Shown here piece by piece: positions 1 through 64,000 of a stretch of 64,000 bases of DNA; positions within the stretch are counted from its first letter, which is position 1, and every line of letters starts with the position of its first letter. Under the pieces are notes generated by a model that made no database searches, was not told where the DNA came from, and saw nothing but the letters and a program-made list of their open reading frames with translations. A program made the translations under genes and the position numbers. The stretch is from assembly GCA_021817605.1 (NCBI GenBank), contig JAKAUN010000002.1, positions 3,676-67,675 on the forward strand. Direction: 5' to 3'. The stretch is from Thermoplasmata archaeon (GTDB lineage Archaea > Thermoplasmatota > Thermoplasmata > Lutacidiplasmatales > UBA184).

Positions 1-1606
1 CTTCGACCCCGTCGGACGTGCCGACGAACTGGATGTGGATGTCGTAGCGGGAGATGTCCTCTCCCGTGTACTTCTTGATGAGCGCGCTCACGTTCTGCAC
101 GGCCTCCTTGGCGATCTCCCCGAGCTTGCCGGTCGCGACCACGACCCCGCCGTCCCGGGTCTGGGCCGGGGTCACCTCCGCGACGATCGGGAGGACGATG
201 CCCGAGAACTCCGCCATGCCTGTTTGGGCGTTGATCGCGGCGAGGCCGTTCACCACGCCCACCGCGGCACCCTCGGTGGAGAACATCCGGTACTCCTTGC
301 GCCGCTCGATGTAGCGGTCGGCGATCTGCTGCTCGAGCGAGCGGCTGGCGCGCTTCGCCTTGACCACGTGCTCCGCACGGACGATCGGCGAGCCCTCGGC
401 GAGAGCGATGTCACCGGCGACGCGGACCAGGCCGCCGAGCTCGCGGAGGCGTAGCGTGAGCTGCCCCGAGCGGCCGGACCGCCGCTGGGCCTCGCGGATG
501 ACCTCGACGACCGCGGGCTTGTCGAACTGGCCGATCTTCTTGTCCTTGGCAATCTCCTGGGCGATGAACCGCACGAGCTTGAGCCGGTTCTCCGGCACGT
601 CCGGCATCGTCGTCTTGACGTAGAGCTCGTAGCCGTAGCCACGGATGCGGGAGCGCAGCGCGGGATGCATCGACTGGACCGAGTCGACGTTGCCCGCGGC
701 GACCAGGACGAAGTCGGCGGGGACCGGCTCGGTCTTCACCATCGCGCCGGCGGAGCGCTCCGACTGTCCGACGATAGGGAACTTGCGCTCCTGCAGCGCG
801 GTGAGCAACGAGTGCTGGCTCTCGATCTTGAGAAGGTTGATCTCGTCGACGAACAGCACCCCGCCGTTCGCCTTGTGGATCGCCCCGACCTCGACCCGCT
901 CGTGGGGCGGGGTCTCGAGCCCGCCGGACTGGAAGGGGTCGTGCTTCACGTCACCCAGGAGCGCGCCGGCATGGGCGCCGGTGGCATCGACAAACGGCGG
1001 CCTCTCGTCCGAGGTATGCGAGACGAGCAGTTTCGCCACCCCGCTCGCGGAATCCGGCCGCCCACCGGAAAAGCGGGCGAGCGCGTAGATGAAGACCACG
1101 ATGAGCACGCCGAGGAGCAGGGCGGTGAGGTCCCGGGTCGTCCATACGATGTAGAGGACCACGGCGAAGATCGCGAGGGAGATCGCGACGAAGACGAAGG
1201 TGCGGGTCTCCTTCTTCTGGGCCGCTTCGACCTTCTGGGCCGCGACGATCTCCTTGCCTTTGCCCGACGGAACGACCCGTATCTTCGGCTCGTTCGGGTC
1301 CTCGTTGTTGGGGTAGGCCAGGATGTCCTGGAGCGGCTCGTGGGGAAGGAAGTCGACCATCGCCCGGGCGAGCATGCTCTTGCCGGTCCCGGGCTCGCCG
1401 ATGAGGATCATGTGGCGCTTCTGCGTCGCCGCCTTGCGCGCCACCTCGACGGCATCGTCCTGCCCGATCACCTGGTCGAGCAGGCGCGGCGGGACCTCGA
1501 CGTCGGCGGTCGTCTGGTAGGGAAGGGTCTTTGCCCAGGAGTCGAGGTCGGCCGCTGGCGCGGGCTCCCCGACCTGCCCCGACGGTGTATCCGCGCCTTC
1601 TGCCAT
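1..1606 (-). CDS. lonB: Archaeal membrane-bound Lon protease LonB (C-terminal end cut by window edge)
   Basis: Absent from the ORF track because there is no stop in the window. My minus-strand translation from ATG at 1604-1606 reads [10 protein letters not shown]...[16 protein letters not shown] (Walker A). Two hydrophobic helices are inserted in the AAA+ module ([33 protein letters not shown]), followed by GVLFVDEIN (Walker B). The Lon protease domain begins at GVVNGLAA...[25 protein letters not shown] and runs off position 1. Confidence 0.9.
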
Positions 1607-1667
1607 GGTGGCGTCTCGCCCCTTCGTCCCGAAGGACCGTTGCGCCAGTCAAAGAAGGCGGGAGTCG

Positions 1668-1676
1668 CTATAAATG
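1668..1676. promoter_or_regulatory. Putative TATA box (CTATAAATG / CATTTATAG) in the lonB-folD divergent spacer
   Basis: This is the only AT-rich element in the 195-bp spacer. Its near-palindromic form could serve lonB (ATG 1606, about 65 bp away) and/or folD (ATG 1802). Confidence 0.35.
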
Positions 1677-1801
1677 CTCTCGGTGGCCGGAGCGCCACCC
1701 CAGGGTCCCGGCGCGGCCAAAGGCGCGTCGGGAGCCGTGCGACGCCCGCTACCGGCCCGTTGTTATCTACCGAGCGCGGCTCGGTCGCGAGAGCACCGCC
1801 G

Positions 1802-2695
1802 ATGACGCTCCGTCTGGAGGGCCGGCCCGTCACCGAGGCGATCGACAGGGAGACCCGTTCGATCCTCGCCTCCCTCGGCATGGGAGCCCCACCTCCGCTC
1901 CTCGTCAGCGTGCACCGGGGGGTCGACAGCCCGTTCCGTTTCTACCTAAAGCGCCAGGCGAAGGCCGCCCAGGCGCTCGGAATCGGCTTTCGGGACGACA
2001 CCCTCGCCCCCGGCAACGGGACGGACGAGCTCGCGGCGCGCCTGCGATCGCTCGACCGCGACCCTTCGGTCCACGGCGTGATCGTGGAGCACCCGCTGCC
2101 CGCCCCCTTCGACTTCTTCCGGGCACTCGAGGAGCTTCGTCCCGAGAAGGACATCGACGGCGTCGGCGCGCGGAACTTGGGCAGGCTCCTCGCCCAGCGG
2201 CCGCTCCATGTTCCCGCCGTCGCCCGCGCCGCCCTCGCCATCGCGCGCCACTACCGCCTCCCGCTCGAGGGGCAACCGACGGCGGTCGTGGGCCGCTCCC
2301 CGACCGTCGGGCTCCCTCTCGCGGTCCTCTTGGCCTCGCGGCCCCCGGGCGGCAACGCGAGCGTCCGGCTGCTCCACTCGCAGAGCCGGGACCTCGTCGA
2401 GGGCCTTGCGGGCACCCGGACCATCTTCTCCTGCGCGGGGCGCCCCGGGCTCCTCGACCGTCGCCTGGTGCCCGAGGGGGCGCACGTGGTCGACGTGGGC
2501 CTCTCCAGCGTGCCGGACCCCGGGCGACCGGGCGGCGCTCGGGCGGTCGGCGATGCCGACCCGGACTCCCTGGACGGCTGGGCGGCCTCGCTCACTCCCG
2601 TGCCAGGAGGGGTCGGACCGGTGACCGTCGCCGAGCTGATGGCGAACACCGCGCGAGCCTGGCAGGTTCAGCTTAAGGGAACGGGCGACGCATGA
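1802..2695 (+). CDS. folD: Bifunctional methylenetetrahydrofolate dehydrogenase/cyclohydrolase FolD
   Basis: Internal ATG, in frame with ORF 665..2695. Sequence reads MTLRLEGRPVTEAIDRE...YLKRQAKAAQALGI...VHGVIVEHPLP...DIDGV...VVGRSPTVGLPLA...TPVPGGVGPVTVA, typical of FolD. The upstream part of the track ORF is antisense to lonB. Confidence 0.9.
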   Translation: MTLRLEGRPVTEAIDRETRSILASLGMGAPPPLLVSVHRGVDSPFRFYLKRQAKAAQALGIGFRDDTLAPGNGTDELAARLRSLDRDPSVHGVIVEHPLPAPFDFFRALEELRPEKDIDGVGARNLGRLLAQRPLHVPAVARAALAIARHYRLPLEGQPTAVVGRSPTVGLPLAVLLASRPPGGNASVRLLHSQSRDLVEGLAGTRTIFSCAGRPGLLDRRLVPEGAHVVDVGLSSVPDPGRPGGARAVGDADPDSLDGWAASLTPVPGGVGPVTVAELMANTARAWQVQLKGTGDA

Positions 2696-3060
2696 GCCCG
2701 CCCCGGCCCGCCCGACGCGCTCGCTCCGCTCGGCCGCCCCCTCCCCTGCACTGCCGCGACTGCCCGATGTGGTACGGGGCGGAGGACGGGGGCTGGGGAC
2801 CCTGTTCGATCAAACACCGGCGCGGAGACCCCCGCTACCTCACCTTCGGGGGCCACCCGTGCGACGAGGGTTACGTGCCGCCCGAGCCGACGCCCAGCTG
2901 GGATCTGGCCGCCTCGTTGAGCGGCGAGCGCTCGACCTCGAGCGCGTCGGCGGTGGGGTACTCCTCGACCTCGAAGGCAGGCCAGGGGAGCCGAGCCGCC
3001 ACGCGGCGCAGGCGGGCCGGGGCGAGCTCGACGCGGCGGCGAGCCAGGTCGAGGCGGTAG
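2692..3060 (+). CDS. Hypothetical small Cys/His-rich protein, start overlapping the folD stop (ATGA)
   Basis: ORF 2692..3060 begins MSPPRPARRARSARPPPPLHCRDCPMWYGAEDGGWGPCSIKHRRGDPRYLTFGGHPCDEGYVPP. About the first 75 codons are mostly G/C-ending like real genes. The S/R-rich tail is antisense to the 3' end of the convergent radical SAM gene. Confidence 0.3.
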   Translation: MSPPRPARRARSARPPPPLHCRDCPMWYGAEDGGWGPCSIKHRRGDPRYLTFGGHPCDEGYVPPEPTPSWDLAASLSGERSTSSASAVGYSSTSKAGQGSRAATRRRRAGASSTRRRARSRR

Positions 3061-4010
3061 CTCCCCGTCGGAAGCTTCGAGCGACGCGCCACCCGTGTCG
3101 CCCAACGGCCCAGCTCGCCGACCGGCCCCGCCTCGACCACGCCGAGGACGATCGTGCCGTCCTCGGTGGTCTCGGCAAAGGTCGGGGCCGTCCGTTCGGC
3201 CCTCCGCAGCAGTCGCCGGCGGAGCTGCACGCCGTCCTTGAACCGGGAGGAGCAGTAGTGGACCGGGAGCCCCGGGGGAGCCTCCCGCACGAGACGCTCC
3301 GCCACGGAGCGGCTTCCCCGGACCCCCCAGCCGTTGCGGGCATCGGTGCGGTAGCCGCGGTCGAGCAGCAAGGCCTCGTTGGTCTCGGAGAACTCGAGCT
3401 CGTTGAGGTTGACGAAATCGACCCCGATCTCCCGCAGGGTCCGCAGAAGACGGCGCAGCTCGGCCTCCTTCTCGGGGAGGACGGGGATCTCCACCCCCCG
3501 GCGGATCCCCCAGCGTGGCGCCTCCTCGAGGACCTTGCGGTAGGCGCCTCCCGACGACGCGAGCGGCCCCCAGAGGTAGTGGGGAACGTGGAGGCGGAAC
3601 TCGTCCAGACCCGCGGCGGCGAGCCGCCTAAGCTTCTCGGCGTTGGGCTCGTGCGTGTAGAGATGGATGTGGTGGTCCGGCCCGAACTCGCGCTTGAGCA
3701 GGCGCACGTAGTGCTCCACGCGATCGACGACCCCAAGCGGGTCCCCTCCCGTGATGCCGGTGCCCGCGGCGCCGATCGCCCGGGCCTCCTCGAGGAGGTC
3801 GGAGTCGCTGCGGACCCGCCGTTCGTTGGCGTAGACGACGTCAATCTGGTTGCGTGAGGGGGAAACCGGGCAGTAAAAGCAGCGGAACCTGCAGAGCCCC
3901 GTGACGAAGAGCACCATCTTACGCCCCTCGCCGCACTGCGTGCACGCCGGCGAGAGCGCCCCCCGGTGGCTCGACGCCATCGGCAGAAGCGCAAGGCCCG
4001 TGGTCTCCAT
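2871..4010 (-). CDS. Radical SAM domain protein (unknown substrate)
   Basis: 379-aa ORF with the CxxxCxxC cluster motif (GLCRFRCFYCPV) near the N-terminus, a GGDP glycine-rich SAM motif (ITGGDPLG) and a C-terminal extension. Confidence 0.8.
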   Translation of the reverse strand: METTGLALLPMASSHRGALSPACTQCGEGRKMVLFVTGLCRFRCFYCPVSPSRNQIDVVYANERRVRSDSDLLEEARAIGAAGTGITGGDPLGVVDRVEHYVRLLKREFGPDHHIHLYTHEPNAEKLRRLAAAGLDEFRLHVPHYLWGPLASSGGAYRKVLEEAPRWGIRRGVEIPVLPEKEAELRRLLRTLREIGVDFVNLNELEFSETNEALLLDRGYRTDARNGWGVRGSRSVAERLVREAPPGLPVHYCSSRFKDGVQLRRRLLRRAERTAPTFAETTEDGTIVLGVVEAGPVGELGRWATRVARRSKLPTGSYRLDLARRRVELAPARLRRVAARLPWPAFEVEEYPTADALEVERSPLNEAARSQLGVGSGGT

Positions 4011-4195
4011 GGGAGGGAAGCGAGCGGCGCGCCCGCTCTAAGGATTTCCGCCCGCTCGGCGGCTCCTCCGGAGGCGGCGTCGGGCCCGGTCCGGTTGCGT
4101 CGGGCCACCTGGTGGGGTCAGGGCGAGAGCTAGGCGCAGGCTCAAATGCCCCACCTGATTCGCCGCCACCACTTCGGGGGCCGCTAGCGATGGAG

Positions 4196-4954
4196 ATGCA
4201 ACCGGGCCAGATGGCGTACGACCGTGCGAGCACCGTGTTCTCGCCGGACGGGCGGCTCTTCCAGGTCGAGTACGCCCTCCAGGCGATCCAGATGGGAGGC
4301 ACGGCGGTCGCCGTGACCTACGACACGGGGATCGTCTTCGTCGCCTACCGCAACCTGCCGGTGAGCACGCTCGCCGAGGCCAGGTCGATCGAGAAGAGCT
4401 TCGCCGTCGACAGCGGCCTCGGCTGCGTCACCGCCGGCCTCATCGCCGACTCGCGGGTCTTGGTCGAGTTCCTCCGCGTCGAGGCCCAGCGCCATCGCCT
4501 CACCTACGGTGAGACGATCCCCTACAGCCTTCTCGGCCATTCTCTCGGGACCCTTCTCCAGCAGTACACGCAGTTCGGAGGGACCCGGCCGTTCGCCGTG
4601 TCGCTCCTCCTCGGAGGCTTCACGGGCAGGGCCCCGGGCCTCATCGAGCTCGACCCGAGCGGCGCGACGATCGGCTGGAGGGCATATGCCATCGGCCGCA
4701 ACCGCCGCGCGGTCGCCGACTTCCTCGAGGAGAAGATGCCCGAGCGGCCGAACGAGGAGGCGGCCTTCAAGCTCGCCGTCCAGGCGGTCGCCGAGGGGTC
4801 GCCCACGCCGTTCCAGCCCGAATCTCTGGACGCTGCGATCCTCGAACCCGACTCGGAGCTCCGTCGCCTGCCGACGGCCGATATCGCCCGCCGAGTCCAG
4901 GGGCTGCCGTTCATCGGCGCCCCGGAGCGCAAGGGAGCCGCCCGCGGGGCGTGA
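4196..4954 (+). CDS. psmA: Proteasome subunit alpha
   Basis: MQPGQMAYDRASTVFSPDGRLFQVEYALQAIQMGGTAV is the canonical archaeal alpha-subunit N-terminus. ATG 4190 (MEMQPGQ) is an alternative start. The track ORF start at 4112 is an over-extension. Confidence 0.93.
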   Translation: MQPGQMAYDRASTVFSPDGRLFQVEYALQAIQMGGTAVAVTYDTGIVFVAYRNLPVSTLAEARSIEKSFAVDSGLGCVTAGLIADSRVLVEFLRVEAQRHRLTYGETIPYSLLGHSLGTLLQQYTQFGGTRPFAVSLLLGGFTGRAPGLIELDPSGATIGWRAYAIGRNRRAVADFLEEKMPERPNEEAAFKLAVQAVAEGSPTPFQPESLDAAILEPDSELRRLPTADIARRVQGLPFIGAPERKGAARGA

Positions 4955-5511
4955 CGTCCCGACGCGCTCCGGTGGCTGCTCCTCGCCTCGCTTTCGGCAA
5001 GGACGACGCGCGCGCGCTCGTCGCCTACAACGAGGCCGTCTTCGAGAGGTACGCCCGTCGGCTCGCGCGCCTTCCCCGGGACGCGGCGACGCGCCGACGG
5101 GAGATAGGGCACCAGAGCCTCTTCGACACCCTCGTCCACATCCTCAACGTCCACGAGGTCTGGCTCGTCTACATCGTGCCGGGCCGGCAGCGCGAGCTGC
5201 CCGGGCTCTTCCGCCAGAGCTACCGGCGCCCGAAGGATCTCGCCGGCCTTCGCAGCTACGCGCGGCAGGTCTGGGAAGGGGCCCGTTCGACCGTCGAGGG
5301 GCTCACCGAACGCACGCTCGGAGAGCGGGTGAAGGCGCCGTGGATGCCCGGCCGCTACACCGTCCGCGACGCGCTCCTCCAGACCACGCTCGAGCAGGCG
5401 CACCACCTGGGGGAGGTCATCGCGGCGCTCTGGCAGGACGACATCGAACCTCCCGAGATGACCTGGATCGACACGCGCCGCTCGGCGGCCCGCACGCGGC
5501 GCCGCCCTTGA
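4951..5511 (+). CDS. DinB-like (DUF664/DinB_2) metal-dependent four-helix-bundle protein
   Basis: 186-aa ORF with His-containing helices (LFDTLVHILNVHEVW, LEQAHHLGEVIAAL). The GTG start overlaps the psmA TGA (GTGA at 4951-4954). Confidence 0.65.
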   Translation: MTSRRAPVAAPRLAFGKDDARALVAYNEAVFERYARRLARLPRDAATRRREIGHQSLFDTLVHILNVHEVWLVYIVPGRQRELPGLFRQSYRRPKDLAGLRSYARQVWEGARSTVEGLTERTLGERVKAPWMPGRYTVRDALLQTTLEQAHHLGEVIAALWQDDIEPPEMTWIDTRRSAARTRRRP

Positions 5512-5545
5512 CGGCCGGCGCCCCTTCCTGACGAGGCGTCGGGGG

Positions 5546-7273
5546 CTACGGCGCGTCGGCACGGCCGGCAGCGCGGGACGCGCCGTCGAACTCCTCGTGG
5601 AGACGCATGCGACGGCGGGTCCTGTGGTAGCTCACCGCGAAGCGATGCGCCTCGTCGCGCACCGCGCGAAGGAGGAGCATCGGCGGGGAGTTCGGGTTCG
5701 GGCGGATCGGATCGCGTCGGTCAGGCAGGTAGACCTCCTCCTCGCGCTTGGCCAGCCCGATCGCCGGAAGTCGGTCGGCGAGCCCCAGCGCCGCGAGCGA
5801 GGAGAGGGCCGCAGAGAGCTGGCCGGCCCCGCCGTCCACCACCAGGAGGTCGGGGAGACGTTCCTCCTCGGCCAGGCGGCGGAGGTAGCGGCGTCGGACG
5901 ACCTCGGCGATCATGGCAAAGTCGTTGGTCCCGGCGACCGAGCGGATGCGGAAGCGGCGGTACTCCGAGCGCTTGGCCACCCCGCGCTCGAAGACGACCA
6001 GCGAGCCGACGGCCTCGGAGCCCTGGAAGAGCGAGATGTCGGTCCCCTCGATGTGGGTGGGCAGGGTCGGCAGTTCGAGCAGGCTCTGGAGGGCGGCGAG
6101 GACCTCGCGCGGGGCCGGCCGGGCGACGACCTGGTCGACGGTCGCGCGCGCGAGACGCTCGGCGAGGCGGGCGAGCGACGCGTAGCGGCCCGTCGGGCGG
6201 AACTGTACCTCGACCCCCCGCGCGCCGAGAAGCTCGTCGATCGTCACGTCGATCCCCGCGGGCCGCGGCCCCGAGAGGTAGATCCTCCCGGGCAGCTCGA
6301 TCCGGCCGCCGTAGAACTGCGTGAGGAACTGCCGCCAGAGCTCCCCCGGTTCGGGGATGTCGTCCGCCGGCACCGCCATGAGGTGCGGCTCGGTCGCGCG
6401 GACCTCGCCGTCCTCCACGTGGAGAAGGCCGACCGCGACCCGGAGCGTGGACGGCTCGTTGGGATAGGCTAGGGCGAGGACGTCGACCCGTCCGGAGCCG
6501 GGACCGACGACCGACTGGCGCTCGCGCAGCGCCCCGAGGCCGGCGAGGGCGTCCCGGAGGAGACCCGCGCGCTCGAACTCCTCGCGACGGGCGGCCGAGC
6601 GCATCTCGGACTCCACCTCCTGGCGGAGGCCGGCGGTCTCGCCGCGGAGGACCTCGGTCGCCCGGTCGATCTGGGCACGGTAGCCCTTCGGGTCGATCGC
6701 GCCGATACACGGCGCGCTGCAGACCCCGAGGTGGTAGTAGAGGCACGCCGCCTTGGGGAGGCGCACGCACCGCCGCAGCCGGAACAGGTCCCCGAGCAGG
6801 CGCTCGACGCCGCGCGCCTCGCGCACGCTCGTATACGGCCCGAAGAGGACGAGCCCGCGGCGACGGCGCGGGCGGCGGACGAGCACGATCCTCGGGAACT
6901 CCTCCTCGAGGGTGACGGCGAGGTACGGGTAGCTGCGATCGTCCTTGAGGAGGGCGTTGTACGCCGGCTGGTACTGGCGCACCAGGCTCGCCTCGAGCAG
7001 GAGCGCCTCGCGCTCGCTCGCGGTCGGGACGAACTCGACGCTCGCGCTCTTGGCGAGGATCGTCCCGTCCTTCTCGACGCGCGCGCGGAGGTGGTCGAGG
7101 ACCCTCCGCCGAAGGTTGCGCGACTTGCCGACGTAGACGACCTCGCCGGTCGGCGAGCGGAACAGGTAGACTCCCGGCGAATTCGGGCCGGCCTTGAACC
7201 CCTCCTGCTGGACGGCCGCGAGCTCGCTCGCCCGCACGAAGCCGGCGGCCTCGGTCGCCCCGGGCTCGCTCAT
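5546..7273 (-). CDS. uvrC: Excinuclease ABC subunit C
   Basis: Internal ATG at 7273, in frame with ORF 5546..8296. The GIY-YIG motif is present (PGVYLFRSPTGEVVYVGKSRNLRRRVLDH...YQPAYN), followed by a UVR domain, the endonuclease domain and (HhH)2. The start overlaps the uvrA stop (ATGA). Confidence 0.93.
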   Translation of the reverse strand: MSEPGATEAAGFVRASELAAVQQEGFKAGPNSPGVYLFRSPTGEVVYVGKSRNLRRRVLDHLRARVEKDGTILAKSASVEFVPTASEREALLLEASLVRQYQPAYNALLKDDRSYPYLAVTLEEEFPRIVLVRRPRRRRGLVLFGPYTSVREARGVERLLGDLFRLRRCVRLPKAACLYYHLGVCSAPCIGAIDPKGYRAQIDRATEVLRGETAGLRQEVESEMRSAARREEFERAGLLRDALAGLGALRERQSVVGPGSGRVDVLALAYPNEPSTLRVAVGLLHVEDGEVRATEPHLMAVPADDIPEPGELWRQFLTQFYGGRIELPGRIYLSGPRPAGIDVTIDELLGARGVEVQFRPTGRYASLARLAERLARATVDQVVARPAPREVLAALQSLLELPTLPTHIEGTDISLFQGSEAVGSLVVFERGVAKRSEYRRFRIRSVAGTNDFAMIAEVVRRRYLRRLAEEERLPDLLVVDGGAGQLSAALSSLAALGLADRLPAIGLAKREEEVYLPDRRDPIRPNPNSPPMLLLRAVRDEAHRFAVSYHRTRRRMRLHEEFDGASRAAGRADAP

Positions 7274-10128
7274 GGGGCGCGAGCGCGCGCCCGGGGCGCC
7301 GGGCCGTGGCCCACAAGCCCGCTCAGGAACCGACCGGTGTGCGAGCGGCTCTCGCGGGCGACCTCCTCGGGGGTCCCCGAGGCGACGACGTGGCCGCCGC
7401 CCGGCCCGCCCTCCGGACCGAGGTCGATGAGCCAGTCGGCGCTCTTGAGCACGTCCAGATGGTGCTCGATGACGACCACGGTGTTGCCCCCCGCGCGCAG
7501 GCGCAGGAGGACCGAGAGCAACCGCTCGACGTCGGCGAAGTGAAGGCCCGTCGTCGGCTCGTCCAGAAGGTAGAGGGTCCGGCCCGTCGGCGGCTTGGCG
7601 AGCTCGAAGGCGATCTTGATCCGCTGGGCCTCCCCGCCCGAGAGGGTGGTCGCGCTCTGGCCGAGCCGGACGTAGCCAAGGCCGACCTCGCTCAGCAGCT
7701 TGAGCCGCGAGGCGATGCGCCGGTGGTTGGCGAAGAACGCGAGCGCCTCGTCCACGGTCATGTCGAGGACGTCGGCGATCGTCTTCTCCTTGAACGTCAC
7801 CTCGAGGGTCTCGGAGTTGAACCTCTTGCCGTGGCACTCCTCGCAGACGACGTAGACGTCGGGAAGGAAGTGCATCTCGTAGCGCAGCACCCCGTCCCCG
7901 TCGCACGCCTCGCAGCGTCCGCCGGCGACGTTGAAGCTGAACCGCCCCGGCGCGAAGCCACGGGCCTTCGCCTCGGGGAGGCTCGCGAAGAGCTCGCGGA
8001 CCGGGGTCATCACTCCGGTGTACGTCGCCGGGTTCGATCGCGGGGTCCGGCCGATAGGCGACTGGTCGATGAACAGGACCCGGTCGATCGTCTCGATCCC
8101 TTCGATGAACTCGTGCTGTCCGGGACGCTCCCGCCCCAGACCGAGGTGGCGGCGGACCGCCTTGTAGAGGATCTCCTCGAGGACCGTGGACTTCCCGCTT
8201 CCCGAGACCCCCGAAAGGGCCACGAGGAGGCCGAGCGGGATGCGGACGTCCTCTCCCTTGAGGTTGTGCTCCGTGGGGCCGTGGATCGTCAGCCACCGGC
8301 CGGTCGGCCGCGCCCGGGTCGCGGGGACGAGGATCGACCTCCGTCCCGAGAGGAACTCGGCGGTGAGCGAGCGCGGGGTGCCTCCGACCGACTCGGGCGG
8401 GCCGGCGTAGAGGAGCTCGCCGCCGTGGACGCCGGCTCCCGGTCCCAGGTCGAGCAACCAGTCGGCCTCGCGCATCGTCATCTCGTCATGCTCGACGACC
8501 AGCAGGGTGTTGCCCAGATCGCGCAGCGTCTTGAGGGTCGAGAGCAGGCGCGCGTGATCGCGGGGATGGAGCCCGATCGACGGCTCGTCCAGGATGTAGA
8601 GGACACCGACGAGCCCCGAGCCGATCTGCGTCGCGAGCGCGATGCGCTCCGCCTCGCCTCCCGAGAGCGAGCCGGAGGCACGGTCGAGCGAGAGGTAGTT
8701 GAGCCCGACGTTCTCGAGGAAGGAGAGGCGGGAGCGGATCTCCTTGACGACCGGTCCCACGATCTTGAGGTCCCTCTCGGCCAGCCGAAGGTCGCGGAAC
8801 AGCTCGATGGCGTCGCTGACGGTCATCGAGGCGATCTCGGCGACCGACCGACCCTCGACCGTCACGGCGAGGCTCGCCGGTTTTAGACGACGACCGGCGC
8901 ACGAGCGGCAGGTGACGAAGGAGAGGAAGCCGAGGTAGTACTCCTTCGCCCCCTCGCTCTTGGTCGTGCGCCACCGCCTCTCGACCGCCGCGACCAGGCC
9001 TTCCTTGCGCCAGCCGCCGACCCACCAGTGCTCGGGCCCCCGGGCGGAGGGGACGGCGGCGCGCTCGGAGCCGTACATGAGCGCCTTCCACCCCTTCTCG
9101 GAGAGCTCGCGGATCGGACGACGGGAGTCGGAACCGAACTCCCGCGAGAACCTCGCGAGCGACTCGGAGGCCGGCGTGAGCCCCCAGACGGCGATCGCGC
9201 GTCCGATCGGCTTGTCCTTGTCCGGGACGATCCGGTCCGGGTCGCCGTGGAGCGTGGCGCCGATGCCGAGGCATTCCGGGCAGGCGCCGATGGGGTTGTT
9301 GAACGAGAACATCCGCGGCGTGAGCTCCTCGATGGAGAAGCCGCAGGTCGGGCAGGCCCGGCGGCTCGAGAAGGTCGTGCGCTCCCCGCCCGCCCGGCGG
9401 ACGACGAGGAGCCCGTCGCCGAGCTCGCGTGCGAGCGCGACGGACTCGGAAAGCCGGCTCTCCTCCTCGGGGCCGACCTCGAGGCTGTCGACGAGCACCT
9501 CGATCGTGTGCTTCTTGTTCTTGCCCAGTCGGATCTCCGGGCCGGGGAGGCGGACCTCGACACCATCGATGACGAAGCGCCGGTAGCCCTGGGCCCTCAG
9601 CTTGGCGAGGAGCTCGCGATGCTCGCCTTTCATCGCCCGGACGACCGGGGCGATGAGGTCGACCTTCTCGCCGCGGGCGGTGCGGGAGATCGCCTCGACG
9701 ATCCGGTCGATCGACTGGGGAGCGATCTCCTCTCCGTCGTTCGGGCAGTGCGGTACTCCGACCCGGGCGAAGAGGAGCCTCAGGTAGTCGTAGATCTCGG
9801 TGACGGTCCCGACCGTCGAGCGGGGATTGCGGCTGCCGGCACGCTGCTCGATCGCGATCGCCGGCGAGAGCCCCTCGATCGAGTCGACCTCGGGCTTGTC
9901 CATCTGGCCCAGGAACTGGCGGGCGTAGGCCGAGAGGCTCTCGATGTAGCGGCGCTGCCCCTCGGCGTAGAGGGTGTCGAAGGCCAGCGACGACTTTCCC
10001 GAGCCGCTCACTCCGGTGACGACGACGAACTTGCCTCGGGGGATGTCGACGGAGATGTTCTTGAGGTTGTGCTGGCGTGCGCCGCGGACCCGGATCCCGT
10101 CAAGGTCGGCGGCCATGGACGTTCTCAC
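7270..10128 (-). CDS. uvrA: Excinuclease ABC subunit A
   Basis: 952 aa. Sequence reads [61 protein letters not shown], with two ABC ATPase modules ([25 protein letters not shown]) and zinc-finger Cys pairs. ATG 10116 (MAADLDG) is an alternative start. Confidence 0.95.
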
Positions 10129-10847
10129 GCGGCCAGCAGCTTGCCGACCGTCTCCACGAGGCGGTCGAGCACGTAGCCCTGGACCTTGCGTCCGAGCTCG
10201 GCGCTCGCGGGCCGGCTGTCACCGATGACGCTCTCGGGCCAATCCTCCTCGCGGGGGGAGCCCGGGACGAACGGGCTGTGGCGGTACTCCCCGACCGGAC
10301 GCGCGTCGCCGACGGTCTCGGGGGCGAGGGCGAGGACGCGAGAGGTCTCGAGCAAGCCCCCGTGACCGTCGGTCGGAGGGCTCTCCTTGCCTCGAAGCTC
10401 GTAGACGAAGTCGTAGTCGGAAAGGACGACCACCCGCGTCCCCGGGTGCTCCCGCATCGTGGACTCCCCGGCCTCGCGCAGCGCGGCCATGTGGCCTCGC
10501 TCGGCGTGGCCCGAGAGGACGAGGAGCCGGCGGGCACCGGAACGGGCGAGTTCGCCGAGTACGGCGCTCACGTAGCTCCCGAGCTCCCCGAGGCGCAGCG
10601 AGACGGTCCCGGGGAAGCGGCGGGCCCCAGGCGCGGAGCCGTAGGCGACGCTCGGCGCGACAAGCGCGTCGATCCGCTCGGCGAGGGCGTCGGCGGTCGC
10701 CTCGGCCTGGATCTGGTCCGCGCCGAGGGGCAGGTGCGGCCCGTGGGCCTCGAGGGCACCGACGGGCAGGATCACCACCGGGTTGGACGCGAGCCGTCGC
10801 TCGAACGTCCGCGAGTCCATCCCGAGGAGTTTTCGGGCTCCGACCAC
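10125..10847 (-). CDS. Creatininase-family amidohydrolase (possibly an ArfB-like deformylase)
   Basis: Family-typical sequence [20 protein letters not shown]...[10 protein letters not shown]...GHGGLLETS. Its TGA overlaps the GTG of uvrA (GTGA), so it is the first gene of a creatininase-uvrA-uvrC operon. Confidence 0.78.
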
Positions 10848-10867
10848 GAGCGTTCGAGCGGGGGGCG

Positions 10868-10876
10868 CTATTTAAC
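10868..10876 (-). promoter_or_regulatory. Putative TATA box (minus strand GTTAAATAG) for the creatininase-uvrA-uvrC operon
   Basis: AT-rich TAAATAG element centred about 25 bp upstream of GTG 10847. This is consistent with a leaderless or short-leader transcript. Confidence 0.45.
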
Positions 10877-11156
10877 GCGGGGCGAGAGGTAGGGAAACGG
10901 TCTCCCGCGTCGTGGCGCGGGGGGACCTTTTGGGCGAGCGCCGCGTTGCGTTCGGCTTCGCTCCCCGTCGGGGCGCGAGGCGCTCCCGGGACCCCTCGGG
11001 GCGGTCCGGAGCCTCGGGCGGACTCCCCCGCACCCTGACGGCGGCCCGGAGGCCGTGAACCCCCGGGACGGGGAGGCGAGGCGGCACCGGCCCCGACAGC
11101 CACGAGCTCCTGTCGCCGTCGCCCCGTGCTCCCCGGCGAGGGAGGGCGGAGAGCCG

Positions 11157-13607
11157 CTAAGGAGGCGTGGCCACGGGCCCGGAGCCTTCGGGAGCCGCGG
11201 GTGACGGGCTCCCACCGGTCCGTGGTCGGGACCGACCGCCGGTGGCCCGTTTGCCCGACGGGGCCTTGCGGGGGGCCTTCTTCGTCGAACCTGCGGCGCG
11301 GGAGGTCTTGCTCCGCTTCTCCTGGGCGGGCTCCTTCTTGCGGGACGGGCACTCCGGGTTGATGCACAGGGTCCAGGGGGGCCGACCGGCCTCGATGGCG
11401 GTGACGACCGGCGCCTTGCAGACCGGGCAGGGCGGCTGGTCCTTGAGGAGCTTGCCGCGCTGGGGAAGCGGATAGGTGACGCGGCACTCCGGATAGCCCG
11501 AGCAGCCGACGAACCGCTTGCCGGCGAACGAGTAGCGGATCTGCAACGGATGCCCCGAGCTCGGGCAGGTGCCGATGCGGAACGCCTTCTGGTTCTCGGC
11601 GCACTCCGGATTGATGCAGTAGAGCTCGGGCCGCTGGCCGCGGAAGGTGATCTTCACCCGCGGGACCTGGCAGGCCGCGCAGAGGAACTCCGGCGCGGGC
11701 TCGACGAATCCGGCCGGCGGCAGCGAATAGCTCACGGTGCAGGAGGCCGGGTTGTTCGAGCACTGCACCCAGCGCGACCCGCGCGGGCTCCTTCCCAGGC
11801 GGAGAGCGCCGCCGCAGCGAGCGCACGGTCCGACGAAGTGCTGCGCGTCCAGCGCGCCGGTGAGGGTCGCCCGTACCCCCTCGGAGTTCTTCGCGAGGAG
11901 CTCGTAGGCATCCCGAAGCATCTCGCGGGAGTCGGCAAGCACGTCCGACTTCGCCTTCTTCGTCTCGGCGACCAGCTCCATCTCCTCCTCGAGGCGGTGG
12001 GTCATCTCCGGCCGGGTGATGAGAGGCGCATGGGCACGGAGCGCCTCGGTGACCGCGATCCCCGTCGACGTCGGCTCGAGCTGGCGCGCGCTCACGTAGT
12101 GGCGGTCGAAGAGCTTCTGCAGGACGTCGTGACGGGTGCTCTTCGTCCCGAGCCCGAGGCGCTCCATCTCCTGGATGAGGGAGCCCTGCGTGTAGCGACG
12201 CGGAGGCTTGGTCTGCTCCTCCCGTAGTTCGACCGCGTCCAGCACCACCGTCTCGCCGACGGCGAGGGCAGGCATCGGGCTCTCGTCCGGCTGGGAATAC
12301 GGGTAGATCCGGTACCAGCCGGGGTCGGTAAGGCGATGGCCCTTCCCCTCGAACCGCTCCCCGCGTACGTCGACCGCCACGGTGCGGCTCCAGCCCAGAG
12401 CGTCCGGGCCCAGCGTCGCGAGGAACCGCCGCACGACGAGCTCGTAGAGCTGGGCGGCCTCCGGCTTGAGCTTCTTCGGGTCGATGGCCGCGGTCGGGTA
12501 GATCGGAGGGTGGTCGGTCGTCTCCGTCCTACCCCGCGTGGCCCTAAACGTCGGCTGGGAGAGGACGAGTTCGGCGGCGGAGGCGAACGGGGTCTCCTTG
12601 AACTTCTCGGCGAGCGTCCTGAGCCCGAGGCCGCGCGGGTAGACGGTGTTGTCCGTCCTCGGGTAGCTGATGATCCCCTGGGTGTAGAGGTCCTCGGCGA
12701 TCCGCATCACCCGCGCCGCCCCGAGACCGAGACGGGTCGCCTCCGCGACGAAGAGGGTCGTGGAGAACGGCACCGGCGGCCGACGTCGGGTCTCCTCCTC
12801 GGAGAACTCTCGGACGCTCCCGTCCCTTGCGTCCCGGACGCGGGCGAAGACCGCTTCGGCCTCCTCCTTCTTCTCCCAGATGCCGTGGGCGTGGTGGAGG
12901 GTGAACGCCTCCTCGCCTTTCGAGGCGCGGGCGACCAGCTCCCAGTAGGGGGTCGGCTCGAACTCCTTGATCGACTGGTCGCGTTCCACGAGCAGCGCGA
13001 GGGTCGGGGTCTGCACCCGTCCCACGGAAAGGAACCCTCGGCCCTGCGTGCCGGCGGTGAGGGAGAGGTAGCGGGTGAGCAGCGCTCCCCAGACGAGATC
13101 GATCTCCTGCCGGGACTCCGCCGCCTCGGCGAGAGCTCGGTCGACCTCGACCAGCTGGGTGAAGCTCCGCTCGATCTCGTCGCGCGTGAGCGCGCTGTAG
13201 CGCGCGCGCTTCACGTCGATCCCGGGGTGGATCTCCTGGAGGAGGGTGAGCGCCTCGAGGCCGATGAGCTCGCCCTCGCGGTCGAAGTCGGTCGCGATGA
13301 TGACCCGATCGAACTCTCGCACGATCTCCTGGAGCGCCCCGACGATCGCCGGCTCGGTCACCCGCTTCTCGGGGGCGGCGTCCAAAAGCCGGGGGAGGCC
13401 CGCGAGGCTCCACTGGGAGTGCTCTTCGGGGTAGTCGAGCTCGACGATATGCCCGCGAAGCCCGACCACGGCGTAGGGCCCCTCGCTCCGCTGGAACCGG
13501 AACACCGGGGTCCCGCGCACGCGCGCGCGCTCCATCCGGCCGTCGGAGAGGACGATGGCGATCCGCAGGGCCGTGCTGAACTTCTCGGTGACGACGAGGG
13601 TGCGCAT
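11157..13607 (-). CDS. topA: DNA topoisomerase I (type IA) with C-terminal zinc ribbons and a Lys/Arg-rich tail
   Basis: 816 aa. It has a Toprim N-terminus (MRTLVVTEKFSTA), an active-site region (ISYPRTDN) and several CxxC...CxxC zinc ribbons. It ends in KKEPAQEKRSKTSRAAGSTKKAPRKAPSGKR. Confidence 0.93.
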   Translation of the reverse strand: MRTLVVTEKFSTALRIAIVLSDGRMERARVRGTPVFRFQRSEGPYAVVGLRGHIVELDYPEEHSQWSLAGLPRLLDAAPEKRVTEPAIVGALQEIVREFDRVIIATDFDREGELIGLEALTLLQEIHPGIDVKRARYSALTRDEIERSFTQLVEVDRALAEAAESRQEIDLVWGALLTRYLSLTAGTQGRGFLSVGRVQTPTLALLVERDQSIKEFEPTPYWELVARASKGEEAFTLHHAHGIWEKKEEAEAVFARVRDARDGSVREFSEEETRRRPPVPFSTTLFVAEATRLGLGAARVMRIAEDLYTQGIISYPRTDNTVYPRGLGLRTLAEKFKETPFASAAELVLSQPTFRATRGRTETTDHPPIYPTAAIDPKKLKPEAAQLYELVVRRFLATLGPDALGWSRTVAVDVRGERFEGKGHRLTDPGWYRIYPYSQPDESPMPALAVGETVVLDAVELREEQTKPPRRYTQGSLIQEMERLGLGTKSTRHDVLQKLFDRHYVSARQLEPTSTGIAVTEALRAHAPLITRPEMTHRLEEEMELVAETKKAKSDVLADSREMLRDAYELLAKNSEGVRATLTGALDAQHFVGPCARCGGALRLGRSPRGSRWVQCSNNPASCTVSYSLPPAGFVEPAPEFLCAACQVPRVKITFRGQRPELYCINPECAENQKAFRIGTCPSSGHPLQIRYSFAGKRFVGCSGYPECRVTYPLPQRGKLLKDQPPCPVCKAPVVTAIEAGRPPWTLCINPECPSRKKEPAQEKRSKTSRAAGSTKKAPRKAPSGKRATGGRSRPRTGGSPSPAAPEGSGPVATPP

Positions 13608-13767
13608 CGGGGGACGTAGAGAGGAGGAAGGGGTTAGATAAGGTATCAGGCGACCCGATGCCCTGCCGGCGGCCCGAACGCGGGCGCGCGCGTTCGTCCT
13701 TGGGCGACGGGGCTCGGAGCCCCCTCGCCGTTGTGGCCACGACGCCGGGCCGGTCGGGTTGGCACGC

Positions 13768-13774
13768 TTTATAC
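13768..13774 (+). promoter_or_regulatory. Putative TATA box (TTTATAC) for tRNA-Phe
   Basis: Centred about 28 bp upstream of the mature tRNA 5' end at 13799, the canonical archaeal spacing. Confidence 0.55.
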
Positions 13775-13798
13775 TGGGCTCGTGGTCGGGGCCACCGC

Positions 13799-13872
13799 GC
13801 CGCGGTAACTCAGTTTGGGAGAGTGCAAGACTGAAGATCTTGAAGCCGCCGGTTCAAGCCCGGCCCGCGGCA
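13799..13872 (+). tRNA. tRNA-Phe (anticodon GAA)
   Basis: Hand-folded cloverleaf: acceptor GCCGCGG/CCGCGGC, D-stem ACTC/GAGT, anticodon stem CAAGA/TCTTG with loop CTGAAGA, T-arm GCCGG-TTCAAGC-CCGGC, discriminator A. No encoded CCA and no intron. Confidence 0.93.
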
Positions 13873-13953
13873 TCCCCTTCGGCCCGGTAGCTCGCGAGAT
13901 CCCCTGAGAGAGGCCGACCGGAGACGGCCGGTCGGCCGGGGCGATCGGCCTGG

Positions 13954-14487
13954 CTACCGGTGCGTTTGGTCGGGAACGAACCAGACGTCCGTGATGCGGT
14001 ACTTCGGGCGGTCGGTGAACCGCGCGACGACGGGCATCCCGACGTAGATCTCCGGCTCGGTGCAGTCCTTGAGGCGGCCGAGAAGGAGGCTGCCGACCTT
14101 GTCGAACTCCACCAGGGCGAGGTTGTACGGCGTCTCGGAAAGGAACGCCTCGCTCCCGAAGTGGCAGGTGGTCCAGGAGTGGACCCGGCCGCTCTTGGGC
14201 AGCTCGAACCAGTCGGTCGGCTCCCCGCATACCATGCAGTTCGACCGCGGCGTGGCGTAGCGGAAGCCGCAGCTCCCCGACGTACAGCGCGAGCCGAGCA
14301 GCTTGCCCTCGGCCAGGCCGAGGAAGAACGGCGAGTCCTCGGCGTAGCTGTGGATGTACTCGATGGCGTAGGGATCGCGGATGACCAGGTTCTCGGAGCC
14401 CTGGGCGTCGCGGAAGATCGCCGAGCCGCTTCGTCCGAGCTCGGACTGGACGTCGCGGAACTTGTCGAAGGCGAGAGGTCGGGGCAT
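13954..14487 (-). CDS. DUF35 OB-fold / zinc-ribbon protein (thiolase-associated)
   Basis: Internal ATG at 14487, in frame with ORF 13954..15948. It carries a rubredoxin-like CTSGSCGFRYATPRSNCMVCG followed by an OB-fold region. It lies 2 bp downstream of the thiolase-like gene. Confidence 0.8.
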   Translation of the reverse strand: MPRPLAFDKFRDVQSELGRSGSAIFRDAQGSENLVIRDPYAIEYIHSYAEDSPFFLGLAEGKLLGSRCTSGSCGFRYATPRSNCMVCGEPTDWFELPKSGRVHSWTTCHFGSEAFLSETPYNLALVEFDKVGSLLLGRLKDCTEPEIYVGMPVVARFTDRPKYRITDVWFVPDQTHR

Positions 14488-14489
14488 GG

Positions 14490-15911
14490 TCAGAACCCCC
14501 GCTCGAGGATCGAGACGGTCACCGACGAGCCGGTACCGGCGTGGCTGTGGATGGCTCCGCGCTTGGCCCCGGCGATCTGGAGCGTGCCGTCGCCGAAGTG
14601 CTTGTCCACCGTCCCTTGCAGCTGCCAGAGCGCGAAGACGGCCTGCATGAGCCCCGTGGCGCCGACCGGGTGCCCGCAGGCGATGAGCCCGCCGGAAGGG
14701 TTCACGGGGATCGTCCCGGCCTTGGGCACCTCGAGCCCGTAGTCGAGCCCCTTGAGGAACGGCGCTCCGGAGAGGGTGAAGTCGTAGCCTTCGCCGTAAC
14801 GGCAGAGCCCGAGGTCCTCGTAGGTCTGGATCTCGCTCGAGGCGTAGGCGTCGTGCAGCTCGACAAAGTCGAGCTCCTTGATCGGGTTGACGATCCCCGC
14901 CATCCGGTAGGCCTCGAGGCCCGCCGCGCGCCCCGCGCGGAAGGAATGCACACCGGGATAGGAGAGCCCGGCATAGTCGTTCTCGGTCTCGTGGGGGAAC
15001 CGCGGCACCTTGCCGAACGGTCGGTCGGCGAGACGCATCGTGTCGGTGCCGCAGCCGACCCCCGTGACCCGGACCGGGTGATCGGTGAACTCGCGGGCCC
15101 GCGACTCGTCGCAGAGGACCGCGACCGCGGCCCCGTCCGACATCGTGCAGATCTGCTCGCGGGTGAGCGGATAGCTGATCATCTCCGAGGCGAGGACGTC
15201 CTCGACGGTGAGCCGCTTCGGATACTGGGCGTAGGGGTTGTACAGGGCGTTGAGGTGGTTCTTCACCGAGACCCAGCTCATGATCCGCTGGCCCTCGGCG
15301 ATCGCGCGGCGCTGCGCCTCGCGCTCGTCGGTGATCCCGGCGAACTTGCCCCGGCGCAGGTACTCGTAGATGTGCCGGACGACCATGAGCGCGTAGTAGC
15401 CGGTGTAGAAGCCGCCGAGGGGGAAGTCGAAGTTCGTGTCGGAGGCGAGGGCGATGAACTCGTTGCCCTTCCAGGTCGCCACCCGGCTCATCGTCTCGTA
15501 GCCGGCAGCGAGGCAGACGTCCATCCGTCCGCTCGCCACGGCCTCGTAGGCGGCCTGGAAGCACTCGCCGCCGGTCGCTCCGCCCCACTCGATACGGACC
15601 GAACCCTTCGGGTTGAGCCCGAGGTAGTCCTGGACCATGCTCGCCGCCTTGAGCTGCCGGGAGAAATGGTCGGAGAAGTAGGAGATCCGCGAGCCGTCGA
15701 TCCGGTCCCTCGTCAGGTTCGGGGTGTCCTTGAGGGCGTAGTCGTAGGCTTTCTTCACCATCAGGCGGAAGTCCATCCCCGGATGGGCCTTGGCGAACTT
15801 CGTCACCCCGCCCGTAACGAGGTAGACCTTCCTCCCGGTCGACGCATGGGGACTTTCCGGATCGCGCCGCGACTCGGGGCGACGCTCCGGCGATGACGCT
15901 GTGGCGGACAT
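14490..15911 (-). CDS. Thiolase-fold protein, SCP-x / nonspecific lipid-transfer-type thiolase-like
   Basis: 473 aa. Sequence reads KVYLVTGGVTKF...GGATGGECFQAAYEAVASGRMDVCLAAGYE...NPSGGLIACGHPVGATG, a thiolase C-terminal signature. Confidence 0.83.
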   Translation of the reverse strand: MSATASSPERRPESRRDPESPHASTGRKVYLVTGGVTKFAKAHPGMDFRLMVKKAYDYALKDTPNLTRDRIDGSRISYFSDHFSRQLKAASMVQDYLGLNPKGSVRIEWGGATGGECFQAAYEAVASGRMDVCLAAGYETMSRVATWKGNEFIALASDTNFDFPLGGFYTGYYALMVVRHIYEYLRRGKFAGITDEREAQRRAIAEGQRIMSWVSVKNHLNALYNPYAQYPKRLTVEDVLASEMISYPLTREQICTMSDGAAVAVLCDESRAREFTDHPVRVTGVGCGTDTMRLADRPFGKVPRFPHETENDYAGLSYPGVHSFRAGRAAGLEAYRMAGIVNPIKELDFVELHDAYASSEIQTYEDLGLCRYGEGYDFTLSGAPFLKGLDYGLEVPKAGTIPVNPSGGLIACGHPVGATGLMQAVFALWQLQGTVDKHFGDGTLQIAGAKRGAIHSHAGTGSSVTVSILERGF

Positions 15912-16013
15912 CTTGACGCTCCGGCGCGCGCAGACGGGTCCCCTTCATAACATGCGCACGGCGCGCTCCCGGCCGGGGCGAGACGTTTTGCCGCGGGGGC
16001 GCTGCCCTCGGCG

Positions 16014-17039
16014 ATGCCCGAGCGTTCCCCGAAACGCGACCTCCTTTCGCTCGCAGATGTCGCGGACGAGCTGCCGGCGCTCCTCGAGCATGCGACGCGG
16101 CTCAAGGCCGAGCGCGCGGGGGGCCGAGCGCGCGCGACCCTGCCGGGGAGGAACCTCGCCATGATCTTCGAAAAGCCGTCGACGCGCACCCGCGCCTCCT
16201 TCGAGGTCGCGATCGGGGACCTGGGAGGCCACGCGCTCTACCTCTCGGCGAACGACCTCCAGCTGGGGCGCGGCGAGACGATTTCCGACACGGCGCGCGT
16301 GCTCTCCCGCTACGTCGACGCGATCACCTACCGCGCCTTCCGCCACGAGAACATGGTGGAGCTCGCCCGTTCGGCGAGCGTCCCGGTCATCAACGCCCTC
16401 GACGACCTCGAGCATCCCTGCCAGATCGTCGCCGATCTCATGACGCTCCGCGAGAGGTGGGACGGAGGTTTCCGTGGCCGTCGCCTCGCCTGGATCGGCG
16501 ACGGCAACAACGTCTGCCACTCGCTGTTGCTCGGGGCGGCGGCGGTCGGGCTCGACCTGGCCGCGGCCATCCCCGAGGACTACCGCCCGCGACCCGAGCT
16601 CTTGAGCGCCGCCCGCACGCTCTCCGACAGGACCGGCGCGACGATCAGCCTCGTCGCCGATCCCCGCGAGGCAGCCCGCGGCGCGGATGCGCTCTACACC
16701 GACGTCTGGGTCTCGATGGGAGACGAGAGCGAGAAGGAAGCGCGCGAGCGCGCCTTTCGCGGCTACCAGATCAACGCCGAGCTGCTCGGTCTTGCCCGAC
16801 CCGAGGCGTTCGTGCTCCACGACCTCCCCGCCCATCGGGGGCAGGAGATCACCGACGAGGTGCTGGACGGGCCCCGTTCCGCCGCGTGGGACCAGGCCGA
16901 GAACCGTCTCCACGCCCAGAAAGCGATCCTCGAGACGCTCCTTCTCCCCAGGTCGGCCCAGGTCTCCCCCCGAGGGTCCGACCCCGGCCCGGCCACCCCG
17001 TCCCGCCGACGGGGCGGGACCGAGCGGGCAGCGCGCTAG
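16014..17039 (+). CDS. argF: Ornithine carbamoyltransferase (atypical HDLP instead of HCLP)
   Basis: FEKPSTRTRASFE (carbamoyl-phosphate site), HPCQ and DVWVSMGDE (DxxxSMG ornithine motif) are present. The usual HCLPAHRG motif reads LHDLPAHRGQE. There is a roughly 30-aa C-terminal extension. Confidence 0.85.
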   Translation: MPERSPKRDLLSLADVADELPALLEHATRLKAERAGGRARATLPGRNLAMIFEKPSTRTRASFEVAIGDLGGHALYLSANDLQLGRGETISDTARVLSRYVDAITYRAFRHENMVELARSASVPVINALDDLEHPCQIVADLMTLRERWDGGFRGRRLAWIGDGNNVCHSLLLGAAAVGLDLAAAIPEDYRPRPELLSAARTLSDRTGATISLVADPREAARGADALYTDVWVSMGDESEKEARERAFRGYQINAELLGLARPEAFVLHDLPAHRGQEITDEVLDGPRSAAWDQAENRLHAQKAILETLLLPRSAQVSPRGSDPGPATPSRRRGGTERAAR

Positions 17040-17048
17040 CCCGGCGGT

Positions 17049-17498
17049 CTATTCCGACGCGGCTCCCGCTTCCGCGCGCAGGCGGACCTTGAGAAGACGC
17101 TCGAGCTTGCGCACGAGCTCGTCCGGCGGGTGGATGCCCCCGGTCTCGACCTTGAGGACGACCGACTTCTTCTCGTTGAGACGCTTGCCGAGCTCCTCGG
17201 GGGTCCAGCCGAGGCCCTCGCGTGCCAGGCGGACCCGGCGGCCCCAGTCGGGGGCGAGCTCGAGCTCGCCGATCTCCGTGTAGAGGTCCCGCTCCTCGAG
17301 CCGACGCGGTCCGGCCGAGGCGCGCGTCGCCCCGACGGCCGGGCGGGGGCCGGAGCTCGTCGCCGCCGCGGCCGTCGCGGGGGGCGGATCGAGCGGGGTC
17401 CCGAACTTGGCGCACTCGGCGCAGAGCGAGAGCACCGAGCGCTCGATGCGCACCCGGCTCGTCGCCTCGACCTCTTTGCCGCACATCTCGCAGAGCAT
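17049..17498 (-). CDS. mbf1: Archaeal multiprotein-bridging factor 1 (Zn-ribbon + HTH)
   Basis: N-terminal CEMCGKEV...CAECAKFG zinc ribbon and a C-terminal cro/C1-type HTH (LGWTPEELGKRLNEKKSVVLKVETG). Confidence 0.8.
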   Translation of the reverse strand: MLCEMCGKEVEATSRVRIERSVLSLCAECAKFGTPLDPPPATAAAATSSGPRPAVGATRASAGPRRLEERDLYTEIGELELAPDWGRRVRLAREGLGWTPEELGKRLNEKKSVVLKVETGGIHPPDELVRKLERLLKVRLRAEAGAASE

Positions 17499-17987
17499 CT
17501 ACGGAACCTCCCCGCGCCGACGGGAGCGGCGCCGCTCCTCGGTCCTCCGTCGCCCCTCCTCGAACATGGCGCGCTCCTCCTCCGTGAGGGGGTGAAGCGG
17601 CGGAACCGCGGTCGGGCGGCCGTCCCGGTCGACCGCCACCATCGTGACGAACGCGTCGCCGACCTTGCGGACCGGCCCACCCTCGACCGCGCGCGAGGAG
17701 ATGCGCACCACCACTTCCATCGAGGTCCGGCCGGCGAACGTGAGCTCGCCGGAGAAGTCGACGACCTCGCCGACGTGCACCGGAGCGAGGAAATCGACAC
17801 GGTCGAAGGACGCCGTCACGCACGTCCGCTGGGCATGGCGGCTCGCCGCGACGTAGGCGACCCGGTCGACCTCGGCGAGGATCACCCCGCCGAAGACGTT
17901 CCCCATGAAGTTCGCGTCGCTCGGGACCATGAGACGAACGACCGACGCGCGGCTGGCGGCTACGGTTCCCGCGGACGGTTCGCTCAA
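17499..17987 (-). CDS. Acyl-CoA thioesterase (hotdog fold, YciA/Acot-like)
   Basis: MVPSDANFMGNVFGGVILAEVDRVAYVAA...FLAPVHVGE is typical of hotdog thioesterases. TTG start. It abuts the mbf1 start. Confidence 0.78.
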   Translation of the reverse strand: MSEPSAGTVAASRASVVRLMVPSDANFMGNVFGGVILAEVDRVAYVAASRHAQRTCVTASFDRVDFLAPVHVGEVVDFSGELTFAGRTSMEVVVRISSRAVEGGPVRKVGDAFVTMVAVDRDGRPTAVPPLHPLTEEERAMFEEGRRRTEERRRSRRRGEVP

Positions 17988-18346
17988 CGACCCAGATCAC
18001 CCCGGCTTCGGGCAGGGCTCCTCAACGGTCCCCCGCTAAAATTGTTTCCGCGGGACCGGGGGCTTCCCGAACGGACCGCCACGACGACGGCCTCGGAGCG
18101 GCGCGGCCTGGGCGTGGGACGGACACCGCCGGCCCACTCCGAGCCCGAGGGCGAACGCGAGAAGCCCCCGAGCCCGCGCCGGGGCCCCCCGGCGGGAACC
18201 GCCGGAGGACGGGTCGGCCGTCCGGCCGGAATCCGACCCCGTGCCGCGACGGGGCGGGAGAGGGCTCGGGACGTGGGCGCTCTTCTCCGCGCCCGAGCCG
18301 CCGGTCCGAGAGACCGCCGCGCTCCCGGTGAGCCTCCTGGTGACTG

Positions 18347-21300
18347 CTAGGGCACTTCCTTGCGGTCTGCGCACGCCGCGTCCGTGGGACGGTCCTCGTC
18401 TCCCGCGGTCTGCCCCCCAAGAGCAGCTCCCGACCGGGAGGCGCCCGCCGCGGCCAGGAGCAACGTCGTCGCGAGAGCGGCTGCCGCGGGGAGCGCGAGC
18501 CCGGCACCGCCCACCGGCCCGCCGACCGACAACGCGGACGGAAGGCGGGGGAGCGCGGGGGGGTTCATGGTGACGTTGACGAGCTGCCTCGGAGACGGCG
18601 CGTGGAGCACCGCAATCGTTCCGCTGGCAGGGGTCGGGGCCTGCGTGTTCGCGACCCCCACGGTGTAGGTGTAGTTGCCTATCGGCAAGAGGAAACGGAT
18701 GACGCCCTTGCCGGCGAGCTTCGAAAGGGTCGTGGGGAAGGTGAGCGCCGGGGTCGAGCCGGTCGCGATCGTGACCGTCCAGGTCGCCCCAGCCTGTAGG
18801 CCCTTCTCGCGGAAGACGATCGCCTCGGTCAGTAGGCGGAACTTCACCACCTTGGTGAGGGCATGCTTGGGAACGTGGAACCCACCCTTGGCCGGCAGGA
18901 CCTTGTACTCCGCTCCCGGGCCGGCGATCGCGAAGTGGAAGGCGGCGCCGGTCGGTAGGGAGAACGATATCGAGGTGCCGGTCGATGTCTTCGACTGGCC
19001 GGCGGGTCCGCCGTGGGGGAACGCGGGGGTGAGATCAACTCCCCAGGTCGACCCCGCGTACTTCTGGAACTTCGCTAGCGAGCTCTGGTTGAAGGTGACC
19101 GTCTGGAGGTGCCCGAAGATGACCGTCCACGTGGCGACCCCCGACAGCGAGTAGGTCGGGGTCCCGTAGGTCTGGTTGGGCGACCCCGGACCCGCGATCC
19201 TGGCGACCCCCCATCCTGCGGGCCCACTGATGTTGTAGACGAGGGCGCCTGCCGCCTCCGAGAACGAGACCGAACCTGTCGACCCGGTCCCGGTCGTCAC
19301 CGTGGTGTCGCTCCTCACGATCCCGAGAACATCCACCGACCAGAGCGCCCCGGCCGGGAGGTGGAGCTCCCGGAAGCGCAAGGTGTGCCCGAGCGACGCC
19401 GTGAAGACGATGGGGATGTTCACGGGGCTCCCGCTGATCGAGAACTGCCCGCCGTAGAGGCTCGCGGCGAACCCCGGCACGAAGGGGATGGTGAAGTTGT
19501 AGCTGATGTTTTGGGCGTCCATGACCATCGCGTCGGGAGCCGGGGCGGTCGCCGTCACCGTGCCCGGAGGCGTGCCGAAAGCATGGCCGATCGAGAGCGA
19601 CCAATTCGTCCCGTTCGGGAGACCGGTCTCCGTGAACGTGGCGAGTTCGCCGGCTAGCAGGCTCGAGTTCGTCACCGCGTAGGCCTTCGACCAGTAGACG
19701 CTGGTCCCCGCGAACACGTTCTCTTGGAGGGTGATCGTGGTGAGCCCGTTGAAGCAGTCCGTCGCCTCGATGGACGCCGTCGGCACGACACTGGCGGCGC
19801 AGCTAGCCGCCGACTGGCTCGCGCCGTTGGACCCGGACGTGCTGGTCCCGATCAGCACGTTGTGGGCTGCCATCTGCGCCGTCCCGATGAGGAAGATCCC
19901 CGGCGCCCCGCTCGCCGCGTTGTTGACCACGTTCGCATCCACGGTGGTGATTCCCGTGCCTTGCGGCTCGGTCACGATGCCGTAGGCGAGGCTGTCGGTC
20001 ACGGTGTTGCCGTCGATCGTCGCCGGGGCGCCCGCGATGCCCGCGTAGCTCGAGGTGTACATCGCATACAAGATTCCGACCGAGCTCGAGCCCACGTGGT
20101 TCGCCTCGATGTTGCACGTCAAAGCCCCCGGAGCACATCCGGCCCAGATCGCCGACGATTGGGTCTGGGTGAAGTAGGAGCCGCCGGTCTCGAAGGAGAA
20201 GCCGCGGACGGTGTTGCCTGAGACGGTCACCGAGCTACCCCAGACGATGATCCCGCCCTCGGAGGCCGCCGTATCGGCTGCCCCTGGGCCGAGAACCGTG
20301 TTGCCGATCACCGAGAAGGTCCCGGTGGGCTCGACCGACGTTGCGGGGAAGATGTCGCCCGCCTCGATCCCCACCGGGCCGCCGGGGCCGGCCCCGCCGG
20401 CTCCGAGCGTGACCGTCGAGGATTCGATCGTGGCGCTCGTCAGGGCGGGGGCCACGATGATCCCGTTGACAGCGCCCGTTCCGAGCGTCGTCGCGTCCTT
20501 CACCGTGACCCCGTTCGCTTGGACCCCGATCGAGTTGCCGTCGCTCGGGTAGCCCGTCGTGTTGATCGTGAAACTCGCCCCGTTGAGCGTGCTGTCGGCC
20601 CAGTAGTCCGTAACGTTGCCCGCAAAGCTCGAGCGCAACGTGGCGACCGTGCCGGCTACCGACACCAGGCTGGCGTTCGTCGGGATCCCGCTCGAGCTCA
20701 GCACGAGCTGGCCGGGAGCCGCGTGGACGAACACGAGCACCGGCTCGACCACCGCCGAGCCGCTGACGGAGCCAACACCCGGGGTGATCAGCGTGTTCTC
20801 GTACCACCCGCCAATCGCTCCGATGCCGTAGGAGAACGATCCGTTCTGGAGATCGCCGACGATCGACGCCGGCGCGGGAACGTTGGCCGTGGTGCCGTTC
20901 ATCGTCACGGACCAGTCGAGGCCCGGGGTAAGGCCGCTCTCGGACCACGTAACATGCTCCCCACCCCGCTGGAACGAAGTCGCCGGGTAGGTCGGGAAGG
21001 TCGCCGTCCAGTCCGGCGCGTTCGTCTGAGCGAAGATGTTGGCGTTCAGCGTGACCTCGGTCGCGGGGTTGAAGCAATCGGTGGCCTCGACCGACGCGGT
21101 CGGGATCGTCGAAGCGACGCAGCTCGCCTGACCTTGGAGCGCCCCGTTGGTGCCGGTGGTGTTCGTCCCCAGGAAGACGTTCCCGGTCAGCGAGAAGGTC
21201 CCTCCAATGAGATAGGCGCCTGGGGCGCCGCTGGGAGCACTGGCGAACGTGTTGGACTCGACCAGGGAGACTCCCGCGGCCCCGGTGGGCTCAAGGACCA

Positions 21301-22240
21301 TCCCGTAGGCGAGGCTGTTGGTGATGGTGTTGTGCAGGACCACTACGGCCGATTGAGCGATGCTCCCAAAACCGGAGGTCATGAGGGCGTAGACGATGCC
21401 GATGCCGTTCGTGTTGAGGGTGTTGGAGTTGATGTCGCACGCAGGCGCGCCTACGGCGCAGCCGGCGAGGATCCCCACGGACTGGGTGTCCTGGAACCAT
21501 GAGGAGTAGGTATTCGCACCGGAGGTCGTGGTCGTGTCCAGGGAGAATCCGCTCACCGTGCTGTTGGTGATCGCGACGGAGTTTCCGTAGACGACGATCC
21601 CGGTCTCGCCGGCGGTGCCTCCCGCACCAGGACCGACGACCGTGACCGCGTTCACGACGAAGGTGCCCGTGGGCTCGACCGCCGTGGCCGGGAATACGTT
21701 GCCGAGCTGAATCCCCAGAGCCGTCGTGCTTCCGGCGGCGAGCGTCACCGTCGAGCTTTCGATCGTCGCCGAGGAGGTGACGAGCGAAGGCGCCGCAAGG
21801 ATCCCGTCCGTGCTGCCGCTCGAGATCGTCACGAAATTCTGCACCGTGATGCCGTTCGCCTCGAGGCTGAGAGCCGCGAGGTCGGTGGGATACGCCGTCG
21901 CGTTGACCACGCACCCGGAGCCGTCCAGCATACTGTTGGCAAACGAATCAGAAAGGTTGCCCGAGAAGCCCTCGAGCACCGTCACCACCGAACCGTTGAC
22001 GGAGACCGCTGTCGGGTCGCTCGAGACCCCTCCGGCAGAGATGGTGACCGTCCCGAGACTACCGGCGGAGGGGCAGGCGGCCAAGGTGGAGAAGGCAGGC
22101 CCTCCCGGCGCCGATCCGACGGAGGACCCGAGGAAGGGGCCCGCGCCGGCAATCGTGGGGGCAAGGGCGAACCCCACCACCGCGAGGAGGCCGACCAGGG
22201 CCGCCCGGACCACCACGCGTCGAGGGGCGCTCATAGCCAC
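18347..22240 (-). CDS. Large secreted, C-terminally membrane-anchored surface protein (S-layer/adhesin-like; parallel beta-helix modules plus ESGLPxGxxWSV-type beta-sandwich repeats)
   Basis: 1297 aa. It has a signal peptide (MAMSAPRRVVVRAALVGLLAVVGFALAPTIAGAG) and many N-x-S/T sequons. Gly/Thr/Ser/Val-rich beta-helix-like segments occur twice. Four modules have the form ESGLTPGLDWSV / ETGLPNGTNWSL / ELHLPAGALWSV / EKGLQAGATWTV. A C-terminal TM helix (GLALPAAAALATTLLLAAAGA) is followed by a short charged tail. A GAGGGGTG Shine-Dalgarno-like element precedes the ATG. Confidence 0.85.
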   Translation of the reverse strand: MAMSAPRRVVVRAALVGLLAVVGFALAPTIAGAGPFLGSSVGSAPGGPAFSTLAACPSAGSLGTVTISAGGVSSDPTAVSVNGSVVTVLEGFSGNLSDSFANSMLDGSGCVVNATAYPTDLAALSLEANGITVQNFVTISSGSTDGILAAPSLVTSSATIESSTVTLAAGSTTALGIQLGNVFPATAVEPTGTFVVNAVTVVGPGAGGTAGETGIVVYGNSVAITNSTVSGFSLDTTTTSGANTYSSWFQDTQSVGILAGCAVGAPACDINSNTLNTNGIGIVYALMTSGFGSIAQSAVVVLHNTITNSLAYGMVLEPTGAAGVSLVESNTFASAPSGAPGAYLIGGTFSLTGNVFLGTNTTGTNGALQGQASCVASTIPTASVEATDCFNPATEVTLNANIFAQTNAPDWTATFPTYPATSFQRGGEHVTWSESGLTPGLDWSVTMNGTTANVPAPASIVGDLQNGSFSYGIGAIGGWYENTLITPGVGSVSGSAVVEPVLVFVHAAPGQLVLSSSGIPTNASLVSVAGTVATLRSSFAGNVTDYWADSTLNGASFTINTTGYPSDGNSIGVQANGVTVKDATTLGTGAVNGIIVAPALTSATIESSTVTLGAGGAGPGGPVGIEAGDIFPATSVEPTGTFSVIGNTVLGPGAADTAASEGGIIVWGSSVTVSGNTVRGFSFETGGSYFTQTQSSAIWAGCAPGALTCNIEANHVGSSSVGILYAMYTSSYAGIAGAPATIDGNTVTDSLAYGIVTEPQGTGITTVDANVVNNAASGAPGIFLIGTAQMAAHNVLIGTSTSGSNGASQSAASCAASVVPTASIEATDCFNGLTTITLQENVFAGTSVYWSKAYAVTNSSLLAGELATFTETGLPNGTNWSLSIGHAFGTPPGTVTATAPAPDAMVMDAQNISYNFTIPFVPGFAASLYGGQFSISGSPVNIPIVFTASLGHTLRFRELHLPAGALWSVDVLGIVRSDTTVTTGTGSTGSVSFSEAAGALVYNISGPAGWGVARIAGPGSPNQTYGTPTYSLSGVATWTVIFGHLQTVTFNQSSLAKFQKYAGSTWGVDLTPAFPHGGPAGQSKTSTGTSISFSLPTGAAFHFAIAGPGAEYKVLPAKGGFHVPKHALTKVVKFRLLTEAIVFREKGLQAGATWTVTIATGSTPALTFPTTLSKLAGKGVIRFLLPIGNYTYTVGVANTQAPTPASGTIAVLHAPSPRQLVNVTMNPPALPRLPSALSVGGPVGGAGLALPAAAALATTLLLAAAGASRSGAALGGQTAGDEDRPTDAACADRKEVP
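19391..20728 (-). repeat. Intragenic tandem duplication, unit 2 (about aa 505-950 of the surface protein)
   Basis: Second copy of the beta-helix plus one GLPxGxxW module. The similarity is visible at DNA level too, for example gtcccggtgggctcgaccgacgttgcgggg versus gtgcccgtgggctcgaccgccgtggccggg. Boundaries are approximate. Confidence 0.75.
20741..22078 (-). repeat. Intragenic tandem duplication, unit 1 (about aa 55-500 of the surface protein)
   Basis: Collinear with unit 2 at an offset of about 445 aa. One example is ATIESSTVTLAAG..FPATAVEPTGTF..VSGFS versus ATIESSTVTLGAG..FPATSVEPTGTF..VRGFS. A second is SCVASTIPTASVEATDCFN versus SCAASVVPTASIEATDCFN. Boundaries are approximate. Confidence 0.75.
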
Positions 22241-22418
22241 CCCTCGCTTAGGTCGACCCGTTCGAACCGCGCAGAACCGCTTCGGGATTCGGGAGCAAAC
22301 ACCATCTCCGCTACCTTACCTTAGATTTGAGAGGGTCAGCTGAATAAATACCAGTTGCCCCCCGGGCCAAGGACCGGCGGTCGGCGTCCGCTTTTCGGCC
22401 CTCGGGAAGCAACAACGC

Positions 22419-22427
22419 CTAAATAGG
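22419..22427 (+). promoter_or_regulatory. Putative TATA box (CTAAATAGG) for the tuf-rps10 operon
   Basis: TAAATAG element about 38 bp upstream of ATG 22461, in a locally AT-richer spacer. Confidence 0.55.
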
Positions 22428-22460
22428 GGTGATTTGTCGGCGCGCCCGGAGCGCAAATCC

Positions 22461-23738
22461 ATGGCACAGAAGCCCCACCTCAACATCGTGTTCATTGGCC
22501 ACGTCGACCACGGGAAGTCCACGACCGTCGGCCGGCTGCTCCTGGATACCGGCTACATCCGCCAGGAGGAGATCGACAAGTTCCGCGCCGAGGCCGAGGC
22601 GAAGGGCAAGGCGACGTTCGAGTTCGCCTGGGTGATGGACGAGCTCAAGGAGGAGCGCGAGCGCGGTGTGACGATCGACATCGCCCACCGACGGTTTGAC
22701 ACCCAGAAGTACTACTTCACCATCATCGACGCCCCCGGCCACCGCGATTTCGTCAAGAACATGATCACGGGGACGAGCCAGGCCGATGCGGCGGTCCTCG
22801 TCTGCTCCGCGGCCGAAGGGATCCAGGAGCAGACCCGCGAGCACATCTTCCTCTCCCGTACGCTCGGGGTAGCCCAGCTCATCTGCGCCGTCAACAAGAT
22901 GGACCGCCAGGAGGTCGCCTACTCCGAGGCGAAGTACGAGACGATCAAGGAAGAGCTCACCAAGCTGCTCAAGAACGTCGGCTTCAAGGTCGACCAGCAG
23001 GTGACGTTCGTCCCGATCTCGGCGTTCAAGGACGACAACATCAACAAGGCGAGCCCCAACATGTCCTGGTTCAAGGGCCCGACCCTGCTCCAGGCGCTCG
23101 ACGCGCTCAAGGTCCCCGAGAAGCCTACCGATAAGCCTCTCCGCCTCCCCGTCCAGGACGTCTACACGATCACCGGGATCGGAACGGTCCCCGTGGGCCG
23201 GGTCGAGACCGGGAAGCTCAAGCTCGGCGACAAGATCACCTTCATGCCCAGCGGCAAGACCGGCGAGGTGAAGACCATCGAGATGCACCACGAGGCGGTC
23301 CCCGAGGCGATCCCGGGCGACAACATCGGCTTCAACGTCCGCGGGATCGACAAGAACGACATCCGCCGCGGGGACGTCGCCGGGCCGGCCTCCAACGCCC
23401 CGACGGTCGTGGAGAGCTTCATCGCCAACATCCAGGTGCTCAACCACCCGAGCGTGATCACGGTGGGCTACACACCGGTGTTCCACTGCCACACGGCGCA
23501 GGTCGCCTGCGAATTCACCGAGCTCCAGAAGCGACTCGACCCGAAGACCGGGCAGGTCGCCGAGGAGAACCCCCAGACCTTGAAGACGGGGGACGCGGCG
23601 GTGGTGAAGATCACCCCGAAGCGCCCGCTGGTCCTCGAGAAGTACAAGGAGTTCCCCCAGCTCGGCCGTTTCGCCGTGCGCGACATGGGCCAGACCGTCG
23701 CCGCCGGCGTCGTCGTCGACGTCAAGAAGCGCGCCTAG
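22461..23738 (+). CDS. tuf: Translation elongation factor EF-1 alpha
   Basis: [35 protein letters not shown] and NKMD GTPase motifs, with full-length collinearity to aEF-1alpha. The track start at 22434 is an upstream TTG extension. Confidence 0.96.
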
Positions 23739-23781
23739 GCCCCGGGCACACGCACCGGGGCTTGGGAGGGGGAGGGCGTCG

Positions 23782-24093
23782 GTGGTGCAGAGGGCTCGGA
23801 TCTCGCTCAGCGGGATCGACGCCGGCAAGGTCGACTCGATCTGCAAGCAGATCCGGGAGATCTCCCAGAAGACCGGTGTCGCGATCGCGGGGCCGATCCC
23901 CCTTCCGACCAAGAAGCTCAAGGTCCCCGTGCGCAAGGGCCCGGACGGTGGCGGCACGAGCACCATCGACCACTGGGAGATGCGCATCCACAAGCGCCTC
24001 ATCGACATCGACGCGGACGAGCGGGCGCTTCGCCAGGTGATGCGCATCCAGGTTCCCGACGGCGTCAACATCGAGATCGTCCTCACGGGGTAG
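23782..24093 (+). CDS. rps10: 30S ribosomal protein S10
   Basis: 103 aa. [20 protein letters not shown]...[40 protein letters not shown]. The tuf-rps10 synteny is conserved. Confidence 0.93.
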
Positions 24094-24097
24094 GGGC

Positions 24098-24724
24098 GTG
24101 CTCGCCCCCGGGGCCGGTCGCTTTCTTCTGCCGGTCGCCCTGCTCCTTTTCCTCGACCTCGTTCTCCTCCTCCTCGGAACCCCGCCTCTCGGAGCGGCGG
24201 GCTTCGGGCTCGCGGCGGTCCTTGTCGGTCTTTTCGGCTTCTTCGCCGTCTTCTTCCGCGATCCCGAGCGGAGGGTCGGGGAGGGGATCGTTTCCGCCGC
24301 GGACGGCCGCATTCGGGCCGTCGAGCGGCTCGGGGAGCGCTGGCTCGTCTCGGTGTTCATGAACGTCACCGACGTTCACGTGAATCGCCTCCCCTTCGAT
24401 GCGACGGTCGAGGCGATCGACGCTCTGGGCGAGGGGTTCCGCCCCGCCTACCGCCACGACGCGGAGGCGAACGTTAAGCGTCGCTACCGGCTCGCCACGT
24501 CGCTCGGCACGGTGGAGGTCGTCCAGATCACCGGGATCCTGGCGCGTCGCCTGGTCCCGTTCGTCCGGGTCGGGGACTCCGTGGCGAAGGGAGCGCGGCT
24601 CGGCATGATCGTGCTCGGCTCGCGGGTGGACGTGCTGCTGCCGGCGGAGAGGACCGAGCCGACGGTCCGTGTCGGGGACCGGGTCGTCGCGGGGGTCACC
24701 ACGATCGCGAGGGTCCGGCCGTGA
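24098..24724 (+). CDS. psd: Archaetidylserine (phosphatidylserine) decarboxylase proenzyme
   Basis: N-terminal TM segment, then FRDPER...SAADGRI...MNVTDVHVNR..P and a self-cleavage-type LGSR motif (MIVLGSRVDVLLP). Confidence 0.83.
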   Translation: MLAPGAGRFLLPVALLLFLDLVLLLLGTPPLGAAGFGLAAVLVGLFGFFAVFFRDPERRVGEGIVSAADGRIRAVERLGERWLVSVFMNVTDVHVNRLPFDATVEAIDALGEGFRPAYRHDAEANVKRRYRLATSLGTVEVVQITGILARRLVPFVRVGDSVAKGARLGMIVLGSRVDVLLPAERTEPTVRVGDRVVAGVTTIARVRP

Positions 24725-25464
24725 CGGACCGCTGGCGTGTCGGCGCGAACCTCGCCACCCTCGGCAACGGCCTTCTCGGAGTCGGCGCGGTCCTCTACAC
24801 GGTCGCGGGCAACAAGCTCTGGGCGATGCTCCTCATCACCCTCGCCATCGGGCTCGACGGACTGGACGGGCTGCTCTCCCGCCGGAGCGGCTCTGCGCCC
24901 GGGGCGTTCGGGCGCATCGCCGACTCGGCGGCGGACGCCGTCTCCTTCGGGGTCGCTCCCGCCGTCCTGGTCGCTGTGCACACCTCGGAGGTCGGCCTCT
25001 GGGCCCCGTACGCGACGCTGACGCTCCTCGCGGCCCTCGTCTACCTCGGCGCCGCCGTCGCGCGGTTGGCCTACTTCACCGCCCGAGCCCACGCGCTCCC
25101 GCACTTCCTCGGCATCCCGAGCCCCCAGGCGGCCCTCGCGGTGATCGTGACGGGGCTGTTCCTCGACACGCCGGCGCTCGCCCGGGTGGACCCGGCCGTC
25201 ACGGTCGCCGTCGTGCTCGCCATCGCCGTCCTCATGCTCGTGCCCGTGCCCTATCCGAAGATCCGGCGCGGGAGCCCGCTGCGCTGGCCGATGGCGACGA
25301 CCGCCGCCTTCGGGGCCCTCGCGCTCGTCCCCCTCCAGTTCCGCCTCGGCCGAGGGAGCCCGCTCTACGACCTCGCCTCCGCGGGGGCCTGGGGGCTCCT
25401 GGTCGGGGTGGCCGCCTATTACCTCGTGGGACCGTTCACGCTGGGTCGGCGAAAGGAGGGCTAG
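24721..25464 (+). CDS. pssA: CDP-alcohol phosphatidyltransferase (archaetidylserine synthase-like)
   Basis: The DGx2ARx8Gx3Dx3D-type motif is present (GLDGLDGLLSRRSGSAPGAFGRIADSAADAV), and the protein is polytopic. The GTG start overlaps the psd TGA (GTGA). Confidence 0.83.
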   Translation: MTDRWRVGANLATLGNGLLGVGAVLYTVAGNKLWAMLLITLAIGLDGLDGLLSRRSGSAPGAFGRIADSAADAVSFGVAPAVLVAVHTSEVGLWAPYATLTLLAALVYLGAAVARLAYFTARAHALPHFLGIPSPQAALAVIVTGLFLDTPALARVDPAVTVAVVLAIAVLMLVPVPYPKIRRGSPLRWPMATTAAFGALALVPLQFRLGRGSPLYDLASAGAWGLLVGVAAYYLVGPFTLGRRKEG

Positions 25465-25467
25465 CAG

Positions 25468-25929
25468 GTGCGGTCGGCACGCTCGTTCCATCGGGCCCGG
25501 CTCAGCGGCCGGGAGGCGCTGCTCTTCGAGGCCGGCATCAAGCTCGGCGGGATCTTCCACCAGTACCTGGGGATCCCGGTGAGCCGCCGGACCTCCCGAG
25601 CGCTCTCCCGCTCGGTCGAGGCGGCGGTCGGCCTCCAGCCGTTCGTCACCCGCGTGCGCGTGACGATCGACCCCTCCCGCGGCGGTCGGCTCGGGCGGCC
25701 GCCGTTCGACTACCGTTACCTGACCGCGGAGATGCTCAGCGCCAAGGTCGAGCTCTCGGACGGCCCCTGGAAGGTCGTCGCGCGCCTCGGCTACCGGGCC
25801 GATCTCCGCTACCCGCTCATGCGCGTCGAGCGGCTCAGTGTCCTCGAGCGCGACCGGCCTAGCGCCGGTCGGCGATCGGCACGTAGGGAAGGTCGGTCGG
25901 GCCGACGTACTTCGCCGTCGGCCGGATGA
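25468..25929 (+). CDS. mptD: Archaeal-type dihydroneopterin aldolase (MptD family)
   Basis: LLFEAGIKLGGIFHQYLGIPVS...LQPFV...YPLMRVE matches my recollection of the MptD (PF04038) core. The last roughly 25 codons are an R/S-rich tail that overlaps the convergent citrate synthase gene by 71 bp. Confidence 0.62.
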   Translation: MRSARSFHRARLSGREALLFEAGIKLGGIFHQYLGIPVSRRTSRALSRSVEAAVGLQPFVTRVRVTIDPSRGGRLGRPPFDYRYLTAEMLSAKVELSDGPWKVVARLGYRADLRYPLMRVERLSVLERDRPSAGRRSARREGRSGRRTSPSAG

Positions 25930-26983
25930 GGCGGAGGTCCTCGTACTCCTCGAGGACGTGGGCGGTCCACCCCACGACGCGGCTCGCCGCGAAGATCGGG
26001 GTGAACAGGTCGTGGGGGATGCCGAGGAGCGTGTACATCGACCCCGAATAGAGGTCGACATTGGGGTAGAGGCCTTTTTCCCGGTGGACGACCGCCTCGA
26101 CCTGGCGCAACAGCTCGTAGTAACGGAGCTCGTTCTTCGCCTCCCCGACCCGCCGCGACCACTCCCTCAGGATCGTGGCACGGGGGTCCTCCACCTTGTA
26201 GACGCGGTGGCCGAAACCCATGATCCGCTCGTGGCGGGAGAGCTTGCCCGTGACGACCTCCTCGGCGCGCTCGGGGTTCCCGATCTCCGCGAGCAGTTCC
26301 ATGACCCTCTCGTTCGCGCCCCCATGGAGCGGCCCCTTGAGGGTCCCGACGGCGCTGGTGATCGAGCTGTAGAGGTCCGAGAGGGTCGACGCGGTCACGC
26401 GCGCGGAGAAGGTCGATGCGTTGAGCTCGTGGTCGGCGTGGAGGATGAGCGCCACGTCCAGCGCCCGTGCCTCGAGCTCGGTGGGCTCGCGGTCGAGCAG
26501 GGCGTAGAGGAGGTAAGCGGCGGCGGAGAGGCCGGGGCGGGCTTCGGGCGGTTTCCCTCCGTTGCGCCGCCGGTGGAAGCGGCCGAGGATGGTGGGGAGG
26601 GCGGCGGTCAGCCGCTGGGCCCCGCCGATCGACGTCGGTCCCGGTCGGGTCTCCTCCGGCTCGACCAGGGCGAGGGCGCTTACGGCCGTCCTCAGGATGT
26701 CCATCGGATGGGCGGAGAGCGGCAGCTCGTCGATCTCCCGGGCGAGCGCCGGCGGGAGCTCGCGCAACGGGACGAGACGGGAGGTGAGCTCGTCCAGCTG
26801 GGACGCCGTAGGTAGGCGGCCGTACCAGAGGAGGTAGGCGACCTCCTCGAAGGTCGAACGCTCCGCGAGTTCGCGGATGTCGTAGCCTCGGTAGATGAGA
26901 CGTCCTTTCTGGCCGTCGATGAAACAGATCCGCGACTCGAGCGCGACCACGTCCTCCAAGCCCCGCTGGATCTCCGCCGCCAC
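25859..26983 (-). CDS. gltA: Citrate synthase
   Basis: 374 aa. LIYRGYDIRELA, LILHADHELNAST, GPLHGGANE and GFGHRVYKVEDPRA are signature citrate synthase segments. Confidence 0.93.
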   Translation of the reverse strand: MAAEIQRGLEDVVALESRICFIDGQKGRLIYRGYDIRELAERSTFEEVAYLLWYGRLPTASQLDELTSRLVPLRELPPALAREIDELPLSAHPMDILRTAVSALALVEPEETRPGPTSIGGAQRLTAALPTILGRFHRRRNGGKPPEARPGLSAAAYLLYALLDREPTELEARALDVALILHADHELNASTFSARVTASTLSDLYSSITSAVGTLKGPLHGGANERVMELLAEIGNPERAEEVVTGKLSRHERIMGFGHRVYKVEDPRATILREWSRRVGEAKNELRYYELLRQVEAVVHREKGLYPNVDLYSGSMYTLLGIPHDLFTPIFAASRVVGWTAHVLEEYEDLRLIRPTAKYVGPTDLPYVPIADRR

Positions 26984-27023
26984 GTTCCTCTACCCCTGCG
27001 CCCCGGCGTGAGGGGCGGGGGAG

Positions 27024-28412
27024 TTAATGGGGTTTCGCGGCCGGCGGCGGCTCCGGGCCCTGCGGCACGACGGCCGCGGACGAGGCGGCCGGACGTCGCC
27101 GCTCGTAGGCCAGGCTCGCCGCCGCCCAGATCGGCAAGGAGGCGAGCAGGAGCCCTCCCGAGACGAAGAAGACGAGACGGAAACTGCCGACGAGGGCGAG
27201 GGCCCAGGAGAGCGCCGCGCCGGCGACCGCCGCGGCGCCTCCGAAGGCGCTGTTGAGCCCGAGCAGGCTCCCCGGGTCGCGTCGCTGGAGCCCACGGAAC
27301 AGCATGAGGGAGCTGCCCGTCGTGTAGACGGCGATCGCACCGCCCAGGAGCGCGTAAACGAGCACGTTGGCGAGCAGGGCGTCCCGCCGGCCGAAGGCGA
27401 GCAGGGCGAAGCCGCCGGTGACCAGGTAGCCGAGCCCGCGGACGTAGGTCGCCCGCCGGACGAGGCGGTCGGCGCCGATGCGGTTGGCGAGCGGTCCCGT
27501 GACCGGGAAGACGAGCGTCTGGGTGAAGTTGTTGGTGAGGTTCACGAGGAAGATCGACGCGGGGACCAGCCCCGAGACGACGAGGAACGGCGTGTAGGAG
27601 ATGTTGAAGAGGTTGGCCGCGAGGGTGAAGAGGAACGAGCTGATCATGATGAGCGGGAGCTCGTGGTGGAGCTCCTCGCGTCCCCAGTGCGTCAGGCGGC
27701 CCAGCGGCCGAGGCCGGAGGTGCGGGCGTCGGGGGAAGAACGGGACGGCGTTCTGCAGCGGTCCGATGGGACGGATCCGGGAGAAGAGGCTCTCGGTGTG
27801 CCGGGCGACCTGGCGGGTCGTGAGCGAGCGGGAGGCCTCCGTGATCCCGAACCCGAGGGCGAAGGCGCTCGTGAGGGCGAGGGCCGAGAGGACGTAGAGC
27901 AACTCCCCGAGCGCGCCGTTCCCCAGGGTCCAGAAATACCCGATCAGGAGGCCGACGATCGAACCGACCATGCTCATCTCCTGGAAGGAGGCAAAAGCGA
28001 CGGCCCGCTCTCCCTCCGGGAACTTCTCCAGGATGAGGAGGTTCGAGGCGCTCGCCCCGGCCGGAGCGAGCACGCCGACGACCCCGTAGGCGACCAGCAG
28101 CTCGGTAAAGGAGCCCACGTGGGCGAGGAGGAGGTAGATCCCCGCGTAACCGGCGTAGTTGATGACGAGGAACAGGCGCCGCCGGGGGTAGACGTCCGAG
28201 AAGTGCCCCCAGAGCACCGAGGAGAGGGTGACGGACGCGTTGAACAGCGTCGCGGCCACCGCGACATCCGTCCACGAGCCGTGAAGCGGGAAGAGGATGA
28301 GGAGCGGGAGCGCGACCCCGAAGCCGGCGGTCGCGGAGTTGATCGGAACGAATCCCAGCAGCCAGGGCCGGGCGACCAGGCGGCCGGACCAGGTCCGAAA
28401 CGGGGCGACCAT
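27024..28412 (-). CDS. MFS transporter
   Basis: 462 aa with about 12 predicted TM helices and an MFS loop motif (GHFSDVYPRRRLF). Confidence 0.8.
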   Translation of the reverse strand: MVAPFRTWSGRLVARPWLLGFVPINSATAGFGVALPLLILFPLHGSWTDVAVAATLFNASVTLSSVLWGHFSDVYPRRRLFLVINYAGYAGIYLLLAHVGSFTELLVAYGVVGVLAPAGASASNLLILEKFPEGERAVAFASFQEMSMVGSIVGLLIGYFWTLGNGALGELLYVLSALALTSAFALGFGITEASRSLTTRQVARHTESLFSRIRPIGPLQNAVPFFPRRPHLRPRPLGRLTHWGREELHHELPLIMISSFLFTLAANLFNISYTPFLVVSGLVPASIFLVNLTNNFTQTLVFPVTGPLANRIGADRLVRRATYVRGLGYLVTGGFALLAFGRRDALLANVLVYALLGGAIAVYTTGSSLMLFRGLQRRDPGSLLGLNSAFGGAAAVAGAALSWALALVGSFRLVFFVSGGLLLASLPIWAAASLAYERRRPAASSAAVVPQGPEPPPAAKPH

Positions 28413-28496
28413 CGCTATGGCACGCCCCTAGACGACCCCCCTTTAAGGACGGTAGATTCCACGGGCGGTCCCGGTGGCGCCCTCACGCGCCGGCGG

Positions 28497-28512
28497 GAAA
28501 AGCGTGCTTTTC
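28497..28512. promoter_or_regulatory. Palindrome GAAAAGC-GT-GCTTTTC upstream of the stand-alone RAM-domain gene
   Basis: 7-bp perfect inverted repeat with a 2-bp spacer. It lies just upstream of an AT-rich CTTATTAG element and about 55 bp upstream of GTG 28566, inside the divergent spacer shared with the MFS gene. Confidence 0.3.
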
Positions 28513-28565
28513 GACACGCTTATTAGCAAGGCACCTTCTCGCGCCCTCCGGCGGGTGCGCGACGG

Positions 28566-28799
28566 GTGGCGGTAGGATTCGTCCTCATCAGCACGGCCCC
28601 GGCCAAGGAGCACGAGGTTTACACCGAGCTCCTGCGCGTGAAGGGGATCGTGGAGCTTCATCCCCTCTTCGGGGAGTACGACCTCATCGCCAAGGTCGAG
28701 GCCGAGGATTTCAACGCCTTGGGCCAGCTCGTGGTCGACAAGATCCGCTCGGTGAGCGGAGTTATCGACACGAAGACTCTGACAGGTATCAAATTCTGA
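28566..28799 (+). CDS. Stand-alone Lrp/AsnC-type ligand-binding (RAM) domain protein
   Basis: 77 aa. AFVLISTAPAKEHEVYTELLRVKGIVELHPLFGEYDLIAKVEAEDFNALGQLVVDKIRSVSGVIDTKTL has the AsnC_trans_reg fold pattern without an HTH. Confidence 0.75.
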   Translation: MAVGFVLISTAPAKEHEVYTELLRVKGIVELHPLFGEYDLIAKVEAEDFNALGQLVVDKIRSVSGVIDTKTLTGIKF

Positions 28800-28812
28800 G
28801 GTGCAACGAACG

Positions 28813-29148
28813 ATGTTTGATTGGGTGGGTACGTCGGCTCTGAATGTCGGTGCGTGGCAGTTCCTGGAGATCCTTCTCCTGGTCTTCTCGCTCTTCCTCA
28901 TCCTGGCGGGGGTCTTCACTGCCTACTTTGGGAGCGGGAAGAGCCGGACGGTCGGAGTGAGCCTCCTGGTCGCGGGTCTCGTGGTCGGGATCCTCTCGGG
29001 GTACTTCTACCACACCGGCCTGCTCAACGGCAGCTCGAGCGGCCACCTGGGCGACCTCATCTGGGAGGCGTTCCTCGTGATCGTCGCGGCGGTCATCGGC
29101 GCCCTCATCGCGGTCGGGATCTTCCTGGTCGCGATCATGAAGTCGTAG
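28813..29148 (+). CDS. Hypothetical small membrane protein (about 4 TM)
   Basis: MFDWVGTSALNVGAWQFLEILLLVFSLFLILAGVF... with four hydrophobic helices and G/C-ending codons. A GAGGTG element lies 11 nt upstream. GTG 28801 is an alternative start. Confidence 0.55.
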   Translation: MFDWVGTSALNVGAWQFLEILLLVFSLFLILAGVFTAYFGSGKSRTVGVSLLVAGLVVGILSGYFYHTGLLNGSSSGHLGDLIWEAFLVIVAAVIGALIAVGIFLVAIMKS

Positions 29149-29167
29149 TCCCGAGCTCCCGCGCGCC

Positions 29168-29989
29168 GTGCCGCGTCGCCACGGCGGGGTTTCCCGCCGG
29201 CGCCTCCCGCTCGTCACCCTGACGAGCGACGTGGGAGCGGAGTACGCCGCGCAGATGCGGGCCGTGCTCCTTGCCACCGTCCCCCCGGAGCGGGTCGTGG
29301 AGCTCACCCACGAGCTCCGCCCTCACGGGATCCTCGAGGCGGCGTTCCTCCTTCGGGCGATGGCGTCGGGGTTCCCGGCAGGGACGATCCATCTGGTCGT
29401 GGTCGACCCCGGTGTCGGGGGCCGAAGGGTCCCTCTGGTCGTGGAGTGTCGGGACGGCTCGCTCCTGGTCGGACCGGACAACGGGGTCCTCATGCCTCTC
29501 GCCGAGGAGCTGGGGCTCGCCCGGGCGTTCCGGATCGAGCGCTCCCGCTCCTGGCTGCCGACCCGGGTCGGCACGACCTTTGACGGCCGGGACCTCTTCG
29601 CCCCGGTCGCGGCGCGGCTCGCCCGAGGCCTGGCCCCGGAGCGGGCCGGCGCACCCACCGTGCCGGTGCCCTTCGCGATGCCCTCGCCCGAGCGGCGCTC
29701 CGGAGGAGCCCGGGGAGCCATCCTGCACTCCGACCACTTTGGCAACCTCATCACCAACGTGCCGACCGCCTGGATCCCGGCCGGGACGGTCGGTCTCCGC
29801 CTCCGCTTTGGGAGGTCGTCGCGCCGGCTCCCCTGGGTGACGAGCTACGAGGCCGGGGGAGCCGACAGGCTCGTGGCGCTGGGCTCGAGCTTCGGGACGG
29901 TCGAGCTCGCGGTCGCCGAGGGGTCGGCGGCCCGACGGCTCCGCCTCGCCGTGGGAGTGGGGGTCGAGCTCGCCTGGCGGGCCGGCTAA
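29168..29989 (+). CDS. SAM hydroxide adenosyltransferase family protein (DUF62, chlorinase/fluorinase-like)
   Basis: LVTLTSDVG...IHLVVVDPGVGGRR...LVGPDNGVL...FDGRDLFAPVAA...DHFGNLITN are the family motifs. Confidence 0.8.
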   Translation: MPRRHGGVSRRRLPLVTLTSDVGAEYAAQMRAVLLATVPPERVVELTHELRPHGILEAAFLLRAMASGFPAGTIHLVVVDPGVGGRRVPLVVECRDGSLLVGPDNGVLMPLAEELGLARAFRIERSRSWLPTRVGTTFDGRDLFAPVAARLARGLAPERAGAPTVPVPFAMPSPERRSGGARGAILHSDHFGNLITNVPTAWIPAGTVGLRLRFGRSSRRLPWVTSYEAGGADRLVALGSSFGTVELAVAEGSAARRLRLAVGVGVELAWRAG

Positions 29990-29992
29990 TGC

Positions 29993-30000
29993 GTAAATAG
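29993..30000 (+). promoter_or_regulatory. Putative TATA box (GTAAATAG) for dnaJ
   Basis: TAAATAG element about 47 bp upstream of ATG 30047. Confidence 0.45.
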
Positions 30001-30046
30001 CGCCCGTCGTAGCAGTACACGGGTTCCGACGAGTCGGCCCTCTCCG

Positions 30047-31192
30047 ATGCCGAAACGCGACTACTACCAGGTCCTGGGTCTCCCACGGACCGCGAGCACG
30101 GAGGAGATCAAGACCGCCTATCGACGCCTGGCACGCCAGCACCACCCGGATGTCTCCAAGGAGAACACGAAGGTCGCCGAGGAGAAGTTCAAGGAGCTCT
30201 CGGAGGCCTACGAGGTCCTCGCCGACGAGCAGAAGCGTCACCGCTACGACCAGCTTGGCTTCGAGGGGGTCGCCTCCGACTTCGGTCCGACGGGGTTCAC
30301 ATGGCAGAACTTCACCCACGTCCAGGACCTCGAGGACCTTCTCGGCGCCTCGCCCCTCTTCGCCCAGTTCTTCGGAGGGTTCGGTGGCGCCTTCGGCGGG
30401 TTCACCCGCGCCGAGCGCAACCGCGGCGCGGACGTGGAGCTCACGGTCCGCCTTCCGCTCCTCGCGGCCGTCCGGGGTGCCCACCCGACGGTCGAGGTGC
30501 CCCGCACGAGCCCCTGCCCGGCCTGCCGGGGGACCGGCGCCAAGGACGGCACGGCCCTCGAGACCTGCCCGGAATGCCAGGGGCAGGGCCAGGTCCGACG
30601 CGTCCGCAGCCAGGGCTACACGCAGCTCATCACGATCGGCGAGTGTCCGCGCTGCCACGGCGCCGGCCGTCGCATCCTCGAACGCTGCCCGGAGTGCCAG
30701 GGCCGAGGACGCACCTCCACGGTCGAGAAGATCGAGCTCGCCGTTCCGGCGGGGGTCGAGGACGGCGCCGTGCTGCGGATCCCCGGCCACGGAGAGGCGG
30801 GGCGGCCGGGCGGCCGCTCGGGGGACCTCTACGTGCAGGTCGTCTTCGAGCCGTCCCCGATCCGTCGCGACGGCCAGGAGGCCCACGCCGAGATCGCCGT
30901 CCCGCTCGCCGTCGCGCTGCTCGGAGGGGAGGTGAGCGTGCCGACCCTCGAGGGCCACGCCGAGCTCAAGATCCCTGCCGGCACGCAACCCGAGACCCAG
31001 TTCCGCCTGCGCGGGCACGGCTTCCCGCCGCTGAGGGGAAGCTCCCGCGGCGACCTCCTCGTCACCGCCCACGTCGAGCTCCCCCGGAGCCTCTCGGCCC
31101 ACGAGCGCGAGCTCCTCAAGGAGGCGCTCGGCGAGACGTCCCGCCCGACGGCGAGCCGCCGGGAGCCGTTCTTCCGGCGACGCGGAACGTGA
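30047..31192 (+). CDS. dnaJ: Molecular chaperone DnaJ
   Basis: J domain ([31 protein letters not shown]), G/F-rich linker and four CxxCxGxG zinc motifs ([32 protein letters not shown]). Confidence 0.93.
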
Positions 31193-31971
31193 CGCCCCCG
31201 AAGAGCGACCTGGCCGGCGAGACCTACTTCAGCGAGCGACCGCGCTCGCGCTCGATCCGGCGGGAGCTGCGCTTCCTCTACCGGGGGGAGATGCTCTCCT
31301 TCACCGTGGACACGGGCGTCTTCTCCGCCCGGGGGCTCGATCCGGGGACAGCGTTGCTCATCGAGCATCTTGCGGTCGCCCCCGAGGCGCGGGTGCTCGA
31401 GGTGGGCTGTGGCTGGGGCGCGGTCGGCGTCGCGGTGGCGAAGGCCGCCTCCCGCGGCACGGTCGTGCTCACGGAGGTGAACCGGCGAGCGGCCCGCCTC
31501 GCCGTGGAGAACCTCGCCCGCAACCGGCTCACCAACGCCGAGGTGCGCGTGGGAAGCCTGTTCGAGCCGGTCGCCGACGCCTCCTTCGACCTGATCCTGT
31601 CGAACCCGCCCTACCGGGCCGGCCGCGAGCTCGTCCTGCGCTTCCTCGAAGAGGTCCCCGCACACCTGCGGCCGGGAGGGCGCCTCCTCCTCGTCGGGAA
31701 AGGCTCCCAGGGGATACGGTTCTACCAATCCTGGCTCGAGGAGCACTTCCAAGGCGGGGTCCGTGTCCTCGGCAGGAAGTCCGGCTACCGCGTCCTCGAG
31801 GCGCTCCCGCTCCGGAGCCCCCCCGCGGAGACGCCCCGGGCGGTCCCGAGAGCCGAAGGTGTTAAGAACCGAGCCCGGCTCGGTGAGCTCTCCCGAGGAC
31901 GCCGGCCCGGTCGGCGAGGGTGGAACGCCGAGCCGGACGTGCGGACCCAGGGATCCAGAACAGGGGAGTGA
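31189..31971 (+). CDS. Class I SAM-dependent methyltransferase (MTS / RsmC-PrmC-like small domain)
   Basis: GTG at 31189 overlaps the dnaJ TGA (GTGA). Motif I reads [13 protein letters not shown] and the NPPY motif reads [10 protein letters not shown]. The last roughly 55 codons look non-conserved and run into the rps13 start region. Confidence 0.78.
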
Positions 31972-32711
31972 GTCCCGCGCCGAAGGAGACCAAGGACCCG
32001 GAGAAAGCAGCCGCCGCGCCGCCGGCCGACGAGGCCGCCGCGCCGGCGGAGAAGCCGGGGAAGAAGGAGCGCTCTCCGAAGGGCAAGGACTCCAAGGAAG
32101 GGAAGGAGGGCAAGGAGGCCAAGGGCAAGGGCCGTTCGGGACCCCCCTCCAAGGTGGCGAAGATCGTCTCCGACAACCCGAACTTCCGCTACATCGTGCG
32201 CGTGGCGGACACGGACCTTGACGGAACCCGGGCGGTCGGCCTGGCGCTCACGAGGGTCCGAGGGGTCGGGCTTCGGCTCGCCGAAACGAGCTGTCGGCTC
32301 GCCCGGGTGAACCCGGTCGAGCTCATCGGCAACCTCCCCGAACCGTCGGTCGAGGCGCTCGAGACCGCCCTCCGCACCCTGCCCACTGCCGTCCCGGCCT
32401 GGATGGTCAACCACCACACCGAGCCGGTCCTCGGCGATACGATCCACTACATCGGGACCGACGTGGAGACCCGACGTCGGGACGACGTGAACATGATGAA
32501 GATGATCCGCAGCTACCGCGGCGTGCGCCACGAGCGCGGCCAGAAGGTCCGCGGCCAGCGCACGCGCTCGAACGGACGGACGGGGATGGCCGCCGGCGTC
32601 CTCAAGAAGGCAGCCAAGGAGGCCGCAGCGGCCGGCTCGAAGGAGGCCGCCCCTGCGGCGGCCCCCGCAGCCGCTGCCGCACCGGCCCCCGCTGCCGTGA
32701 AGAAGGAGTGA
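31968..32711 (+). CDS. rps13: 30S ribosomal protein S13 with Lys/Glu-rich N-terminal and Ala-rich C-terminal extensions
   Basis: Core FRYIVRVADTDLDGTRAVGLALTRVRGVG...MIRSYRGVRHERGQKVRGQRTRSNGR. The start is uncertain: GTG 31968 overlaps the methyltransferase TGA, and GTG 31920 is the track start. Either way, at least 60 aa of KETKDPEK...KGKDSKEGKEGKEAKGK precede the core. Confidence 0.85.
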   Translation: MSPAPKETKDPEKAAAAPPADEAAAPAEKPGKKERSPKGKDSKEGKEGKEAKGKGRSGPPSKVAKIVSDNPNFRYIVRVADTDLDGTRAVGLALTRVRGVGLRLAETSCRLARVNPVELIGNLPEPSVEALETALRTLPTAVPAWMVNHHTEPVLGDTIHYIGTDVETRRRDDVNMMKMIRSYRGVRHERGQKVRGQRTRSNGRTGMAAGVLKKAAKEAAAAGSKEAAPAAAPAAAAAPAPAAVKKE

Positions 32712-32721
32712 ACCCACGGCG

Positions 32722-33318
32722 ATGGGCGACCCGAAGTTCCTTAGGCGCCGCTACGACACCCCGAAGCACCCGTGGGAAGGTAGCCGCATGGAGGAGGAGC
32801 GCAAGCTCCTCGAGCGCTACGGCCTCAAGAACAAGCGCGAGCTGTGGAAGGCCCAGTCGATCCTGCGCGGCTTCCGTCGTCAGGCCCGCGAGCTCCAGGC
32901 ACGCCTGAGGGCGCGCGAGGAGCAGGCGACGCGCGAGACCGCCCAGCTCTTGGCCCGGCTCAGCCGGCTTGGCGTGCTCTCGGTCGCCTCCCCGAGCCTG
33001 GACGACGTCCTCGCTCTTACGACGGAGGACATCCTGCGCCGACGGCTCGAGTGGATCGTCTTCTCCCGCGGGCTGGCCCCCACGCCCCGCGGCGCCCGGC
33101 AGTGGATCGTCCACGGCCACTTCGCGGTCGGCGATCACCGGGTGACCCGACCGGGCTATCTCCTGCCTTCCGGGGACGAGAGCCGACTTGCCTTCAGCCC
33201 GACGAGCCCGTATGCCGACGACGGGCACGCGATGCGCGTGGCGCTTCGGGAGCGGCAGGAGCGCCGGGAGGCCGGCGCCCAGGCCCCGGCCCCCGCGCCC
33301 GAGGGGGAGGCGTCGTAG
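32722..33318 (+). CDS. rps4: 30S ribosomal protein S4
   Basis: MGDPKFLRRRYDTPKHPWE...LERYGLKNKRELWKAQ... plus an S4 RNA-binding domain (RRLEWIVFSRGLAPTPRGARQWIVHGH). Confidence 0.93.
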   Translation: MGDPKFLRRRYDTPKHPWEGSRMEEERKLLERYGLKNKRELWKAQSILRGFRRQARELQARLRAREEQATRETAQLLARLSRLGVLSVASPSLDDVLALTTEDILRRRLEWIVFSRGLAPTPRGARQWIVHGHFAVGDHRVTRPGYLLPSGDESRLAFSPTSPYADDGHAMRVALRERQERREAGAQAPAPAPEGEAS

Positions 33319-33702
33319 ATGGTCAAGATCGGGATCGCCCACATCTTCGCCAGCTACAACAACATCCACATCACCGTCACCGACATCACCGGCGCCGAGA
33401 CGCTCGCCAAGGCGACCGGAGGCATGGTCGTCAAGGCCGCCCGGGACGAGTCGAGCCCCTACGCCGCGATGAAGGCCGCCGACCAGGTCGCCGCGGTCCT
33501 CAAGGAGAAGGGCTACGACACCCTGCACGTCCGGGTCCGCGCCCCCGGCGGCAACCGCTCGCGCTCGCCGGGGCCCGGCGCCCAGGCGGCGATCCGCGCG
33601 CTCGCCCGCGCGGGAGTCAAGATCCAGCGCATCGAGGACGTCACCCCGGTCCCGCACGACGGGACCAAGCCGAAGGGCGGGCGACGCGGTCGTCGGGTGT
33701 AA
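33319..33702 (+). CDS. rps11: 30S ribosomal protein S11
   Basis: [23 protein letters not shown]...[10 protein letters not shown]...[18 protein letters not shown]...[20 protein letters not shown]. Confidence 0.95.
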
Positions 33703-33707
33703 CCACC

Positions 33708-34553
33708 ATGCCGGTCCGTGTCGAGGAGCTCACTCCCCGCTCGACCTCCCTCGAGCTCGAGGGAGTCTCCGCCTCCCAGGTCAACGCCATCCGCCGCACG
33801 CTCCTCTCCGACGTGCCGAAGCTCGCGATCGAGGACGTCGAGTTCCACCTGGGACCTATCCGCGACGAGGCGACCGGCAAGGACTACGACTCCTCGACCA
33901 GCATGTTCGACGAGGCGGTCGCCCTGCGCCTCGGCCTTCTGCCGATCCCGACCGACCTCTCCCAGTTCCGCCGTCGCTCCGAGTGCACCTGCGAGGGGGC
34001 CGGCTGCCCGAACTGCCAGGTGATGTACTCGATCGACCGCAAGGGCCCGTGCACCGTCTACGCCAAGGATGTCGTCCCGCTCGGGGACGCCTCGCTGGCC
34101 ATCCTCGAGCCGAACGTCCCGATCGTCCGTCTCGGGGCGCGGCAGGCGCTGCTCGCCTACGCGACCGCGATCGTCGGGACGGCCCGCGAGCATGCGAAGT
34201 GGCAGGCCGCCCACGGGGTCGGGGTCTTCCCGAGGCCGCACGTCAACATCTCTCGCAAGGAGGGCTGCTCGGACGCCTGCCTCAAGCGCGCCGCCGCCTC
34301 CTGTCCGGTCAACATCCTCGAGTTCTCCGGCGGCAAGCTCTCGGTCACGGACGAGGTGAAGTGCATCGACTGCGACGCGTGCGAGAAGAGCTGCGAGCAC
34401 GGCTCCATCCGCGTGGAGCCGGACGAGGAGCGGTTCTTCCTCCGGTTCGAGACCGACGGCTCGCTCACCGCCCGCGAGGCGCTGCGCTTCGCCCTCAAGG
34501 ACCTCAAGCGCCGCTTCGAGGACCTTCGGGAGTCGCTCCAGTCGATCCCGTAG
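33708..34553 (+). CDS. rpoD: DNA-directed RNA polymerase subunit D (with Fe-S-type Cys domain)
   Basis: Internal ATG, in frame with ORF 32844..34553. SLELEGVSASQVNAIRRTLLSDVPKLAIEDVEF plus ferredoxin-like Cys clusters (CPNC..., CIDCDACEKSCEHG). S13-S4-S11-RpoD is the conserved archaeal order. Confidence 0.9.
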   Translation: MPVRVEELTPRSTSLELEGVSASQVNAIRRTLLSDVPKLAIEDVEFHLGPIRDEATGKDYDSSTSMFDEAVALRLGLLPIPTDLSQFRRRSECTCEGAGCPNCQVMYSIDRKGPCTVYAKDVVPLGDASLAILEPNVPIVRLGARQALLAYATAIVGTAREHAKWQAAHGVGVFPRPHVNISRKEGCSDACLKRAAASCPVNILEFSGGKLSVTDEVKCIDCDACEKSCEHGSIRVEPDEERFFLRFETDGSLTAREALRFALKDLKRRFEDLRESLQSIP

Positions 34554-35613
34554 CGCGCCCGGCGCTCGTCCAGTCGTAGCGAAGGATCGCGGCGATCCCG
34601 CCGAACCCGCGCAGCGTCGCCCCCGGGGTGTCGACGCTCCGCACGACGAAGAGGCGGGCGCGCGAGCCACGAGAACGCTCGAGGAGGGCCACGACCTCGG
34701 GCTCGACGAGGAGCTCCTCGGAGACGAGGAGCGTCTCGACGGCCCCGGCAGCGATCGCCTCGCCGACCTCGGCCCTGCCGACCGCGGCCCGCACCCCGGT
34801 TCCGACCGCGCGGACAAGACGCTCGACCGTCGCGGCCTCCTCTGCTGCGACGCTCGTACGCAGCTGCTCGCTCGCCCGGCCCGAGCGCAGGATCTCGTCG
34901 ACTCCCGCACGCCCGCTCTCGCTCGCGGGGTAGACCTTCACGCGACGGGCGAGCGCCGGGGCGCTCTCCGTGAGGCGGCGAAGGAGGCTCTCCTTGAAGA
35001 ACCCCGGACCGGCGAGGACGACCGCCTGGGCCTCGGCCGCTTCCCGCTCGAGGACGAGGCGGACCTCCTCGAGGTAGCTCGCCCGATCCTTCTCGGCGAT
35101 CCCGGGTTCGAAGCGCTTGCCGGCGAGGGTGCGACGGATGTCCGCGACCGGCTCGATCGCGCGCCCCCTCAGACGGACGAGCGACGAATCGCCCCAGTCG
35201 ACCGCCGCGACCAAGAGGGTCGGCTCGCCGCTCCGGGCGAGACCCTCGTCCAGGAGCGCGCGGTCCCCCGCGGTGAGCCCGGCCTTGACGACCGTGATGT
35301 CGTCGCCCTCGCCGAGGTCGAGGGTGTGGTGACGTCCGATGTCGAACGGCCCCTCGACGATCGGGCCGGTGATGCGCACGTGCTTGCTGAACCCGTGGAA
35401 CTCGACCTGCTCGGCGCGCACGGCCAGGAAGATCCGTCGCCGGGTCCGCTGCGCCCCGGGGACCTCCTCGGGGGCCTCCGGGTCGCGTCGGGTGGTGGAC
35501 GCACCGACGAGCTCGCCCGGGCGGACCAGACGGGCGAGACGCCAGAGGTCGCTCGGCGTCTCGAGACGCAGCCGGTAAAGCCCGGTCTTCGGGTCGCTCG
35601 AGATGAGGCGCAC
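34504..35613 (-). CDS. pelA: Pelota (Dom34 homologue, mRNA surveillance / ribosome rescue)
   Basis: GTG at 35613, in frame with ORF 34504..35847. VRLISSDPKTGLYRLRLETPSDLWRLARLVRPGE... and an eRF1-like C-terminal domain (VETLLVSEELL...GGIAAILRY). The 3' end overlaps rpoD by 50 bp in convergent orientation. Confidence 0.87.
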   Translation of the reverse strand: MRLISSDPKTGLYRLRLETPSDLWRLARLVRPGELVGASTTRRDPEAPEEVPGAQRTRRRIFLAVRAEQVEFHGFSKHVRITGPIVEGPFDIGRHHTLDLGEGDDITVVKAGLTAGDRALLDEGLARSGEPTLLVAAVDWGDSSLVRLRGRAIEPVADIRRTLAGKRFEPGIAEKDRASYLEEVRLVLEREAAEAQAVVLAGPGFFKESLLRRLTESAPALARRVKVYPASESGRAGVDEILRSGRASEQLRTSVAAEEAATVERLVRAVGTGVRAAVGRAEVGEAIAAGAVETLLVSEELLVEPEVVALLERSRGSRARLFVVRSVDTPGATLRGFGGIAAILRYDWTSAGRATGSTGATPEGPRSGA

Positions 35614-35746
35614 GGTCGTTCCCGGTAGCGTCGGACGGGCCGAGGCTACAAGCACGTTTCGTCCGTCCCACGCGCTTGCACAACGCCGTGCATCCTCCGT
35701 CGCCTTCGATAGTCTTATCGAGGGAGCGAAGGGTCGGGGGCCCGGC

Positions 35747-37078
35747 GTGGCGCAGCCGAGCGAGGGAGGTTTCGCCGGGGTCCTCCACCGGGAATCGTTC
35801 CCTGCCTTCCTCGCCGCCGGGGCGGCGCAGTTCGCCGGCCCGTCCACGGCCTTCGTCGTGCTGATCTTCTCGGTGGCGGTCGCCTACCCGCGCGCCGACT
35901 CCTCCTTTGTCGCCGTCGCGCTCGCCCTCATGGGACTCTCTTCGGCCCTGCCGACGCTCGCCGGGGCGTTCTTCGCCGGACCGCTGGCGGACCGGCACGA
36001 CCGGCATTTGCTCATGCGCACGGCGAACCTCGTCTCCCTCGTCGCCACCGCGCTGCTGGCGGTCGATCTGTTCTTCGCTCCCTCGAAAAAGGTCGCGCTG
36101 CCGCTGTTGCCGGGCTTCTACCTCCCCCTCTGGCTGCTCCTTCTCTATCCCGTCTGGGCAGGGCTCATCACGACGGCGACCCTCTTCCGACCCGCCTACA
36201 ATACCTCCGTCCCCAAGTTCGTCTCGACCGCCGAGCTCGGCAGGGCCAACGGCCTCATCTACGCCATCGCCGCCGCGGTGAGCGCCGGCGGCACGCTCCT
36301 GGTCGGGGTCGTCCTCACGCTCGGCGGCAGCGTGCTCGCGCTCTCGATACCGTTCGTGCTCTTCCTTGCCACGCAGGTCGCGCTCCTCCTCGTGACCACG
36401 GACCTCAAGGTCCGTCGGGAGGGTACCCCGCCGAAGATCCTCCGCTTCGCGGCCGAGGGGCTCTCCTACCTCGTCCGACGCCGCGACCTCTTCGAGGTGA
36501 CGATCGCGGCGTTGTTCGTCAACCTCCTGGCTGCGGTCGCCTTCGTCGAGCTCGGCCTCTTCGTGCGGGACTCGCTCGGACTGCTCTCGGGGATATGGTA
36601 CGGCGCCATGATCTCGGCGTCGACCGCGGGAGCGGCGTGCGGCCTGCTCGCGATCTCCCGTATCCCCTTCGAAAAGCACGCCGGCCTCTGGCTCATCGTG
36701 CTGGTCCTGGCGATGGGAGGCGCCCTGTCCGCGCTCTCGTTCGTCCGGAACATCTGGCTCGCCCTGCCGATCATCTTCGTCTACGGCCTGATGCCGGGGA
36801 TGATCCAGACCGTGTTCCTCTCCGCGGTCCAGGCGACGGTGCCGGACGAGGTGATGGGACGGGTCTTCGCCGCGGACGAGGTCGGCAGCTACATGCTCGT
36901 GCCGGTCGGCCAGAGCCTCGGCGGCCTCCTCGCCGTCGAGGTCGGGGTGGAGGGGGCCTACCTGTTCGCCGGCGGGTCGATGGTGGCTCTCGGCGTCGTC
37001 ATGCTCGGAACGTTCGGTTCGCTCCGGGGCCTCAGGATCCGCGTGGACGAGCCGGGGGCCGGGCCGACGGCGAGCTAA
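35747..37078 (+). CDS. MFS transporter (MFS_3 / EntS-like)
   Basis: About 12 TM helices and a GPLADRHDRHLLM loop motif. The start is uncertain: GTG 35747 avoids overlap with the divergent pelota gene, and the track start is 35603. Confidence 0.75.
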   Translation: MAQPSEGGFAGVLHRESFPAFLAAGAAQFAGPSTAFVVLIFSVAVAYPRADSSFVAVALALMGLSSALPTLAGAFFAGPLADRHDRHLLMRTANLVSLVATALLAVDLFFAPSKKVALPLLPGFYLPLWLLLLYPVWAGLITTATLFRPAYNTSVPKFVSTAELGRANGLIYAIAAAVSAGGTLLVGVVLTLGGSVLALSIPFVLFLATQVALLLVTTDLKVRREGTPPKILRFAAEGLSYLVRRRDLFEVTIAALFVNLLAAVAFVELGLFVRDSLGLLSGIWYGAMISASTAGAACGLLAISRIPFEKHAGLWLIVLVLAMGGALSALSFVRNIWLALPIIFVYGLMPGMIQTVFLSAVQATVPDEVMGRVFAADEVGSYMLVPVGQSLGGLLAVEVGVEGAYLFAGGSMVALGVVMLGTFGSLRGLRIRVDEPGAGPTAS

Positions 37079-38043
37079 CGCGCCGGCGCGCGCGACGCCC
37101 TCGAAGGTCCAAAGGGGATGCAGGCGGTGTTGTACCAGTCGCGACTCGGGCCGAGGGAACGCGCGAAACCGAGCCGCTGGTAGAGGGCGACGGCCGGCTG
37201 GTTGCCCTCCGTGACGTTGAGGTAGATCCGCTTCGCCGCCGGTGCCGCTCGGAGCCTCCGGAGGCTCTCAAGGAGCGTCCGGCGGCCGAGCCCCTGGCCT
37301 TGGTGCCCCGGGTCGACCGCGACATCGGCCAGGAGGACCCCGTCGGGCCGACGGACCGCCAGGACCTGGGCGACGGGCTTCCCCTCGATCTCGAGGACGA
37401 CCGAGCCGTCCGGGTCGAGCTCGCCGAAGCGCCCGTCCAGGATGTCGCGGACCTCCCGCAGCGCGTCCGAGGCCTCGTCCGCTTCCTGAAGGAAGAGGTA
37501 GCGGTCGAAGCGGTCGTGGTAGGCGCGGCGGTGGACCTCGGCAAGGCTCGCGAGGTCCGAGGCGACCACCCCCCTCACCCTACCGGGACCTTCCGACGTT
37601 TCCCGAGGGAGGTCCCGGGCGACGGGCAGTTGCATCTCGCTGCGACCGTAGGGGGCGAACCCGAGCCCGGTCATCAGCCGCTCTTCCTCCGCCGGGGCCA
37701 CCCCGGCGAGCGGCCCCGGAGCGAAGACGAGCCGACCCACCTCACCGATCACCGCGGCGAGGGCCGAAGCATACGCTTCCGCCGAGGCAGTGCCGGCGTT
37801 CAGGTAGAAGAGGTCCAGGTTCGTTCCCATCGCCGTCGCTGCCGACCACGCGGCCAGGCCCACCGGACGGCCGTCGAGCCGAAGGAGCCGGGCCACGAGG
37901 CGGCCGGCCCTACGGTCCGCTTCGAGCGACGCGTGCCAGGCGCTGGCATCGACCGCCGGACCCGCACGCGCCTCGACCGCCCGGAGCAACCACCGGCTCG
38001 CCACCTCGGGCGCGTCGTCCAACCCCGCGAGCTCGATCTTCAC
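37075..38043 (-). CDS. GNAT-family N-acetyltransferase (two-domain)
   Basis: C-terminal acetyl-CoA motif (LADVAVDPGHQGQGLGRRTLLESL...LYQRLGF) preceded by a degenerate GNAT-like N-domain. GTG 38043 (VKIELAGL) is chosen as the start; the track ORF extends to 38178. Confidence 0.72.
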   Translation of the reverse strand: MKIELAGLDDAPEVASRWLLRAVEARAGPAVDASAWHASLEADRRAGRLVARLLRLDGRPVGLAAWSAATAMGTNLDLFYLNAGTASAEAYASALAAVIGEVGRLVFAPGPLAGVAPAEEERLMTGLGFAPYGRSEMQLPVARDLPRETSEGPGRVRGVVASDLASLAEVHRRAYHDRFDRYLFLQEADEASDALREVRDILDGRFGELDPDGSVVLEIEGKPVAQVLAVRRPDGVLLADVAVDPGHQGQGLGRRTLLESLRRLRAAPAAKRIYLNVTEGNQPAVALYQRLGFARSLGPSRDWYNTACIPFGPSRASRAPAR

Positions 38044-38272
38044 GGTGCCTCCTGTCCGCGCCGGTACAAAGGCCCTCCTTGGGAGGAGGACGACCCCCGG
38101 GTGCGGCCGCCCGAGGGACGGACACTCGCCTCGCCGAGCTCCTCGGTCGCGCTCGTCGCGATGCTTGCGGGGGAGCACGGGGGATCGAAACCGCGAGAGG
38201 AGCTTACGGTCCGTTCGGGTCGCGCCGGGTCAGGTGGCCCGCTCAAGCAGCCACACCGCGGCCGGGGCCAAC

Positions 38273-38280
38273 CTATATAG
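38273..38280 (+). promoter_or_regulatory. Putative TATA box (CTATATAG) for the RHH-ftsZ-like operon
   Basis: Strong AT-rich palindromic TATA in a local low-GC patch. The predicted transcription start near 38303 lies downstream of the track ATG 38293, which favours ATG 38335 as the true start. Confidence 0.55.
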
Positions 38281-38301
38281 GCGACCTCAGATATGTCAAT
38301 C

Positions 38302-38330
38302 GTCAGACAAAGAACCATATCTTGTCTGAC
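38302..38330 (+). promoter_or_regulatory. Perfect inverted repeat GTCAGACAA-N11-TTGTCTGAC (candidate operator)
   Basis: 9-bp perfect arms at 38302-38310 and 38322-38330. It lies between the TATA box and ATG 38335 and overlaps the predicted transcription start. Confidence 0.5.
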
Positions 38331-38334
38331 AATC

Positions 38335-38700
38335 ATGTCCGACACGTCCGAGCGGGTCACCGTCCGCATCCCACAAGAGCTGCTGGAGAAGCTCAAGCAG
38401 ATTCAGCTATCCAAGGGGACGGCGACGATCTCCGACACGATACGGGAGGGGCTCGAGCAGTACATCGAGCTCAACCTGCCCCCCCAGCACATCCGCAAGG
38501 TCGTGGTCGAGCTCTCCCGCCAGGACAACAGCCGGCTCGAGGAGTTCGTCCGGGAAGGCAACTCCGTCAGCGTCGACGACGCCGTCCGCTCGGCCGTGCG
38601 GGAGTACATCCGCAGCCGGATCGATCAGCTGGCTCCGGCGTCCCGCTCCCCGCGCCGCGAGGGCGATACCGTCGCCGCCGCCGGCTCTCCGCCGGCGTGA
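38335..38700 (+). CDS. Ribbon-helix-helix (CopG-like) DNA-binding protein with two RHH-like modules; CdrS/CdrL-like division regulator candidate
   Basis: MSDTSERVTVRIPQELLEKLKQIQLSKGTATISDTIREGLEQYI is the first RHH module. KVVVELSRQDNSRLEEFVREGNSVSVDDAVRSAVREYIR is the second. It lies directly upstream of, and overlaps, the start of the FtsZ-like gene. Confidence 0.72.
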   Translation: MSDTSERVTVRIPQELLEKLKQIQLSKGTATISDTIREGLEQYIELNLPPQHIRKVVVELSRQDNSRLEEFVREGNSVSVDDAVRSAVREYIRSRIDQLAPASRSPRREGDTVAAAGSPPA

Positions 38701-38714
38701 TAGGTCCCCTGTCC

Positions 38715-39740
38715 ATGTTCGACGGTCCGACGGCGGACGCCCTCCACGGCCTCTCGCTCGCCCCGTCGATCGCGGTCGTCGGGCTCGGAGGCGCCGGTTC
38801 GGAGGCGGTCGACGACCTCGTCAACCTCGGCCTGCCGGGGGCGCGCTCGCTCGCGGTGAACACCGACGCCCGCCACCTCAGCCACGTCCGGGCCGAGGAG
38901 CGGATCCTTCTCGGCCAGCGAGAGCTCGGCGGACGCGGGAGCGGCGGCGACCGTGCGGCGGTCCTTCGTGCCGCCGAGGACAGCCGCGAGGAGATCCTCC
39001 GAAGGCTCTCACGGTTCGAGCTCGTCTTCCTTCTCGCCGGCCTCGGAGGCGGAACCGGGAGCGCCCTGCTCCCGTTCCTCGTCAAGGAGCTCAGGAAGAC
39101 CGAGGCGCTCCCCGTGCCGGTCGTCTTCCTGCCGTTCCGCGTGGAGCTCGAGGCGAACCCCGGCCGTCGGCAGAACGTCGAGGAGACGATCGCCGAGCTC
39201 GAAGGACTCGGGGGCCTCCTCCTCGTCCTCGCCAACGAGAAGCTCCGCCGGTTCGAGTCGCTGCCGGTCCACCGCGTCTTCGGCGTGCGCAACGCCTACC
39301 TCCACGCCCTGATCGCCAACCTGGTCGACATCGTCGACCATCCCTCGCAACTCAACGTCGATCTCGCGAGCGTGAAGAGCCACCTTCGTCAGTCGGGGCT
39401 CTCGACCCTGATCATCGGCGAGGAGCACATCTCCGAGCCGGCCCGGCTCGTGCAGCGCGCCCTCTCCGATTCGCTCCTTGATTTCGAGCTCCCCTACCGG
39501 CCGAGCGCGCTCGTCCACCTGGAAGGGGGAACGAACCTCACGCTCCGCGTCCTGGACGAGGTGCTCCACACCGTTCGGGAGCACCTCGGCGAGCCGGCCC
39601 GCCTCACCTTCGGGGCGAGGATCCGCCCGGAACCGTGCGAGGTCGTCCGACTGACCGCTGTCCTCGGCGGGCTCAAGCCCCGCACCGTCCACGAGGCCGT
39701 CGCCCGGCTTCCCCCGTCGGCTCCGCTCGCCGCCCGCTAG
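38715..39740 (+). CDS. ftsZ: FtsZ/tubulin-superfamily GTPase, divergent FtsZ paralogue (FtsZ2-like locus context)
   Basis: Collinear with FtsZ: IAVVGLGGAGSEAV (T1), AVNTDARHL, LAGLGGGTGSALLP (T4 tubulin signature) and NVDLASVK (T7, second Asp replaced by Ser). There is no C-terminal tail. Only the last roughly 341 codons of ORF 37242..39740 are real. GTG 38697, overlapping the RHH stop, is an alternative start. Confidence 0.85.
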   Translation: MFDGPTADALHGLSLAPSIAVVGLGGAGSEAVDDLVNLGLPGARSLAVNTDARHLSHVRAEERILLGQRELGGRGSGGDRAAVLRAAEDSREEILRRLSRFELVFLLAGLGGGTGSALLPFLVKELRKTEALPVPVVFLPFRVELEANPGRRQNVEETIAELEGLGGLLLVLANEKLRRFESLPVHRVFGVRNAYLHALIANLVDIVDHPSQLNVDLASVKSHLRQSGLSTLIIGEEHISEPARLVQRALSDSLLDFELPYRPSALVHLEGGTNLTLRVLDEVLHTVREHLGEPARLTFGARIRPEPCEVVRLTAVLGGLKPRTVHEAVARLPPSAPLAAR

Positions 39741-40375
39741 CCTTCGGGCCGCGCCCGAGCCTCCCGGGACCGAGCCCGGGCTTCCCGGACGTCGAGCTCG
39801 TGGTGAAAGATGTCCAGCACCTGGCTGGTCCGCAGCACCCTCGGGCCGACCGACAGCCGGGGGACCCCGCTCCGTTCGAGGACCGCGCGCTCCTCGACTG
39901 TCGGGTCGTGGGGGTCGGAGACGACCGCCGCGACCTCCGGGCCGGCCGGGAGCCCCTCCGCGAGCGGGTTTCCGTCCTCGGAAAGCCAGAGAGCGCCCGA
40001 CCGGGAGAGAAAGCTCCCGAGGTAGGCGAGGGGGTCGACCGGTCCCACGGAGAGACCCGGCGAGGACTCGAAGTCACGCTCGACGTTCGCGGCACGCACG
40101 AGGGCGTTCTTGAGCAGAGCGGCGGTCGACCGCTCGTCCGGATTGAGATAGCGGAGGCGGGCCCCGACAAGCTCCACCCGGCGGGAGGCCGGGGGAGGCT
40201 CGGCGGCGAAGAGGATCGCGACCTCGGTGTCGCGGCGAAGGGTGTTCGACAGGGTGAAGGCGGTCGAGACCGCGCGGGCGACCTCGTCCATCCGTCCCGC
40301 GCCGCCCGCGAGGTCGTTGAGAGTGAACTCCCCCCGGACCGGAACCTTGTGGGCGAGCAGGAGGAAGCGGCGCAT
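39737..40375 (-). CDS. trmY: tRNA (pseudouridine54-N1)-methyltransferase TrmY (SPOUT, DUF358)
   Basis: Internal ATG 40375. MRRFLLLAHKVPVRGEFTLNDLAGGAGRMDEVARAVSTAF is the TrmY N-terminal pattern. It shares a CTAG dual stop with the ftsZ-like gene. Confidence 0.78.
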   Translation of the reverse strand: MRRFLLLAHKVPVRGEFTLNDLAGGAGRMDEVARAVSTAFTLSNTLRRDTEVAILFAAEPPPASRRVELVGARLRYLNPDERSTAALLKNALVRAANVERDFESSPGLSVGPVDPLAYLGSFLSRSGALWLSEDGNPLAEGLPAGPEVAAVVSDPHDPTVEERAVLERSGVPRLSVGPRVLRTSQVLDIFHHELDVREARARSREARARPEG

Positions 40376-40428
40376 CGCCCGCCAGCGGGGCGCCGGGCCG
40401 CTATAACTTTGGGCGGACGGAGAGTCGT

Positions 40429-41091
40429 CTACCCGACCCCGCCCGCGCGACGGCCACGCGGGGCGGCGGGAGGCTCCGGCGCGGGGCTCTGGCGTCGCTC
40501 GAGCCAGATCTCGTCGCCGAGCTCGTGGTAGACGGCGTGGTCGGCCATGCCGGTCCCCCGCTCCCCGTGGGGGAGACGGAAGCCCGAGGCCCGGTTGAGG
40601 TTCGGCGAGTAGACGACATCGGCCTCGCCGGCGGCAGCCATCGCCGCGGACTCCTCCCGAGCCAGCTCGAAGATGCGCTCCTTGCGGAACATCCAGTAGT
40701 GGATGCGCCACTCGCGCCCGTCGTAGAGGGTGGTCTCGTCCCGCTCGGTCTCGAGGATCCCGGTGTCCTCCAGCATGTAGAACGTGTCGCGGTCGTCCGG
40801 CTCTAGGACGTTGTCGATGATACGCTCGTTGAAGCCAAAGAAGTTGAGGACGTGGGCAGCGATCGAGCGGGCATCCTCGGCACGCATCCCGTCGTGCCCG
40901 ACGGAGCGGCGGATCGCCTTGGCGAGCGAGTCGAAATCGACCGGCCCGCTCGCGTCGACCAACGTCGCGTCGGTCGGCAGACCCATCCGGGTCTGCGAGA
41001 TGTCCTCCGCGGTCCTCAACGGGACCGGGTTCCTAAGAGTATAATGCGCCGTGCCCTCCGCCCGCGAAGGGCGCCCCCCCGTGCCCGTCAC
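40429..41091 (-). CDS. Conserved-looking hypothetical protein (FYMLEDTGILETE...WRIHYW core)
   Basis: 220-aa ORF with gene-like codon bias. A GTG start lies about 25 bp downstream of a TAAATAG box, so it is probably leaderless. I recognise no family. Confidence 0.6.
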   Translation of the reverse strand: MTGTGGRPSRAEGTAHYTLRNPVPLRTAEDISQTRMGLPTDATLVDASGPVDFDSLAKAIRRSVGHDGMRAEDARSIAAHVLNFFGFNERIIDNVLEPDDRDTFYMLEDTGILETERDETTLYDGREWRIHYWMFRKERIFELAREESAAMAAAGEADVVYSPNLNRASGFRLPHGERGTGMADHAVYHELGDEIWLERRQSPAPEPPAAPRGRRAGGVG

Positions 41092-41114
41092 GAACGAATC
41101 TATCCTCTGGTTCG

Positions 41115-41121
41115 CTATTTA
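41115..41121 (-). promoter_or_regulatory. Putative TATA box (minus strand GATATAAATAGCG)
   Basis: TAAATAG element centred about 27 bp upstream of GTG 41091. Confidence 0.5.
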
Positions 41122-41189
41122 TATCTTGGCTGAGCCCCAAGGACCGAAAGGAACGACCCCATCCCGCGCGGGCGGCCGTCCGAGGCTCT

Positions 41190-41771
41190 TCAGAGCACGA
41201 CCCGACGGCCCCGTCCGACGCGCTGAAGCGCCTCGACCCCCGGACGCCACTCCTCCTCCTCGATCCGGAACTCGACCTCCGCGAGCTGGGAGAGCTCCTT
41301 CGGGAACGGCAGGAGAGACTTCGCGAGGTAGACGTGGGCGTACGGCGAGCCGGACGGGGCGCTCCAGCCCTTGCCCGTGTCCACCACGCCGCGGAACTCG
41401 TAGTACTCGGGCGCCGGCAAGAACCAGACCACGCTGTCGTCGGTCGCTCTCAGTCCCGAGGGCGGACGAGGAAGGAGCTGGAGCCCGAGGTGGTGGGCGA
41501 CCTGAGCGGGGAGCGTGAAGAGCAGCCGTTCGCCCGGGCGCGCGGTGGCGATGAGACGGTTGCGGACCGTCTCCACCGCGAGGGCCTCCCGAGCGGGGTA
41601 GGTCGCGATCACCCGCGCGATCCCCGACCCCCGGCTGAGGAAGGAGATCGAGCGGCTTGCGGGCCGACCACCCGCCCCGACCGGGTCGTAGCGGAGGAGC
41701 GCGGCGACCTCGGTGGGAAGCTGCATGGTGAGCCACGTCGGGTGCGTCGCGCGCAGGACGACGTACTCCAT
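41190..41771 (-). CDS. Hypothetical protein, possible AbrB/SpoVT-like swapped-hairpin segments
   Basis: 193 aa. LTMQLPTEVAALLRY and LLFTLPAQVAHHLGL resemble AbrB-type beta-hairpin motifs (weak evidence). A CTTATAG-like box lies about 20 bp upstream of the ATG. Confidence 0.55.
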   Translation of the reverse strand: MEYVVLRATHPTWLTMQLPTEVAALLRYDPVGAGGRPASRSISFLSRGSGIARVIATYPAREALAVETVRNRLIATARPGERLLFTLPAQVAHHLGLQLLPRPPSGLRATDDSVVWFLPAPEYYEFRGVVDTGKGWSAPSGSPYAHVYLAKSLLPFPKELSQLAEVEFRIEEEEWRPGVEALQRVGRGRRVVL

Positions 41772-41850
41772 CGCCGGTAGCCACCGCGCCAGGCTATAAG
41801 AAATCTGTCAGAAGGACGGCCTATCGGCGGAACGTGCAGGGGCGGACGGT

Positions 41851-43173
41851 CTACTCCGCGGGAGGGGCGAGGTCGTACTCGCCGCCCTCGGGCGGAAGGG
41901 CCGTGTCGAGCCACGGCCGCAAGGCGCCTTCGGGTTCCCTGCGTCCCGCCGACCCGAGATGGCGGACGAAAGGCCGCGCTCCGATCGGGGAGAGAAGGGT
42001 GGTCGCGACGCCCACTCCCGCGACCACGGTGAACAGCTCGGGGGAGAAGATCCCCCGCACCTCGAGGATGACGGCCATGGCGAGCTCGACCGCTCCCCGG
42101 CTTGCGACCAGGAAGCCGGCGCCGAGCGCCTCGGACGGCGACCAGCCGAACAGGCGGGTCACCATCGCTCCGACGGCGACCTTGGAGAGAAGGGCGAACA
42201 GGCAGAGGGCCGCGAACGAGAATAGGACGAGAGGGGAGGAGACCAGGCTCCTCAGGTTCATGTCGAAGCCGACCAGCGCGAAGAACAGGGGGATGAAGAA
42301 CCCCCAGGTTATCGTATCGAAGACGCGGGCGATCTGGCGGTGCTCGTGGGGCCCGGCGCTCTCGGGGGTGATGAGCAGCCCGGCGTAGAAGGCGCCGACC
42401 AGGAAGGTGAGGCCGAGGGCCTGGGAGTAGAGCGCCGCCCCGAGACCGCTCACCATGAGGATGGCAAAGCCGGCCTCCCGCGAGCGCCAGCTGCCCCGGA
42501 ACCGGGCGACCCAGCGGTCCCAGATGCGCAGGTGACGGAGGCTCCGCAGCCCGTTGTGGACGGCCAGAATGGACGTGAGGAACACCCCCACGGTGAGCAC
42601 CGCGACCGCCACGGCGGTCGTGGTAGAGCCGTGCGCGCCCCAGACGCTCAGGAGGATCGAGAAGGTCGTCACCGCCGCAAGCTCGTTGAGGAGCGAGCTG
42701 TTGAGCAGGGTCGTCCCGAACTTGCTTCCGAGCAGGCCGAACTCCCGCAGCATGATCCCAAGGACGGGGAGCGCCGTGATCGAGATGGTCAGCGCGACGA
42801 AGAGGTCGGTCGTGGTGGAGAACGCCGGATAGAGCAGGTGGACGACCTCGGCCCCGGCAAGGAACGGGGCGACGAACATGGTGATCCCCAACGCCGCCGC
42901 GGGGACGCCGGTCGCGTAGACCTGCTCGGGCGTGACGGCGAGGCCGGCGGTCATCAGGATGAAGAACGTCGCCAGGAACTGCAGTCCCGTGAGCTCCGTG
43001 TTGAGGCTCAGGAAGCCGAGGGGCGCGCCGAGGAGCGTCGGGCCGAAGACGACCCCGACCGCGAGCTGGCCGACCAGCGCGGCCTGCCCGAGCCGGCTCA
43101 TGAGCTCGCCCACGAGCACCGAGCAGGCGACCAGCAGGAACAGCGCGACGATGAACAGCGTCGTGGGGTCCAT
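41851..43173 (-). CDS. Cation/proton antiporter (CPA2, Kef/NapA-type Na+/H+ exchanger family)
   Basis: Internal ATG 43173, preceded by AGGAGG. MDPTTLFIVALFLLVACSVLVGELMSRLGQAALVGQLAVGVVFGP... with about 12 TM helices. Confidence 0.85.
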   Translation of the reverse strand: MDPTTLFIVALFLLVACSVLVGELMSRLGQAALVGQLAVGVVFGPTLLGAPLGFLSLNTELTGLQFLATFFILMTAGLAVTPEQVYATGVPAAALGITMFVAPFLAGAEVVHLLYPAFSTTTDLFVALTISITALPVLGIMLREFGLLGSKFGTTLLNSSLLNELAAVTTFSILLSVWGAHGSTTTAVAVAVLTVGVFLTSILAVHNGLRSLRHLRIWDRWVARFRGSWRSREAGFAILMVSGLGAALYSQALGLTFLVGAFYAGLLITPESAGPHEHRQIARVFDTITWGFFIPLFFALVGFDMNLRSLVSSPLVLFSFAALCLFALLSKVAVGAMVTRLFGWSPSEALGAGFLVASRGAVELAMAVILEVRGIFSPELFTVVAGVGVATTLLSPIGARPFVRHLGSAGRREPEGALRPWLDTALPPEGGEYDLAPPAE

Positions 43174-43444
43174 GCGATCGACCTCCTGTTGTACCAGCTG
43201 ACGGCGAAACGCCCCGGCTCGTCGTCCGCCACCCCCCACGGGACATTCCGGCGGTCGACGGGGTCCGGGCCAGCGCCTTCTTGTGCAGGCGAACCTGCCA
43301 CCCCTTTTATGGGGCGCCTTCCAGGGGGCGGACCGCTGCTTAAGCCGCCGGCGCCCTGCGGACGGGGTGACCTCGCCTTCCGCGCCCCGGCCGCGACGCA
43401 GCAAAGAGACTTCGCCCCCCGGCTCGGCCATCGACGAACGGAGG

Positions 43445-43831
43445 ATGCGCGCGCTCGCCGAGCCGCTGGATGTGCGGTGGAGGTCCCGCGAGCCCTACCC
43501 CCTTCTCGAGGTGCGCAACCCGCTCCGCGGGACGCGCTATCTCGTACTGCTGCCGGCCTACCCCGACCGGGAGAGCGCCCTGTGCACGTGCACCGATTTC
43601 GCCCGGCGGGGCCTGGGAGACTGCAAGCACATCGAGTCCGCGTGGCGTTGGCTCGGCTCCCGTTCCGAGACCGACGACCCGCTCCCCGCCGTGGAGGAGC
43701 GGCCGGCGCCTCCCGCTGTGTGGGAAGAGGTGGATCGCCGCCTTCGTGGTGATCCCCCTCTCGAGCTACGGGACATTCGCGCGCTAGGCGCTCCGGGAAG
43801 GGTGCTCTTCGAGCGGAGAAGCGAGGGCTGA
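43445..43831 (+). CDS. SWIM zinc-finger protein (small)
   Basis: CxCx(n)CxH SWIM signature (LCTCTDFARRGLGDCKHIESAW). ATG 43445 is preceded by GGAGG. The track ORF start at 43283 is an extension. Confidence 0.62.
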   Translation: MRALAEPLDVRWRSREPYPLLEVRNPLRGTRYLVLLPAYPDRESALCTCTDFARRGLGDCKHIESAWRWLGSRSETDDPLPAVEERPAPPAVWEEVDRRLRGDPPLELRDIRALGAPGRVLFERRSEG

Positions 43832-44202
43832 GGGCCGTCCACGGCCCAGCGGCTGCGCCCCGTCCCCGGAACGCTCGCTCCGGGGCGTTGTTGAACCGGC
43901 ACGCCGTTCCGCTCGTTCGGGGTCATCGTGCCCGGGAACCCGCAGACGATCGCACCCGCGGAGCGCCCGCTTCTGAACGCGATCCCGGTGGAAGGGTACG
44001 AGGGGGGAACCCGGCAGCGAACCGGACTTCCCGTCACGCTCCTCCGGCCCTCGGCCCTTCTGACCGCTACGGCGGAGGACTCTCGGGAACGGAGCCCGCC
44101 TGGAGGAAAGGTCCCCCAAGGCAGGGACGGGACCGCTGGCGAAAGCGGGTCGGGAGAAGGCGGAAGGAAGAGGTTCGCCCTGAGACGACCGACCGAGGGG
44201 CC
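43832..44202. other. Unassigned roughly 370-bp gap; weakly coding-like; purine-rich plus strand with GNRA hairpin and RNase-P-CR-I-like string (candidate structured RNA)
   Basis: The longest ORFs here have visibly more A/T-ending codons than real genes. The plus strand contains GGAGGAAAGGUCC (44102-44114), AAGGCAGGG, a C-GAAA-G hairpin (44140-44145) and GGGGCC (44197-44202), which is complementary to GGUCCCC with a bulged U. Confidence 0.3.
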
Positions 44203-45912
44203 CTAGGTCGACATCCCCGGCGCGCTCTTGAGCGCCCGGATCTTGTAGTACTCGGGGTCGACGATGACCTCGCCGTTGACGCCCATCGTCTCGATCGTCT
44301 TCAGCTTGAGGCCGCCCTGCGACTTCGCCCGCTGCCAGTCGGGGATCGGGATCGAGAACTTCTTCTCGACCTCGGTCCGGTAGATCGGCCCGGAGTTGTA
44401 CGAGCAGAACGGGATGACCCGCCCGTCCGGGACCGCGTAGTGGATGTCGCAGCGCATCAGCCGCTGGATGTCGTAGTCGTAGGCGTCCTGGAAGTGCATG
44501 TTGCCGATGTAGAGCGTCCTCCAGGTGAACTTCGCGACGGCCTCCTTGTTGCCCTCGGTGAAGATCGAGGCGATCAGCCGCACGCAGTTCTTCTCCGTCA
44601 CGCCCTCCGGCGCCTTGGTGAAGTCGAAGTACTTCGCGACGTCGTGGAGGAGCCGCGCCCCGGCGACCACCGTCCGCACGCGCGAGAACCGCGCGTCGCG
44701 GTACTTCTCGATCATCCCCTCGACGTTCTCGAAGAAGCCGTCGACGTCCATGAACCGCGGCAGCGGGGTGATCTTCTCCCCGTCCTTGGAGACGAAGGCG
44801 AAGGTCGCGCAGCCGCAGCCCGGGTGCGTCGTGAGGGTCATCTTCTCCTCGCCGTGGATGATCGAGGCGAGCTCGGAGATCGGCGCGACCGACGGCACGG
44901 GGAAGAAGTCGGACTTGTCGAAGGGCCCGTCGGTGCAGAGGATGCGGACGAGGTCGGACTGGGTGAACCGCATCTGGAAGCGGTCCTTGTCGGGGATGCG
45001 GGCGGTCAGGGCGACCGGCTGGAAGTTGACGCCGCGCACGACGTCAAGGTTGTCGATCGCGAACTTGACCGTCGGCCAGATCTCCTTCTCGTTGAACCCG
45101 CCGACCAGCGTCGGGACGAGCACGACGGAGAGAGGCTTGTCCGGCTTACCCGCGGCGAGCTCGGAGGCCGGCGAGTGGGTCTCGCGGGCCGCCTGGATCG
45201 CCTTCTGCTTCACCTTGAACAGCGGCACACCACGGACCTTGCGGTAGATCTCGTCGTCCAGACCGTCGAACTGCAGGTAGAGGGTGTGCAGGCCCGCGTC
45301 CCGGGAGGCCTGGGCGAAGCCGGGCTCGTTGGCCACGCGGATCCCGTTGGTCGCGACCTGGATCTGCTTGAAGCCGAGGTCGCGGGACATCGACACCGCG
45401 TCTAGGAACAGCGGAGAGAGGGTCGGCTCGCCTCCGGAGAACTGGACCGCGACGGTGCCGACCGGCTTCTGCTCGCGCAGGGTCTTCAGCATGAAGTAGA
45501 TCTGCTCGCGGGTGGGCTCGAAGACGTAGCCTGCGGCGTTCGCGTTCGCGAAGCAGACAGGGCACTTGAGATTGCAGCGGTTGGTCAGGTCCACCAGGGC
45601 GAGCCCGGTGTGCGACTTGTGGTGGCTGCACATCCCGCAGGTGGTGGGGCAGCCGCGGAACTTGTCGTAGTAGGGGTTCTCGTAGCCGACCCCGTCGTGG
45701 GCATAGACCTCCATCCGCAGGTAGAAGTCCACGTCGTTGGAGATGATGTCCCAGAAGTAGCCGTGGGCTCGGCAGGTCTTCTCCATGATGACCCGGCCGT
45801 CTTTCTCGCGGACGATGGCGGGAATGACCTTGATGCACTCCGGGCAGACCGAGGCGGTCTTCCGGGGGAGGCCCCGCGGGGCCTGGAACTCCTTCATCAC
45901 TCGTGCCGGCAT
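44203..45912 (-). CDS. Radical SAM protein of the tetraether lipid synthase (Tes / GDGT-MAS)-like family
   Basis: 569 aa. It has an N-terminal zinc-ribbon-like CPECIKV...CRAHG, CPTTCGMCSHH, a radical SAM cluster (TNRCNLKCPVCFA), GGEPTL and a long C-terminal domain. The Tes assignment rests on my recollection of that family's architecture. GGAGG lies 8 nt upstream of the ATG. Confidence 0.7.
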   Translation of the reverse strand: MPARVMKEFQAPRGLPRKTASVCPECIKVIPAIVREKDGRVIMEKTCRAHGYFWDIISNDVDFYLRMEVYAHDGVGYENPYYDKFRGCPTTCGMCSHHKSHTGLALVDLTNRCNLKCPVCFANANAAGYVFEPTREQIYFMLKTLREQKPVGTVAVQFSGGEPTLSPLFLDAVSMSRDLGFKQIQVATNGIRVANEPGFAQASRDAGLHTLYLQFDGLDDEIYRKVRGVPLFKVKQKAIQAARETHSPASELAAGKPDKPLSVVLVPTLVGGFNEKEIWPTVKFAIDNLDVVRGVNFQPVALTARIPDKDRFQMRFTQSDLVRILCTDGPFDKSDFFPVPSVAPISELASIIHGEEKMTLTTHPGCGCATFAFVSKDGEKITPLPRFMDVDGFFENVEGMIEKYRDARFSRVRTVVAGARLLHDVAKYFDFTKAPEGVTEKNCVRLIASIFTEGNKEAVAKFTWRTLYIGNMHFQDAYDYDIQRLMRCDIHYAVPDGRVIPFCSYNSGPIYRTEVEKKFSIPIPDWQRAKSQGGLKLKTIETMGVNGEVIVDPEYYKIRALKSAPGMST

Positions 45913-46159
45913 ACTTCGGTTCCTCCGTTTCCTGGTCCCTCGTTCCCGACTGGACCAAGAAGCTCACCCATCCCGCCCTACATAATCCATGTGTAGTTCG
46001 GACAGCGACAAATTCGGCTGTCCATGACGTGTATTCGCATGGTAGAAAGCGCTACAACTCTCGTCAGCCGGCCCGTCTTCGCTCCTCGCACGCCGCTGGC
46101 CTGCGTGCCGGTCCCGACGAGAGGTTAAGCGAGCCGACGGCTGGACCGGGGAACCTACC

Positions 46160-46744
46160 ATGGCTCCTTCGCGCACCTCCCGTCGGTCGAGCCGCCGCGG
46201 CGGCCGCTCCCGGAAAGCTGGGACCACGCGACGGGTCCGAAAGCCGCCCGTGCCGAAGTTCGTGGGGCGGGACCCTTCCCCTGTGCTGGACCGCTACCCC
46301 CCGCGGGCGCCGCACGAGGGGCGGCCGACGCCCACAGCCGCCTCCGTCGCGACACCGTCGCCGGCACCGAGCGGCCGGGTAGCCCCTCCGGCCCGCGCCG
46401 CGGCCCCCCCTGCCCCCGCCCAAGGGCCGCCGGCCGGCCTCATCCGGCTCGACCGGCCGTTCGACCTCGACGAGTTCTCCCGGCTCCTCGGGGAGACCTC
46501 GATCCGGCTGAAGGTGCCTCGGGAGAACCTCCTGGAGGTGCTCGGGCGCGTTTTGGAGTTCATGGGCTTCGGGATCTACGTCTACGCGATCTCGGTGCGT
46601 CCTGCGCCCGCCGCTCTCCTCAAGGAGTTCGAGGTGGAGCTCCAGCGCGTGGACTACTCTGCCGAGCGGAGCCGCTGGGAGCCGTTCGTGGAGAGGGGGA
46701 GCGCGTCGTCGCCCCCCGGTTCGAGCTCGGGGAGCCCTCCGTAG
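46160..46744 (+). CDS. Hypothetical protein: basic N-terminus, Pro/Ala-rich linker, small globular C-domain
   Basis: 194-aa ORF. MAPSRTSRRSSRRGGRSRKAGTTRRVRK... then ...LIRLDRPFDLDEFSRLLGETSIRLKVPRENLLEVLGRVLEFMGFGIYVYAISVRP. I recognise no family. Confidence 0.5.
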   Translation: MAPSRTSRRSSRRGGRSRKAGTTRRVRKPPVPKFVGRDPSPVLDRYPPRAPHEGRPTPTAASVATPSPAPSGRVAPPARAAAPPAPAQGPPAGLIRLDRPFDLDEFSRLLGETSIRLKVPRENLLEVLGRVLEFMGFGIYVYAISVRPAPAALLKEFEVELQRVDYSAERSRWEPFVERGSASSPPGSSSGSPP

Positions 46745-46853
46745 CCGGCGCTCCCTTCCGCGGACCTACCTCCTGCTCGCCCTTCGGAGCCGGCCGCAGC
46801 CGCTCGTCGGGGTGTTCATCTACTGGAAAGGGCTCGCCGAAGCCGAGAGGACC

Positions 46854-47072
46854 ATGACGGCCGCTGGAGGATCCGACCGCTGGGAAGCCGAGCTCAAGGC
46901 GCTCCGGAGCGAGCTCAACGCCCTTCGGCAGGAACAGAGGGAGATGGCCGAGGCGATCAACCAGCTGCTGACGACCTTCCGGGGACTCGCGGCACATCTC
47001 GGGATCGCGACCGAGCCGTATGGCGGCCGCGGGACCCGCGCGTCGGAGCGCGACCTGCCCGGCTTCGGCTGA
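46854..47072 (+). CDS. Hypothetical small coiled-coil protein
   Basis: MTAAGGSDRWEAELKALRSELNALRQEQREMAEAINQLLTTFRGLAAHLG has heptad-like periodicity, with GAGAGG upstream of the ATG. The track start at 46812 is a GTG extension. Confidence 0.4.
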   Translation: MTAAGGSDRWEAELKALRSELNALRQEQREMAEAINQLLTTFRGLAAHLGIATEPYGGRGTRASERDLPGFG

Positions 47073-47118
47073 GCGGCTCGGACCTACGGGTTCCAAGACG
47101 GCCGTTGCCGATCGACGC

Positions 47119-48141
47119 TCAGCCCGGGGTCGGCTGGCGAACGACGGCCTTGCGCCCGTAGCGCCAGGACCCCTCGATGGCGTAGAGGCGCCGCAGCCTC
47201 GTGTCGACCCGGCCGCCTAGCCGGATCTCACCCGGCTCCGTATCGGTGAGGGCCACCGTGGCTCGGAGACCGTCGGCGAGCGCGACGAGCGCCACCCCGT
47301 AGGGCCCGACAGCGGCGACCTGCTCGTCGAACTCGGTAGGCTGGCCTCCGGGGCCGATCCAGGTGAGCGCGACGACCTCGAGCCCGTCTCGGGGGAGCGA
47401 CTCCGCGGTGAGCGTGTCCGCCCGGCCGCAGCGGCGGCAGCGACCCCGGGAAGGGAAGCTGAGTGTCGAGCAGGAGCGGCATCTCTCGCCGGAGAACCTC
47501 CAGCGGCTGGCGACGGCCTCGAGGTAGCTCGCCCGCGGGACGTAGGCGCCCTCGGAGACGGCCGCCGACGGGAACGCCGGCGGTCCCTGGGGGGGCGGAG
47601 GACGTCCCACGGCAGGGCTAGCCGCCCAGTCGCCCACCCAAGCTTTCGCCGCGGCTGCGTCGGCCCGTTGGGCGATCGGGACGAGCGCGGCGAGCTCCTG
47701 CCCCGGGAGGGGAGCTGTCCCCGCGGGGAGAAGGCTCGCCGTCGAGGAAGGGAGCTCGTCGACCAGGAGGGCAAAGGCCCCCTCGCCCGGGGGCGGGACG
47801 GCCGACGCGGGGGAGCCCGAGGCCTCCTCCACGGCACCGACCAGCAGTTCCGGTCCGGCTCCGTGGGAGGCACGTTCGAGGGCGTCGGCAAGGGGGGAGG
47901 CGGTCGGGTCGGGCGCGGGAACCACCGTCACGCTCTCGCCGAGGATCCCGGCAAGCAGCTCCGGAGGGAGGGCCCGTGCGGCGCCGACTTCCCGGATCGT
48001 CCAGGCGGGTGGCCTCGAGGTGCTGCCGGCTAGTAGCCGCTCAAGCGCCGTCGCCACCAGCGTGAAGGCGTCCTCGTCCCAGGAGCGGACGCGGCGCCGG
48101 CCGTCGGTGCGGGTGGGGAGGTAGGCGGCGGCCCGCAGCAC
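47119..48141 (-). CDS. Fusion protein: Cys-less condensing-enzyme-like (HMG-CoA synthase/thiolase-fold N-half) domain + DUF35 Zn-ribbon/OB-fold
   Basis: The N-terminus (AAYLPTRTDG..SWDEDAFTLVATALERLL, LLVGAVEEASG, GEGAFALLV) resembles the first half of HMGCS-type enzymes, but it has no Cys in about 225 aa. The C-terminus (RFSGERCRSCSTLSFPSRGRCRRCG...) is a DUF35 ribbon plus OB fold. It lies 17 bp downstream of the thiolase gene. Confidence 0.72.
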   Translation of the reverse strand: MLRAAAYLPTRTDGRRRVRSWDEDAFTLVATALERLLAGSTSRPPAWTIREVGAARALPPELLAGILGESVTVVPAPDPTASPLADALERASHGAGPELLVGAVEEASGSPASAVPPPGEGAFALLVDELPSSTASLLPAGTAPLPGQELAALVPIAQRADAAAAKAWVGDWAASPAVGRPPPPQGPPAFPSAAVSEGAYVPRASYLEAVASRWRFSGERCRSCSTLSFPSRGRCRRCGRADTLTAESLPRDGLEVVALTWIGPGGQPTEFDEQVAAVGPYGVALVALADGLRATVALTDTEPGEIRLGGRVDTRLRRLYAIEGSWRYGRKAVVRQPTPG

Positions 48142-48157
48142 CCCGCGCGTCGTCCTC

Positions 48158-49321
48158 TCACCCCACCGAGTAGATCGTCACGGCGCAGGTCGCCCCGGCC
48201 CCGCCGACATTGTGCGTGAGCGCGCTTCGGGCCCCCGGGACCTGGCGGGGGCCGGCGCTCCCGCGGAGCTGGTGGAAGACCTCGTAGGCCTGAGAGACGC
48301 CCGTCGCTCCGATCGGATGGCCCTTGGCCTTGAGCCCCCCGTCGGGGTTGACAGGGATCCGGCCGTCGCGGCGCGTCGCCCCCGAGAGGGTGAGGGCTCC
48401 GGCCTCCCCACGGCCGGCGAAGCCGAGGTCCTCGAGGGCGAGGAGCTCGGCGATCGTGAAGCAGTCATGGACCTCGAGGAAGGAGATCGACCCACGCTCG
48501 GCCCCGGCGGAGCGGAAGGCGGTCTCGGCGGCCCGTCGGCTCGCCTCGAAGCCGGTGAGCTCGGCCCGCTCCTGCACGGCGAGGCGGTCGGAGGCCGCCC
48601 CGATCCCGTCGACGTAGACCGGCGTGTCGGTGTACCGTTTCGCCGTTTCGGTCGAGGCGAGGAGGACGGCGGCGGCCCCGTCGCTCACCGGACAGCAGTC
48701 GTAGAGCCCGAGCGGATCGGCGACCCGGGGGCTGCGCAGGGCCTGTTCGCGCTCGATGCGCTTCTGGAAGTGCGCGTTCGGGTTGAGCGCGCCGTTCTCG
48801 TGGTTCTTGACCGCGACCTCGGCGAGGGCCTCGCGCCCGAGCCGGTAGCGGTCGAGATAGGCCGAGGCGAGAAGCCCGTAGACCCCGGCGAAGGTGAGCC
48901 CGGCCTGGCGCTCCCACTCGGTGTCGCCCGAGACACCGAGCCAGAAGCGGCGGCGGGCGTTGGAGACGTCGGTCATCTTCTCGAGGCCCGCGACGAGGAC
49001 GAGGTCGGCCGACCCCGAGGCGATGGCGTGGACCGCCTCGTGAAGCGCAAAGCCGCCGGACGCGCAGGCGTTCTCGACCCGGACGCAGGCCAGCCCGGGG
49101 ACGCCGAGCTCCTCGGCGAGCAGGGCGGAGGAGTTGCCGATCTGCCAGCCGCCGAAGCCCAGCGACGCGAGGTAGCTGCGGTCCACCGCCGACGGCTCGA
49201 AAGCGCGGTCGACGCTGCCGAGCGCCTGGCGCACCGCGCTCCCCAGAAGGGCCCGGGGTCCCTCGGGAAGGACGCCGAACCGGGTGTGCCCCGCCCCGAC
49301 GATCGCCGCGCGATGCACCAC
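48158..49321 (-). CDS. Acetyl-CoA acetyltransferase (archaeal acetoacetyl-CoA thiolase)
   Basis: AAIVGAGHTRFG, an active-site VENACASGGFALHEA and a C-terminal NPDGGLKAKGHPIGATG...NVGGAG. Confidence 0.9.
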   Translation of the reverse strand: MVHRAAIVGAGHTRFGVLPEGPRALLGSAVRQALGSVDRAFEPSAVDRSYLASLGFGGWQIGNSSALLAEELGVPGLACVRVENACASGGFALHEAVHAIASGSADLVLVAGLEKMTDVSNARRRFWLGVSGDTEWERQAGLTFAGVYGLLASAYLDRYRLGREALAEVAVKNHENGALNPNAHFQKRIEREQALRSPRVADPLGLYDCCPVSDGAAAVLLASTETAKRYTDTPVYVDGIGAASDRLAVQERAELTGFEASRRAAETAFRSAGAERGSISFLEVHDCFTIAELLALEDLGFAGRGEAGALTLSGATRRDGRIPVNPDGGLKAKGHPIGATGVSQAYEVFHQLRGSAGPRQVPGARSALTHNVGGAGATCAVTIYSVG

Positions 49322-49387
49322 GTCTTCCCCGTTGCACGAACCGTCTTAACGCCTCAGTCGCTGCGCCGGCCGGGCAGCGGGGCCAGG

Positions 49388-49963
49388 GTGGGCGACGATC
49401 GTCCGTTGGTCGTGGGAGTCACGGGAGCGAGCGGAGCCCCGATCGCCGTGCGGGTCCTCGAGGCCCTGCAAGGGGCCGGCGTGCCGGTCGCCCTCGTCCT
49501 CTCGGAGGCCGGGCGGGCGGTCCTCCGGGCCGAGACCGACCTCGAGCCGCTCGCCGTCGAGCACCTCGCGGGCGTCACCTACCGCGACGACGACATCGCC
49601 GCCCCGATCGCCAGCGGCTCGCGCGCCACCCGAGGGATGGTCGTGGTTCCCTGCTCGGCGTCGACCGCGGCGAAGATCGCCGTCGGGCTCGCCGACACCC
49701 TGCTGACCCGGACCGCCTTCGTCCACCTCAAGGAGCGACGGCCGCTCGTCCTGGTTCCCCGCGAGACGCCGATGCCCAGTGTCCTCCTGAGGCACCTCGC
49801 CGCGCTCAGCGAGATGGGGGCCGTCGTCCTGCCGGTGAGTCCCCCTTACTACCTGCGGCCGAGGTCGCTCGCGGACCTCACCGACTACATGGCCGGCAAG
49901 GTCCTCGACCACGTCGGAGTGCCGCACCAGCTCTACCGTGGCTGGCGCGAGCCCGAGGAGTAG
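49388..49963 (+). CDS. ubiX: Flavin prenyltransferase UbiX
   Basis: GTG 49388, in frame with ORF 48212..49963. LVVGVTGASGAPIAVRVLEAL...MVVVPCSASTAAKIAVGLADTLLTR...LVLVPRETP. It is divergent from the thiolase gene across a 66-bp spacer. Confidence 0.87.
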   Translation: MGDDRPLVVGVTGASGAPIAVRVLEALQGAGVPVALVLSEAGRAVLRAETDLEPLAVEHLAGVTYRDDDIAAPIASGSRATRGMVVVPCSASTAAKIAVGLADTLLTRTAFVHLKERRPLVLVPRETPMPSVLLRHLAALSEMGAVVLPVSPPYYLRPRSLADLTDYMAGKVLDHVGVPHQLYRGWREPEE

Positions 49964-49965
49964 GG

Positions 49966-50562
49966 ATGAGCGCACGGGTCCCCTCGCGCTCGAAAAGCCC
50001 GGCCGACCCGCTCGGTCGCTACGCGCCCGCGCCGTTCGTCGCGGCCAGCGCGGTGCTCGTCCTGCTCATCGTCTTCACCCCGGTCCTTTTGTCGACGGGG
50101 CCGAGCCCTCTGCTCACGCAGGGGGAGCTCACCATCGACCGCGTCGCGGGCCAGAACTGGACGAAGTTCTGGGTCATGCCGCTCGACCCGCACGCGGTCC
50201 TCTACCGGTCGATCACGCTCGCCGTCGGCACGGGATTCAGCTGGAACGGCACCTGCCCGACCTCTCCGCTCTCCTGGAGCACCACCTCCGACACGCAGAC
50301 CCACGCCCTCAGCGTAAACACGACCGCGGACCCGGTCGTGGTGAACGCGACCGCGGTCTACGCGATGGGCGCCGGACGCACGGTCTACGCCGGGGAGTAC
50401 GCCTTCGATGTGGTGAACCCCGGCGGCCCGAGCCCGACGATGCTCATGGTGCCGTGCACCTCCGCGACCCCGGGAGCCACCGTTCCGGAGCCCTCGGTCG
50501 CGGTGACCAACGCTTCGATCACCTTCGGCCTCGTCAACTACGGCAGCGGAGGGGTCCCGTGA
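49966..50562 (+). CDS. Hypothetical N-terminally anchored extracytoplasmic protein
   Basis: 198 aa with one TM helix (FVAASAVLVLLIVFTPVLL), then a Thr/Ser/Val-rich domain with N-x-S/T sequons (NWT, NGT, NTT, NAT, NAS). It starts 3 bp after the ubiX stop. Confidence 0.58.
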   Translation: MSARVPSRSKSPADPLGRYAPAPFVAASAVLVLLIVFTPVLLSTGPSPLLTQGELTIDRVAGQNWTKFWVMPLDPHAVLYRSITLAVGTGFSWNGTCPTSPLSWSTTSDTQTHALSVNTTADPVVVNATAVYAMGAGRTVYAGEYAFDVVNPGGPSPTMLMVPCTSATPGATVPEPSVAVTNASITFGLVNYGSGGVP

Positions 50563-50930
50563 GGCCGGGGAGGGCCGTTCTCGTCGTCTGGAGCGTCGTC
50601 GTGGGGGTCCTCGTGATCCTCGAGGTCGCGGAGGTGACCCGGGTGTTCACGGTCCCCATCGCCCGCGCCGTCGCCGACCCGCTCGTGCTGCTCGTCTCCC
50701 TTCTGTTCACGACGGTCATCGCGGTGGTCGGGGCGATCTTCGTCGGGATCTCGATGTCGGCGCGCCTGCTCAATCCCCGGGGATTCACCCCCTTCGAGGA
50801 AGAGATGCTCCGGATGCGCGCCGACCTCCTCGAAGTCAAGCGGTCGGTCGAGGAGGTCCTCCGGCGGGAGGGGGCCTCGCCGCCGACGGCTCCGCCGCGC
50901 GACCCGCCGAGGCCAGGAGACCGCCGGTGA
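50559..50930 (+). CDS. Hypothetical two-TM membrane protein with charged helical tail
   Basis: GTG 50559 overlaps the preceding TGA (GTGA). AVLVVWSVVVGVLVILEV and LVLLVSLLFTTVIAVVGAIFVGI are followed by FEEEMLRMRADLLEVKRSVEEVLRRE. Its TGA overlaps the GTG of guaAa. Confidence 0.52.
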   Translation: MRPGRAVLVVWSVVVGVLVILEVAEVTRVFTVPIARAVADPLVLLVSLLFTTVIAVVGAIFVGISMSARLLNPRGFTPFEEEMLRMRADLLEVKRSVEEVLRREGASPPTAPPRDPPRPGDRR

Positions 50931-51490
50931 AGGTCCCCGTCATCGACAACGGCGGGCAGTGGACGCATCGGGAGTACCGGGTCCTCCGCGACCTGGGCTC
51001 GGAGAGCCGGATCGTCCCGAACACGACCCCGCTCGAAGAGCTCGACGCGGACGGCATCGTCCTCTCGGGAGGCGCGCTCAGCCTGGAGGGCTCCGAGGCA
51101 CCTCTCGGGCGGGTCGACGAGTGGATCGACCGGGCCACCGTGCCGGTCCTGGCGATCTGCCTCGGTCACGAGTTCCTCGGCCGCCACTTCGGCGGGACGG
51201 TCGCTGGCGGCGGCGCGGAGTTCGGCTCGGTCGAGCTGACCGTCGACCGCCCGGACCACCCGCTCTTTCTCGGCCTACCGAACCGTCTCACCGTCTGGGC
51301 GAGCCACAACGACCAGGTCGTCCGGGCGCCTCCGGGCTGGTCGATCCTCGCGCACTCGGCCGCCTGCCCGATCGAGGCGATGGCCAGCCCCGACCGGCCC
51401 CTCTGGGGGCTGCAGTTCCACCCGGAGGTCGAGCACACCCAGGGCGGCAAGGAGATCTTCCGCCACTTCCTCGAGGCCTGTCGCCGCTGA
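50927..51490 (+). CDS. guaAa: GMP synthase, glutamine amidotransferase subunit A
   Basis: MKVPVIDNGGQWTHREYRVLRDLG..., catalytic LAICLGHEF and LQFHPEVEHT (class I GATase triad). Confidence 0.9.
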   Translation: MKVPVIDNGGQWTHREYRVLRDLGSESRIVPNTTPLEELDADGIVLSGGALSLEGSEAPLGRVDEWIDRATVPVLAICLGHEFLGRHFGGTVAGGGAEFGSVELTVDRPDHPLFLGLPNRLTVWASHNDQVVRAPPGWSILAHSAACPIEAMASPDRPLWGLQFHPEVEHTQGGKEIFRHFLEACRR

Positions 51491-51545
51491 CCGGCCACGG
51501 TGCCCTCTCGCTATGTAGGGCTCACCGCTCGGGCCTGCAGGTCGG

Positions 51546-53111
51546 ATGGCGCGGATCCGAAGAGGCTCCACAGTCCGGGAGGCGGACCTCCTTTCGCGAG
51601 CCAAGGCGCTGAGGTCGAGCGTCGAGCCGCTGCTCCCGCGGCTCACCGCCGAGTGCCCGACCGAGCGGTTCGACCGTCTTCGGCAGGAGCTCGAGGAGGT
51701 CCGGGCCGCACGCGAGGACGACAAGCGGCTCACGCGTCTCTCCCGCTGGGGGGATCCTCTCGCCCGGGCCTACGCCGGCCTGCTCAAGTTCGCCCTCGAA
51801 CCGACGGCGCCCGCGGTGGTCGCCTTCGAGATCCCGGGTGGCGAGGTCTCCTTCGCGCCGCTCGCCCGCACCGACCGGGAGGCAGAGGTCGCGGTGCAAC
51901 AGTCGGACGACCCGGGACGCCTGCTCCTCGGCTACCTCACCTGGGGGAAACGCGGCTTTCACTTCTTCGCGACCCGCAAGACGCTCTGGTGCACGGGACG
52001 CTCGCCGACCCCTCCTGAGGAGTTCCTCGCGGAACGGATCGCCGAGCAGCCGTACCGCCTCATCGAGAACGCTGCGGAACGACGGTTCGACTGCCCGCAC
52101 CTTTCCAGCGGAGAGCCTCGACCCTACCTCGAGGTCGGCTGGGTCGGCGCGGACCGGCGGTTCCGGGTCTGCCGCCGCTGCGCGAAGGAGGGCCGTCAGC
52201 TGCTCTCGAGCCTGTCGGAAGGGGCGCTCGGGCCGGACCCCGTCGCGGAGTTCCCCGTCGCGGCCTCGCTCAACGTCCGCTGCTCCGGCGGGCAGGCGTG
52301 CGTGCACGCCGTCCTCCCGGAGCTGCCCCGCCCGCTCCGCCAGAGCTACGAGCGAGGGCGCCTTTCGGACGCGCAGCTGATCGACGAGTACCTCCTCGAG
52401 CTCAGGCCGCGTCTCGAGCGGGTGAGCCGGCCGACGTTCGTTGCCGGCGGGGTCTGCTACGGCTCCGATCTCTCGGGCTTTCTCCAGGCACTAGATCCCA
52501 CCCCGGCCGAACGGGCCGCGCTCGAGACGGTCCTCGGCGGACGCCCCGGGCTCTTTGAGGTGGACGAGCCGTCCGCGAGCCGGGCGCTCGAGAAGCTCTG
52601 GGCGTCGCACGCGGAGGAGATCGTCTCGGCGATCGTCCACGACCCGAAGGAGGCCCGACGGCTCGTCGACCAAGCCCGCGGCGCCCCGGGGCGCGTCGCG
52701 GAGATCCTCAAGCGCGCCCAGCGCCAGAGCGAGACCCGGGAGCTTCTGGGGACCTTGCCACAGTACGCTTCGCTCGCCCCCGAGGCCGCGTGGGCGGACC
52801 GGATCGCCCGCGTCCATCGCACCGGAGGGGATGCGGCCGCCGAGCGCGCCGTCACCGAGTCGCTCCCCCGCGAGGGCAAGACCCGCGGGCTCGCCTACGG
52901 GATGCTCCTCGCCATCGGGCGGACCGGCCCGCATGCCTGGCAGTTCTCCCCGACGGAGAAGGAGTTCGGCCAGTCGCTCGAGCCGCGGGCCCGTGCGCTC
53001 CTCGGCTCGACGCCGGAGGGCTACCACGAGGCGCTCGGCGCCCTCCTTACCGCCGCCGGCGTCGCGGGGTGGGGAACTCTGGCGGCTCCCAACGTTCCGC
53101 GCGAAGGGTAG
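51546..53111 (+). CDS. Hypothetical 521-aa Cys-rich protein of unknown function
   Basis: Strong G/C-ending codon bias throughout. Cys/His patterns include WCTG, FDCPH, RVCRRCAKEG and RCSGGQACVH. The C-terminal half is helical. I recognise no family. Confidence 0.65.
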   Translation: MARIRRGSTVREADLLSRAKALRSSVEPLLPRLTAECPTERFDRLRQELEEVRAAREDDKRLTRLSRWGDPLARAYAGLLKFALEPTAPAVVAFEIPGGEVSFAPLARTDREAEVAVQQSDDPGRLLLGYLTWGKRGFHFFATRKTLWCTGRSPTPPEEFLAERIAEQPYRLIENAAERRFDCPHLSSGEPRPYLEVGWVGADRRFRVCRRCAKEGRQLLSSLSEGALGPDPVAEFPVAASLNVRCSGGQACVHAVLPELPRPLRQSYERGRLSDAQLIDEYLLELRPRLERVSRPTFVAGGVCYGSDLSGFLQALDPTPAERAALETVLGGRPGLFEVDEPSASRALEKLWASHAEEIVSAIVHDPKEARRLVDQARGAPGRVAEILKRAQRQSETRELLGTLPQYASLAPEAAWADRIARVHRTGGDAAAERAVTESLPREGKTRGLAYGMLLAIGRTGPHAWQFSPTEKEFGQSLEPRARALLGSTPEGYHEALGALLTAAGVAGWGTLAAPNVPREG

Positions 53112-53194
53112 GCAGAAATAGAGCCGATCGCCTATTCGACGCCGTCTGCCGTCCGGGGACCCGGGTCGGGCCGGTAGCGGCAGGCGCTAGGACG

Positions 53195-53596
53195 GTGCGC
53201 GCTGCGGAGTCGGGAGGCCCCAGTGCGGTCGTCGCGGCGGGAGACGAGGAGACTCGCATCCTGCTGCGGGGCCTGCTTCGGCTCCATCACGTGCGGGTCG
53301 AAGGAGAGGCGCGCAACGCTTCCGTGGCTCTCGAGCTGCTTCGGCGCGTCCGTCCGTCGCTGCTCGTGCTCGACGTCGATCTTGCCGACGGCGGCTTCGA
53401 GAAGCTCTTGGCCGGCGCCCGCGCGCAGCTTCCCGGCCTCAGGATCGTCCTGGTCGCCCCGTCCTCCCGTCCCCCGCCGGCCCTGCCCGACGGCCCCGCG
53501 CCGGACGTGACGCTCCTGCGCCCGTTCCGCATTCGGGCCTTCGCCGAGGCGATCGCCCCGTCGGCCGGCGGCGCCCCGCCCGGCCCTCCTCCCTAG
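53195..53596 (+). CDS. Stand-alone CheY-like receiver domain (atypical: RPF instead of KPF)
   Basis: VVAAGDEETRILLRGLL (acidic pocket), LLVLDVDLADG (phospho-acceptor Asp position), RIVLVAPS and LLRPFRIRAF. The start is uncertain; GTG 53195 is in frame with ORF 52790..53596. An AGAAATAG box lies at 53114-53121. Confidence 0.5.
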   Translation: MRAAESGGPSAVVAAGDEETRILLRGLLRLHHVRVEGEARNASVALELLRRVRPSLLVLDVDLADGGFEKLLAGARAQLPGLRIVLVAPSSRPPPALPDGPAPDVTLLRPFRIRAFAEAIAPSAGGAPPGPPP

Positions 53597-54360
53597 AGCT
53601 TGCGGAACCGGGCGAGAGCGGCGTCCTCCTCGAAGTGGAGGGTCGGCGCGAGGACGACCACGCAGTGCATCGGCGGGCCAAAGTCGCGGCCGACCAGGCG
53701 CGCGAAGGTCCCGACGTAGCCTCGTGCCTCCGGGCGGCCGACCCGGGCGGCCACGGCGAGCTCCTCGTCGTCGCCGACGACCTTCCCGTCGGGATCGCGC
53801 TCGCGCAGGAGCGCGAGCGCCCTGCCCGCCAGGAGGAACTCTCCGCGCTCGGGGGCGAGGTCGAGCAGGAGGAGGGTGTGCAGCCCCGCGCGACGGTTCT
53901 CGGCGATCCGCTCGAGAGGCGAGGTCGGGGAGAACCTCGGATCCGGTAGAGGCAGCGAGACCGGCCGGCCGAACCGGTAATGCATGAGCCCGAGGAAACC
54001 GGCCGCCGCGGAGAGGATCGAGGCGTTCGGAAGGTAGCTCCAGGTGTGGCCGGCGCGCTCGGCCGCGAGCCGCAGCGCGACATGCGTGGTCGCCGCGAAC
54101 GGGTCGCCGACCGCGAGGAGCGCCACGGAGGCCGAGCGCCCGAGAGCGGCGAGCACCGGTGCCTCCCCCTCGAGCGCCCCCCGCGCGAGAGTGACGATCG
54201 GCCGTCCGAGCTCCTGCGACAGGCGGTCCATCGACCCCGGGGCGGCGACCGCGGTGTACTCCTCGGCGAAGACCTCCGAGCGGGAAAGGACCTCGAGGGC
54301 CCGGCGCGAGAGCCCGCGCTCGTCATCCAGGCCCAGCCCGACGAACCAGAGCTCGGACAC
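53593..54360 (-). CDS. dphB: Diphthine synthase
   Basis: MSELWFVGLGLDDERGLSRRALEVL...LLAVGDPFAATTH...GFLGLMHYRFGRPVSLP... is typical of the tetrapyrrole-methylase-fold Dph5. Confidence 0.9.
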   Translation of the reverse strand: MSELWFVGLGLDDERGLSRRALEVLSRSEVFAEEYTAVAAPGSMDRLSQELGRPIVTLARGALEGEAPVLAALGRSASVALLAVGDPFAATTHVALRLAAERAGHTWSYLPNASILSAAAGFLGLMHYRFGRPVSLPLPDPRFSPTSPLERIAENRRAGLHTLLLLDLAPERGEFLLAGRALALLRERDPDGKVVGDDEELAVAARVGRPEARGYVGTFARLVGRDFGPPMHCVVVLAPTLHFEEDAALARFRKL

Positions 54361-54377
54361 GGCCGCTCGGCCCCTCG

Positions 54378-55181
54378 CTAGGCCCGCACGGCCATCACCG
54401 GGCAGGGAGCCGCCCTAAAGAGCGCCTCGAGGAAACGCCGCGTCAGCAGCCGCCCGCCGGCGAACTCCTCCTCGCCGACGATCACCAGCCCGTAGCGCTC
54501 CGCCGCGGCGGCCTGGAGCATGAGCTCGGGGAGGCGGCGGCGTCGGCCGAGCATCGCGGAGGGGAGCGGGCTGACGCGCCTCATGATCGGCACCCCTCGC
54601 GCGGTCCAGTCCTCGCCCGGGGCGGCCGCGGCCCGTCCGGCCGACGCTCCGACCGCGAGCGCGATCACCTGGACCCCGCCGGCCTTGACCGAGAGCTCCT
54701 CGGCGAGGGCGAGCGCCCGCGGCGGGGGGCTCTCGCGGAACGTGGGCAAAAGGATGCGCGGGAGAGCGTCGGTCGCCAGGGCGAGGCGGTTGACGACCAG
54801 CACGTTGGCGCGGGCGTGCTGGAGCAGCGCGCTCGCCGTCCGGCCGACGAACGGGTTGCGGCTGCGCCGGTCGCCTCGCAGCGTGAAGAGGATGGCATCG
54901 ACCCCGTGGGCCTCGGCGCTCTCGAGGATCTCCCCCGCGACGTCGGAGGCCGCGCGCACCTCGGGCTCGACGCGGATGTCGAGGACGGCGCCGGCCTCGT
55001 GCGCGGGGACGACCAGGTTGACGGACGCCCGCCACTCGCGCGTCACCTCCGGGAGGGTCGTGGTCGGGATGACGTGGAGCACGCGCACCTCGCCGTCCGG
55101 CTCCAGCAGCCGGGAAGCGAAGCGGACGAGCGGCTCGACCTCGGCTGCGACCTGGACGGGGACGAGGATCTTGCGGTACAC
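54378..55181 (-). CDS. Tandem universal stress protein (UspA) domains; KdpQ-like position downstream of kdpC
   Basis: Two Usp modules (MYRKILVPV...VLHV...GVDAILF...LLQHARANVLVV, and a second ending PCPVMAVR). The start lies 1 nt after the kdpC stop. Confidence 0.83.
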   Translation of the reverse strand: MYRKILVPVQVAAEVEPLVRFASRLLEPDGEVRVLHVIPTTTLPEVTREWRASVNLVVPAHEAGAVLDIRVEPEVRAASDVAGEILESAEAHGVDAILFTLRGDRRSRNPFVGRTASALLQHARANVLVVNRLALATDALPRILLPTFRESPPPRALALAEELSVKAGGVQVIALAVGASAGRAAAAPGEDWTARGVPIMRRVSPLPSAMLGRRRRLPELMLQAAAAERYGLVIVGEEEFAGGRLLTRRFLEALFRAAPCPVMAVRA

Positions 55182-55182
55182 G

Positions 55183-55845
55183 CTAGCACTTCCCTACGAG
55201 GCTCAGCAGAGCCATGTCGAGCTCAAGAACGTTCACGAAGGACTCGCCGAGGTAGGGAAGGGGTGGGGAGCTAATGTGGGCGTTCACCAGCGCGAGGACC
55301 TCCGCGACGGAGAGGTTGTTCTCCTGGGCGACCCGGGGGACCTGGACGAGGACGGCCTCGGGGACGAGGTCGGGGTCGACGGAGGAGGCGGACGGAGCGG
55401 CGTACCAGAAGGGGACGGTCGCATTGACCGAGAGGTTGCCGTAGAGACGCATGTAGTCGATCGTCTCGTTGAGCAGGCGGCCAAGAGCCGGGTCGCTCGG
55501 CCCGGGAGGGACCGCGGCGCCGAGAGTGGTGTTGTAGTCGGTGAGCGACGGACGGGCCCAGAACAGCGACGGGCCGAGCGTGCCGGCCGAGAGGTTCTGC
55601 GCGATGTCGACCGAGCCGACCACGGTCCCGTTCGGGCAGCGCAGCAGCGAGCCGCCGGCGCTCCCCGGGACCAGGAGCTCCGCCACGGCGCTCACCGCCA
55701 GCGGGTAGACGACGCCGGAGAGGAGGAGGGCGAGGACGAGGAAGATCCCGGCGGCCCGTGCGTGGGTCCTCAGCCGGTGCTCGGTCGGGACCGCCGGCTC
55801 GGTGGGCGGGCCGAGAGGCGCCGGCGGGCCCCGCGGGGCGCTCAC
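55183..55845 (-). CDS. kdpC: Potassium-transporting ATPase subunit C
   Basis: GTG 55845 overlaps the kdpB TGA (GTGA). A TM helix (AAGIFLVLALLLSGVVYPLAV) is followed by ...SSVDPDLVPEAVLVQVPRVA..., the KdpC core. Confidence 0.83.
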   Translation of the reverse strand: MSAPRGPPAPLGPPTEPAVPTEHRLRTHARAAGIFLVLALLLSGVVYPLAVSAVAELLVPGSAGGSLLRCPNGTVVGSVDIAQNLSAGTLGPSLFWARPSLTDYNTTLGAAVPPGPSDPALGRLLNETIDYMRLYGNLSVNATVPFWYAAPSASSVDPDLVPEAVLVQVPRVAQENNLSVAEVLALVNAHISSPPLPYLGESFVNVLELDMALLSLVGKC

Positions 55846-57977
55846 GGGCCTCCGAGGGGAAGGTGGCGGACGACGAGCCGGGCGACCGTGGCGAACGCGG
55901 GCTCGCGGACGAGCCAGGCGAGGAAGTGGTAGCAGAGCCAGATCCCCACGAACGCGCTCACGAGGCCTCCCAGGCCGTAGCTCACCAGGTTGCGCCGCAA
56001 CAGGTCGATCGCGCTCCGAGGCCGGAACGGCACGCCGGCGAGCGCGAGGGGGATGAGCAGGGGGATGATGAGCGCGTTGAAGACGAGGGCCGCGAGCACC
56101 GCGAGGTACGGGTTGGAGAAGCCGAGCAGGTTGAGCAGCGCGATCCCCGGTAGCGCGACGGCCCCTCCGCCCAGGAAGATCGCCGGGATGATGGCGAAGT
56201 ACTTCGCCACGTCGTTCGTGATCGAGAACGTGGTCAGCGCCCCGCGCGTGATGAGCAGCTGCTTGCCGATCGAGACGACCTCGATGATCTTGGTGGGGTC
56301 GTTGTCGAGGTCGACCATGTTGCCGGCCTCCTTCGCCGCGCTGGTCCCCGAGTTCATGCACAGGCCCACGTCCGCCCGTGCGAGCGCGGGGGCGTCGTTG
56401 GTCCCGTCGCCGGTCATCGCCACGAGCCTCCCGGCGCTCTTCTCCCGCTGGATGAGCTCGAGCTTGCTCTCGGGCTTCGCCTCGGCGACGAACTCGTCGA
56501 CGCCGCTCTCCTCGGCGATCGCCGCCGCGGTGAGACGGTTGTCGCCGGTGCACATGATCGTCCGGATCCCCATCGTGCTGAGCTCGTGGATCCGGTCGCG
56601 GATGCCCGGCTTCACCACGTCCTTGAGGATGACGAGGCCGACCACGCGCTTGTTGACGGCGATCGCCAGAGGGGTCATCCCCTTGCGCGCGGCCTCCGCG
56701 GCGGCAGAACGGGTCGGGGCCGGGAGAGGCGCCCCGTAGGCCTCGATCGAGCTGAGCGCCCCCTTGAAGACCTCCGTGCCGTCGGCGAGCGTGAGCCCGC
56801 TCATGCGCCGCTCGGCGGTGAACGGCATCACCTTGTAGGAGCCCGGCTCCAGGCGACGCGAAGGAGCGCTGCGCCGGGCCGCGAGGCGCACGATCGAGCG
56901 GCCCTCGGGGGTCTCGTCCAGGGTCGAGGAGAGCAGCGCGGCCTCGAGCAGCTCGGACGCCGGCACGTCGGGGGCCTGCACGAACTGCACGGCGAGACGG
57001 CTCCCCACCGTGATCGTCCCGGTCTTGTCGAGGATGAGCACGTCCAGATCGCCGGAGGCCTCAACCGCCTTACCGGATTTGGCGATGACGTTCGCCCGCG
57101 CCACACGGTTGACCCCCGAGATGCCGATCGCCGGGAGGAGCGCTCCGATGGTCGTCGGCATGAGGCAGACGAACAGGGCGATGATCGTCGCGAGGTCGAC
57201 CGTGACCTCGCCGGAGAAGTTGGCGAGGTAGACGAAGCTCAGGACGACCACGAAGAGCGTGACCGTGAACGCCGCGAGGAGGACCGAGAGCGCGATCTCG
57301 CTGGGCGTCGGCTCGCGTCCGAGCCCTTCGACCAGGCGGATGAGCCTATCGAGGAACGATTCGCCGCGCGCGGCGCTCACCCGCACGCGGACGGTCCCCT
57401 GCAACACCCGGGTCCCGCCGAGGACGCTCGTCTTGTCGCCTCCGCTCTCGCGGGTGACCGCCTCGGACTCGCCGGTCATCATCGACTCGTCGATGAGCGC
57501 CACGCCCTCGATGACGTCACCGTCCATCGGGATCGGTTCGCCGGGGGCGACCTCGACCGTGTCCCCGACATGCAGCACGTCCGAGGGGACCCAGCGGAGC
57601 GCGCCGTCCGGCAGGACCTGGCGGGCGCGGATCCCGCTGCGGATCGCCCGCAGGCTCTCGGCCTGCGCGCGACCCTGCGCCTCGGCGATCGCTTCGGCGA
57701 GGTTGGCGAACCAGACCGTCAGGAACAGGATGATCGCGACGGCGACGTAGTAGCCGGCCTGGTAGCTTGCCGCGATGTCCGGGAACGCCCGCGGGTAGAG
57801 GGTGACCAGGCTCACGAAGAGGAAGAGGACGAAGACGCAGAACATGAGCGGGTGGCGCATCTGGCGGCGCAGCCCGAAGTGCTTGACCGAGTCGACCAGG
57901 ACCCGACGGACCGAGGTATGCGGCCTACGCCGCACCGAGACGCGGGCGCCGGGTTCGACGGGATCGGGGGCGGCCAC
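55842..57977 (-). CDS. kdpB: Potassium-transporting P-type ATPase subunit B
   Basis: 711 aa. DKTGTIT phosphorylation motif, MTGESE, MCTGDN and MTGDGTNDAPALA. Confidence 0.95.
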   Translation of the reverse strand: MAAPDPVEPGARVSVRRRPHTSVRRVLVDSVKHFGLRRQMRHPLMFCVFVLFLFVSLVTLYPRAFPDIAASYQAGYYVAVAIILFLTVWFANLAEAIAEAQGRAQAESLRAIRSGIRARQVLPDGALRWVPSDVLHVGDTVEVAPGEPIPMDGDVIEGVALIDESMMTGESEAVTRESGGDKTSVLGGTRVLQGTVRVRVSAARGESFLDRLIRLVEGLGREPTPSEIALSVLLAAFTVTLFVVVLSFVYLANFSGEVTVDLATIIALFVCLMPTTIGALLPAIGISGVNRVARANVIAKSGKAVEASGDLDVLILDKTGTITVGSRLAVQFVQAPDVPASELLEAALLSSTLDETPEGRSIVRLAARRSAPSRRLEPGSYKVMPFTAERRMSGLTLADGTEVFKGALSSIEAYGAPLPAPTRSAAAEAARKGMTPLAIAVNKRVVGLVILKDVVKPGIRDRIHELSTMGIRTIMCTGDNRLTAAAIAEESGVDEFVAEAKPESKLELIQREKSAGRLVAMTGDGTNDAPALARADVGLCMNSGTSAAKEAGNMVDLDNDPTKIIEVVSIGKQLLITRGALTTFSITNDVAKYFAIIPAIFLGGGAVALPGIALLNLLGFSNPYLAVLAALVFNALIIPLLIPLALAGVPFRPRSAIDLLRRNLVSYGLGGLVSAFVGIWLCYHFLAWLVREPAFATVARLVVRHLPLGGP

Positions 57978-57980
57978 GGA

Positions 57981-59693
57981 CTAGCCGACCCCCACGATCT
58001 GGGCGAGAGGCCCCAGCGCCATCACCGGCAGGAATACCAGCGCCGTGACGACCACGACGAAGAGCGCCAGGTAGACCGCGAAGGTGCCCGTGGCGGTGTT
58101 GAGCGTCCCGGGGCCCTGCGGCAGCGTCGCCTCTCCGGCGAAGTAGCCGCCCACGCGAAGCATCACGTAGATCGGGACGAACCGACCGAGGAGCATCACG
58201 AGGCCGCCGACCACGTTGAAGTAGGGGGTCGTGTCGTTGAAGGCGTTGGACGAGAGCGCCGAGCCGTTGTTCGCCGACTCGCTCGCGAACTCGTAGAGGA
58301 CCGAGCTGAAGGTGTGCGCCGTCACTCCTATCGATGCCCCGCCCACGGAGACCCAGCCGCCCACGACGGCGATGGAGAACGGGACCAGGATGAGCGCCGG
58401 GTGCAGGATGAGGGCGAGGGCCGCCCAGCGCACCTGGCTCGTCCCGATCTTCTTGCCCAGGTACTCGGGGGTCCTCCCGACCATGAGGCCGCCGACGTAG
58501 ATCGCCAGCACCGTGAACACGAGCAGCATGGCAAACCCGGTCCCGTCGCCCCCGGGGGTCGCCTGGGTGAACATGCCGAAGAGCAGGACGAGCTGGGCGA
58601 TCGGGGAGATCGCCCCGATCTGCATCGAGTTCGCGCCGACGTTGTTGTAGACGCTCACCACCTGGAAGAACGCCGTCTCCGGAAGGCTCCAGCGTGTCTC
58701 CTGGCCGACCGGATAGCCGTTGGTCGACGGACCGAGGCCGGGGATGCCCCCGAGGAGGGGGTTGGCGGCGGCCTGGTAGGCGACGAAGAGGCCCACCGCG
58801 ATCGCGACGATCAGCACGATGACGGCCACGAAGGGCCACGCTTCGGCGCGTCGGCGCACCATCGTCCCGAAGGCGAACGGCGTGGAGAACGGCACGAGGA
58901 GCATCAGGAACGTCCCGAGCAGCAGGCTCGCCGAGGACGGGTTGGCAAGCGGGCTCGCTGCGTTCGCGGTGTAGTAGCCCCCTCCGTTCGTCCCGAGGAG
59001 GCTGATCGCCTGGAACGAGGCGACCGGGCCGAGGTAGATCGTCTGGGTCCCTCCGGTGAGCGGGTGGGCCCTCACCGCTGCGACAAGCGTCTCGGGCACC
59101 CCAAGAGCGACAAAGACGAGCGCCCCGAGCACCGCGACCGGAAGGAGGATGCGCGTGATCGAGCGGGTGAGGTCGACGTAGAAGTTGCCGAGACGCCCGT
59201 CCTTGCGGACGAAACCCCGGATCATCGCGGCGGCGACGGAGAGGCCGGTCGCCGCCGAGAGGAAGAGCGCGAGCTGCCAGGCGATCATCGCGGAGCCAAG
59301 GCTCAGCTGCGACTCGTTGACGAAGTGGGTGAAGTCGGTGTTGGTCGTGAAGCTCGCCGCGGAGTGGAAGGCGAGGTCCCACGGCATCCCGGGCGCGCCG
59401 GTCGGGTCGAGCGGGAGCGCGTGCTGGAGGAGGAAGAACAGGAAGAGGAAGGCGAACGTCCCCCCGTTGACGAACAGGACGGCGACCATGTACTCGCCGG
59501 CGCGCATCGGCCGACGCGGCGAGGTGCCGAGGAGCCGGTAGACCGCCCGCTCGAGCGGGAGGAGGAGGCTGTCGCCCGCCACGGGCCGCTCGAGGTAGAC
59601 CTTCCCGACGTAGCGGCCGAACCAGGGAGCGACGGCGAGCACGACCCCCAGAAGGACGAGGACGTCCCAGAGCGACTGGAGGGCGAAGGCCAT
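57981..59693 (-). CDS. kdpA: Potassium-transporting ATPase subunit A
   Basis: 570-aa polytopic protein. GTNGGGYYTANAASPLANP and NNGSA are KdpA selectivity-filter-like segments. Confidence 0.95.
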   Translation of the reverse strand: MAFALQSLWDVLVLLGVVLAVAPWFGRYVGKVYLERPVAGDSLLLPLERAVYRLLGTSPRRPMRAGEYMVAVLFVNGGTFAFLFLFFLLQHALPLDPTGAPGMPWDLAFHSAASFTTNTDFTHFVNESQLSLGSAMIAWQLALFLSAATGLSVAAAMIRGFVRKDGRLGNFYVDLTRSITRILLPVAVLGALVFVALGVPETLVAAVRAHPLTGGTQTIYLGPVASFQAISLLGTNGGGYYTANAASPLANPSSASLLLGTFLMLLVPFSTPFAFGTMVRRRAEAWPFVAVIVLIVAIAVGLFVAYQAAANPLLGGIPGLGPSTNGYPVGQETRWSLPETAFFQVVSVYNNVGANSMQIGAISPIAQLVLLFGMFTQATPGGDGTGFAMLLVFTVLAIYVGGLMVGRTPEYLGKKIGTSQVRWAALALILHPALILVPFSIAVVGGWVSVGGASIGVTAHTFSSVLYEFASESANNGSALSSNAFNDTTPYFNVVGGLVMLLGRFVPIYVMLRVGGYFAGEATLPQGPGTLNTATGTFAVYLALFVVVVTALVFLPVMALGPLAQIVGVG

Positions 59694-59702
59694 GGGCTCC
59701 GC

Positions 59703-59816
59703 TCAGAACCGCTCGGGGTGGATCATCACTCGGACGAGATAGGTGACCAACCCCGCCGCAAGAACGCTCAGGACCAAGAGTCCAAGGTTCGTCTCTACCC
59801 ACGCCAACGGACCCAT
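59703..59816 (-). CDS. kdpF: Potassium-transporting ATPase subunit F (37-aa single-TM peptide)
   Basis: Too short for the ORF track. My translation is MGPLAWVETNLGLLVLSVLAAGLVTYLVRVMIHPERF. It ends 9 bp upstream of the kdpA ATG, and its position, size and C-terminal YL..V...PE.F pattern fit KdpF. Confidence 0.6.
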   Translation of the reverse strand: MGPLAWVETNLGLLVLSVLAAGLVTYLVRVMIHPERF

Positions 59817-59849
59817 CGCGTGCCCGGGCAGGGTCGAGCCGGCCTTCCG

Positions 59850-59856
59850 TATTTAG
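59850..59856 (-). promoter_or_regulatory. Putative TATA box (minus strand GCTAAATAC) for kdpFABC
   Basis: AT-rich element about 37 bp upstream of the kdpF ATG, in the 82-bp spacer after the hef stop. Confidence 0.45.
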
Positions 59857-59898
59857 CGTGCCGGACCGAAGGGCAACGGCTCCCCCCGGCGGGCCGCC

Positions 59899-61590
59899 CT
59901 ACGCCGCGTCGGGGGACGGGGGATCCTCCCGCCGCTGTCGCGCCTCGGCGGAGAGGCGGCGGACGATCCGTTTCATCGCCTTCTCCCGTCGCGCCTCGGC
60001 GACCTGGTAGGAGACGTCCCGGGTCTCTCGCGTGAGAAGGACCGTCACCTTCCCCTCCGAGCTCCTCCCGGTCCTCCCGCGGCGCTGGATCGCGCGGATC
60101 TCGCTCGGGACCGACTCGAAGAAGACCACGCGGTCGACATCCGGCACGTCCAGTCCCTCCTCCGCCACGCTGCTCGCCACGAGGATGGGGAACGCCCCCT
60201 GGCGGAAGCCGGCCAGCACGCGGCCCTGCTCCTTCTGGTCCATCCCCGGGTCGTCCTGGTCGCGGGTCGACTGGCCGACGAACCGCCCGACCGTCCAGCC
60301 TTCGCCTTCGAGCCTCTGCTGGATCGTGCGGATCGTGTCACGGTACTGCGCGAAGACGAGCAGCCGGCCTCTCCCCTCTCCCGGCGTTCCGAGCGTCTCC
60401 CGGGCCAGCTCGGCGAGGGCGTCGAGCTTCGGATGGGACGGCTCTCGGCCGGAGGAAAGGAACTCCGTGGCGATCCGCTTCGCCTCGAGGACCCCGGGAA
60501 GCTTGAGGAAGGCGAGGTCGCCGCGGCTCGGCTTCTCCTTCGCTCCGACGCGCTTGAGGTACTGCACGAGCGGCTCTATCCCCTGGGTCTCGAGCCGCTC
60601 GAGCGCGTGGTGGAGGTGAAGGAGAACGAGCTGGTGGAACAGGGGGCCGAAGCGCCGCACCATCGGGCCGGGACGGGCGAAGATCTCGGCCCGGAGGGCG
60701 ATGAGGTCCTTCACCGAGATCGAGGCGATCGGCTTCTTGCGCAGATAGCCCATCTTCTGCAGCTTGCGCGCGGTGGCCCCCGCGGCCTCCCTAAGGCCGT
60801 CGCGGATCGCCTCGGCGGTCGGGGAGAGCTCGACCCAGCGGTACTCGACCTCCACCGGCTGGACGTGCTCGCGCACCCCCTCGTCCTCGCGGGCGCGCGC
60901 CTCGATCCGTCGGACGCCGAGCGCGCCGACCACCGCCTCGATCCGCTCGTCCTTTCCCCCGGGCGACGCGGTGAGCCCGAGCACGCGGCCGTCCGCGGGC
61001 CGGTCGGTGAGATACTGCCGCGCGATGGGGACGTAGGCGTACTTCCCCACCGCGTGGTGGGCCTCGTCGAAGACCAGCAGCTCGACCTCCCCGAGCGTGT
61101 AACGTCCCGCGGCCAGGTCGTTCGCCACGATCTCGGGCGTCGCGAAGACGAGGTCGGCCGGCTCCCACGCCCCTTCGCGGATCGGCCGCTTGACCGTCCC
61201 CGTGAAACGGGCCGTGGTGAGAGGCGCGAGCAGGCGGGCGAACGACTCGGCGTGCTGCTGCACCAGCGGGCGCGTCGGCGCGAGGACGAGGACCTTTCCC
61301 GGCGAGCGGCGAAGGACCTCGGCCGCCACGAGCGCGGCGATGACGGTCTTGCCGAGCCCGGTGGGAAGGACGACCAGAAGGTCCTCCGAGAGGCCGACGC
61401 GGGCGAGGTCGAGCTGGAACGGAAGGGCGCGCGCGGCCCCGTCGGCGAGGAGGGGGTGGCGGACGAACCCGTCCTTCACCTCCCAGATCGTGGGAAGCGC
61501 CGGCAGGTCCCGGCGGAGCGTGCGCCGGGCACGTGCGAGGGGCGCCGGGGTTTCGCCCTCGAAGTCGTTGAGGGTACGCTGGAGGCCCAC
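59899..61590 (-). CDS. hef: Hef/FANCM-family DEAH-box helicase (helicase module only, no XPF nuclease domain)
   Basis: VVLPTGLGKTVIA (motif I), LVFDEAHHAVG (DEAH), helical insert, LVFAQYRDT, VASSVAEEGLDVPDV and IQRRGRTGR (motif VI). 563 aa, ending right after the helicase core. Confidence 0.83.
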   Translation of the reverse strand: MGLQRTLNDFEGETPAPLARARRTLRRDLPALPTIWEVKDGFVRHPLLADGAARALPFQLDLARVGLSEDLLVVLPTGLGKTVIAALVAAEVLRRSPGKVLVLAPTRPLVQQHAESFARLLAPLTTARFTGTVKRPIREGAWEPADLVFATPEIVANDLAAGRYTLGEVELLVFDEAHHAVGKYAYVPIARQYLTDRPADGRVLGLTASPGGKDERIEAVVGALGVRRIEARAREDEGVREHVQPVEVEYRWVELSPTAEAIRDGLREAAGATARKLQKMGYLRKKPIASISVKDLIALRAEIFARPGPMVRRFGPLFHQLVLLHLHHALERLETQGIEPLVQYLKRVGAKEKPSRGDLAFLKLPGVLEAKRIATEFLSSGREPSHPKLDALAELARETLGTPGEGRGRLLVFAQYRDTIRTIQQRLEGEGWTVGRFVGQSTRDQDDPGMDQKEQGRVLAGFRQGAFPILVASSVAEEGLDVPDVDRVVFFESVPSEIRAIQRRGRTGRSSEGKVTVLLTRETRDVSYQVAEARREKAMKRIVRRLSAEARQRREDPPSPDAA

Positions 61591-61609
61591 GGCCGCCCCG
61601 GGCTCGGGC

Positions 61610-62944
61610 CTAGCCCGCCCCGCCGGCGGGCGTCACGCCCGGGGCCGGTCGGGAGGCAGGCGTCGCGGCCGTGATCGTGCCGAGGCCTCCGAGGTACGGC
61701 CGCAGCACCTCGGGAACCGTCACCGAGCCGTCGGGCTGCTGGTACTGCTCGAGGAGCACGGCGAGGGCTCTCGAGGTGGCGACGGCCGTCGAGTTGAGCG
61801 TGTGCGGGACGAGCTTACCGGGCTTACCGGCCTTTCCGCAGCGGATCCCCAGCCTCCGGGCCTGGTAATCGGTGCAGTTCGAGCAGCTCACCACCTCCCG
61901 GTAGGCCTGCTGACGGGGGAACCAGGCCTCGATGTCGTACTTCTTCGCGGGGACGCTGCCGAGATCGCCGGTGCAGACGTTGACGACGCGGTAGGGGACC
62001 TTCAGGCGACGGAAGACCTCCTCGGCGTTGGCACGCAGCTCCTCGTGGAGGCGGGGAGAGTCGCCGGGGAGGCAGAAGACGAACTGCTCGACCTTCTCGA
62101 ACTGGTGGACCCGGAAGATCCCCTTCTGGTCGACCCCGTGGCCGCCGATCTCTTTTCGGAAGTTGGTGCTCACCCCCGCGAGGCGGAGGGGGAGCTCGGA
62201 CTCCTCCAGGATCTCGCCCATGTGCAGGGCGGCGAGCGGGTGCTCGCTGGTGGCGATGAGGTAGAGGTCCTCCTGGTCGATCTTGTACATCACGTTCTCG
62301 AAGTCCGCAAGGTCCGTCACGCCCTCGTACGGTTCGCGTCGGAGCATGTAGGGAGGCAGCACCGGCGTGAACCCGCGGTCCGCCAGGAGGTCGAGGGCGA
62401 AGTGCTGGAGCGCGAGGTCGAGCAGCACGATCGGTCCCTTGAGGTAGTAGAACCCTGCGCCGCTCGCGCGGCGGGCGCGCTCGAAGTCAGCGAGGCCGAG
62501 GGTCTCGAGCAGCTCTCCGTGGGCGCGCAGCCCCTCGGCGGCGCGCATCGGCTCGCCCCAGCTCGCGACGACGACGTTCTCCCGGTCGTCGACGCCGTAG
62601 GGGACCGAGTCGTCCAGGAGGTTGGGGACCCGGCGGAGCAGCGTGTCGCGGGTGCGCCGAAGCTCCTCCTCCCCGGTCTCGATCTCCTTGAGACGGGCCG
62701 CGAGCTGCCGGGCCTCCGTCTCGAGCTCGGAGCTCGCCTCCCCCTTCGCCCGCGCCGCGGAGACCTTGCGGCCGAGCTCGTTGCGCTGCTGGCGGACCAT
62801 GTCGGCCTCACGACGGGCCTTGCGCCAGGCCTCGTCGCGCTCGCGGACCGAGGCCAGGAGAGTGAGGAGCTCGGGCCGCCGTCGCCGAGCGAGGTTCGCC
62901 TCGACCTGCTCCGGCCGGTCCCTCAGGAGCTCGATGTCGATCAT
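61610..62944 (-). CDS. serS: Seryl-tRNA synthetase
   Basis: Internal ATG 62944 (MIDIELLRDRPEQVEANL), a coiled-coil arm and class II motifs (FRVHQFEKVEQF, TLNSTAVATSRALAVLLE). It has an Ala/Pro/Gly-rich C-terminal tail. Confidence 0.93.
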   Translation of the reverse strand: MIDIELLRDRPEQVEANLARRRRPELLTLLASVRERDEAWRKARREADMVRQQRNELGRKVSAARAKGEASSELETEARQLAARLKEIETGEEELRRTRDTLLRRVPNLLDDSVPYGVDDRENVVVASWGEPMRAAEGLRAHGELLETLGLADFERARRASGAGFYYLKGPIVLLDLALQHFALDLLADRGFTPVLPPYMLRREPYEGVTDLADFENVMYKIDQEDLYLIATSEHPLAALHMGEILEESELPLRLAGVSTNFRKEIGGHGVDQKGIFRVHQFEKVEQFVFCLPGDSPRLHEELRANAEEVFRRLKVPYRVVNVCTGDLGSVPAKKYDIEAWFPRQQAYREVVSCSNCTDYQARRLGIRCGKAGKPGKLVPHTLNSTAVATSRALAVLLEQYQQPDGSVTVPEVLRPYLGGLGTITAATPASRPAPGVTPAGGAG

Positions 62945-63067
62945 CGTCCCCGGGGAGGAGCCCCCCTCGAAAGTCTTTGTCCCTGCGTCCCGAGGCCGCC
63001 GGGGAGGGCCCGGCAACCCCTATGTAGGTTCGTCGGGGGTCGCCCGACCGGAGCTTCGGAGCGGTCC

Positions 63068-64000
63068 ATGGAGACGGAATACGGCCTGTTTGTAGGCGGC
63101 AAGTGGACCACACCCGCGCATGCGGGTCGGTTCCAGACGACCAACCCGGCGACCCGCGAGACGGTCGCCTCCTTCGTGTCGGCGACGGCCGACGAGGTCG
63201 CGCGCGCTACCTCGGAGGCGGCGAAGGCGTTCTCCGCTTGGCGCGATACCCCGGCCCCGAAACGGGGCGAGATCCTGCTCAACGCTGCGTCGATCATGAA
63301 GCGGCGCAAGGCCGAGCTCGGACGCATCGTCACCCGGGAGATGGGCAAGGTCATCGCCGAGGGTCTCGGGGACGTCCAGGAGTCGATCGACTTCATCGAG
63401 TACATGGCCGGGGAGGGCCGTCGGCTCTTCGGGGAGACCGTACCCTCCGAGCTACGCTCGAAGTTCTGCCTGACCGTACGCCAGCCGAAGGGGGTCGTCG
63501 CGTGCATCACCCCGTGGAACTTCCCGACGGCGATCCCCAACTGGAAGATCGCCGCCGCCCTCATCACGGGCAACACGATCGTCTTCAAGCCGGCGTCCAA
63601 CACGGCGCAGTGCGCCGCCGAGGTCGTCAAGGTCTACGAGGAGGCCGGCGTCCCGCCCGGCGTGCTCAACCTCGTCACCGGCTCGGGCGCGGTCGTCGGG
63701 CACGCCCTGGTGAGCGACCCGAGGGTCCGGACCGTCTCCTTCACCGGCGGGGTGGAGGCGGGACGCGACGTCTACGTCCGCGGGGCCGCGGGGCTCAAGA
63801 TGGTCCATCTCGAGCTCGGAGGGAAGAACCCGGTGATCCTCATGGAGGATGCCGACCTCAAGCTCGCGCTCGACGGGGTCCTCTTCGGGGCGTTCGGCAC
63901 CGCGGGTCAGCGCTGCACGGCGACCAGCCGGCTCATCGTCCACGAGAAGGTCTACGACGCGTTCCTCGGGATGCTCACCGAGCGCCTCGGCTCGTTCACG
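63068..64000 (+). CDS. NAD(P)-dependent aldehyde dehydrogenase (3' end cut by window edge)
   Basis: Absent from the track because there is no stop. My translation is METEYGLFVGGKWTTP...ITPWNFP...FKPAS...FTGG...ELGGKNP...FGTAGQRCTATSRLIV (catalytic Cys). Confidence 0.9.
   Translation, partial: METEYGLFVGGKWTTPAHAGRFQTTNPATRETVASFVSATADEVARATSEAAKAFSAWRDTPAPKRGEILLNAASIMKRRKAELGRIVTREMGKVIAEGLGDVQESIDFIEYMAGEGRRLFGETVPSELRSKFCLTVRQPKGVVACITPWNFPTAIPNWKIAAALITGNTIVFKPASNTAQCAAEVVKVYEEAGVPPGVLNLVTGSGAVVGHALVSDPRVRTVSFTGGVEAGRDVYVRGAAGLKMVHLELGGKNPVILMEDADLKLALDGVLFGAFGTAGQRCTATSRLIVHEKVYDAFLGMLTERLGSFT

Follow-up and report, generated by a model that had tools for sequence, protein, structure and literature searches.

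Anciently duplicated beta-helix units in a predicted surface protein of soil Thermoplasmata

A gene from an uncultured, high-GC soil archaeon of the Thermoplasmata encodes a large protein in which a beta-helix head and the beta-sandwich module that follows it were anciently duplicated in tandem, before the known members of the family diverged. As archaeal envelope proteins go, it is rather ordinary. We lean, by a modest margin over even chances, towards a type-I, membrane-tethered and N-glycosylated surface protein that acts as a coat component or adhesin and whose heads are non-catalytic.

The gene forms one intact open reading frame on the reverse strand (18347..22240, -) of the window, by which we mean the whole stretch of 64,000 nucleotides that was analysed. 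Read from its GTG codon at 22240 it encodes 1297 residues, while gene callers use the ATG at 22234 on three independent contigs and obtain the protein P0001 of 1295 residues (18347..22234, -, including the stop codon at 18347-18349). The ATG is the better start, and 1295 residues is most likely the true length, because the Shine-Dalgarno-like element GAGGGGTG (22238..22245, -) sits 3 nt before it. Further upstream, 109-116 nt from the ATG, lies the AT-rich, TATA-box-like sequence TATTTATT (22343..22350, -), so that both signals proposed in the preliminary description, the second of them at about 100 nt, are present. The position of TATTTATT would imply a leader of ~85 nt, and the leader is unstructured (z=+2.27). 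The adjoining gene for EF-1alpha is transcribed divergently from its own TAAATA at about 22420-22425 (+); the other neighbouring genes encode rpS10, a 4HBT thioesterase, an HTH protein and OTCase.

The segments at residues ~58-506 and ~507-951 arose by genuine tandem duplication. A BLASTP self-comparison with composition-based statistics aligned aa 63-502 with aa 510-945 over 452 columns at 43% identity and 64% positives (E=3e-94), and the Smith-Waterman score of units A and B is 892 against 97±13 for 200 shuffles (z=62). The internal repeat read from the sequence by eye is thus quantitatively significant, and all the strings quoted as common to both copies are there; only the visual estimate of 50-60% identity was too generous. 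At the DNA level the units are 64% identical. All five full-length homologues (5/5), each from a soil Thermoplasmata MAG, have the two-unit architecture, which agrees with the suggested old age of the duplication. Since these five homologues share the layout, it is not a product of misassembly, and the identical protein was moreover recovered on three independent contigs from separate assemblies. As a separate observation, gene conversion is ongoing in one orthologue.

The head of unit A (20969..22069, -; aa 58-424) comprises an N-terminal cap and a right-handed parallel beta-helix of ~10 rungs, and that of unit B (19655..20722, -; aa 507-862) is a second, paralogous beta-helix. Three-stranded right-handed coils stack into the helix, and the periodic rung motif, an Asn ladder with small turn residues, is present: Asn is invariant at unit positions 216, 247, 273, 297 and 344, spaced by 24-47 residues, and many Gly are invariant as well. 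The cysteine pairs said to recur in both units do so, 261/268 and 374/389 of unit A corresponding to 702/709 and 814/829 of unit B, and both pairs are conserved across the family. The proposed NosD/pectate-lyase-like character is borne out by fold and rung motifs but less so by database profiles. Against Pfam Beta_helix (PF13229) and NosD (PF05048) the target stays below the gathering score (20.2 versus 25.9 bits), Pfam-A returned nothing beyond sub-threshold Beta_helix and RIF5_SNase_2, and NCBIfam gave no match. Indirect support comes from the homologue P0005, which clears the Pfam threshold with 72 bits, and from hhalign, where the NosD-like heads of paralogues match the profile built on the unit (93%). 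Compared with NosD/CASH-type proteins with PbH1 repeats (PF05048, PF13229), the heads carry extra disulfide-stapled loops that are conserved. Of NosD proper, the N2O-reductase maturation protein, the target shows neither the TIGR04247/NCBIfam match nor the nosZ, nosF or nosY neighbourhood.

Each unit closes with a GLPxGxxW module, and three more precede the C-terminus, which settles at the upper end the earlier count of two to three further copies. These five related modules of ~80 residues were located with an HMM built from the unit-terminal ones. It places M1 at 425-506 (5e-34), M2 at 863-948 (1e-29), M3 at 951-1020 (4e-5), M4 at 1063-1135, where the match is marginal (0.058), and M5 at 1139-1215 (1e-7). 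Together with the AF2 model this gives M1 (20723..20968, -; aa 425-506), M2 (19391..19654, -; aa 863-950), the divergent M3 with FRELHLPAGALWSV (19103..19390, -; aa 951-1046), the degenerate M4, which has lost the GLP motif and is all-beta in the model (18827..19102, -; aa 1047-1138), and M5 with FREKGLQAGATWTV, modelled at lower confidence (18557..18826, -; aa 1139-1228). The AF2 model supports the beta-sandwich fold assigned to them, a seven-stranded prealbumin-like sandwich. Hallmarks are the motifs F-x-E-x-G-L-P-x-G-x-x-W and N-G-[ST]-Y-x-Y, and an alignment of 19 modules shows conservation of E10, G12, L13, W19, N42, G43, G54, G64 and G70. The same alignment contains no conserved Lys, so a CnaB-type isopeptide bond cannot form. 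In this the module differs from the CnaB/transthyretin-like stalks known from pilins of Gram-positive bacteria and from MSCRAMM B-repeats (GBS52, SpaA, Spy0128, SdrD and CnaB2), with which it also has no sequence similarity. Neither the five modules nor module-rich relatives match Pfam Cna_B or CarboxypepD_reg, the sole trace being a sub-threshold CarboxypepD_reg/PEGA/NOMO match in the relative P0009.

The module belongs to a very large, Thermoplasmatota-specific family that has no Pfam, NCBIfam or PDB coverage, with at least 4,669 cluster representatives and as many as 44 copies in one protein. As a generic extracellular stalk it bears, in relatives, an S53-type protease (P0017) and a thermopsin fragment (P0175), and therefore serves to display extracellular enzymes. 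A hydrophobic C-terminus follows the module in 87 of 153 relatives, and a basic RRR-type cluster comes after the hydrophobic segment in the 32 tails inspected.

Several features support an extracytoplasmic, surface-exposed topology of the protein, as predicted from its sequence. The N-terminus (22142..22234, -; aa 3-33) resembles a signal peptide, as first described, with an RR/R n-region, the hydrophobic core AALVGLLAVVGFALAP (Kyte-Doolittle hydropathy, KD, 2.47) and TIAGAG, and homologues keep equivalent hydrophobic N-termini. Charged residues (DEKR) make up 6.7%, against 22-28% in cytoplasmic proteins, Ser and Thr together 23%, and the pI is 4.6. Low charge, conserved Cys pairs, the signal-peptide-like N-terminus and the TM+RRR anchors at the ends of module relatives all speak against a cytoplasmic protein. 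The C-terminus is less clear-cut. The short tail (18350..18439, -; aa 1268-1297), which begins with SRS, is net acidic as described, but the transmembrane anchor assigned before it is at best a putative, degenerate one: the Ala/Leu-rich segment AGLALPAAAALATTLLLAAAGA (18440..18505, -; aa 1246-1267) is weakly hydrophobic (KD 1.87), Ala-rich, devoid of a basic stop-transfer signal and non-helical in the AF2 model, although module relatives, P0012 and P0005 among them, have their TM+RRR anchors at this position. The orthologues P0002 and P0003 stop directly after the last module, so that tethering may be achieved otherwise or the protein may be released. As for archaeosortase-type CTERM signals (PGF-CTERM and relatives), the target tail has no NCBIfam match, and the tails of module relatives yield only generic, sub-threshold matches to CTERM models. 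The dozens of sequons and heavy N-glycosylation first envisaged reduce to 20 N-x-S/T sequons, a mild enrichment of about 1.5-fold over expectation (shuffles 13.5±3.1, p=0.03), five of which are conserved (N95, N113, N466, N542 and N911).

From these parts a mechanism can be sketched. A Sec-type signal peptide would export the protein, and the weak C-terminal hydrophobic segment would tie it to the membrane. A stalk made of the three C-terminal CnaB/transthyretin-like modules would carry two rigid NosD-like heads, each ~5 nm long and with its own beta-sandwich module, for a fully extended reach of perhaps ~25-30 nm from the membrane. The heads would most likely be non-catalytic binding or structural surfaces for glycans of neighbouring coat proteins or soil polymers, and such binding would make the protein a coat component or adhesin and not a lattice-forming S-layer protein.

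An alternative with an appreciable minority share of our belief is a surface-displayed carbohydrate-active enzyme, such as a polysaccharide lyase, hydrolase or epimerase, with one or both beta-helices catalytic and the modules as tether. The proteases carried by the same stalk module fit this idea, as do the enzymes that make up most of the head's top structural neighbours. Both units also share family-invariant acidic and polar residues (E189, D251, Q253, E317, E385 and D388) and, stapled by a disulfide, the conserved loop GTSxxGSNGAxQG...C, which could be an active site. Yet sequence searches of Pfam, NCBIfam and PDB gave the target no catalytic-family signature and no match to catalytic beta-helix families even at E≤10, and motifs or membership of PL1/3/6/9, GH28/87/110 and AlgE/AlgG were not found in it. 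Moreover, the invariant positions are mostly Gly, Asn, Pro and Cys, as is typical of structural rungs, and no sugar-uptake or sugar-catabolic genes adjoin. The preliminary description instead raised a main envelope protein. S-layer proteins of Methanosarcina, for which lattice formation is shown, have tandem DUF1608 domains and a C-terminal anchor, and here too a signal peptide, a tandem large all-beta unit and a C-terminal tether would combine; the DUF1608 fold itself we take to be unrelated. A principal lattice-forming S-layer glycoprotein, its duplication a pseudo-dimer block, would suit a large protein, predicted to be exported, that is low in charge, rich in Ser and Thr, keeps conserved sequons and has a tandem-duplicated body before a C-terminal hydrophobic segment. 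It would likewise suit a monocistronic gene beside EF-1alpha with its own TATA-like box, long unstructured leader and strong Shine-Dalgarno element, and some Thermoplasmata (Picrophilus, AMD plasmas) do possess S-layers (PMC3750248). Several Thermoplasmatales, however, have an unordered protein coat in place of an S-layer (PMC12448462). Of 18 genes in the window, this one has one of the weakest codon biases (ENC 37; CAI 0.63 versus 0.83 for EF-1alpha; GC3 0.883 versus 0.953), an indirect proxy that speaks against very high expression; a single genome holds paralogues that differ in having one, two or three beta-helices, P0002 and P0128 even sharing a contig; and homology to S_layer_N/C, DUF1608, SlaA/SlaB or halobacterial csg families was not found. 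For these three reasons the S-layer reading is unsupported; with neither the C-terminal anchor nor the genomic position conserved among relatives, we regard it as improbable.

Lineage-specific acquisition had also been suggested, and we give a recently transferred accessory gene, or an assembly chimera, very little credence. The family is very small, with the full unit in about 10 cluster representatives, and it lacks a conserved genomic context. Local GC falls to 0.65-0.68, and the codons are, as first described, less G/C-ending than in the neighbours, GC3 being the lowest among the genes checked. The deficit is nevertheless small (17 other genes, 0.897-0.968) and places the gene at the edge of the window's range of 0.84-0.97, not outside it, while the GC dip follows from amino-acid composition (GC1 0.57). 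Composition therefore deviates too little to make a case for transfer. All relatives found belong to the Thermoplasmata, and the agreement of three assemblies and the shared architecture in five other MAGs speak against a chimera.

The coat or adhesin reading that we favour has architectural precedents. Large exported, sequon-bearing proteins of about 900-1600 residues that join a beta-helix to an Ig-like or carboxypeptidase-regulatory-like sandwich, likewise of putative function, include MJ1_0451, MJ1_0701 and MJ1_0776 of Nanobdella aerobiophila (bioRxiv 10.1101/2023.10.27.564410) and the variable, putatively integral membrane HQ1205-type surface proteins of Haloquadratum walsbyi (PMC4535781); both groups are surface proteins with a pectin-lyase fold and Ig-like domains. 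The likeness is one of architecture; here, by contrast, the whole beta-helix and sandwich unit is duplicated in tandem, the stalk module is Thermoplasmatota-specific and sequons number 20, against 36-52 in Nanobdella. Closer in taxonomy, S-layer-less Thermoplasmatales, of the same class, wear an exterior protein layer (EPL), a dense, unordered glycoprotein coat of ~20 nm (PMC12448462), similar in order to the reach of ~25-30 nm estimated above. The organism studied here, by contrast, belongs to an uncultured soil lineage. A tentative extension, to which we give roughly one chance in four, is that proteins with GLPxGxxW/CnaB-like modules, this double-beta-helix protein included, build such an unordered ~20-nm layer in place of an S-layer in Thermoplasmata. 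Stalks of tandem modules with a type-I anchor would display beta-helices, proteases or other heads, cross-links in the coat would come from duplicated NosD-like heads binding the glycans of their neighbours, and the '[F]LGLPG-x-GY + TM + RRR' tail, frequent among module proteins, might act as a new signal, specific to the lineage, for sorting or processing.

The surface-protein reading overturns no current view. The protein itself is a clear instance of a composite unit, beta-helix plus sandwich, that was duplicated in tandem long ago. If the reading is true, soil Thermoplasmata, whose surface proteome is poorly characterised, would gain a defined member of it with a structural model. The gene would also draw attention to a very large stalk-module family absent from Pfam, NCBIfam and PDB, whose members are concrete candidates for the non-crystalline coat recently imaged on S-layer-less Thermoplasmatales.

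The surface-protein gene lies on the reverse strand of the window (18347-22240) as one unbroken reading frame, 1297 codons long when read from a GTG. The ATG two codons downstream, at 22234, is the likelier start, because the sequence GAGGGGTG (22245-22238) ends 3 nt ahead of it; the resulting protein of 1295 amino acids (P0001) is recorded identically in three independent assemblies. The preliminary description had proposed that this protein arose by tandem duplication, and a quantitative self-alignment bears this out. Residues 41-505 and 506-960 form a single collinear BLASTP alignment with compositional adjustment (452 columns, 64% positives, E=3e-94), and aligning unit to unit by Smith-Waterman scores 892, whereas 200 shuffled versions of the second unit score 97±13 (z=62). 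Together with a DNA identity of 64% between the copies, these values establish that the internal repeat is real and old. Every string quoted earlier as shared between the units is found, and the recurring cysteine pairs 261/268 and 374/389 reappear as 702/709 and 814/829; the measured amino acid identity, 43%, is below the 50-60% originally put forward.

Each unit ends in a GLPxGxxW module, and two to three further modules of this type had been described after the units. Searching with a profile built from the unit-terminal modules detects five in all, spanning residues 425-506, 863-950, 951-1046, 1047-1138 and 1139-1228, encoded within window 18557-20968. Matches are strong at residues 425-506 and 863-948, clear at 951-1020 (E 4e-5) and 1139-1215 (E 1e-7), and marginal at 1063-1135 (E 0.058). 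No second copy of either unit or module was found elsewhere in the 64-kb window.

The two-unit architecture is not private to this contig. Among 5.8 billion clustered proteins there are five other full-length homologues (39-44% identity), all five with the same architecture, and every genomic match comes from a 'Thermoplasmata archaeon' MAG from soil. This rules out that the protein is a product of misassembly or artefactual fusion, the concern raised in the preliminary description; horizontal transfer or a chimera was rejected on the grounds of codon usage and of independent contigs. When units are placed on a tree, A and B copies do not split into separate clades. Within the homologue P0002 (locus L003 8001-11834, also L007) the two copies are 91% identical over about 150 columns and 32-55% identical elsewhere, a stretch that indicates recent intragenic gene conversion between tandem copies.

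A search of 1.84 billion representatives with a profile of 12 units, made with no word index, recovers complete units from just some ten clusters. Several relatives (P0007, P0012, P0028, P0086, P0117 and P0128) carry an additional N-terminal NosD-like beta-helix ahead of one or two units, and since P0128 shares one 810-kb contig with P0002, paralogues coexist in one genome. A word-indexed search with a beta-helix-only profile returned a single fragment (P0050), missed the query's own family and is no guide to family size; the likely cause is saturation of the index with low-complexity words, and word-indexed negatives for such Gly/Thr/Ser-rich surface proteins do not mean absence. Apart from MFS and MOSC genes downstream of P0002 and P0003, no conserved neighbourhood was found among the homologues. 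Homologues in other MAGs adjoin more module-bearing genes (L003 13892-15367; L006 3262-4107; L008 6271-7239), forming small surface-protein gene clusters, while the protein studied here stands alone in its 64 kb.

Its gene is monocistronic and diverges from that of EF-1alpha (ATG at about 22461), which is followed by rpS10. Within the 226-nt divergent spacer, TATTTATT lies on the reverse strand at 22350-22343, 109-116 nt upstream of the surface-protein ATG, and EF-1alpha has a separate TAAATA about 36-41 nt upstream. The mRNA leader of the surface-protein gene would be about 85 nt long; no stable structure was found in this putative leader, which has less structure than its shuffled versions (z=+2.27), and an Rfam scan of 17900-22500 gave no match. 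Downstream on the same strand follow a 4HBT thioesterase and an HTH protein, then OTCase on the opposite strand. The non-coding gap between the surface-protein stop and the thioesterase gene (17988-18346; 359 nt, 77% GC) is unusually long for a compact archaeal genome and contains a T-run/AATTTTA at about 18040; it shows neither an ORF or coding-frame signal nor an Rfam match. Functions in envelope biogenesis or glycosylation were not found near the gene, and the kdpA-kdpB potassium-transporting ATPase pair (55845-59693), UvrA (7273-10128) and an archaeal LonB protease (2-1648), all on the reverse strand, are housekeeping genes.

The AF2 model of unit A (residues 58-506, 12-sequence alignment; pLDDT 87.6, pTM 0.90) consists entirely of beta structure: roughly ten rungs of three strands each, then a sandwich of seven strands. 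At the sequence level the support for a beta-helix is weaker: Pfam Beta_helix stays below threshold (20.2 vs 25.9 bits), searches of the PDB with the protein and the unit profile found no sequence relatives even at E≤10, and hhalign relates the unit profile to the NosD-like heads of paralogues with 93% probability (E=2.7e-7).

The module, in contrast to the rare full unit, is abundant. Defined as the last ~77 positions of the 12-unit profile, it occurs in at least 4,669 clusters at 50% identity (1,278 of them at E≤1e-30) and reaches 44 tandem copies in the 3,552-residue protein P0010; its hallmark over ~80 residues is F-x-E-x-G-L-P-x-G-x-x-W ... N-G-[ST]-Y-x-Y. It is found attached to NosD-like beta-helices and, in P0017, to an S53-type protein annotated as 'protease pro-enzyme activation domain', and a mine-drainage fragment (P0175) annotated as 'thermopsin precursor' has it too. 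A word-indexed search with the module profile returned only eight short fragments, among whose labels are 'thermopsin precursor' and Thermoplasmatota. No genuine Pfam-A or NCBIfam family covers the module in single copies or module-rich relatives, and the matches of P0010 to DUF1214, Cas9_b_hairpin and Copper-bind are repeat-summation artefacts, as no stretch is individually significant. A PDB sequence search with the module profile gave nothing significant, no solved structure covers it, and we found no paper on the GLPxG motif. The module has no conserved Lys, which excludes a CnaB-type isopeptide bond.

Strongly hydrophobic segments occur within the last 60 residues of 87 of 153 module proteins. 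Of these tails, 32 were read: all have RRR(R) after the segment, and many have [F]LGLPG-x-GY before it. The resulting tripartite tail, '[F]LGLPG-x-[ET]GY' plus a ~20-residue TM helix plus RRR(R) (for example P0032, P0053, P0054, P0066, P0030 and P0012), resembles a sortase/archaeosortase-type sorting signal, and none of the curated CTERM sorting-signal models scored above cut-off on the tails. The protein itself ends in AGLALPAAAALATTLLLAAAGA-SRS... (Kyte-Doolittle hydropathy 1.87), apparently a degenerate form of such an anchor; its orthologues P0002 and P0003 have none at all.

Several traits of the protein are typical of one exposed on the cell envelope. Charged residues make up 6.7% of the ectodomain, against 22-28% in cytoplasmic proteins of the window, Ser and Thr together account for 23%, and the pI is 4.6; a signal-peptide-like N-terminus and conserved Cys pairs and sequons complete the pattern. 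Instead of the dozens of N-x-S/T sequons once suggested there are 20 (shuffles 13.5±3.1, p=0.03), five of them, N95, N113, N466, N542 and N911, being conserved in at least three of five homologues. Codon usage had been remarked on as less G/C-ending than in neighbours; GC3 is the lowest of 18 genes checked (0.883), but the range is just 0.883-0.968, and the local GC dip traces to the first codon position (GC1 0.57). At the other extreme, codon bias in the window is strongest for a radical-SAM protein that contains a zinc ribbon of HMPTM type (44206-45912, reverse strand; GC3 0.968, CAI 0.81); it is comparable to that of EF-1alpha, which suggests high expression.

In the best-supported model, CnaB-like modules would form a stalk, tethered in type-I fashion, that displays two rigid NosD-like beta-helix heads; the inferred extended length is about 2×5 nm + 5×4 nm. 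We lean slightly towards a binding or structural role for the heads, as coat component or adhesin, because they lack any catalytic-family signature. The main rival, a rather unlikely one, is a carbohydrate-active enzyme displayed on the surface: the fold neighbours of the head are mostly enzymes, the module tethers proteases too, and a conserved loop stapled by a disulfide, GTSxxGSNGAxQG...C, could have a function. More improbable still is that this is the main S-layer protein: codon bias is weak (CAI 0.63 vs 0.83 for EF-1alpha), paralogues exist, neither anchor nor genomic context is conserved, and homology to known S-layer families is absent.

Returning to the tethered-head model, a beta-helix plus sandwich architecture is already known in archaeal surface proteins. 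Nanobdella surface proteins combine a pectin-lyase-fold beta-helix with Ig-like/sandwich domains (bioRxiv 10.1101/2023.10.27.564410), and Haloquadratum proteins of like architecture were described as putative integral membrane proteins (PMC4535781), so that the present protein, likewise a beta-helix with a sandwich, is of a known kind. Its own features are the composite unit duplicated in tandem and a Thermoplasmatota-specific stalk module absent from curated libraries. Thermoplasmatales that lack an S-layer are covered by an unordered exterior layer of glycoprotein of ~20 nm (PMC12448462), and other Thermoplasmata possess S-layers with predicted genes (PMC3750248). Speculatively, and with considerable doubt, module-bearing proteins may be plausible candidates for this unordered exterior coat.

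What the first reader, a model, noticed from the sequence alone, without database searches (positions are those of the whole stretch)
38273..39740. Double-RHH regulator translationally coupled to an FtsZ paralogue with a substituted T7 loop, behind a perfect palindromic operator
Seen in sequence:
- In a local low-GC patch, a strong TATA (CTATATAG, 38273-38280) is followed by a perfect 9-bp inverted repeat GTCAGACAA-N11-TTGTCTGAC (38302-38330). The repeat covers the expected transcription start, just before ATG 38335.
- The encoded 121-aa protein contains two consecutive ribbon-helix-helix-like modules (RVTVRIPQELLEKLKQI... and KVVVELSRQDNSRLEEFV...).
- Its TGA overlaps an in-frame GTG (38697) of the next gene.
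- That next gene is collinear with FtsZ: T1 GLGGAGSEAV, NTDA, T4 GLGGGTGSA.
- It reads NVDLASV where FtsZ has the NxDFAD synergy (T7) loop; the Ser codon is at 39369-39371. It also has an altered T3 (GGRGSGG) and no C-terminal linker or peptide.

Established knowledge: in haloarchaea, small RHH proteins (CdrS/CdrL) are co-transcribed with ftsZ2 and control division, and the second T7 Asp is needed for FtsZ GTP hydrolysis in the polymer.

Inference: this is a cdrS-ftsZ2-type locus in a distant lineage, with three differences:
- a fused tandem RHH, which could form a pseudo-dimer reading the two half-sites;
- an FtsZ that probably binds GTP but hydrolyses it poorly;
- an obvious autoregulatory operator.
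Basis: partly seen in the sequence, partly recalled or inferred. Interest (0 to 1): 0.62.

Follow-up and report, generated by a model that had tools for sequence, protein, structure and literature searches.

The report
Tandem CdrS regulator with degenerate FtsZ2
A soil archaeon of the class Thermoplasmata carries the known archaeal cell-division gene pair (a small DNA-binding regulator followed by the tubulin-like protein FtsZ2) in a changed form: the regulator is an internally duplicated version with a very conserved binding site on its own promoter, and the FtsZ has lost a catalytic residue and its usual tail, yet is kept by selection in more than 170 species.

Summary
The sequence facts are all correct at the stated coordinates. 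The window comes from a 70% GC soil or peat Thermoplasmata genome.

- **Operon.** It has two genes: a 121-aa ribbon-helix-helix (RHH) protein (38335-38700) and a 341-aa FtsZ-fold protein (38715-39740). The pair is adjacent in 78 of 80 related genomes.
- **Regulator.** It is a CdrS homologue with an internal duplication, giving two beta-alpha-alpha modules.
- **Palindrome.** It is the local form of an older site, GTCnGAC-N15-GTCnGAC, with subsite centres 22 bp apart. This site occurs once per locus in 163 loci from three divergent clades. It lies where transcription is expected to start.
- **FtsZ.** Synteny makes it an FtsZ2 orthologue on a very long branch. It is about 32% identical to FtsZ1, FtsZ2 and bacterial FtsZ alike. 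Its T7 loop reads NVDLA(S/T) in all 120 relatives, whereas 118 of 118 other FtsZ2-type proteins keep the Asp. Several other universal GTPase-motif residues and the GID tail are also changed.

- The conserved FtsZ start is ATG 38715, after a 12-18 nt spacer. It is not the overlapping GTG.
- One RHH unit cannot span both subsites.
- A 9-bp palindrome alone is not unusual in this window.

Verdict: a new variant of the known cdrS-ftsZ2 system. Loss of GTPase activity is inferred, not shown.

The parts
38273..38280 (+). TATA box (CTATATAG; clade consensus TTCATATA C/G)
   Evidence: Read. It is a high-information block in 76 related loci, about 22 nt upstream of the palindrome.
38290..38301 (+). Conserved promoter-proximal block GATATGTCAATC, between the TATA box and the expected transcription start
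   Evidence: Nearly invariant in the soil clade, with no 3-nt periodicity. The ATG inside it (38293) is not a start codon: 1-nt indels in L010, L040 and L035 break the frame.
38302..38310 (+). Left arm of the inverted repeat (GTCAGACAA). The core subsite GTCnGAC is 38302-38308.
   Evidence: GTC and GAC are invariant in 74 of 74 distinct operators from three clades.
38322..38330 (+). Right arm (TTGTCTGAC). The core subsite GTCnGAC is 38324-38330, with its centre 22 bp from the centre of the left subsite.
   Evidence: The site occurs once per locus in 163 loci, always GTCnGAC-N15-GTCnGAC.
38335..38700 (+). Gene for the 121-aa tandem RHH regulator (a CdrS homologue). Module 1 spans residues 6-47 (38350-38475), with strand R7-I12 at 38353-38370. 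Module 2 spans residues 54-99 (38494-38631). The R/P/E-rich tail spans residues 100-121.
   Evidence: Pfam RHH_1 E=1e-7. NCBIfam CdrS matches residues 56-97. hhalign aligns module 1 to module 2 in register, E=6e-4. The module HMMs cross-hit each other and CdrS. The AlphaFold2 (AF2) model has helices at 14-27, 32-47, 62-73 and 80-99. dN/dS is 0.08-0.18.
38701..38714 (+). 14-nt intercistronic spacer
   Evidence: The spacer is 12-18 nt in 67 loci, usually G-rich and Shine-Dalgarno-like. The window's own spacer lacks a clear Shine-Dalgarno motif.
38715..39740 (+). Gene for the 341-aa divergent FtsZ2-derived protein
   Evidence: Pfam Tubulin plus FtsZ_C. TIGR00065 scores 190 bits, below the 295 cut-off. 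The AF2 model has pLDDT 84 and pTM 0.84. Its best structural matches are FtsZ, with TM up to 0.81/0.90. dN/dS is 0.21-0.39.
38931..38954 (+). T3 loop, GRGSGGDR (canonical G-L/M/R-GAGG-D/N-P)
   Evidence: Invariant in the family. P80R and G83V replace universally conserved residues.
39039..39065 (+). T4 signature, GLGGGTGSA (canonical GGGTG-T/S-G)
   Evidence: T116S and G117A are fixed in the family.
39354..39371 (+). T7 loop, NVDLAS. The Ser codon 39369-39371 stands in place of the second (catalytic) Asp.
   Evidence: phmmer alignment to 1W5E and 1FSZ. The position is Ser in 111 and Thr in 9 of 120 homologues. It is Asp in 138 of 146 representatives and in 118 of 118 FtsZ2-type proteins.
39684..39737 (+). 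Short C-terminal tail (residues 324-341) with no GID motif. Its end is semi-conserved (P-L/V-x-A-R/G).
   Evidence: Related clades end in ...GIDMIG or ...SISAVG type peptides.

Best explanation
This is the Thermoplasmatota version of the archaeal cdrS-ftsZ2 cell-division operon.

**Transcript.** A single promoter (TATA at 38273-38280) drives a two-gene transcript that most likely starts at about 38300-38303. That estimate is an inference from TATA spacing.

**Regulator.** The first product is a CdrS homologue whose RHH unit has been duplicated in tandem. Module 1 carries the invariant R-x-T-x-R strand. I propose that it pairs with module 1 of a second chain to form a symmetric two-stranded ribbon that reads one palindromic GTCnGAC subsite. 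Two such units sit on the same face of the DNA, 22 bp apart, held together through the module-2 pairs. This is a NikR-like or MetJ-like geometry. Because the site covers about +1 to +29, occupancy would block RNA polymerase recruitment and repress the operon. That would buffer the level of the FtsZ protein.

**FtsZ-fold protein.** The second product is a fast-evolving descendant of FtsZ2. It keeps the FtsZ fold and most nucleotide-contact motifs. It has lost the second T7 Asp, the T3 Pro, the last Gly of the signature motif, an H7 Asp and the GID tail. I infer that it still binds GTP but cannot activate hydrolysis in the subunit below it. It would then form slow-turnover filaments, or cap or stabilise them, rather than treadmill.

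**Shown.** Anatomy, conservation, homology, synteny, fold and purifying selection.

**Inferred.** The transcription start, binding of the RHH to the site, repression, stoichiometry, GTP binding and the loss of GTPase.
For: **Origin and synteny**
- The organism is a Thermoplasmata archaeon. 172 species-level genomes carry the RHH, and the RHH gene is followed by the FtsZ-like gene in 78 of 80 loci; the other two end at contig edges.

**Operator**
- The half-sites are invariant while the spacer and third codon positions vary (pS 0.4-0.5 in the flanking genes).
- The site is unique in the window and occurs once per locus. Half-sites elsewhere number 25 against about 20 expected.
- GTCnGAC-N15-GTCnGAC recurs with the same 22-bp centre spacing in two other clades whose RHH is only 37-52% identical.
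- The central n is unpaired in 14 of 74 distinct sites. That fits a protein that does not read the dyad base.

**RHH protein**
- Pfam and NCBIfam hits, homology between the two modules and hits to CdrS (module 1 E=4e-7, module 2 E=3e-5 against four sequences).
- R7, T9 and R11 are invariant across clades.

**FtsZ-like protein**
- Confident FtsZ fold and the T7 alignment.
- Family-wide Ser/Thr at the T7 position, which is rare elsewhere.
- Seven substitutions at universally conserved positions, plus two insertions.
- An isolated long branch.

**Orthology chain**
- A Natronoplasma-type locus has a 106-aa tandem RHH and an FtsZ with NLDFND.
- That FtsZ is 47% identical to P0458, which sits in a CdrL_M - RHH_1/DUF7120 - FtsZ locus.

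**Established knowledge**
- cdrS and ftsZ2 are co-transcribed and widely syntenic (PMC7439475). ftsZ2 is often next to parD-like genes, and archaeal FtsZ tails carry a GID motif that binds SepF (PMC8178401).
- T7 Asp mutants of FtsZ1 and FtsZ2 are non-functional in H. volcanii (bioRxiv 10.1101/2020.06.04.133736).
- Several Thermoplasmata have FtsZ without SepF or PRC-barrel proteins, or lack FtsZ altogether (PMC10936438).
Against: - No binding, transcript or enzyme data exist.
- The AF2 model of the RHH is of low confidence (pLDDT 59, no strands modelled), so the fold and pairing mode of module 2 are unproven.
- Symmetric changes in the inner part of the arms (AA/TT, GA/TC, GTA/TAC) fit an RNA or DNA hairpin as well as a dyad-symmetric protein. 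The 5' leader would fold at -13.5 kcal/mol, z = -3.2.
- Haloarchaeal CdrS is described as an activator, not a repressor (PMC7439475, PMC8406309).
- Sequence similarity and a neighbour-joining tree cannot place the FtsZ with FtsZ2 rather than FtsZ1.
- Ser or Thr at T7 together with the retained first Asp might keep some GTPase activity.
- dN/dS of 0.2-0.4 is high for an FtsZ and could mean partly relaxed constraint.
- Whether the lineage also has FtsZ1, SepF or ESCRT genes could not be checked.
Confidence: 0.6

Rival explanations
1. The inverted repeat acts mainly as an RNA element. It would be a 9-bp stem-loop at the extreme 5' end of the leader, four bases before the AUG. It would control mRNA stability or translation initiation rather than serve as a protein-binding operator. 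It could also do this in addition to being an operator.
For: - The leader folds at -13.5 kcal/mol, z = -3.2; other soil loci reach -24 kcal/mol, z = -4.9.
- The arm positions next to the core covary between clades: A-U 36, G-C 26 and G-U 6 at one pair, and A-U 57 and U-A 15 at the next.
- L083 carries a compensatory swap at the centre.
- The soil clade has no room for a Shine-Dalgarno motif between the stem and the AUG.
Against: - Six of nine stem pairs are invariant in sequence, not just in pairing, across three clades whose proteins are 37-52% identical. An RNA stem would be expected to drift.
- The central pair is broken in 19% of distinct sequences.
- In L086 the minimum-free-energy fold does not use the stem and the z-score is -0.3.
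- A DNA-binding protein with an invariant R-x-T-x-R strand is encoded next door.
- No Rfam family matches.
- Symmetric change is equally expected for a dyad-symmetric protein site.
Confidence: 0.2
2. The tandem RHH works as a transcriptional activator or a global cell-cycle regulator, as reported for haloarchaeal CdrS. Its main targets would lie elsewhere in the genome, and the promoter site would be only one of many.
For: - CdrS activates ftsZ2 and other division genes in Halobacterium and Haloferax (PMC7439475, PMC8406309, as summarised in PMC9976892).
- Both modules are homologous to CdrS.
- Only 64 kb of this genome and about 20 kb of each relative could be searched.
Against: - The site lies downstream of the TATA box, over the expected start. 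In archaea that is the usual position for repressors (established knowledge).
- No second full site occurs in 1.25 Mb of related loci, and half-sites are at chance level.
- There is no second copy in the window.
Confidence: 0.15
3. The FtsZ-like protein is a fully working division FtsZ. Ser or Thr at T7 and the other changes would be compensated, and GTP turnover and ring dynamics would be essentially normal.
For: - The fold is intact.
- The first T7 Asp, the T7 Asn, the T1 glycines, NTD, the T5 PF..E and the T6 Asn are retained.
- The gene is under purifying selection and is universally kept with its regulator.
Against: - The second T7 Asp is kept in 118 of 118 FtsZ2-type and 138 of 146 representative proteins. 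Its replacement abolishes function in H. volcanii FtsZ1 and FtsZ2 (10.1101/2020.06.04.133736).
- Seven universally conserved residues are changed together.
- The GID tail needed for SepF binding is missing (PMC8178401).
- The family is more distant from every FtsZ (about 32%) than FtsZ1, FtsZ2 and bacterial FtsZ are from one another (43-50%).
Confidence: 0.2
4. The pair is a DNA-segregation cassette of the TubR/TubZ kind. The RHH would be a centromere-binding protein, the palindrome its centromere, and the tubulin-like protein the motor.
For: The layout is formally similar: a small DNA-binding protein gene and a tubulin-superfamily gene lie behind a repeated site. RHH proteins serve as centromere binders in other partition systems (own knowledge).
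Against: - The context is chromosomal and housekeeping in all clades, next to ribosomal protein and ndk genes in two of them.
- There is a single two-subsite element, not an iteron array.
- The closest folds are FtsZ, not TubZ.
- The pair is homologous to CdrS and FtsZ2.
- A defective T7 loop argues against a treadmilling motor.
Confidence: 0.04

Closest known systems
CdrS-FtsZ2 (with CdrL) of Halobacteria (Darnell 2020, PMC7439475; Liao 2021, PMC8406309)
   Same: - A small RHH regulator gene lies immediately upstream of, and in the same direction as, ftsZ2.
- The RHH modules are homologous to CdrS.
- The promoter has a TATA box followed by a palindrome at the start region; L091 has GTAAGAC-N5-GTCTTAC.
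   Different: - The regulator is a tandem duplicate of 104-121 aa rather than one RHH of about 60-85 aa.
- There is no cdrL gene.
- The site is GTCnGAC-N15-GTCnGAC.
- In the soil clade the FtsZ2 has lost the T7 Asp and the GID tail.
- Repression is proposed here, whereas activation is reported for CdrS.
NikR, MetJ and Arc type RHH operators
   Same: - A two-stranded ribbon from two RHH units reads a short palindromic subsite.
- Two such units bind subsites on one face of the DNA.
- NikR half-sites (GTATGA-N16-TCATAC, own knowledge) have the same 22-bp spacing. The best NCBIfam hit of module 1 is a NikR-type model.
   Different: - There is no ACT-like metal-binding domain. Here a second RHH-like module would take the bridging role.
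- Binding has not been tested.
Natural single-chain or tandem RHH proteins (F-plasmid TraY, Agrobacterium VirC2; own knowledge)
   Same: Two RHH repeats lie in one polypeptide.
   Different: - Those are bacterial relaxosome or T-DNA accessory proteins that act as monomeric pseudo-dimers on asymmetric sites.
- Here the subsites are palindromic and the two strands are unequal. That favours pairing between chains.
Nitrosopumilus maritimus FtsZ (PMC3684127)
   Same: An archaeal FtsZ homologue that lacks the canonical T7 NVDFAD loop, in a lineage that has an alternative (ESCRT/Cdv) machinery.
   Different: - The thaumarchaeal protein has also lost the GGGTGTG signature and does not polymerise.
- The protein here keeps GGGTGSA, the first T7 Asp and a confident FtsZ fold.
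Beta-tubulin T7 (Lys in place of the catalytic Glu of alpha-tubulin) and E. coli FtsZ D212 mutants (own knowledge)
   Same: A substitution of the T7 acidic residue leaves nucleotide binding intact but prevents hydrolysis at the interface it closes.
   Different: No partner FtsZ has been identified in this lineage, and no biochemistry is available.

Membership tests
FtsZ (tubulin/FtsZ superfamily, FtsZ fold) | N-terminal GTPase domain plus FtsZ C-terminal domain | tested here: met
   Pfam PF00091 E=1.9e-27 and PF12327 E=1.1e-10. The AF2 model has pLDDT 84. Foldseek's top 50 matches are all FtsZ.
FtsZ (tubulin/FtsZ superfamily, FtsZ fold) | Equivalog-level score against TIGR00065 (cut-off 295 bits) | tested here: not met
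   The score is 190.3 bits.
FtsZ (tubulin/FtsZ superfamily, FtsZ fold) | Signature motif GGGTG(T/S)G | tested here: not met
   The motif reads GGGTGSA. The final Gly to Ala change is fixed in the family.
FtsZ (tubulin/FtsZ superfamily, FtsZ fold) | T7 synergy loop N-x-D-x-x-D with the second Asp | tested here: not met
   The loop reads NVDLAS. The position is Ser or Thr in 120 of 120 relatives.
FtsZ (tubulin/FtsZ superfamily, FtsZ fold) | GTP-dependent polymerisation and GTPase activity | not testable with these tools
   This needs purified protein.
Archaeal FtsZ2 | Placement in the FtsZ2 clade in a phylogeny | tested here: inconclusive
   - The family is 30-36% identical to the FtsZ1, FtsZ2 and bacterial references alike.
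- The neighbour-joining attachment is unsupported; the best bootstrap partner reaches 32%.
- The only soft signature is GRG-x-GGD in T3, shared with Thermoplasmatota FtsZ2.
Archaeal FtsZ2 | Gene immediately downstream of a cdrS/parD-like RHH gene | tested here: met
   Adjacent in 78 of 80 loci. The same tandem RHH precedes intact FtsZ2 in two other clades. A haloarchaeal reference locus is shown.
Archaeal FtsZ2 | C-terminal GID peptide that binds SepF | tested here: not met
   The tail ends ...PPSAPLAAR with no GID motif. The sediment clade keeps ...GIDMIG.
CdrS | RHH DNA-binding fold | tested here: met
   For module 1, RHH_1 E=1e-7. For module 2 the evidence is only weak: RHH_8 E=0.04, RHH_1 E=0.07, and the CdrS model on residues 56-97.
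CdrS | Curated model score (NF058555, cut-off 100 bits) and single-domain size of about 60 aa | tested here: not met
   The score is 22.7 bits. The protein is 121 aa with two modules.
CdrS | Regulates ftsZ2 and cell division | not testable with these tools
   Only synteny and the conserved promoter site are available.
CetZ | Match to CetZ-type models or structures rather than FtsZ | tested here: not met
   The only NCBIfam hit is the FtsZ model. The listed structural matches are FtsZ, not CetZ or tubulin.

The most novel reading that the evidence does not exclude
In this large soil Thermoplasmata clade, FtsZ2 has become a naturally hydrolysis-dead subunit of the tubulin superfamily. Its T7 loop can no longer activate GTP hydrolysis in the subunit it caps.

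It would then either build static filaments or, if an intact FtsZ exists elsewhere in the genome, form mixed polymers in which every second interface is non-catalytic. That is the same logic as the alpha/beta-tubulin dimer, arising independently.

Its dose would be set by a self-repressing tandem CdrS that assembles as a closed tetramer on two subsites two helical turns apart.
Probability: 0.2. Interest if true: 0.7.

Novelty: new variant of a known kind. Interest (0 to 1): 0.5.

Why it matters
The cdrS-ftsZ2 pair is one of only two archaeal cell-cycle regulatory modules described so far. Its DNA site and its mode of autoregulation outside haloarchaea are unknown.

This locus offers three things:
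- **A binding site to test.** GTCnGAC-N15-GTCnGAC is a sharply defined candidate site, conserved across three clades.
- **A natural tandem RHH.** It could show how CdrS-type proteins assemble on DNA.
- **A natural FtsZ2 mutant series.** Intact T7 and GID tail in two clades, both lost in a third, in a class where FtsZ-based division is already known to be eroding (PMC10936438).

It could therefore show what FtsZ2 does when GTP turnover and SepF anchoring are removed. If the FtsZ proves to be an ordinary enzyme, the finding reduces to a lineage-specific variant of a known operon.

Tried and rejected
1. **AlphaFold2 of the RHH** with 120 close homologues gave pLDDT 59, pTM 0.29 and no strands. 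It cannot decide between an intramolecular pseudo-dimer and pairing between chains. No fold search was run on it. More divergent homologues could not be added under the tool rules.
2. **Placing the FtsZ by distance methods.** Pairwise identity, a neighbour-joining tree with 100 bootstraps and a signature-column analysis all failed. The family is equidistant from all groups and attaches to other long branches.
3. **Looking for a second FtsZ.**
   - None occurs in the 64-kb window or within +/-10 kb in 80 related loci.
   - Matching contig lengths among the hits found none.
   - The look-ups only showed that other Thermoplasmata FtsZs (Ca. Sysuiplasma NVSYGD; HLF06598.1 IQIDFSD) are also divergent, and these come from other lineages.
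   - The question stays open.
4. **Supplementary tables of Darnell 2020** were not held. I could not see whether Thermoplasmata loci were already listed there.
5. **Rfam** has no family for the leader. The sigma-70 promoter and terminator scans are irrelevant to archaea and found nothing.
6. **The 135-aa reading of the RHH gene** from ATG 38293 was rejected, because of frame-breaking indels and the absence of codon periodicity.
7. **The GTG 38697 start** was rejected as the conserved start.
8. **A TubR/TubZ-like partition cassette** was considered and rejected on context and homology.
9. **Pfam scan of about 40 window genes** found only housekeeping functions and no SepF, Snf7/Vps4 or PRC-barrel genes.


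Full report
**What is in the window.** The window has 70.7% GC. Its genes are ordinary archaeal housekeeping genes: proteasome alpha, UvrA, topoisomerase I, EF-1alpha, ribosomal proteins, pelota and DnaJ.

At 38266-38334 the GC content falls to 0.435. The lowest-GC 69-nt stretch of the whole window starts at 38270. Inside it lie:
- CTATATAG at 38273-38280;
- the perfect inverted repeat GTCAGACAA-N11-TTGTCTGAC at 38302-38330;
- an ATG at 38335.

The ORF from 38335 to TGA 38698-38700 encodes 121 aa. Pfam RHH_1 matches residues 7-45 with E=1e-7.

The next ORF ends at 39740 and matches Pfam Tubulin (E=1.9e-27) and FtsZ_C (E=1.1e-10). It reaches only 190 bits on the NCBI FtsZ equivalog model, whose cut-off is 295. 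phmmer against the PDB puts M. jannaschii FtsZ1 first and aligns the window's lNVDLASVKS with iNVDFADVKA. The second T7 Asp is therefore a Ser, with codon AGC at 39369-39371.

One caution applies. A perfect 9-bp inverted repeat with a 3-20 nt loop is not unusual in this GC-rich window: 27 are seen against 21 +/- 5.5 in Markov-1 simulations. The repeat is significant only because of what follows.

**Relatives.** Both proteins have hundreds of close homologues, and those with names are called Thermoplasmata archaeon. A scan of one genome per species found the RHH in 172 genomes, all Thermoplasmata MAGs from soil, peat and similar samples. In 78 of the 80 loci fetched, the FtsZ-like gene follows the RHH gene directly. 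The other two loci end at a contig edge.

Selection estimates (dS is probably saturated):

| Gene | dN/dS |
|---|---|
| RHH | 0.08-0.18 |
| FtsZ-like | 0.21-0.39 |

Both genes are under purifying selection. The regulator is constrained more strongly than the FtsZ.

**Start codons and coupling.** Many database entries call the RHH gene as 135 aa from ATG 38293. That reading would put the palindrome inside the ORF. It is wrong for two reasons. L010, L040 and L035 have 1-nt indels between the two ATGs. The stretch also shows no 3-nt periodicity, whereas periodicity begins exactly at 38335.

For the FtsZ gene, GTG 38697 does overlap the TGA. In 67 loci, however, the conserved N-terminus starts at an ATG 12-18 nt after the RHH stop, usually behind a G-rich Shine-Dalgarno-like run. 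Gene callers also use ATG 38715. The genes are therefore tightly linked and almost certainly co-transcribed, but coupling by stop-start overlap is not a conserved feature.

**The site upstream.** In 76 distinct soil-clade loci, the information profile shows the following, in order:
- a TATA block (TTCATATA C/G);
- about 9 variable bases;
- a nearly invariant GATATGTCAATC-GTCAGACAAAG;
- a variable spacer;
- an invariant TTGTCTGAC;
- four variable bases and the ATG.

Synonymous sites in the flanking genes differ at 40-50%, so the non-coding block is under strong constraint. The full repeat occurs once per locus in 78 of 83 loci, always at this promoter. Half-sites elsewhere are at chance level, 25 against about 20 expected in 1.25 Mb. 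The window has no other copy.

Each arm contains a 7-bp palindrome, GTCnGAC, and the two centres are 22 bp apart. This core is much older than the soil clade:

| Clade | Tandem RHH | FtsZ | Site |
|---|---|---|---|
| Low-GC Natronoplasma-type Thermoplasmatota | 106 aa | 333-336 aa, T7 NLDFND | GTCnGAC-N15-GTCnGAC |
| Lake and wetland sediment metagenomes | 104 aa | about 350-375 aa where the ORF is complete, T7 NLDFAD, tails such as ...GIDMIG | GTCTGAC-N15-GTCGGAC |

In all, 163 loci carry exactly one such site. In 74 distinct sites the six GTC/GAC pairs never vary. The two positions inside them change symmetrically between clades (AA/TT, GA/TC, GTA/TAC). The central n fails to pair in 14 of the 74.

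With an archaeal TATA box centred about 26-27 nt upstream of the start (established knowledge), transcription should begin at about 38300-38303. The site would then cover roughly +1 to +29.

**The regulator.** Evidence for a second RHH-like module at residues about 54-99:
- Its only Pfam hits are RHH_8 (E=0.04) and RHH_1 (E=0.07).
- NCBIfam's haloarchaeal CdrS model aligns to residues 56-97.
- hhalign aligns module 1 to module 2 in register over 42 columns, E=6e-4.
- HMMs of either module hit the other module of the Natronoplasma-type proteins (E about 1e-3 to 4e-7) and hit a haloarchaeal CdrS. Module 1 scores E=4e-7 and module 2 E=3e-5, in a database of four sequences.
- CdrS reads ERVTLRIP...SEAIRSAVRDML. 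It resembles the strand of module 1 and the second helix of module 2.
- AlphaFold2 gave a low-confidence model (pLDDT 59), but with helices at 14-27, 32-47, 62-73 and 80-99. That is the pattern of two beta-alpha-alpha units.

I conclude that the protein is a CdrS homologue with a tandem duplication. This is well supported at the sequence level and unproven at the structural level.

R7, T9 and R11 in strand 1 are invariant across all three clades. Strand 2 offers K55, V/T57 and E/D59. A ribbon made of strand 1 plus strand 2 would be asymmetric, yet the subsites are palindromic. An RHH ribbon also reads one major groove, so it cannot span 22 bp. The better fit is two symmetric module 1-module 1 ribbons, one per subsite, bridged by module 2 pairs. 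This geometry is known from NikR, whose half-sites have the same spacing (own knowledge). It remains an inference.

**The FtsZ-like protein.**
- *Fold.* AlphaFold2 gives a confident FtsZ fold (pLDDT 84, pTM 0.84). The 50 matches listed from the PDB are all FtsZ (M. jannaschii FtsZ1; S. aureus FtsZ with TM 0.81/0.90, rmsd 2.3-2.4 Å; Odinarchaeota FtsZ1), not CetZ or tubulin.
- *T7 loop.* Within the family the loop reads N-V-D-L-A/S-S/T in 120 of 120 sequences.
- *Isolation.* A full HMMER scan of 1.84 billion cluster representatives shows how isolated the family is. It has one 50% cluster, some fragments and one divergent member (P0249, also NVDLAS). Everything else is at most about 36% identical.
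- *Rarity of the change.* Of 146 representatives, 138 have Asp at the second T7 position. So do 118 of 118 FtsZ2-type proteins.
- *Distance.* The family is 30-36% identical to FtsZ1, FtsZ2 and bacterial FtsZ alike, whereas those groups are 43-50% identical to each other.
- *Changed universal residues.* Positions conserved in all three groups but changed and fixed here are T1 N30E, T3 P80R and G83V, T4 T116S and G117A, A155V, G158T, H7 D193N and T7 D219S. There are also two small insertions.
- *Retained residues.* The T1 glycines, NTD, the PF..E of T5, the T6 Asn, the T7 Asn and the first T7 Asp are all kept.
- *Tail.* It is about 18 aa, lacks the archaeal GID motif, and ends in a semi-conserved P-L/V-x-A-R/G.

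**Orthology.** Distance trees cannot place the family: the attachment point has no bootstrap support and is drawn to other long branches. Synteny does place it. The Natronoplasma-type FtsZ follows a clear homologue of the window's tandem RHH. It is 47% identical to P0458, which sits in a locus reading CdrL_M - RHH_1/DUF7120 (85 aa) - FtsZ. That is the haloarchaeal cdrL-cdrS-ftsZ2 arrangement.

The literature already reports that cdrS-ftsZ2 synteny is widespread in archaea (PMC7439475) and that ftsZ2 often sits beside parD-like genes (PMC8178401). The window therefore holds the cdrS-ftsZ2 locus of this lineage, with a strongly derived FtsZ2.

**How it most likely works.** The regulator binds its own promoter at the start site and represses the two-gene transcript. 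The FtsZ2 derivative binds GTP but, lacking the T7 Asp, cannot trigger hydrolysis in the neighbouring subunit. It has also lost the SepF-binding tail.

This fits what is known of the class. Several Thermoplasmata keep FtsZ without SepF or PRC-barrel partners. Some have lost FtsZ altogether. A minimal ESCRT system is suspected to take part in their division (PMC10936438). A precedent for a degenerate archaeal FtsZ is that of Nitrosopumilus, which lacks the T7 loop and does not polymerise (PMC3684127).

Continued purifying selection and the universally kept regulator argue that the protein still has a dose-sensitive function.

**Rivals.**
- *RNA hairpin.* The repeat could act as a 5'-terminal RNA hairpin: -13.5 kcal/mol, z = -3.2, with symmetric covariation. 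Sequence invariance of the core across clades, the frequent central mismatch and the weak fold in L086 make this secondary. It is not excluded and may coexist with the operator.
- *Activator.* The regulator could be an activator, like haloarchaeal CdrS.
- *Working GTPase.* The FtsZ could retain useful GTPase activity.
- *Partition cassette.* A TubR/TubZ-like reading is very unlikely given the context and homology.

**Limits.** Nothing here shows binding, transcription start, GTP binding or GTPase loss. I could not establish whether the lineage has FtsZ1, SepF or ESCRT genes. The collection scans were exhausted, and only +/-10 kb around each locus can be read.

**Verdict.** This is a new variant of a known system, of moderate interest. 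The comparative series and the sharply defined site make it readily testable.

Noticed in passing
window 38293-38334: Many public entries annotate the RHH gene as 135 aa from ATG 38293. That reading would translate the operator. Frame-breaking 1-nt indels in L010, L040 and L035 and the absence of codon periodicity show it is a mis-annotation.
   Followed up: yes
L091 1127-1178: A haloarchaeal cdrL-cdrS-ftsZ2 locus has TTTTATAA followed about 30 nt later by the palindrome GTAAGAC-N5-GTCTTAC in front of cdrS. The promoter layout matches the one here, but the site is different.
   Followed up: partly
L115-L171 (lake and wetland sediment metagenome contigs): A third clade has a 104-aa tandem RHH, the site GTCTGAC-N15-GTCGGAC, and an FtsZ2 with an intact NLDFAD loop and GID-type tails. 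It is useful as the unaltered comparison.
   Followed up: yes
window 39557-39588: An inverted repeat with 11-bp arms (CGAGGTGCTCC...GGAGCACCTCG) lies inside the FtsZ-like ORF.
   Followed up: no
window 39737-39740: The FtsZ-like stop codon overlaps by 4 nt the stop of a convergent gene for a putative SAM-dependent RNA methyltransferase (PF04013). A DUF6015 gene follows on the same strand as the methyltransferase gene.
   Followed up: partly
L005, L024, L026, L057 and L069 (OY970259.1): In long-read assemblies the FtsZ-like ORF is split into several tblastn pieces. These could be sequencing errors or real pseudogenes. It matters because L069 is a complete chromosome.
   Followed up: no
L005/L024, L056/L059 and L073/L080: Three MAGs carry the operon on two different contigs each. 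This could be strain mixtures in the bins or real duplications.
   Followed up: no
P0245-P0247 (not in the window): These proteins of 744-840 aa each have two matched FtsZ-like stretches. They are the best non-family hits by summed score.
   Followed up: no
P0267/P0521 (Ca. Sysuiplasma superficiale) and P0334/P0541 (Thermoplasmata archaeon HLF06598.1): Other Thermoplasmata FtsZs also have unusual T7 loops (NVSYGD and IQIDFSD) and short tails. Active-site drift of FtsZ may be common in this class.
   Followed up: partly
window 38632-38697 (RHH residues 100-121): The soil clade alone has a C-terminal tail on the regulator, with a conserved RREG motif and a Pro-rich end. The tail is absent from the two other clades. 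Its function is unknown.
   Followed up: no
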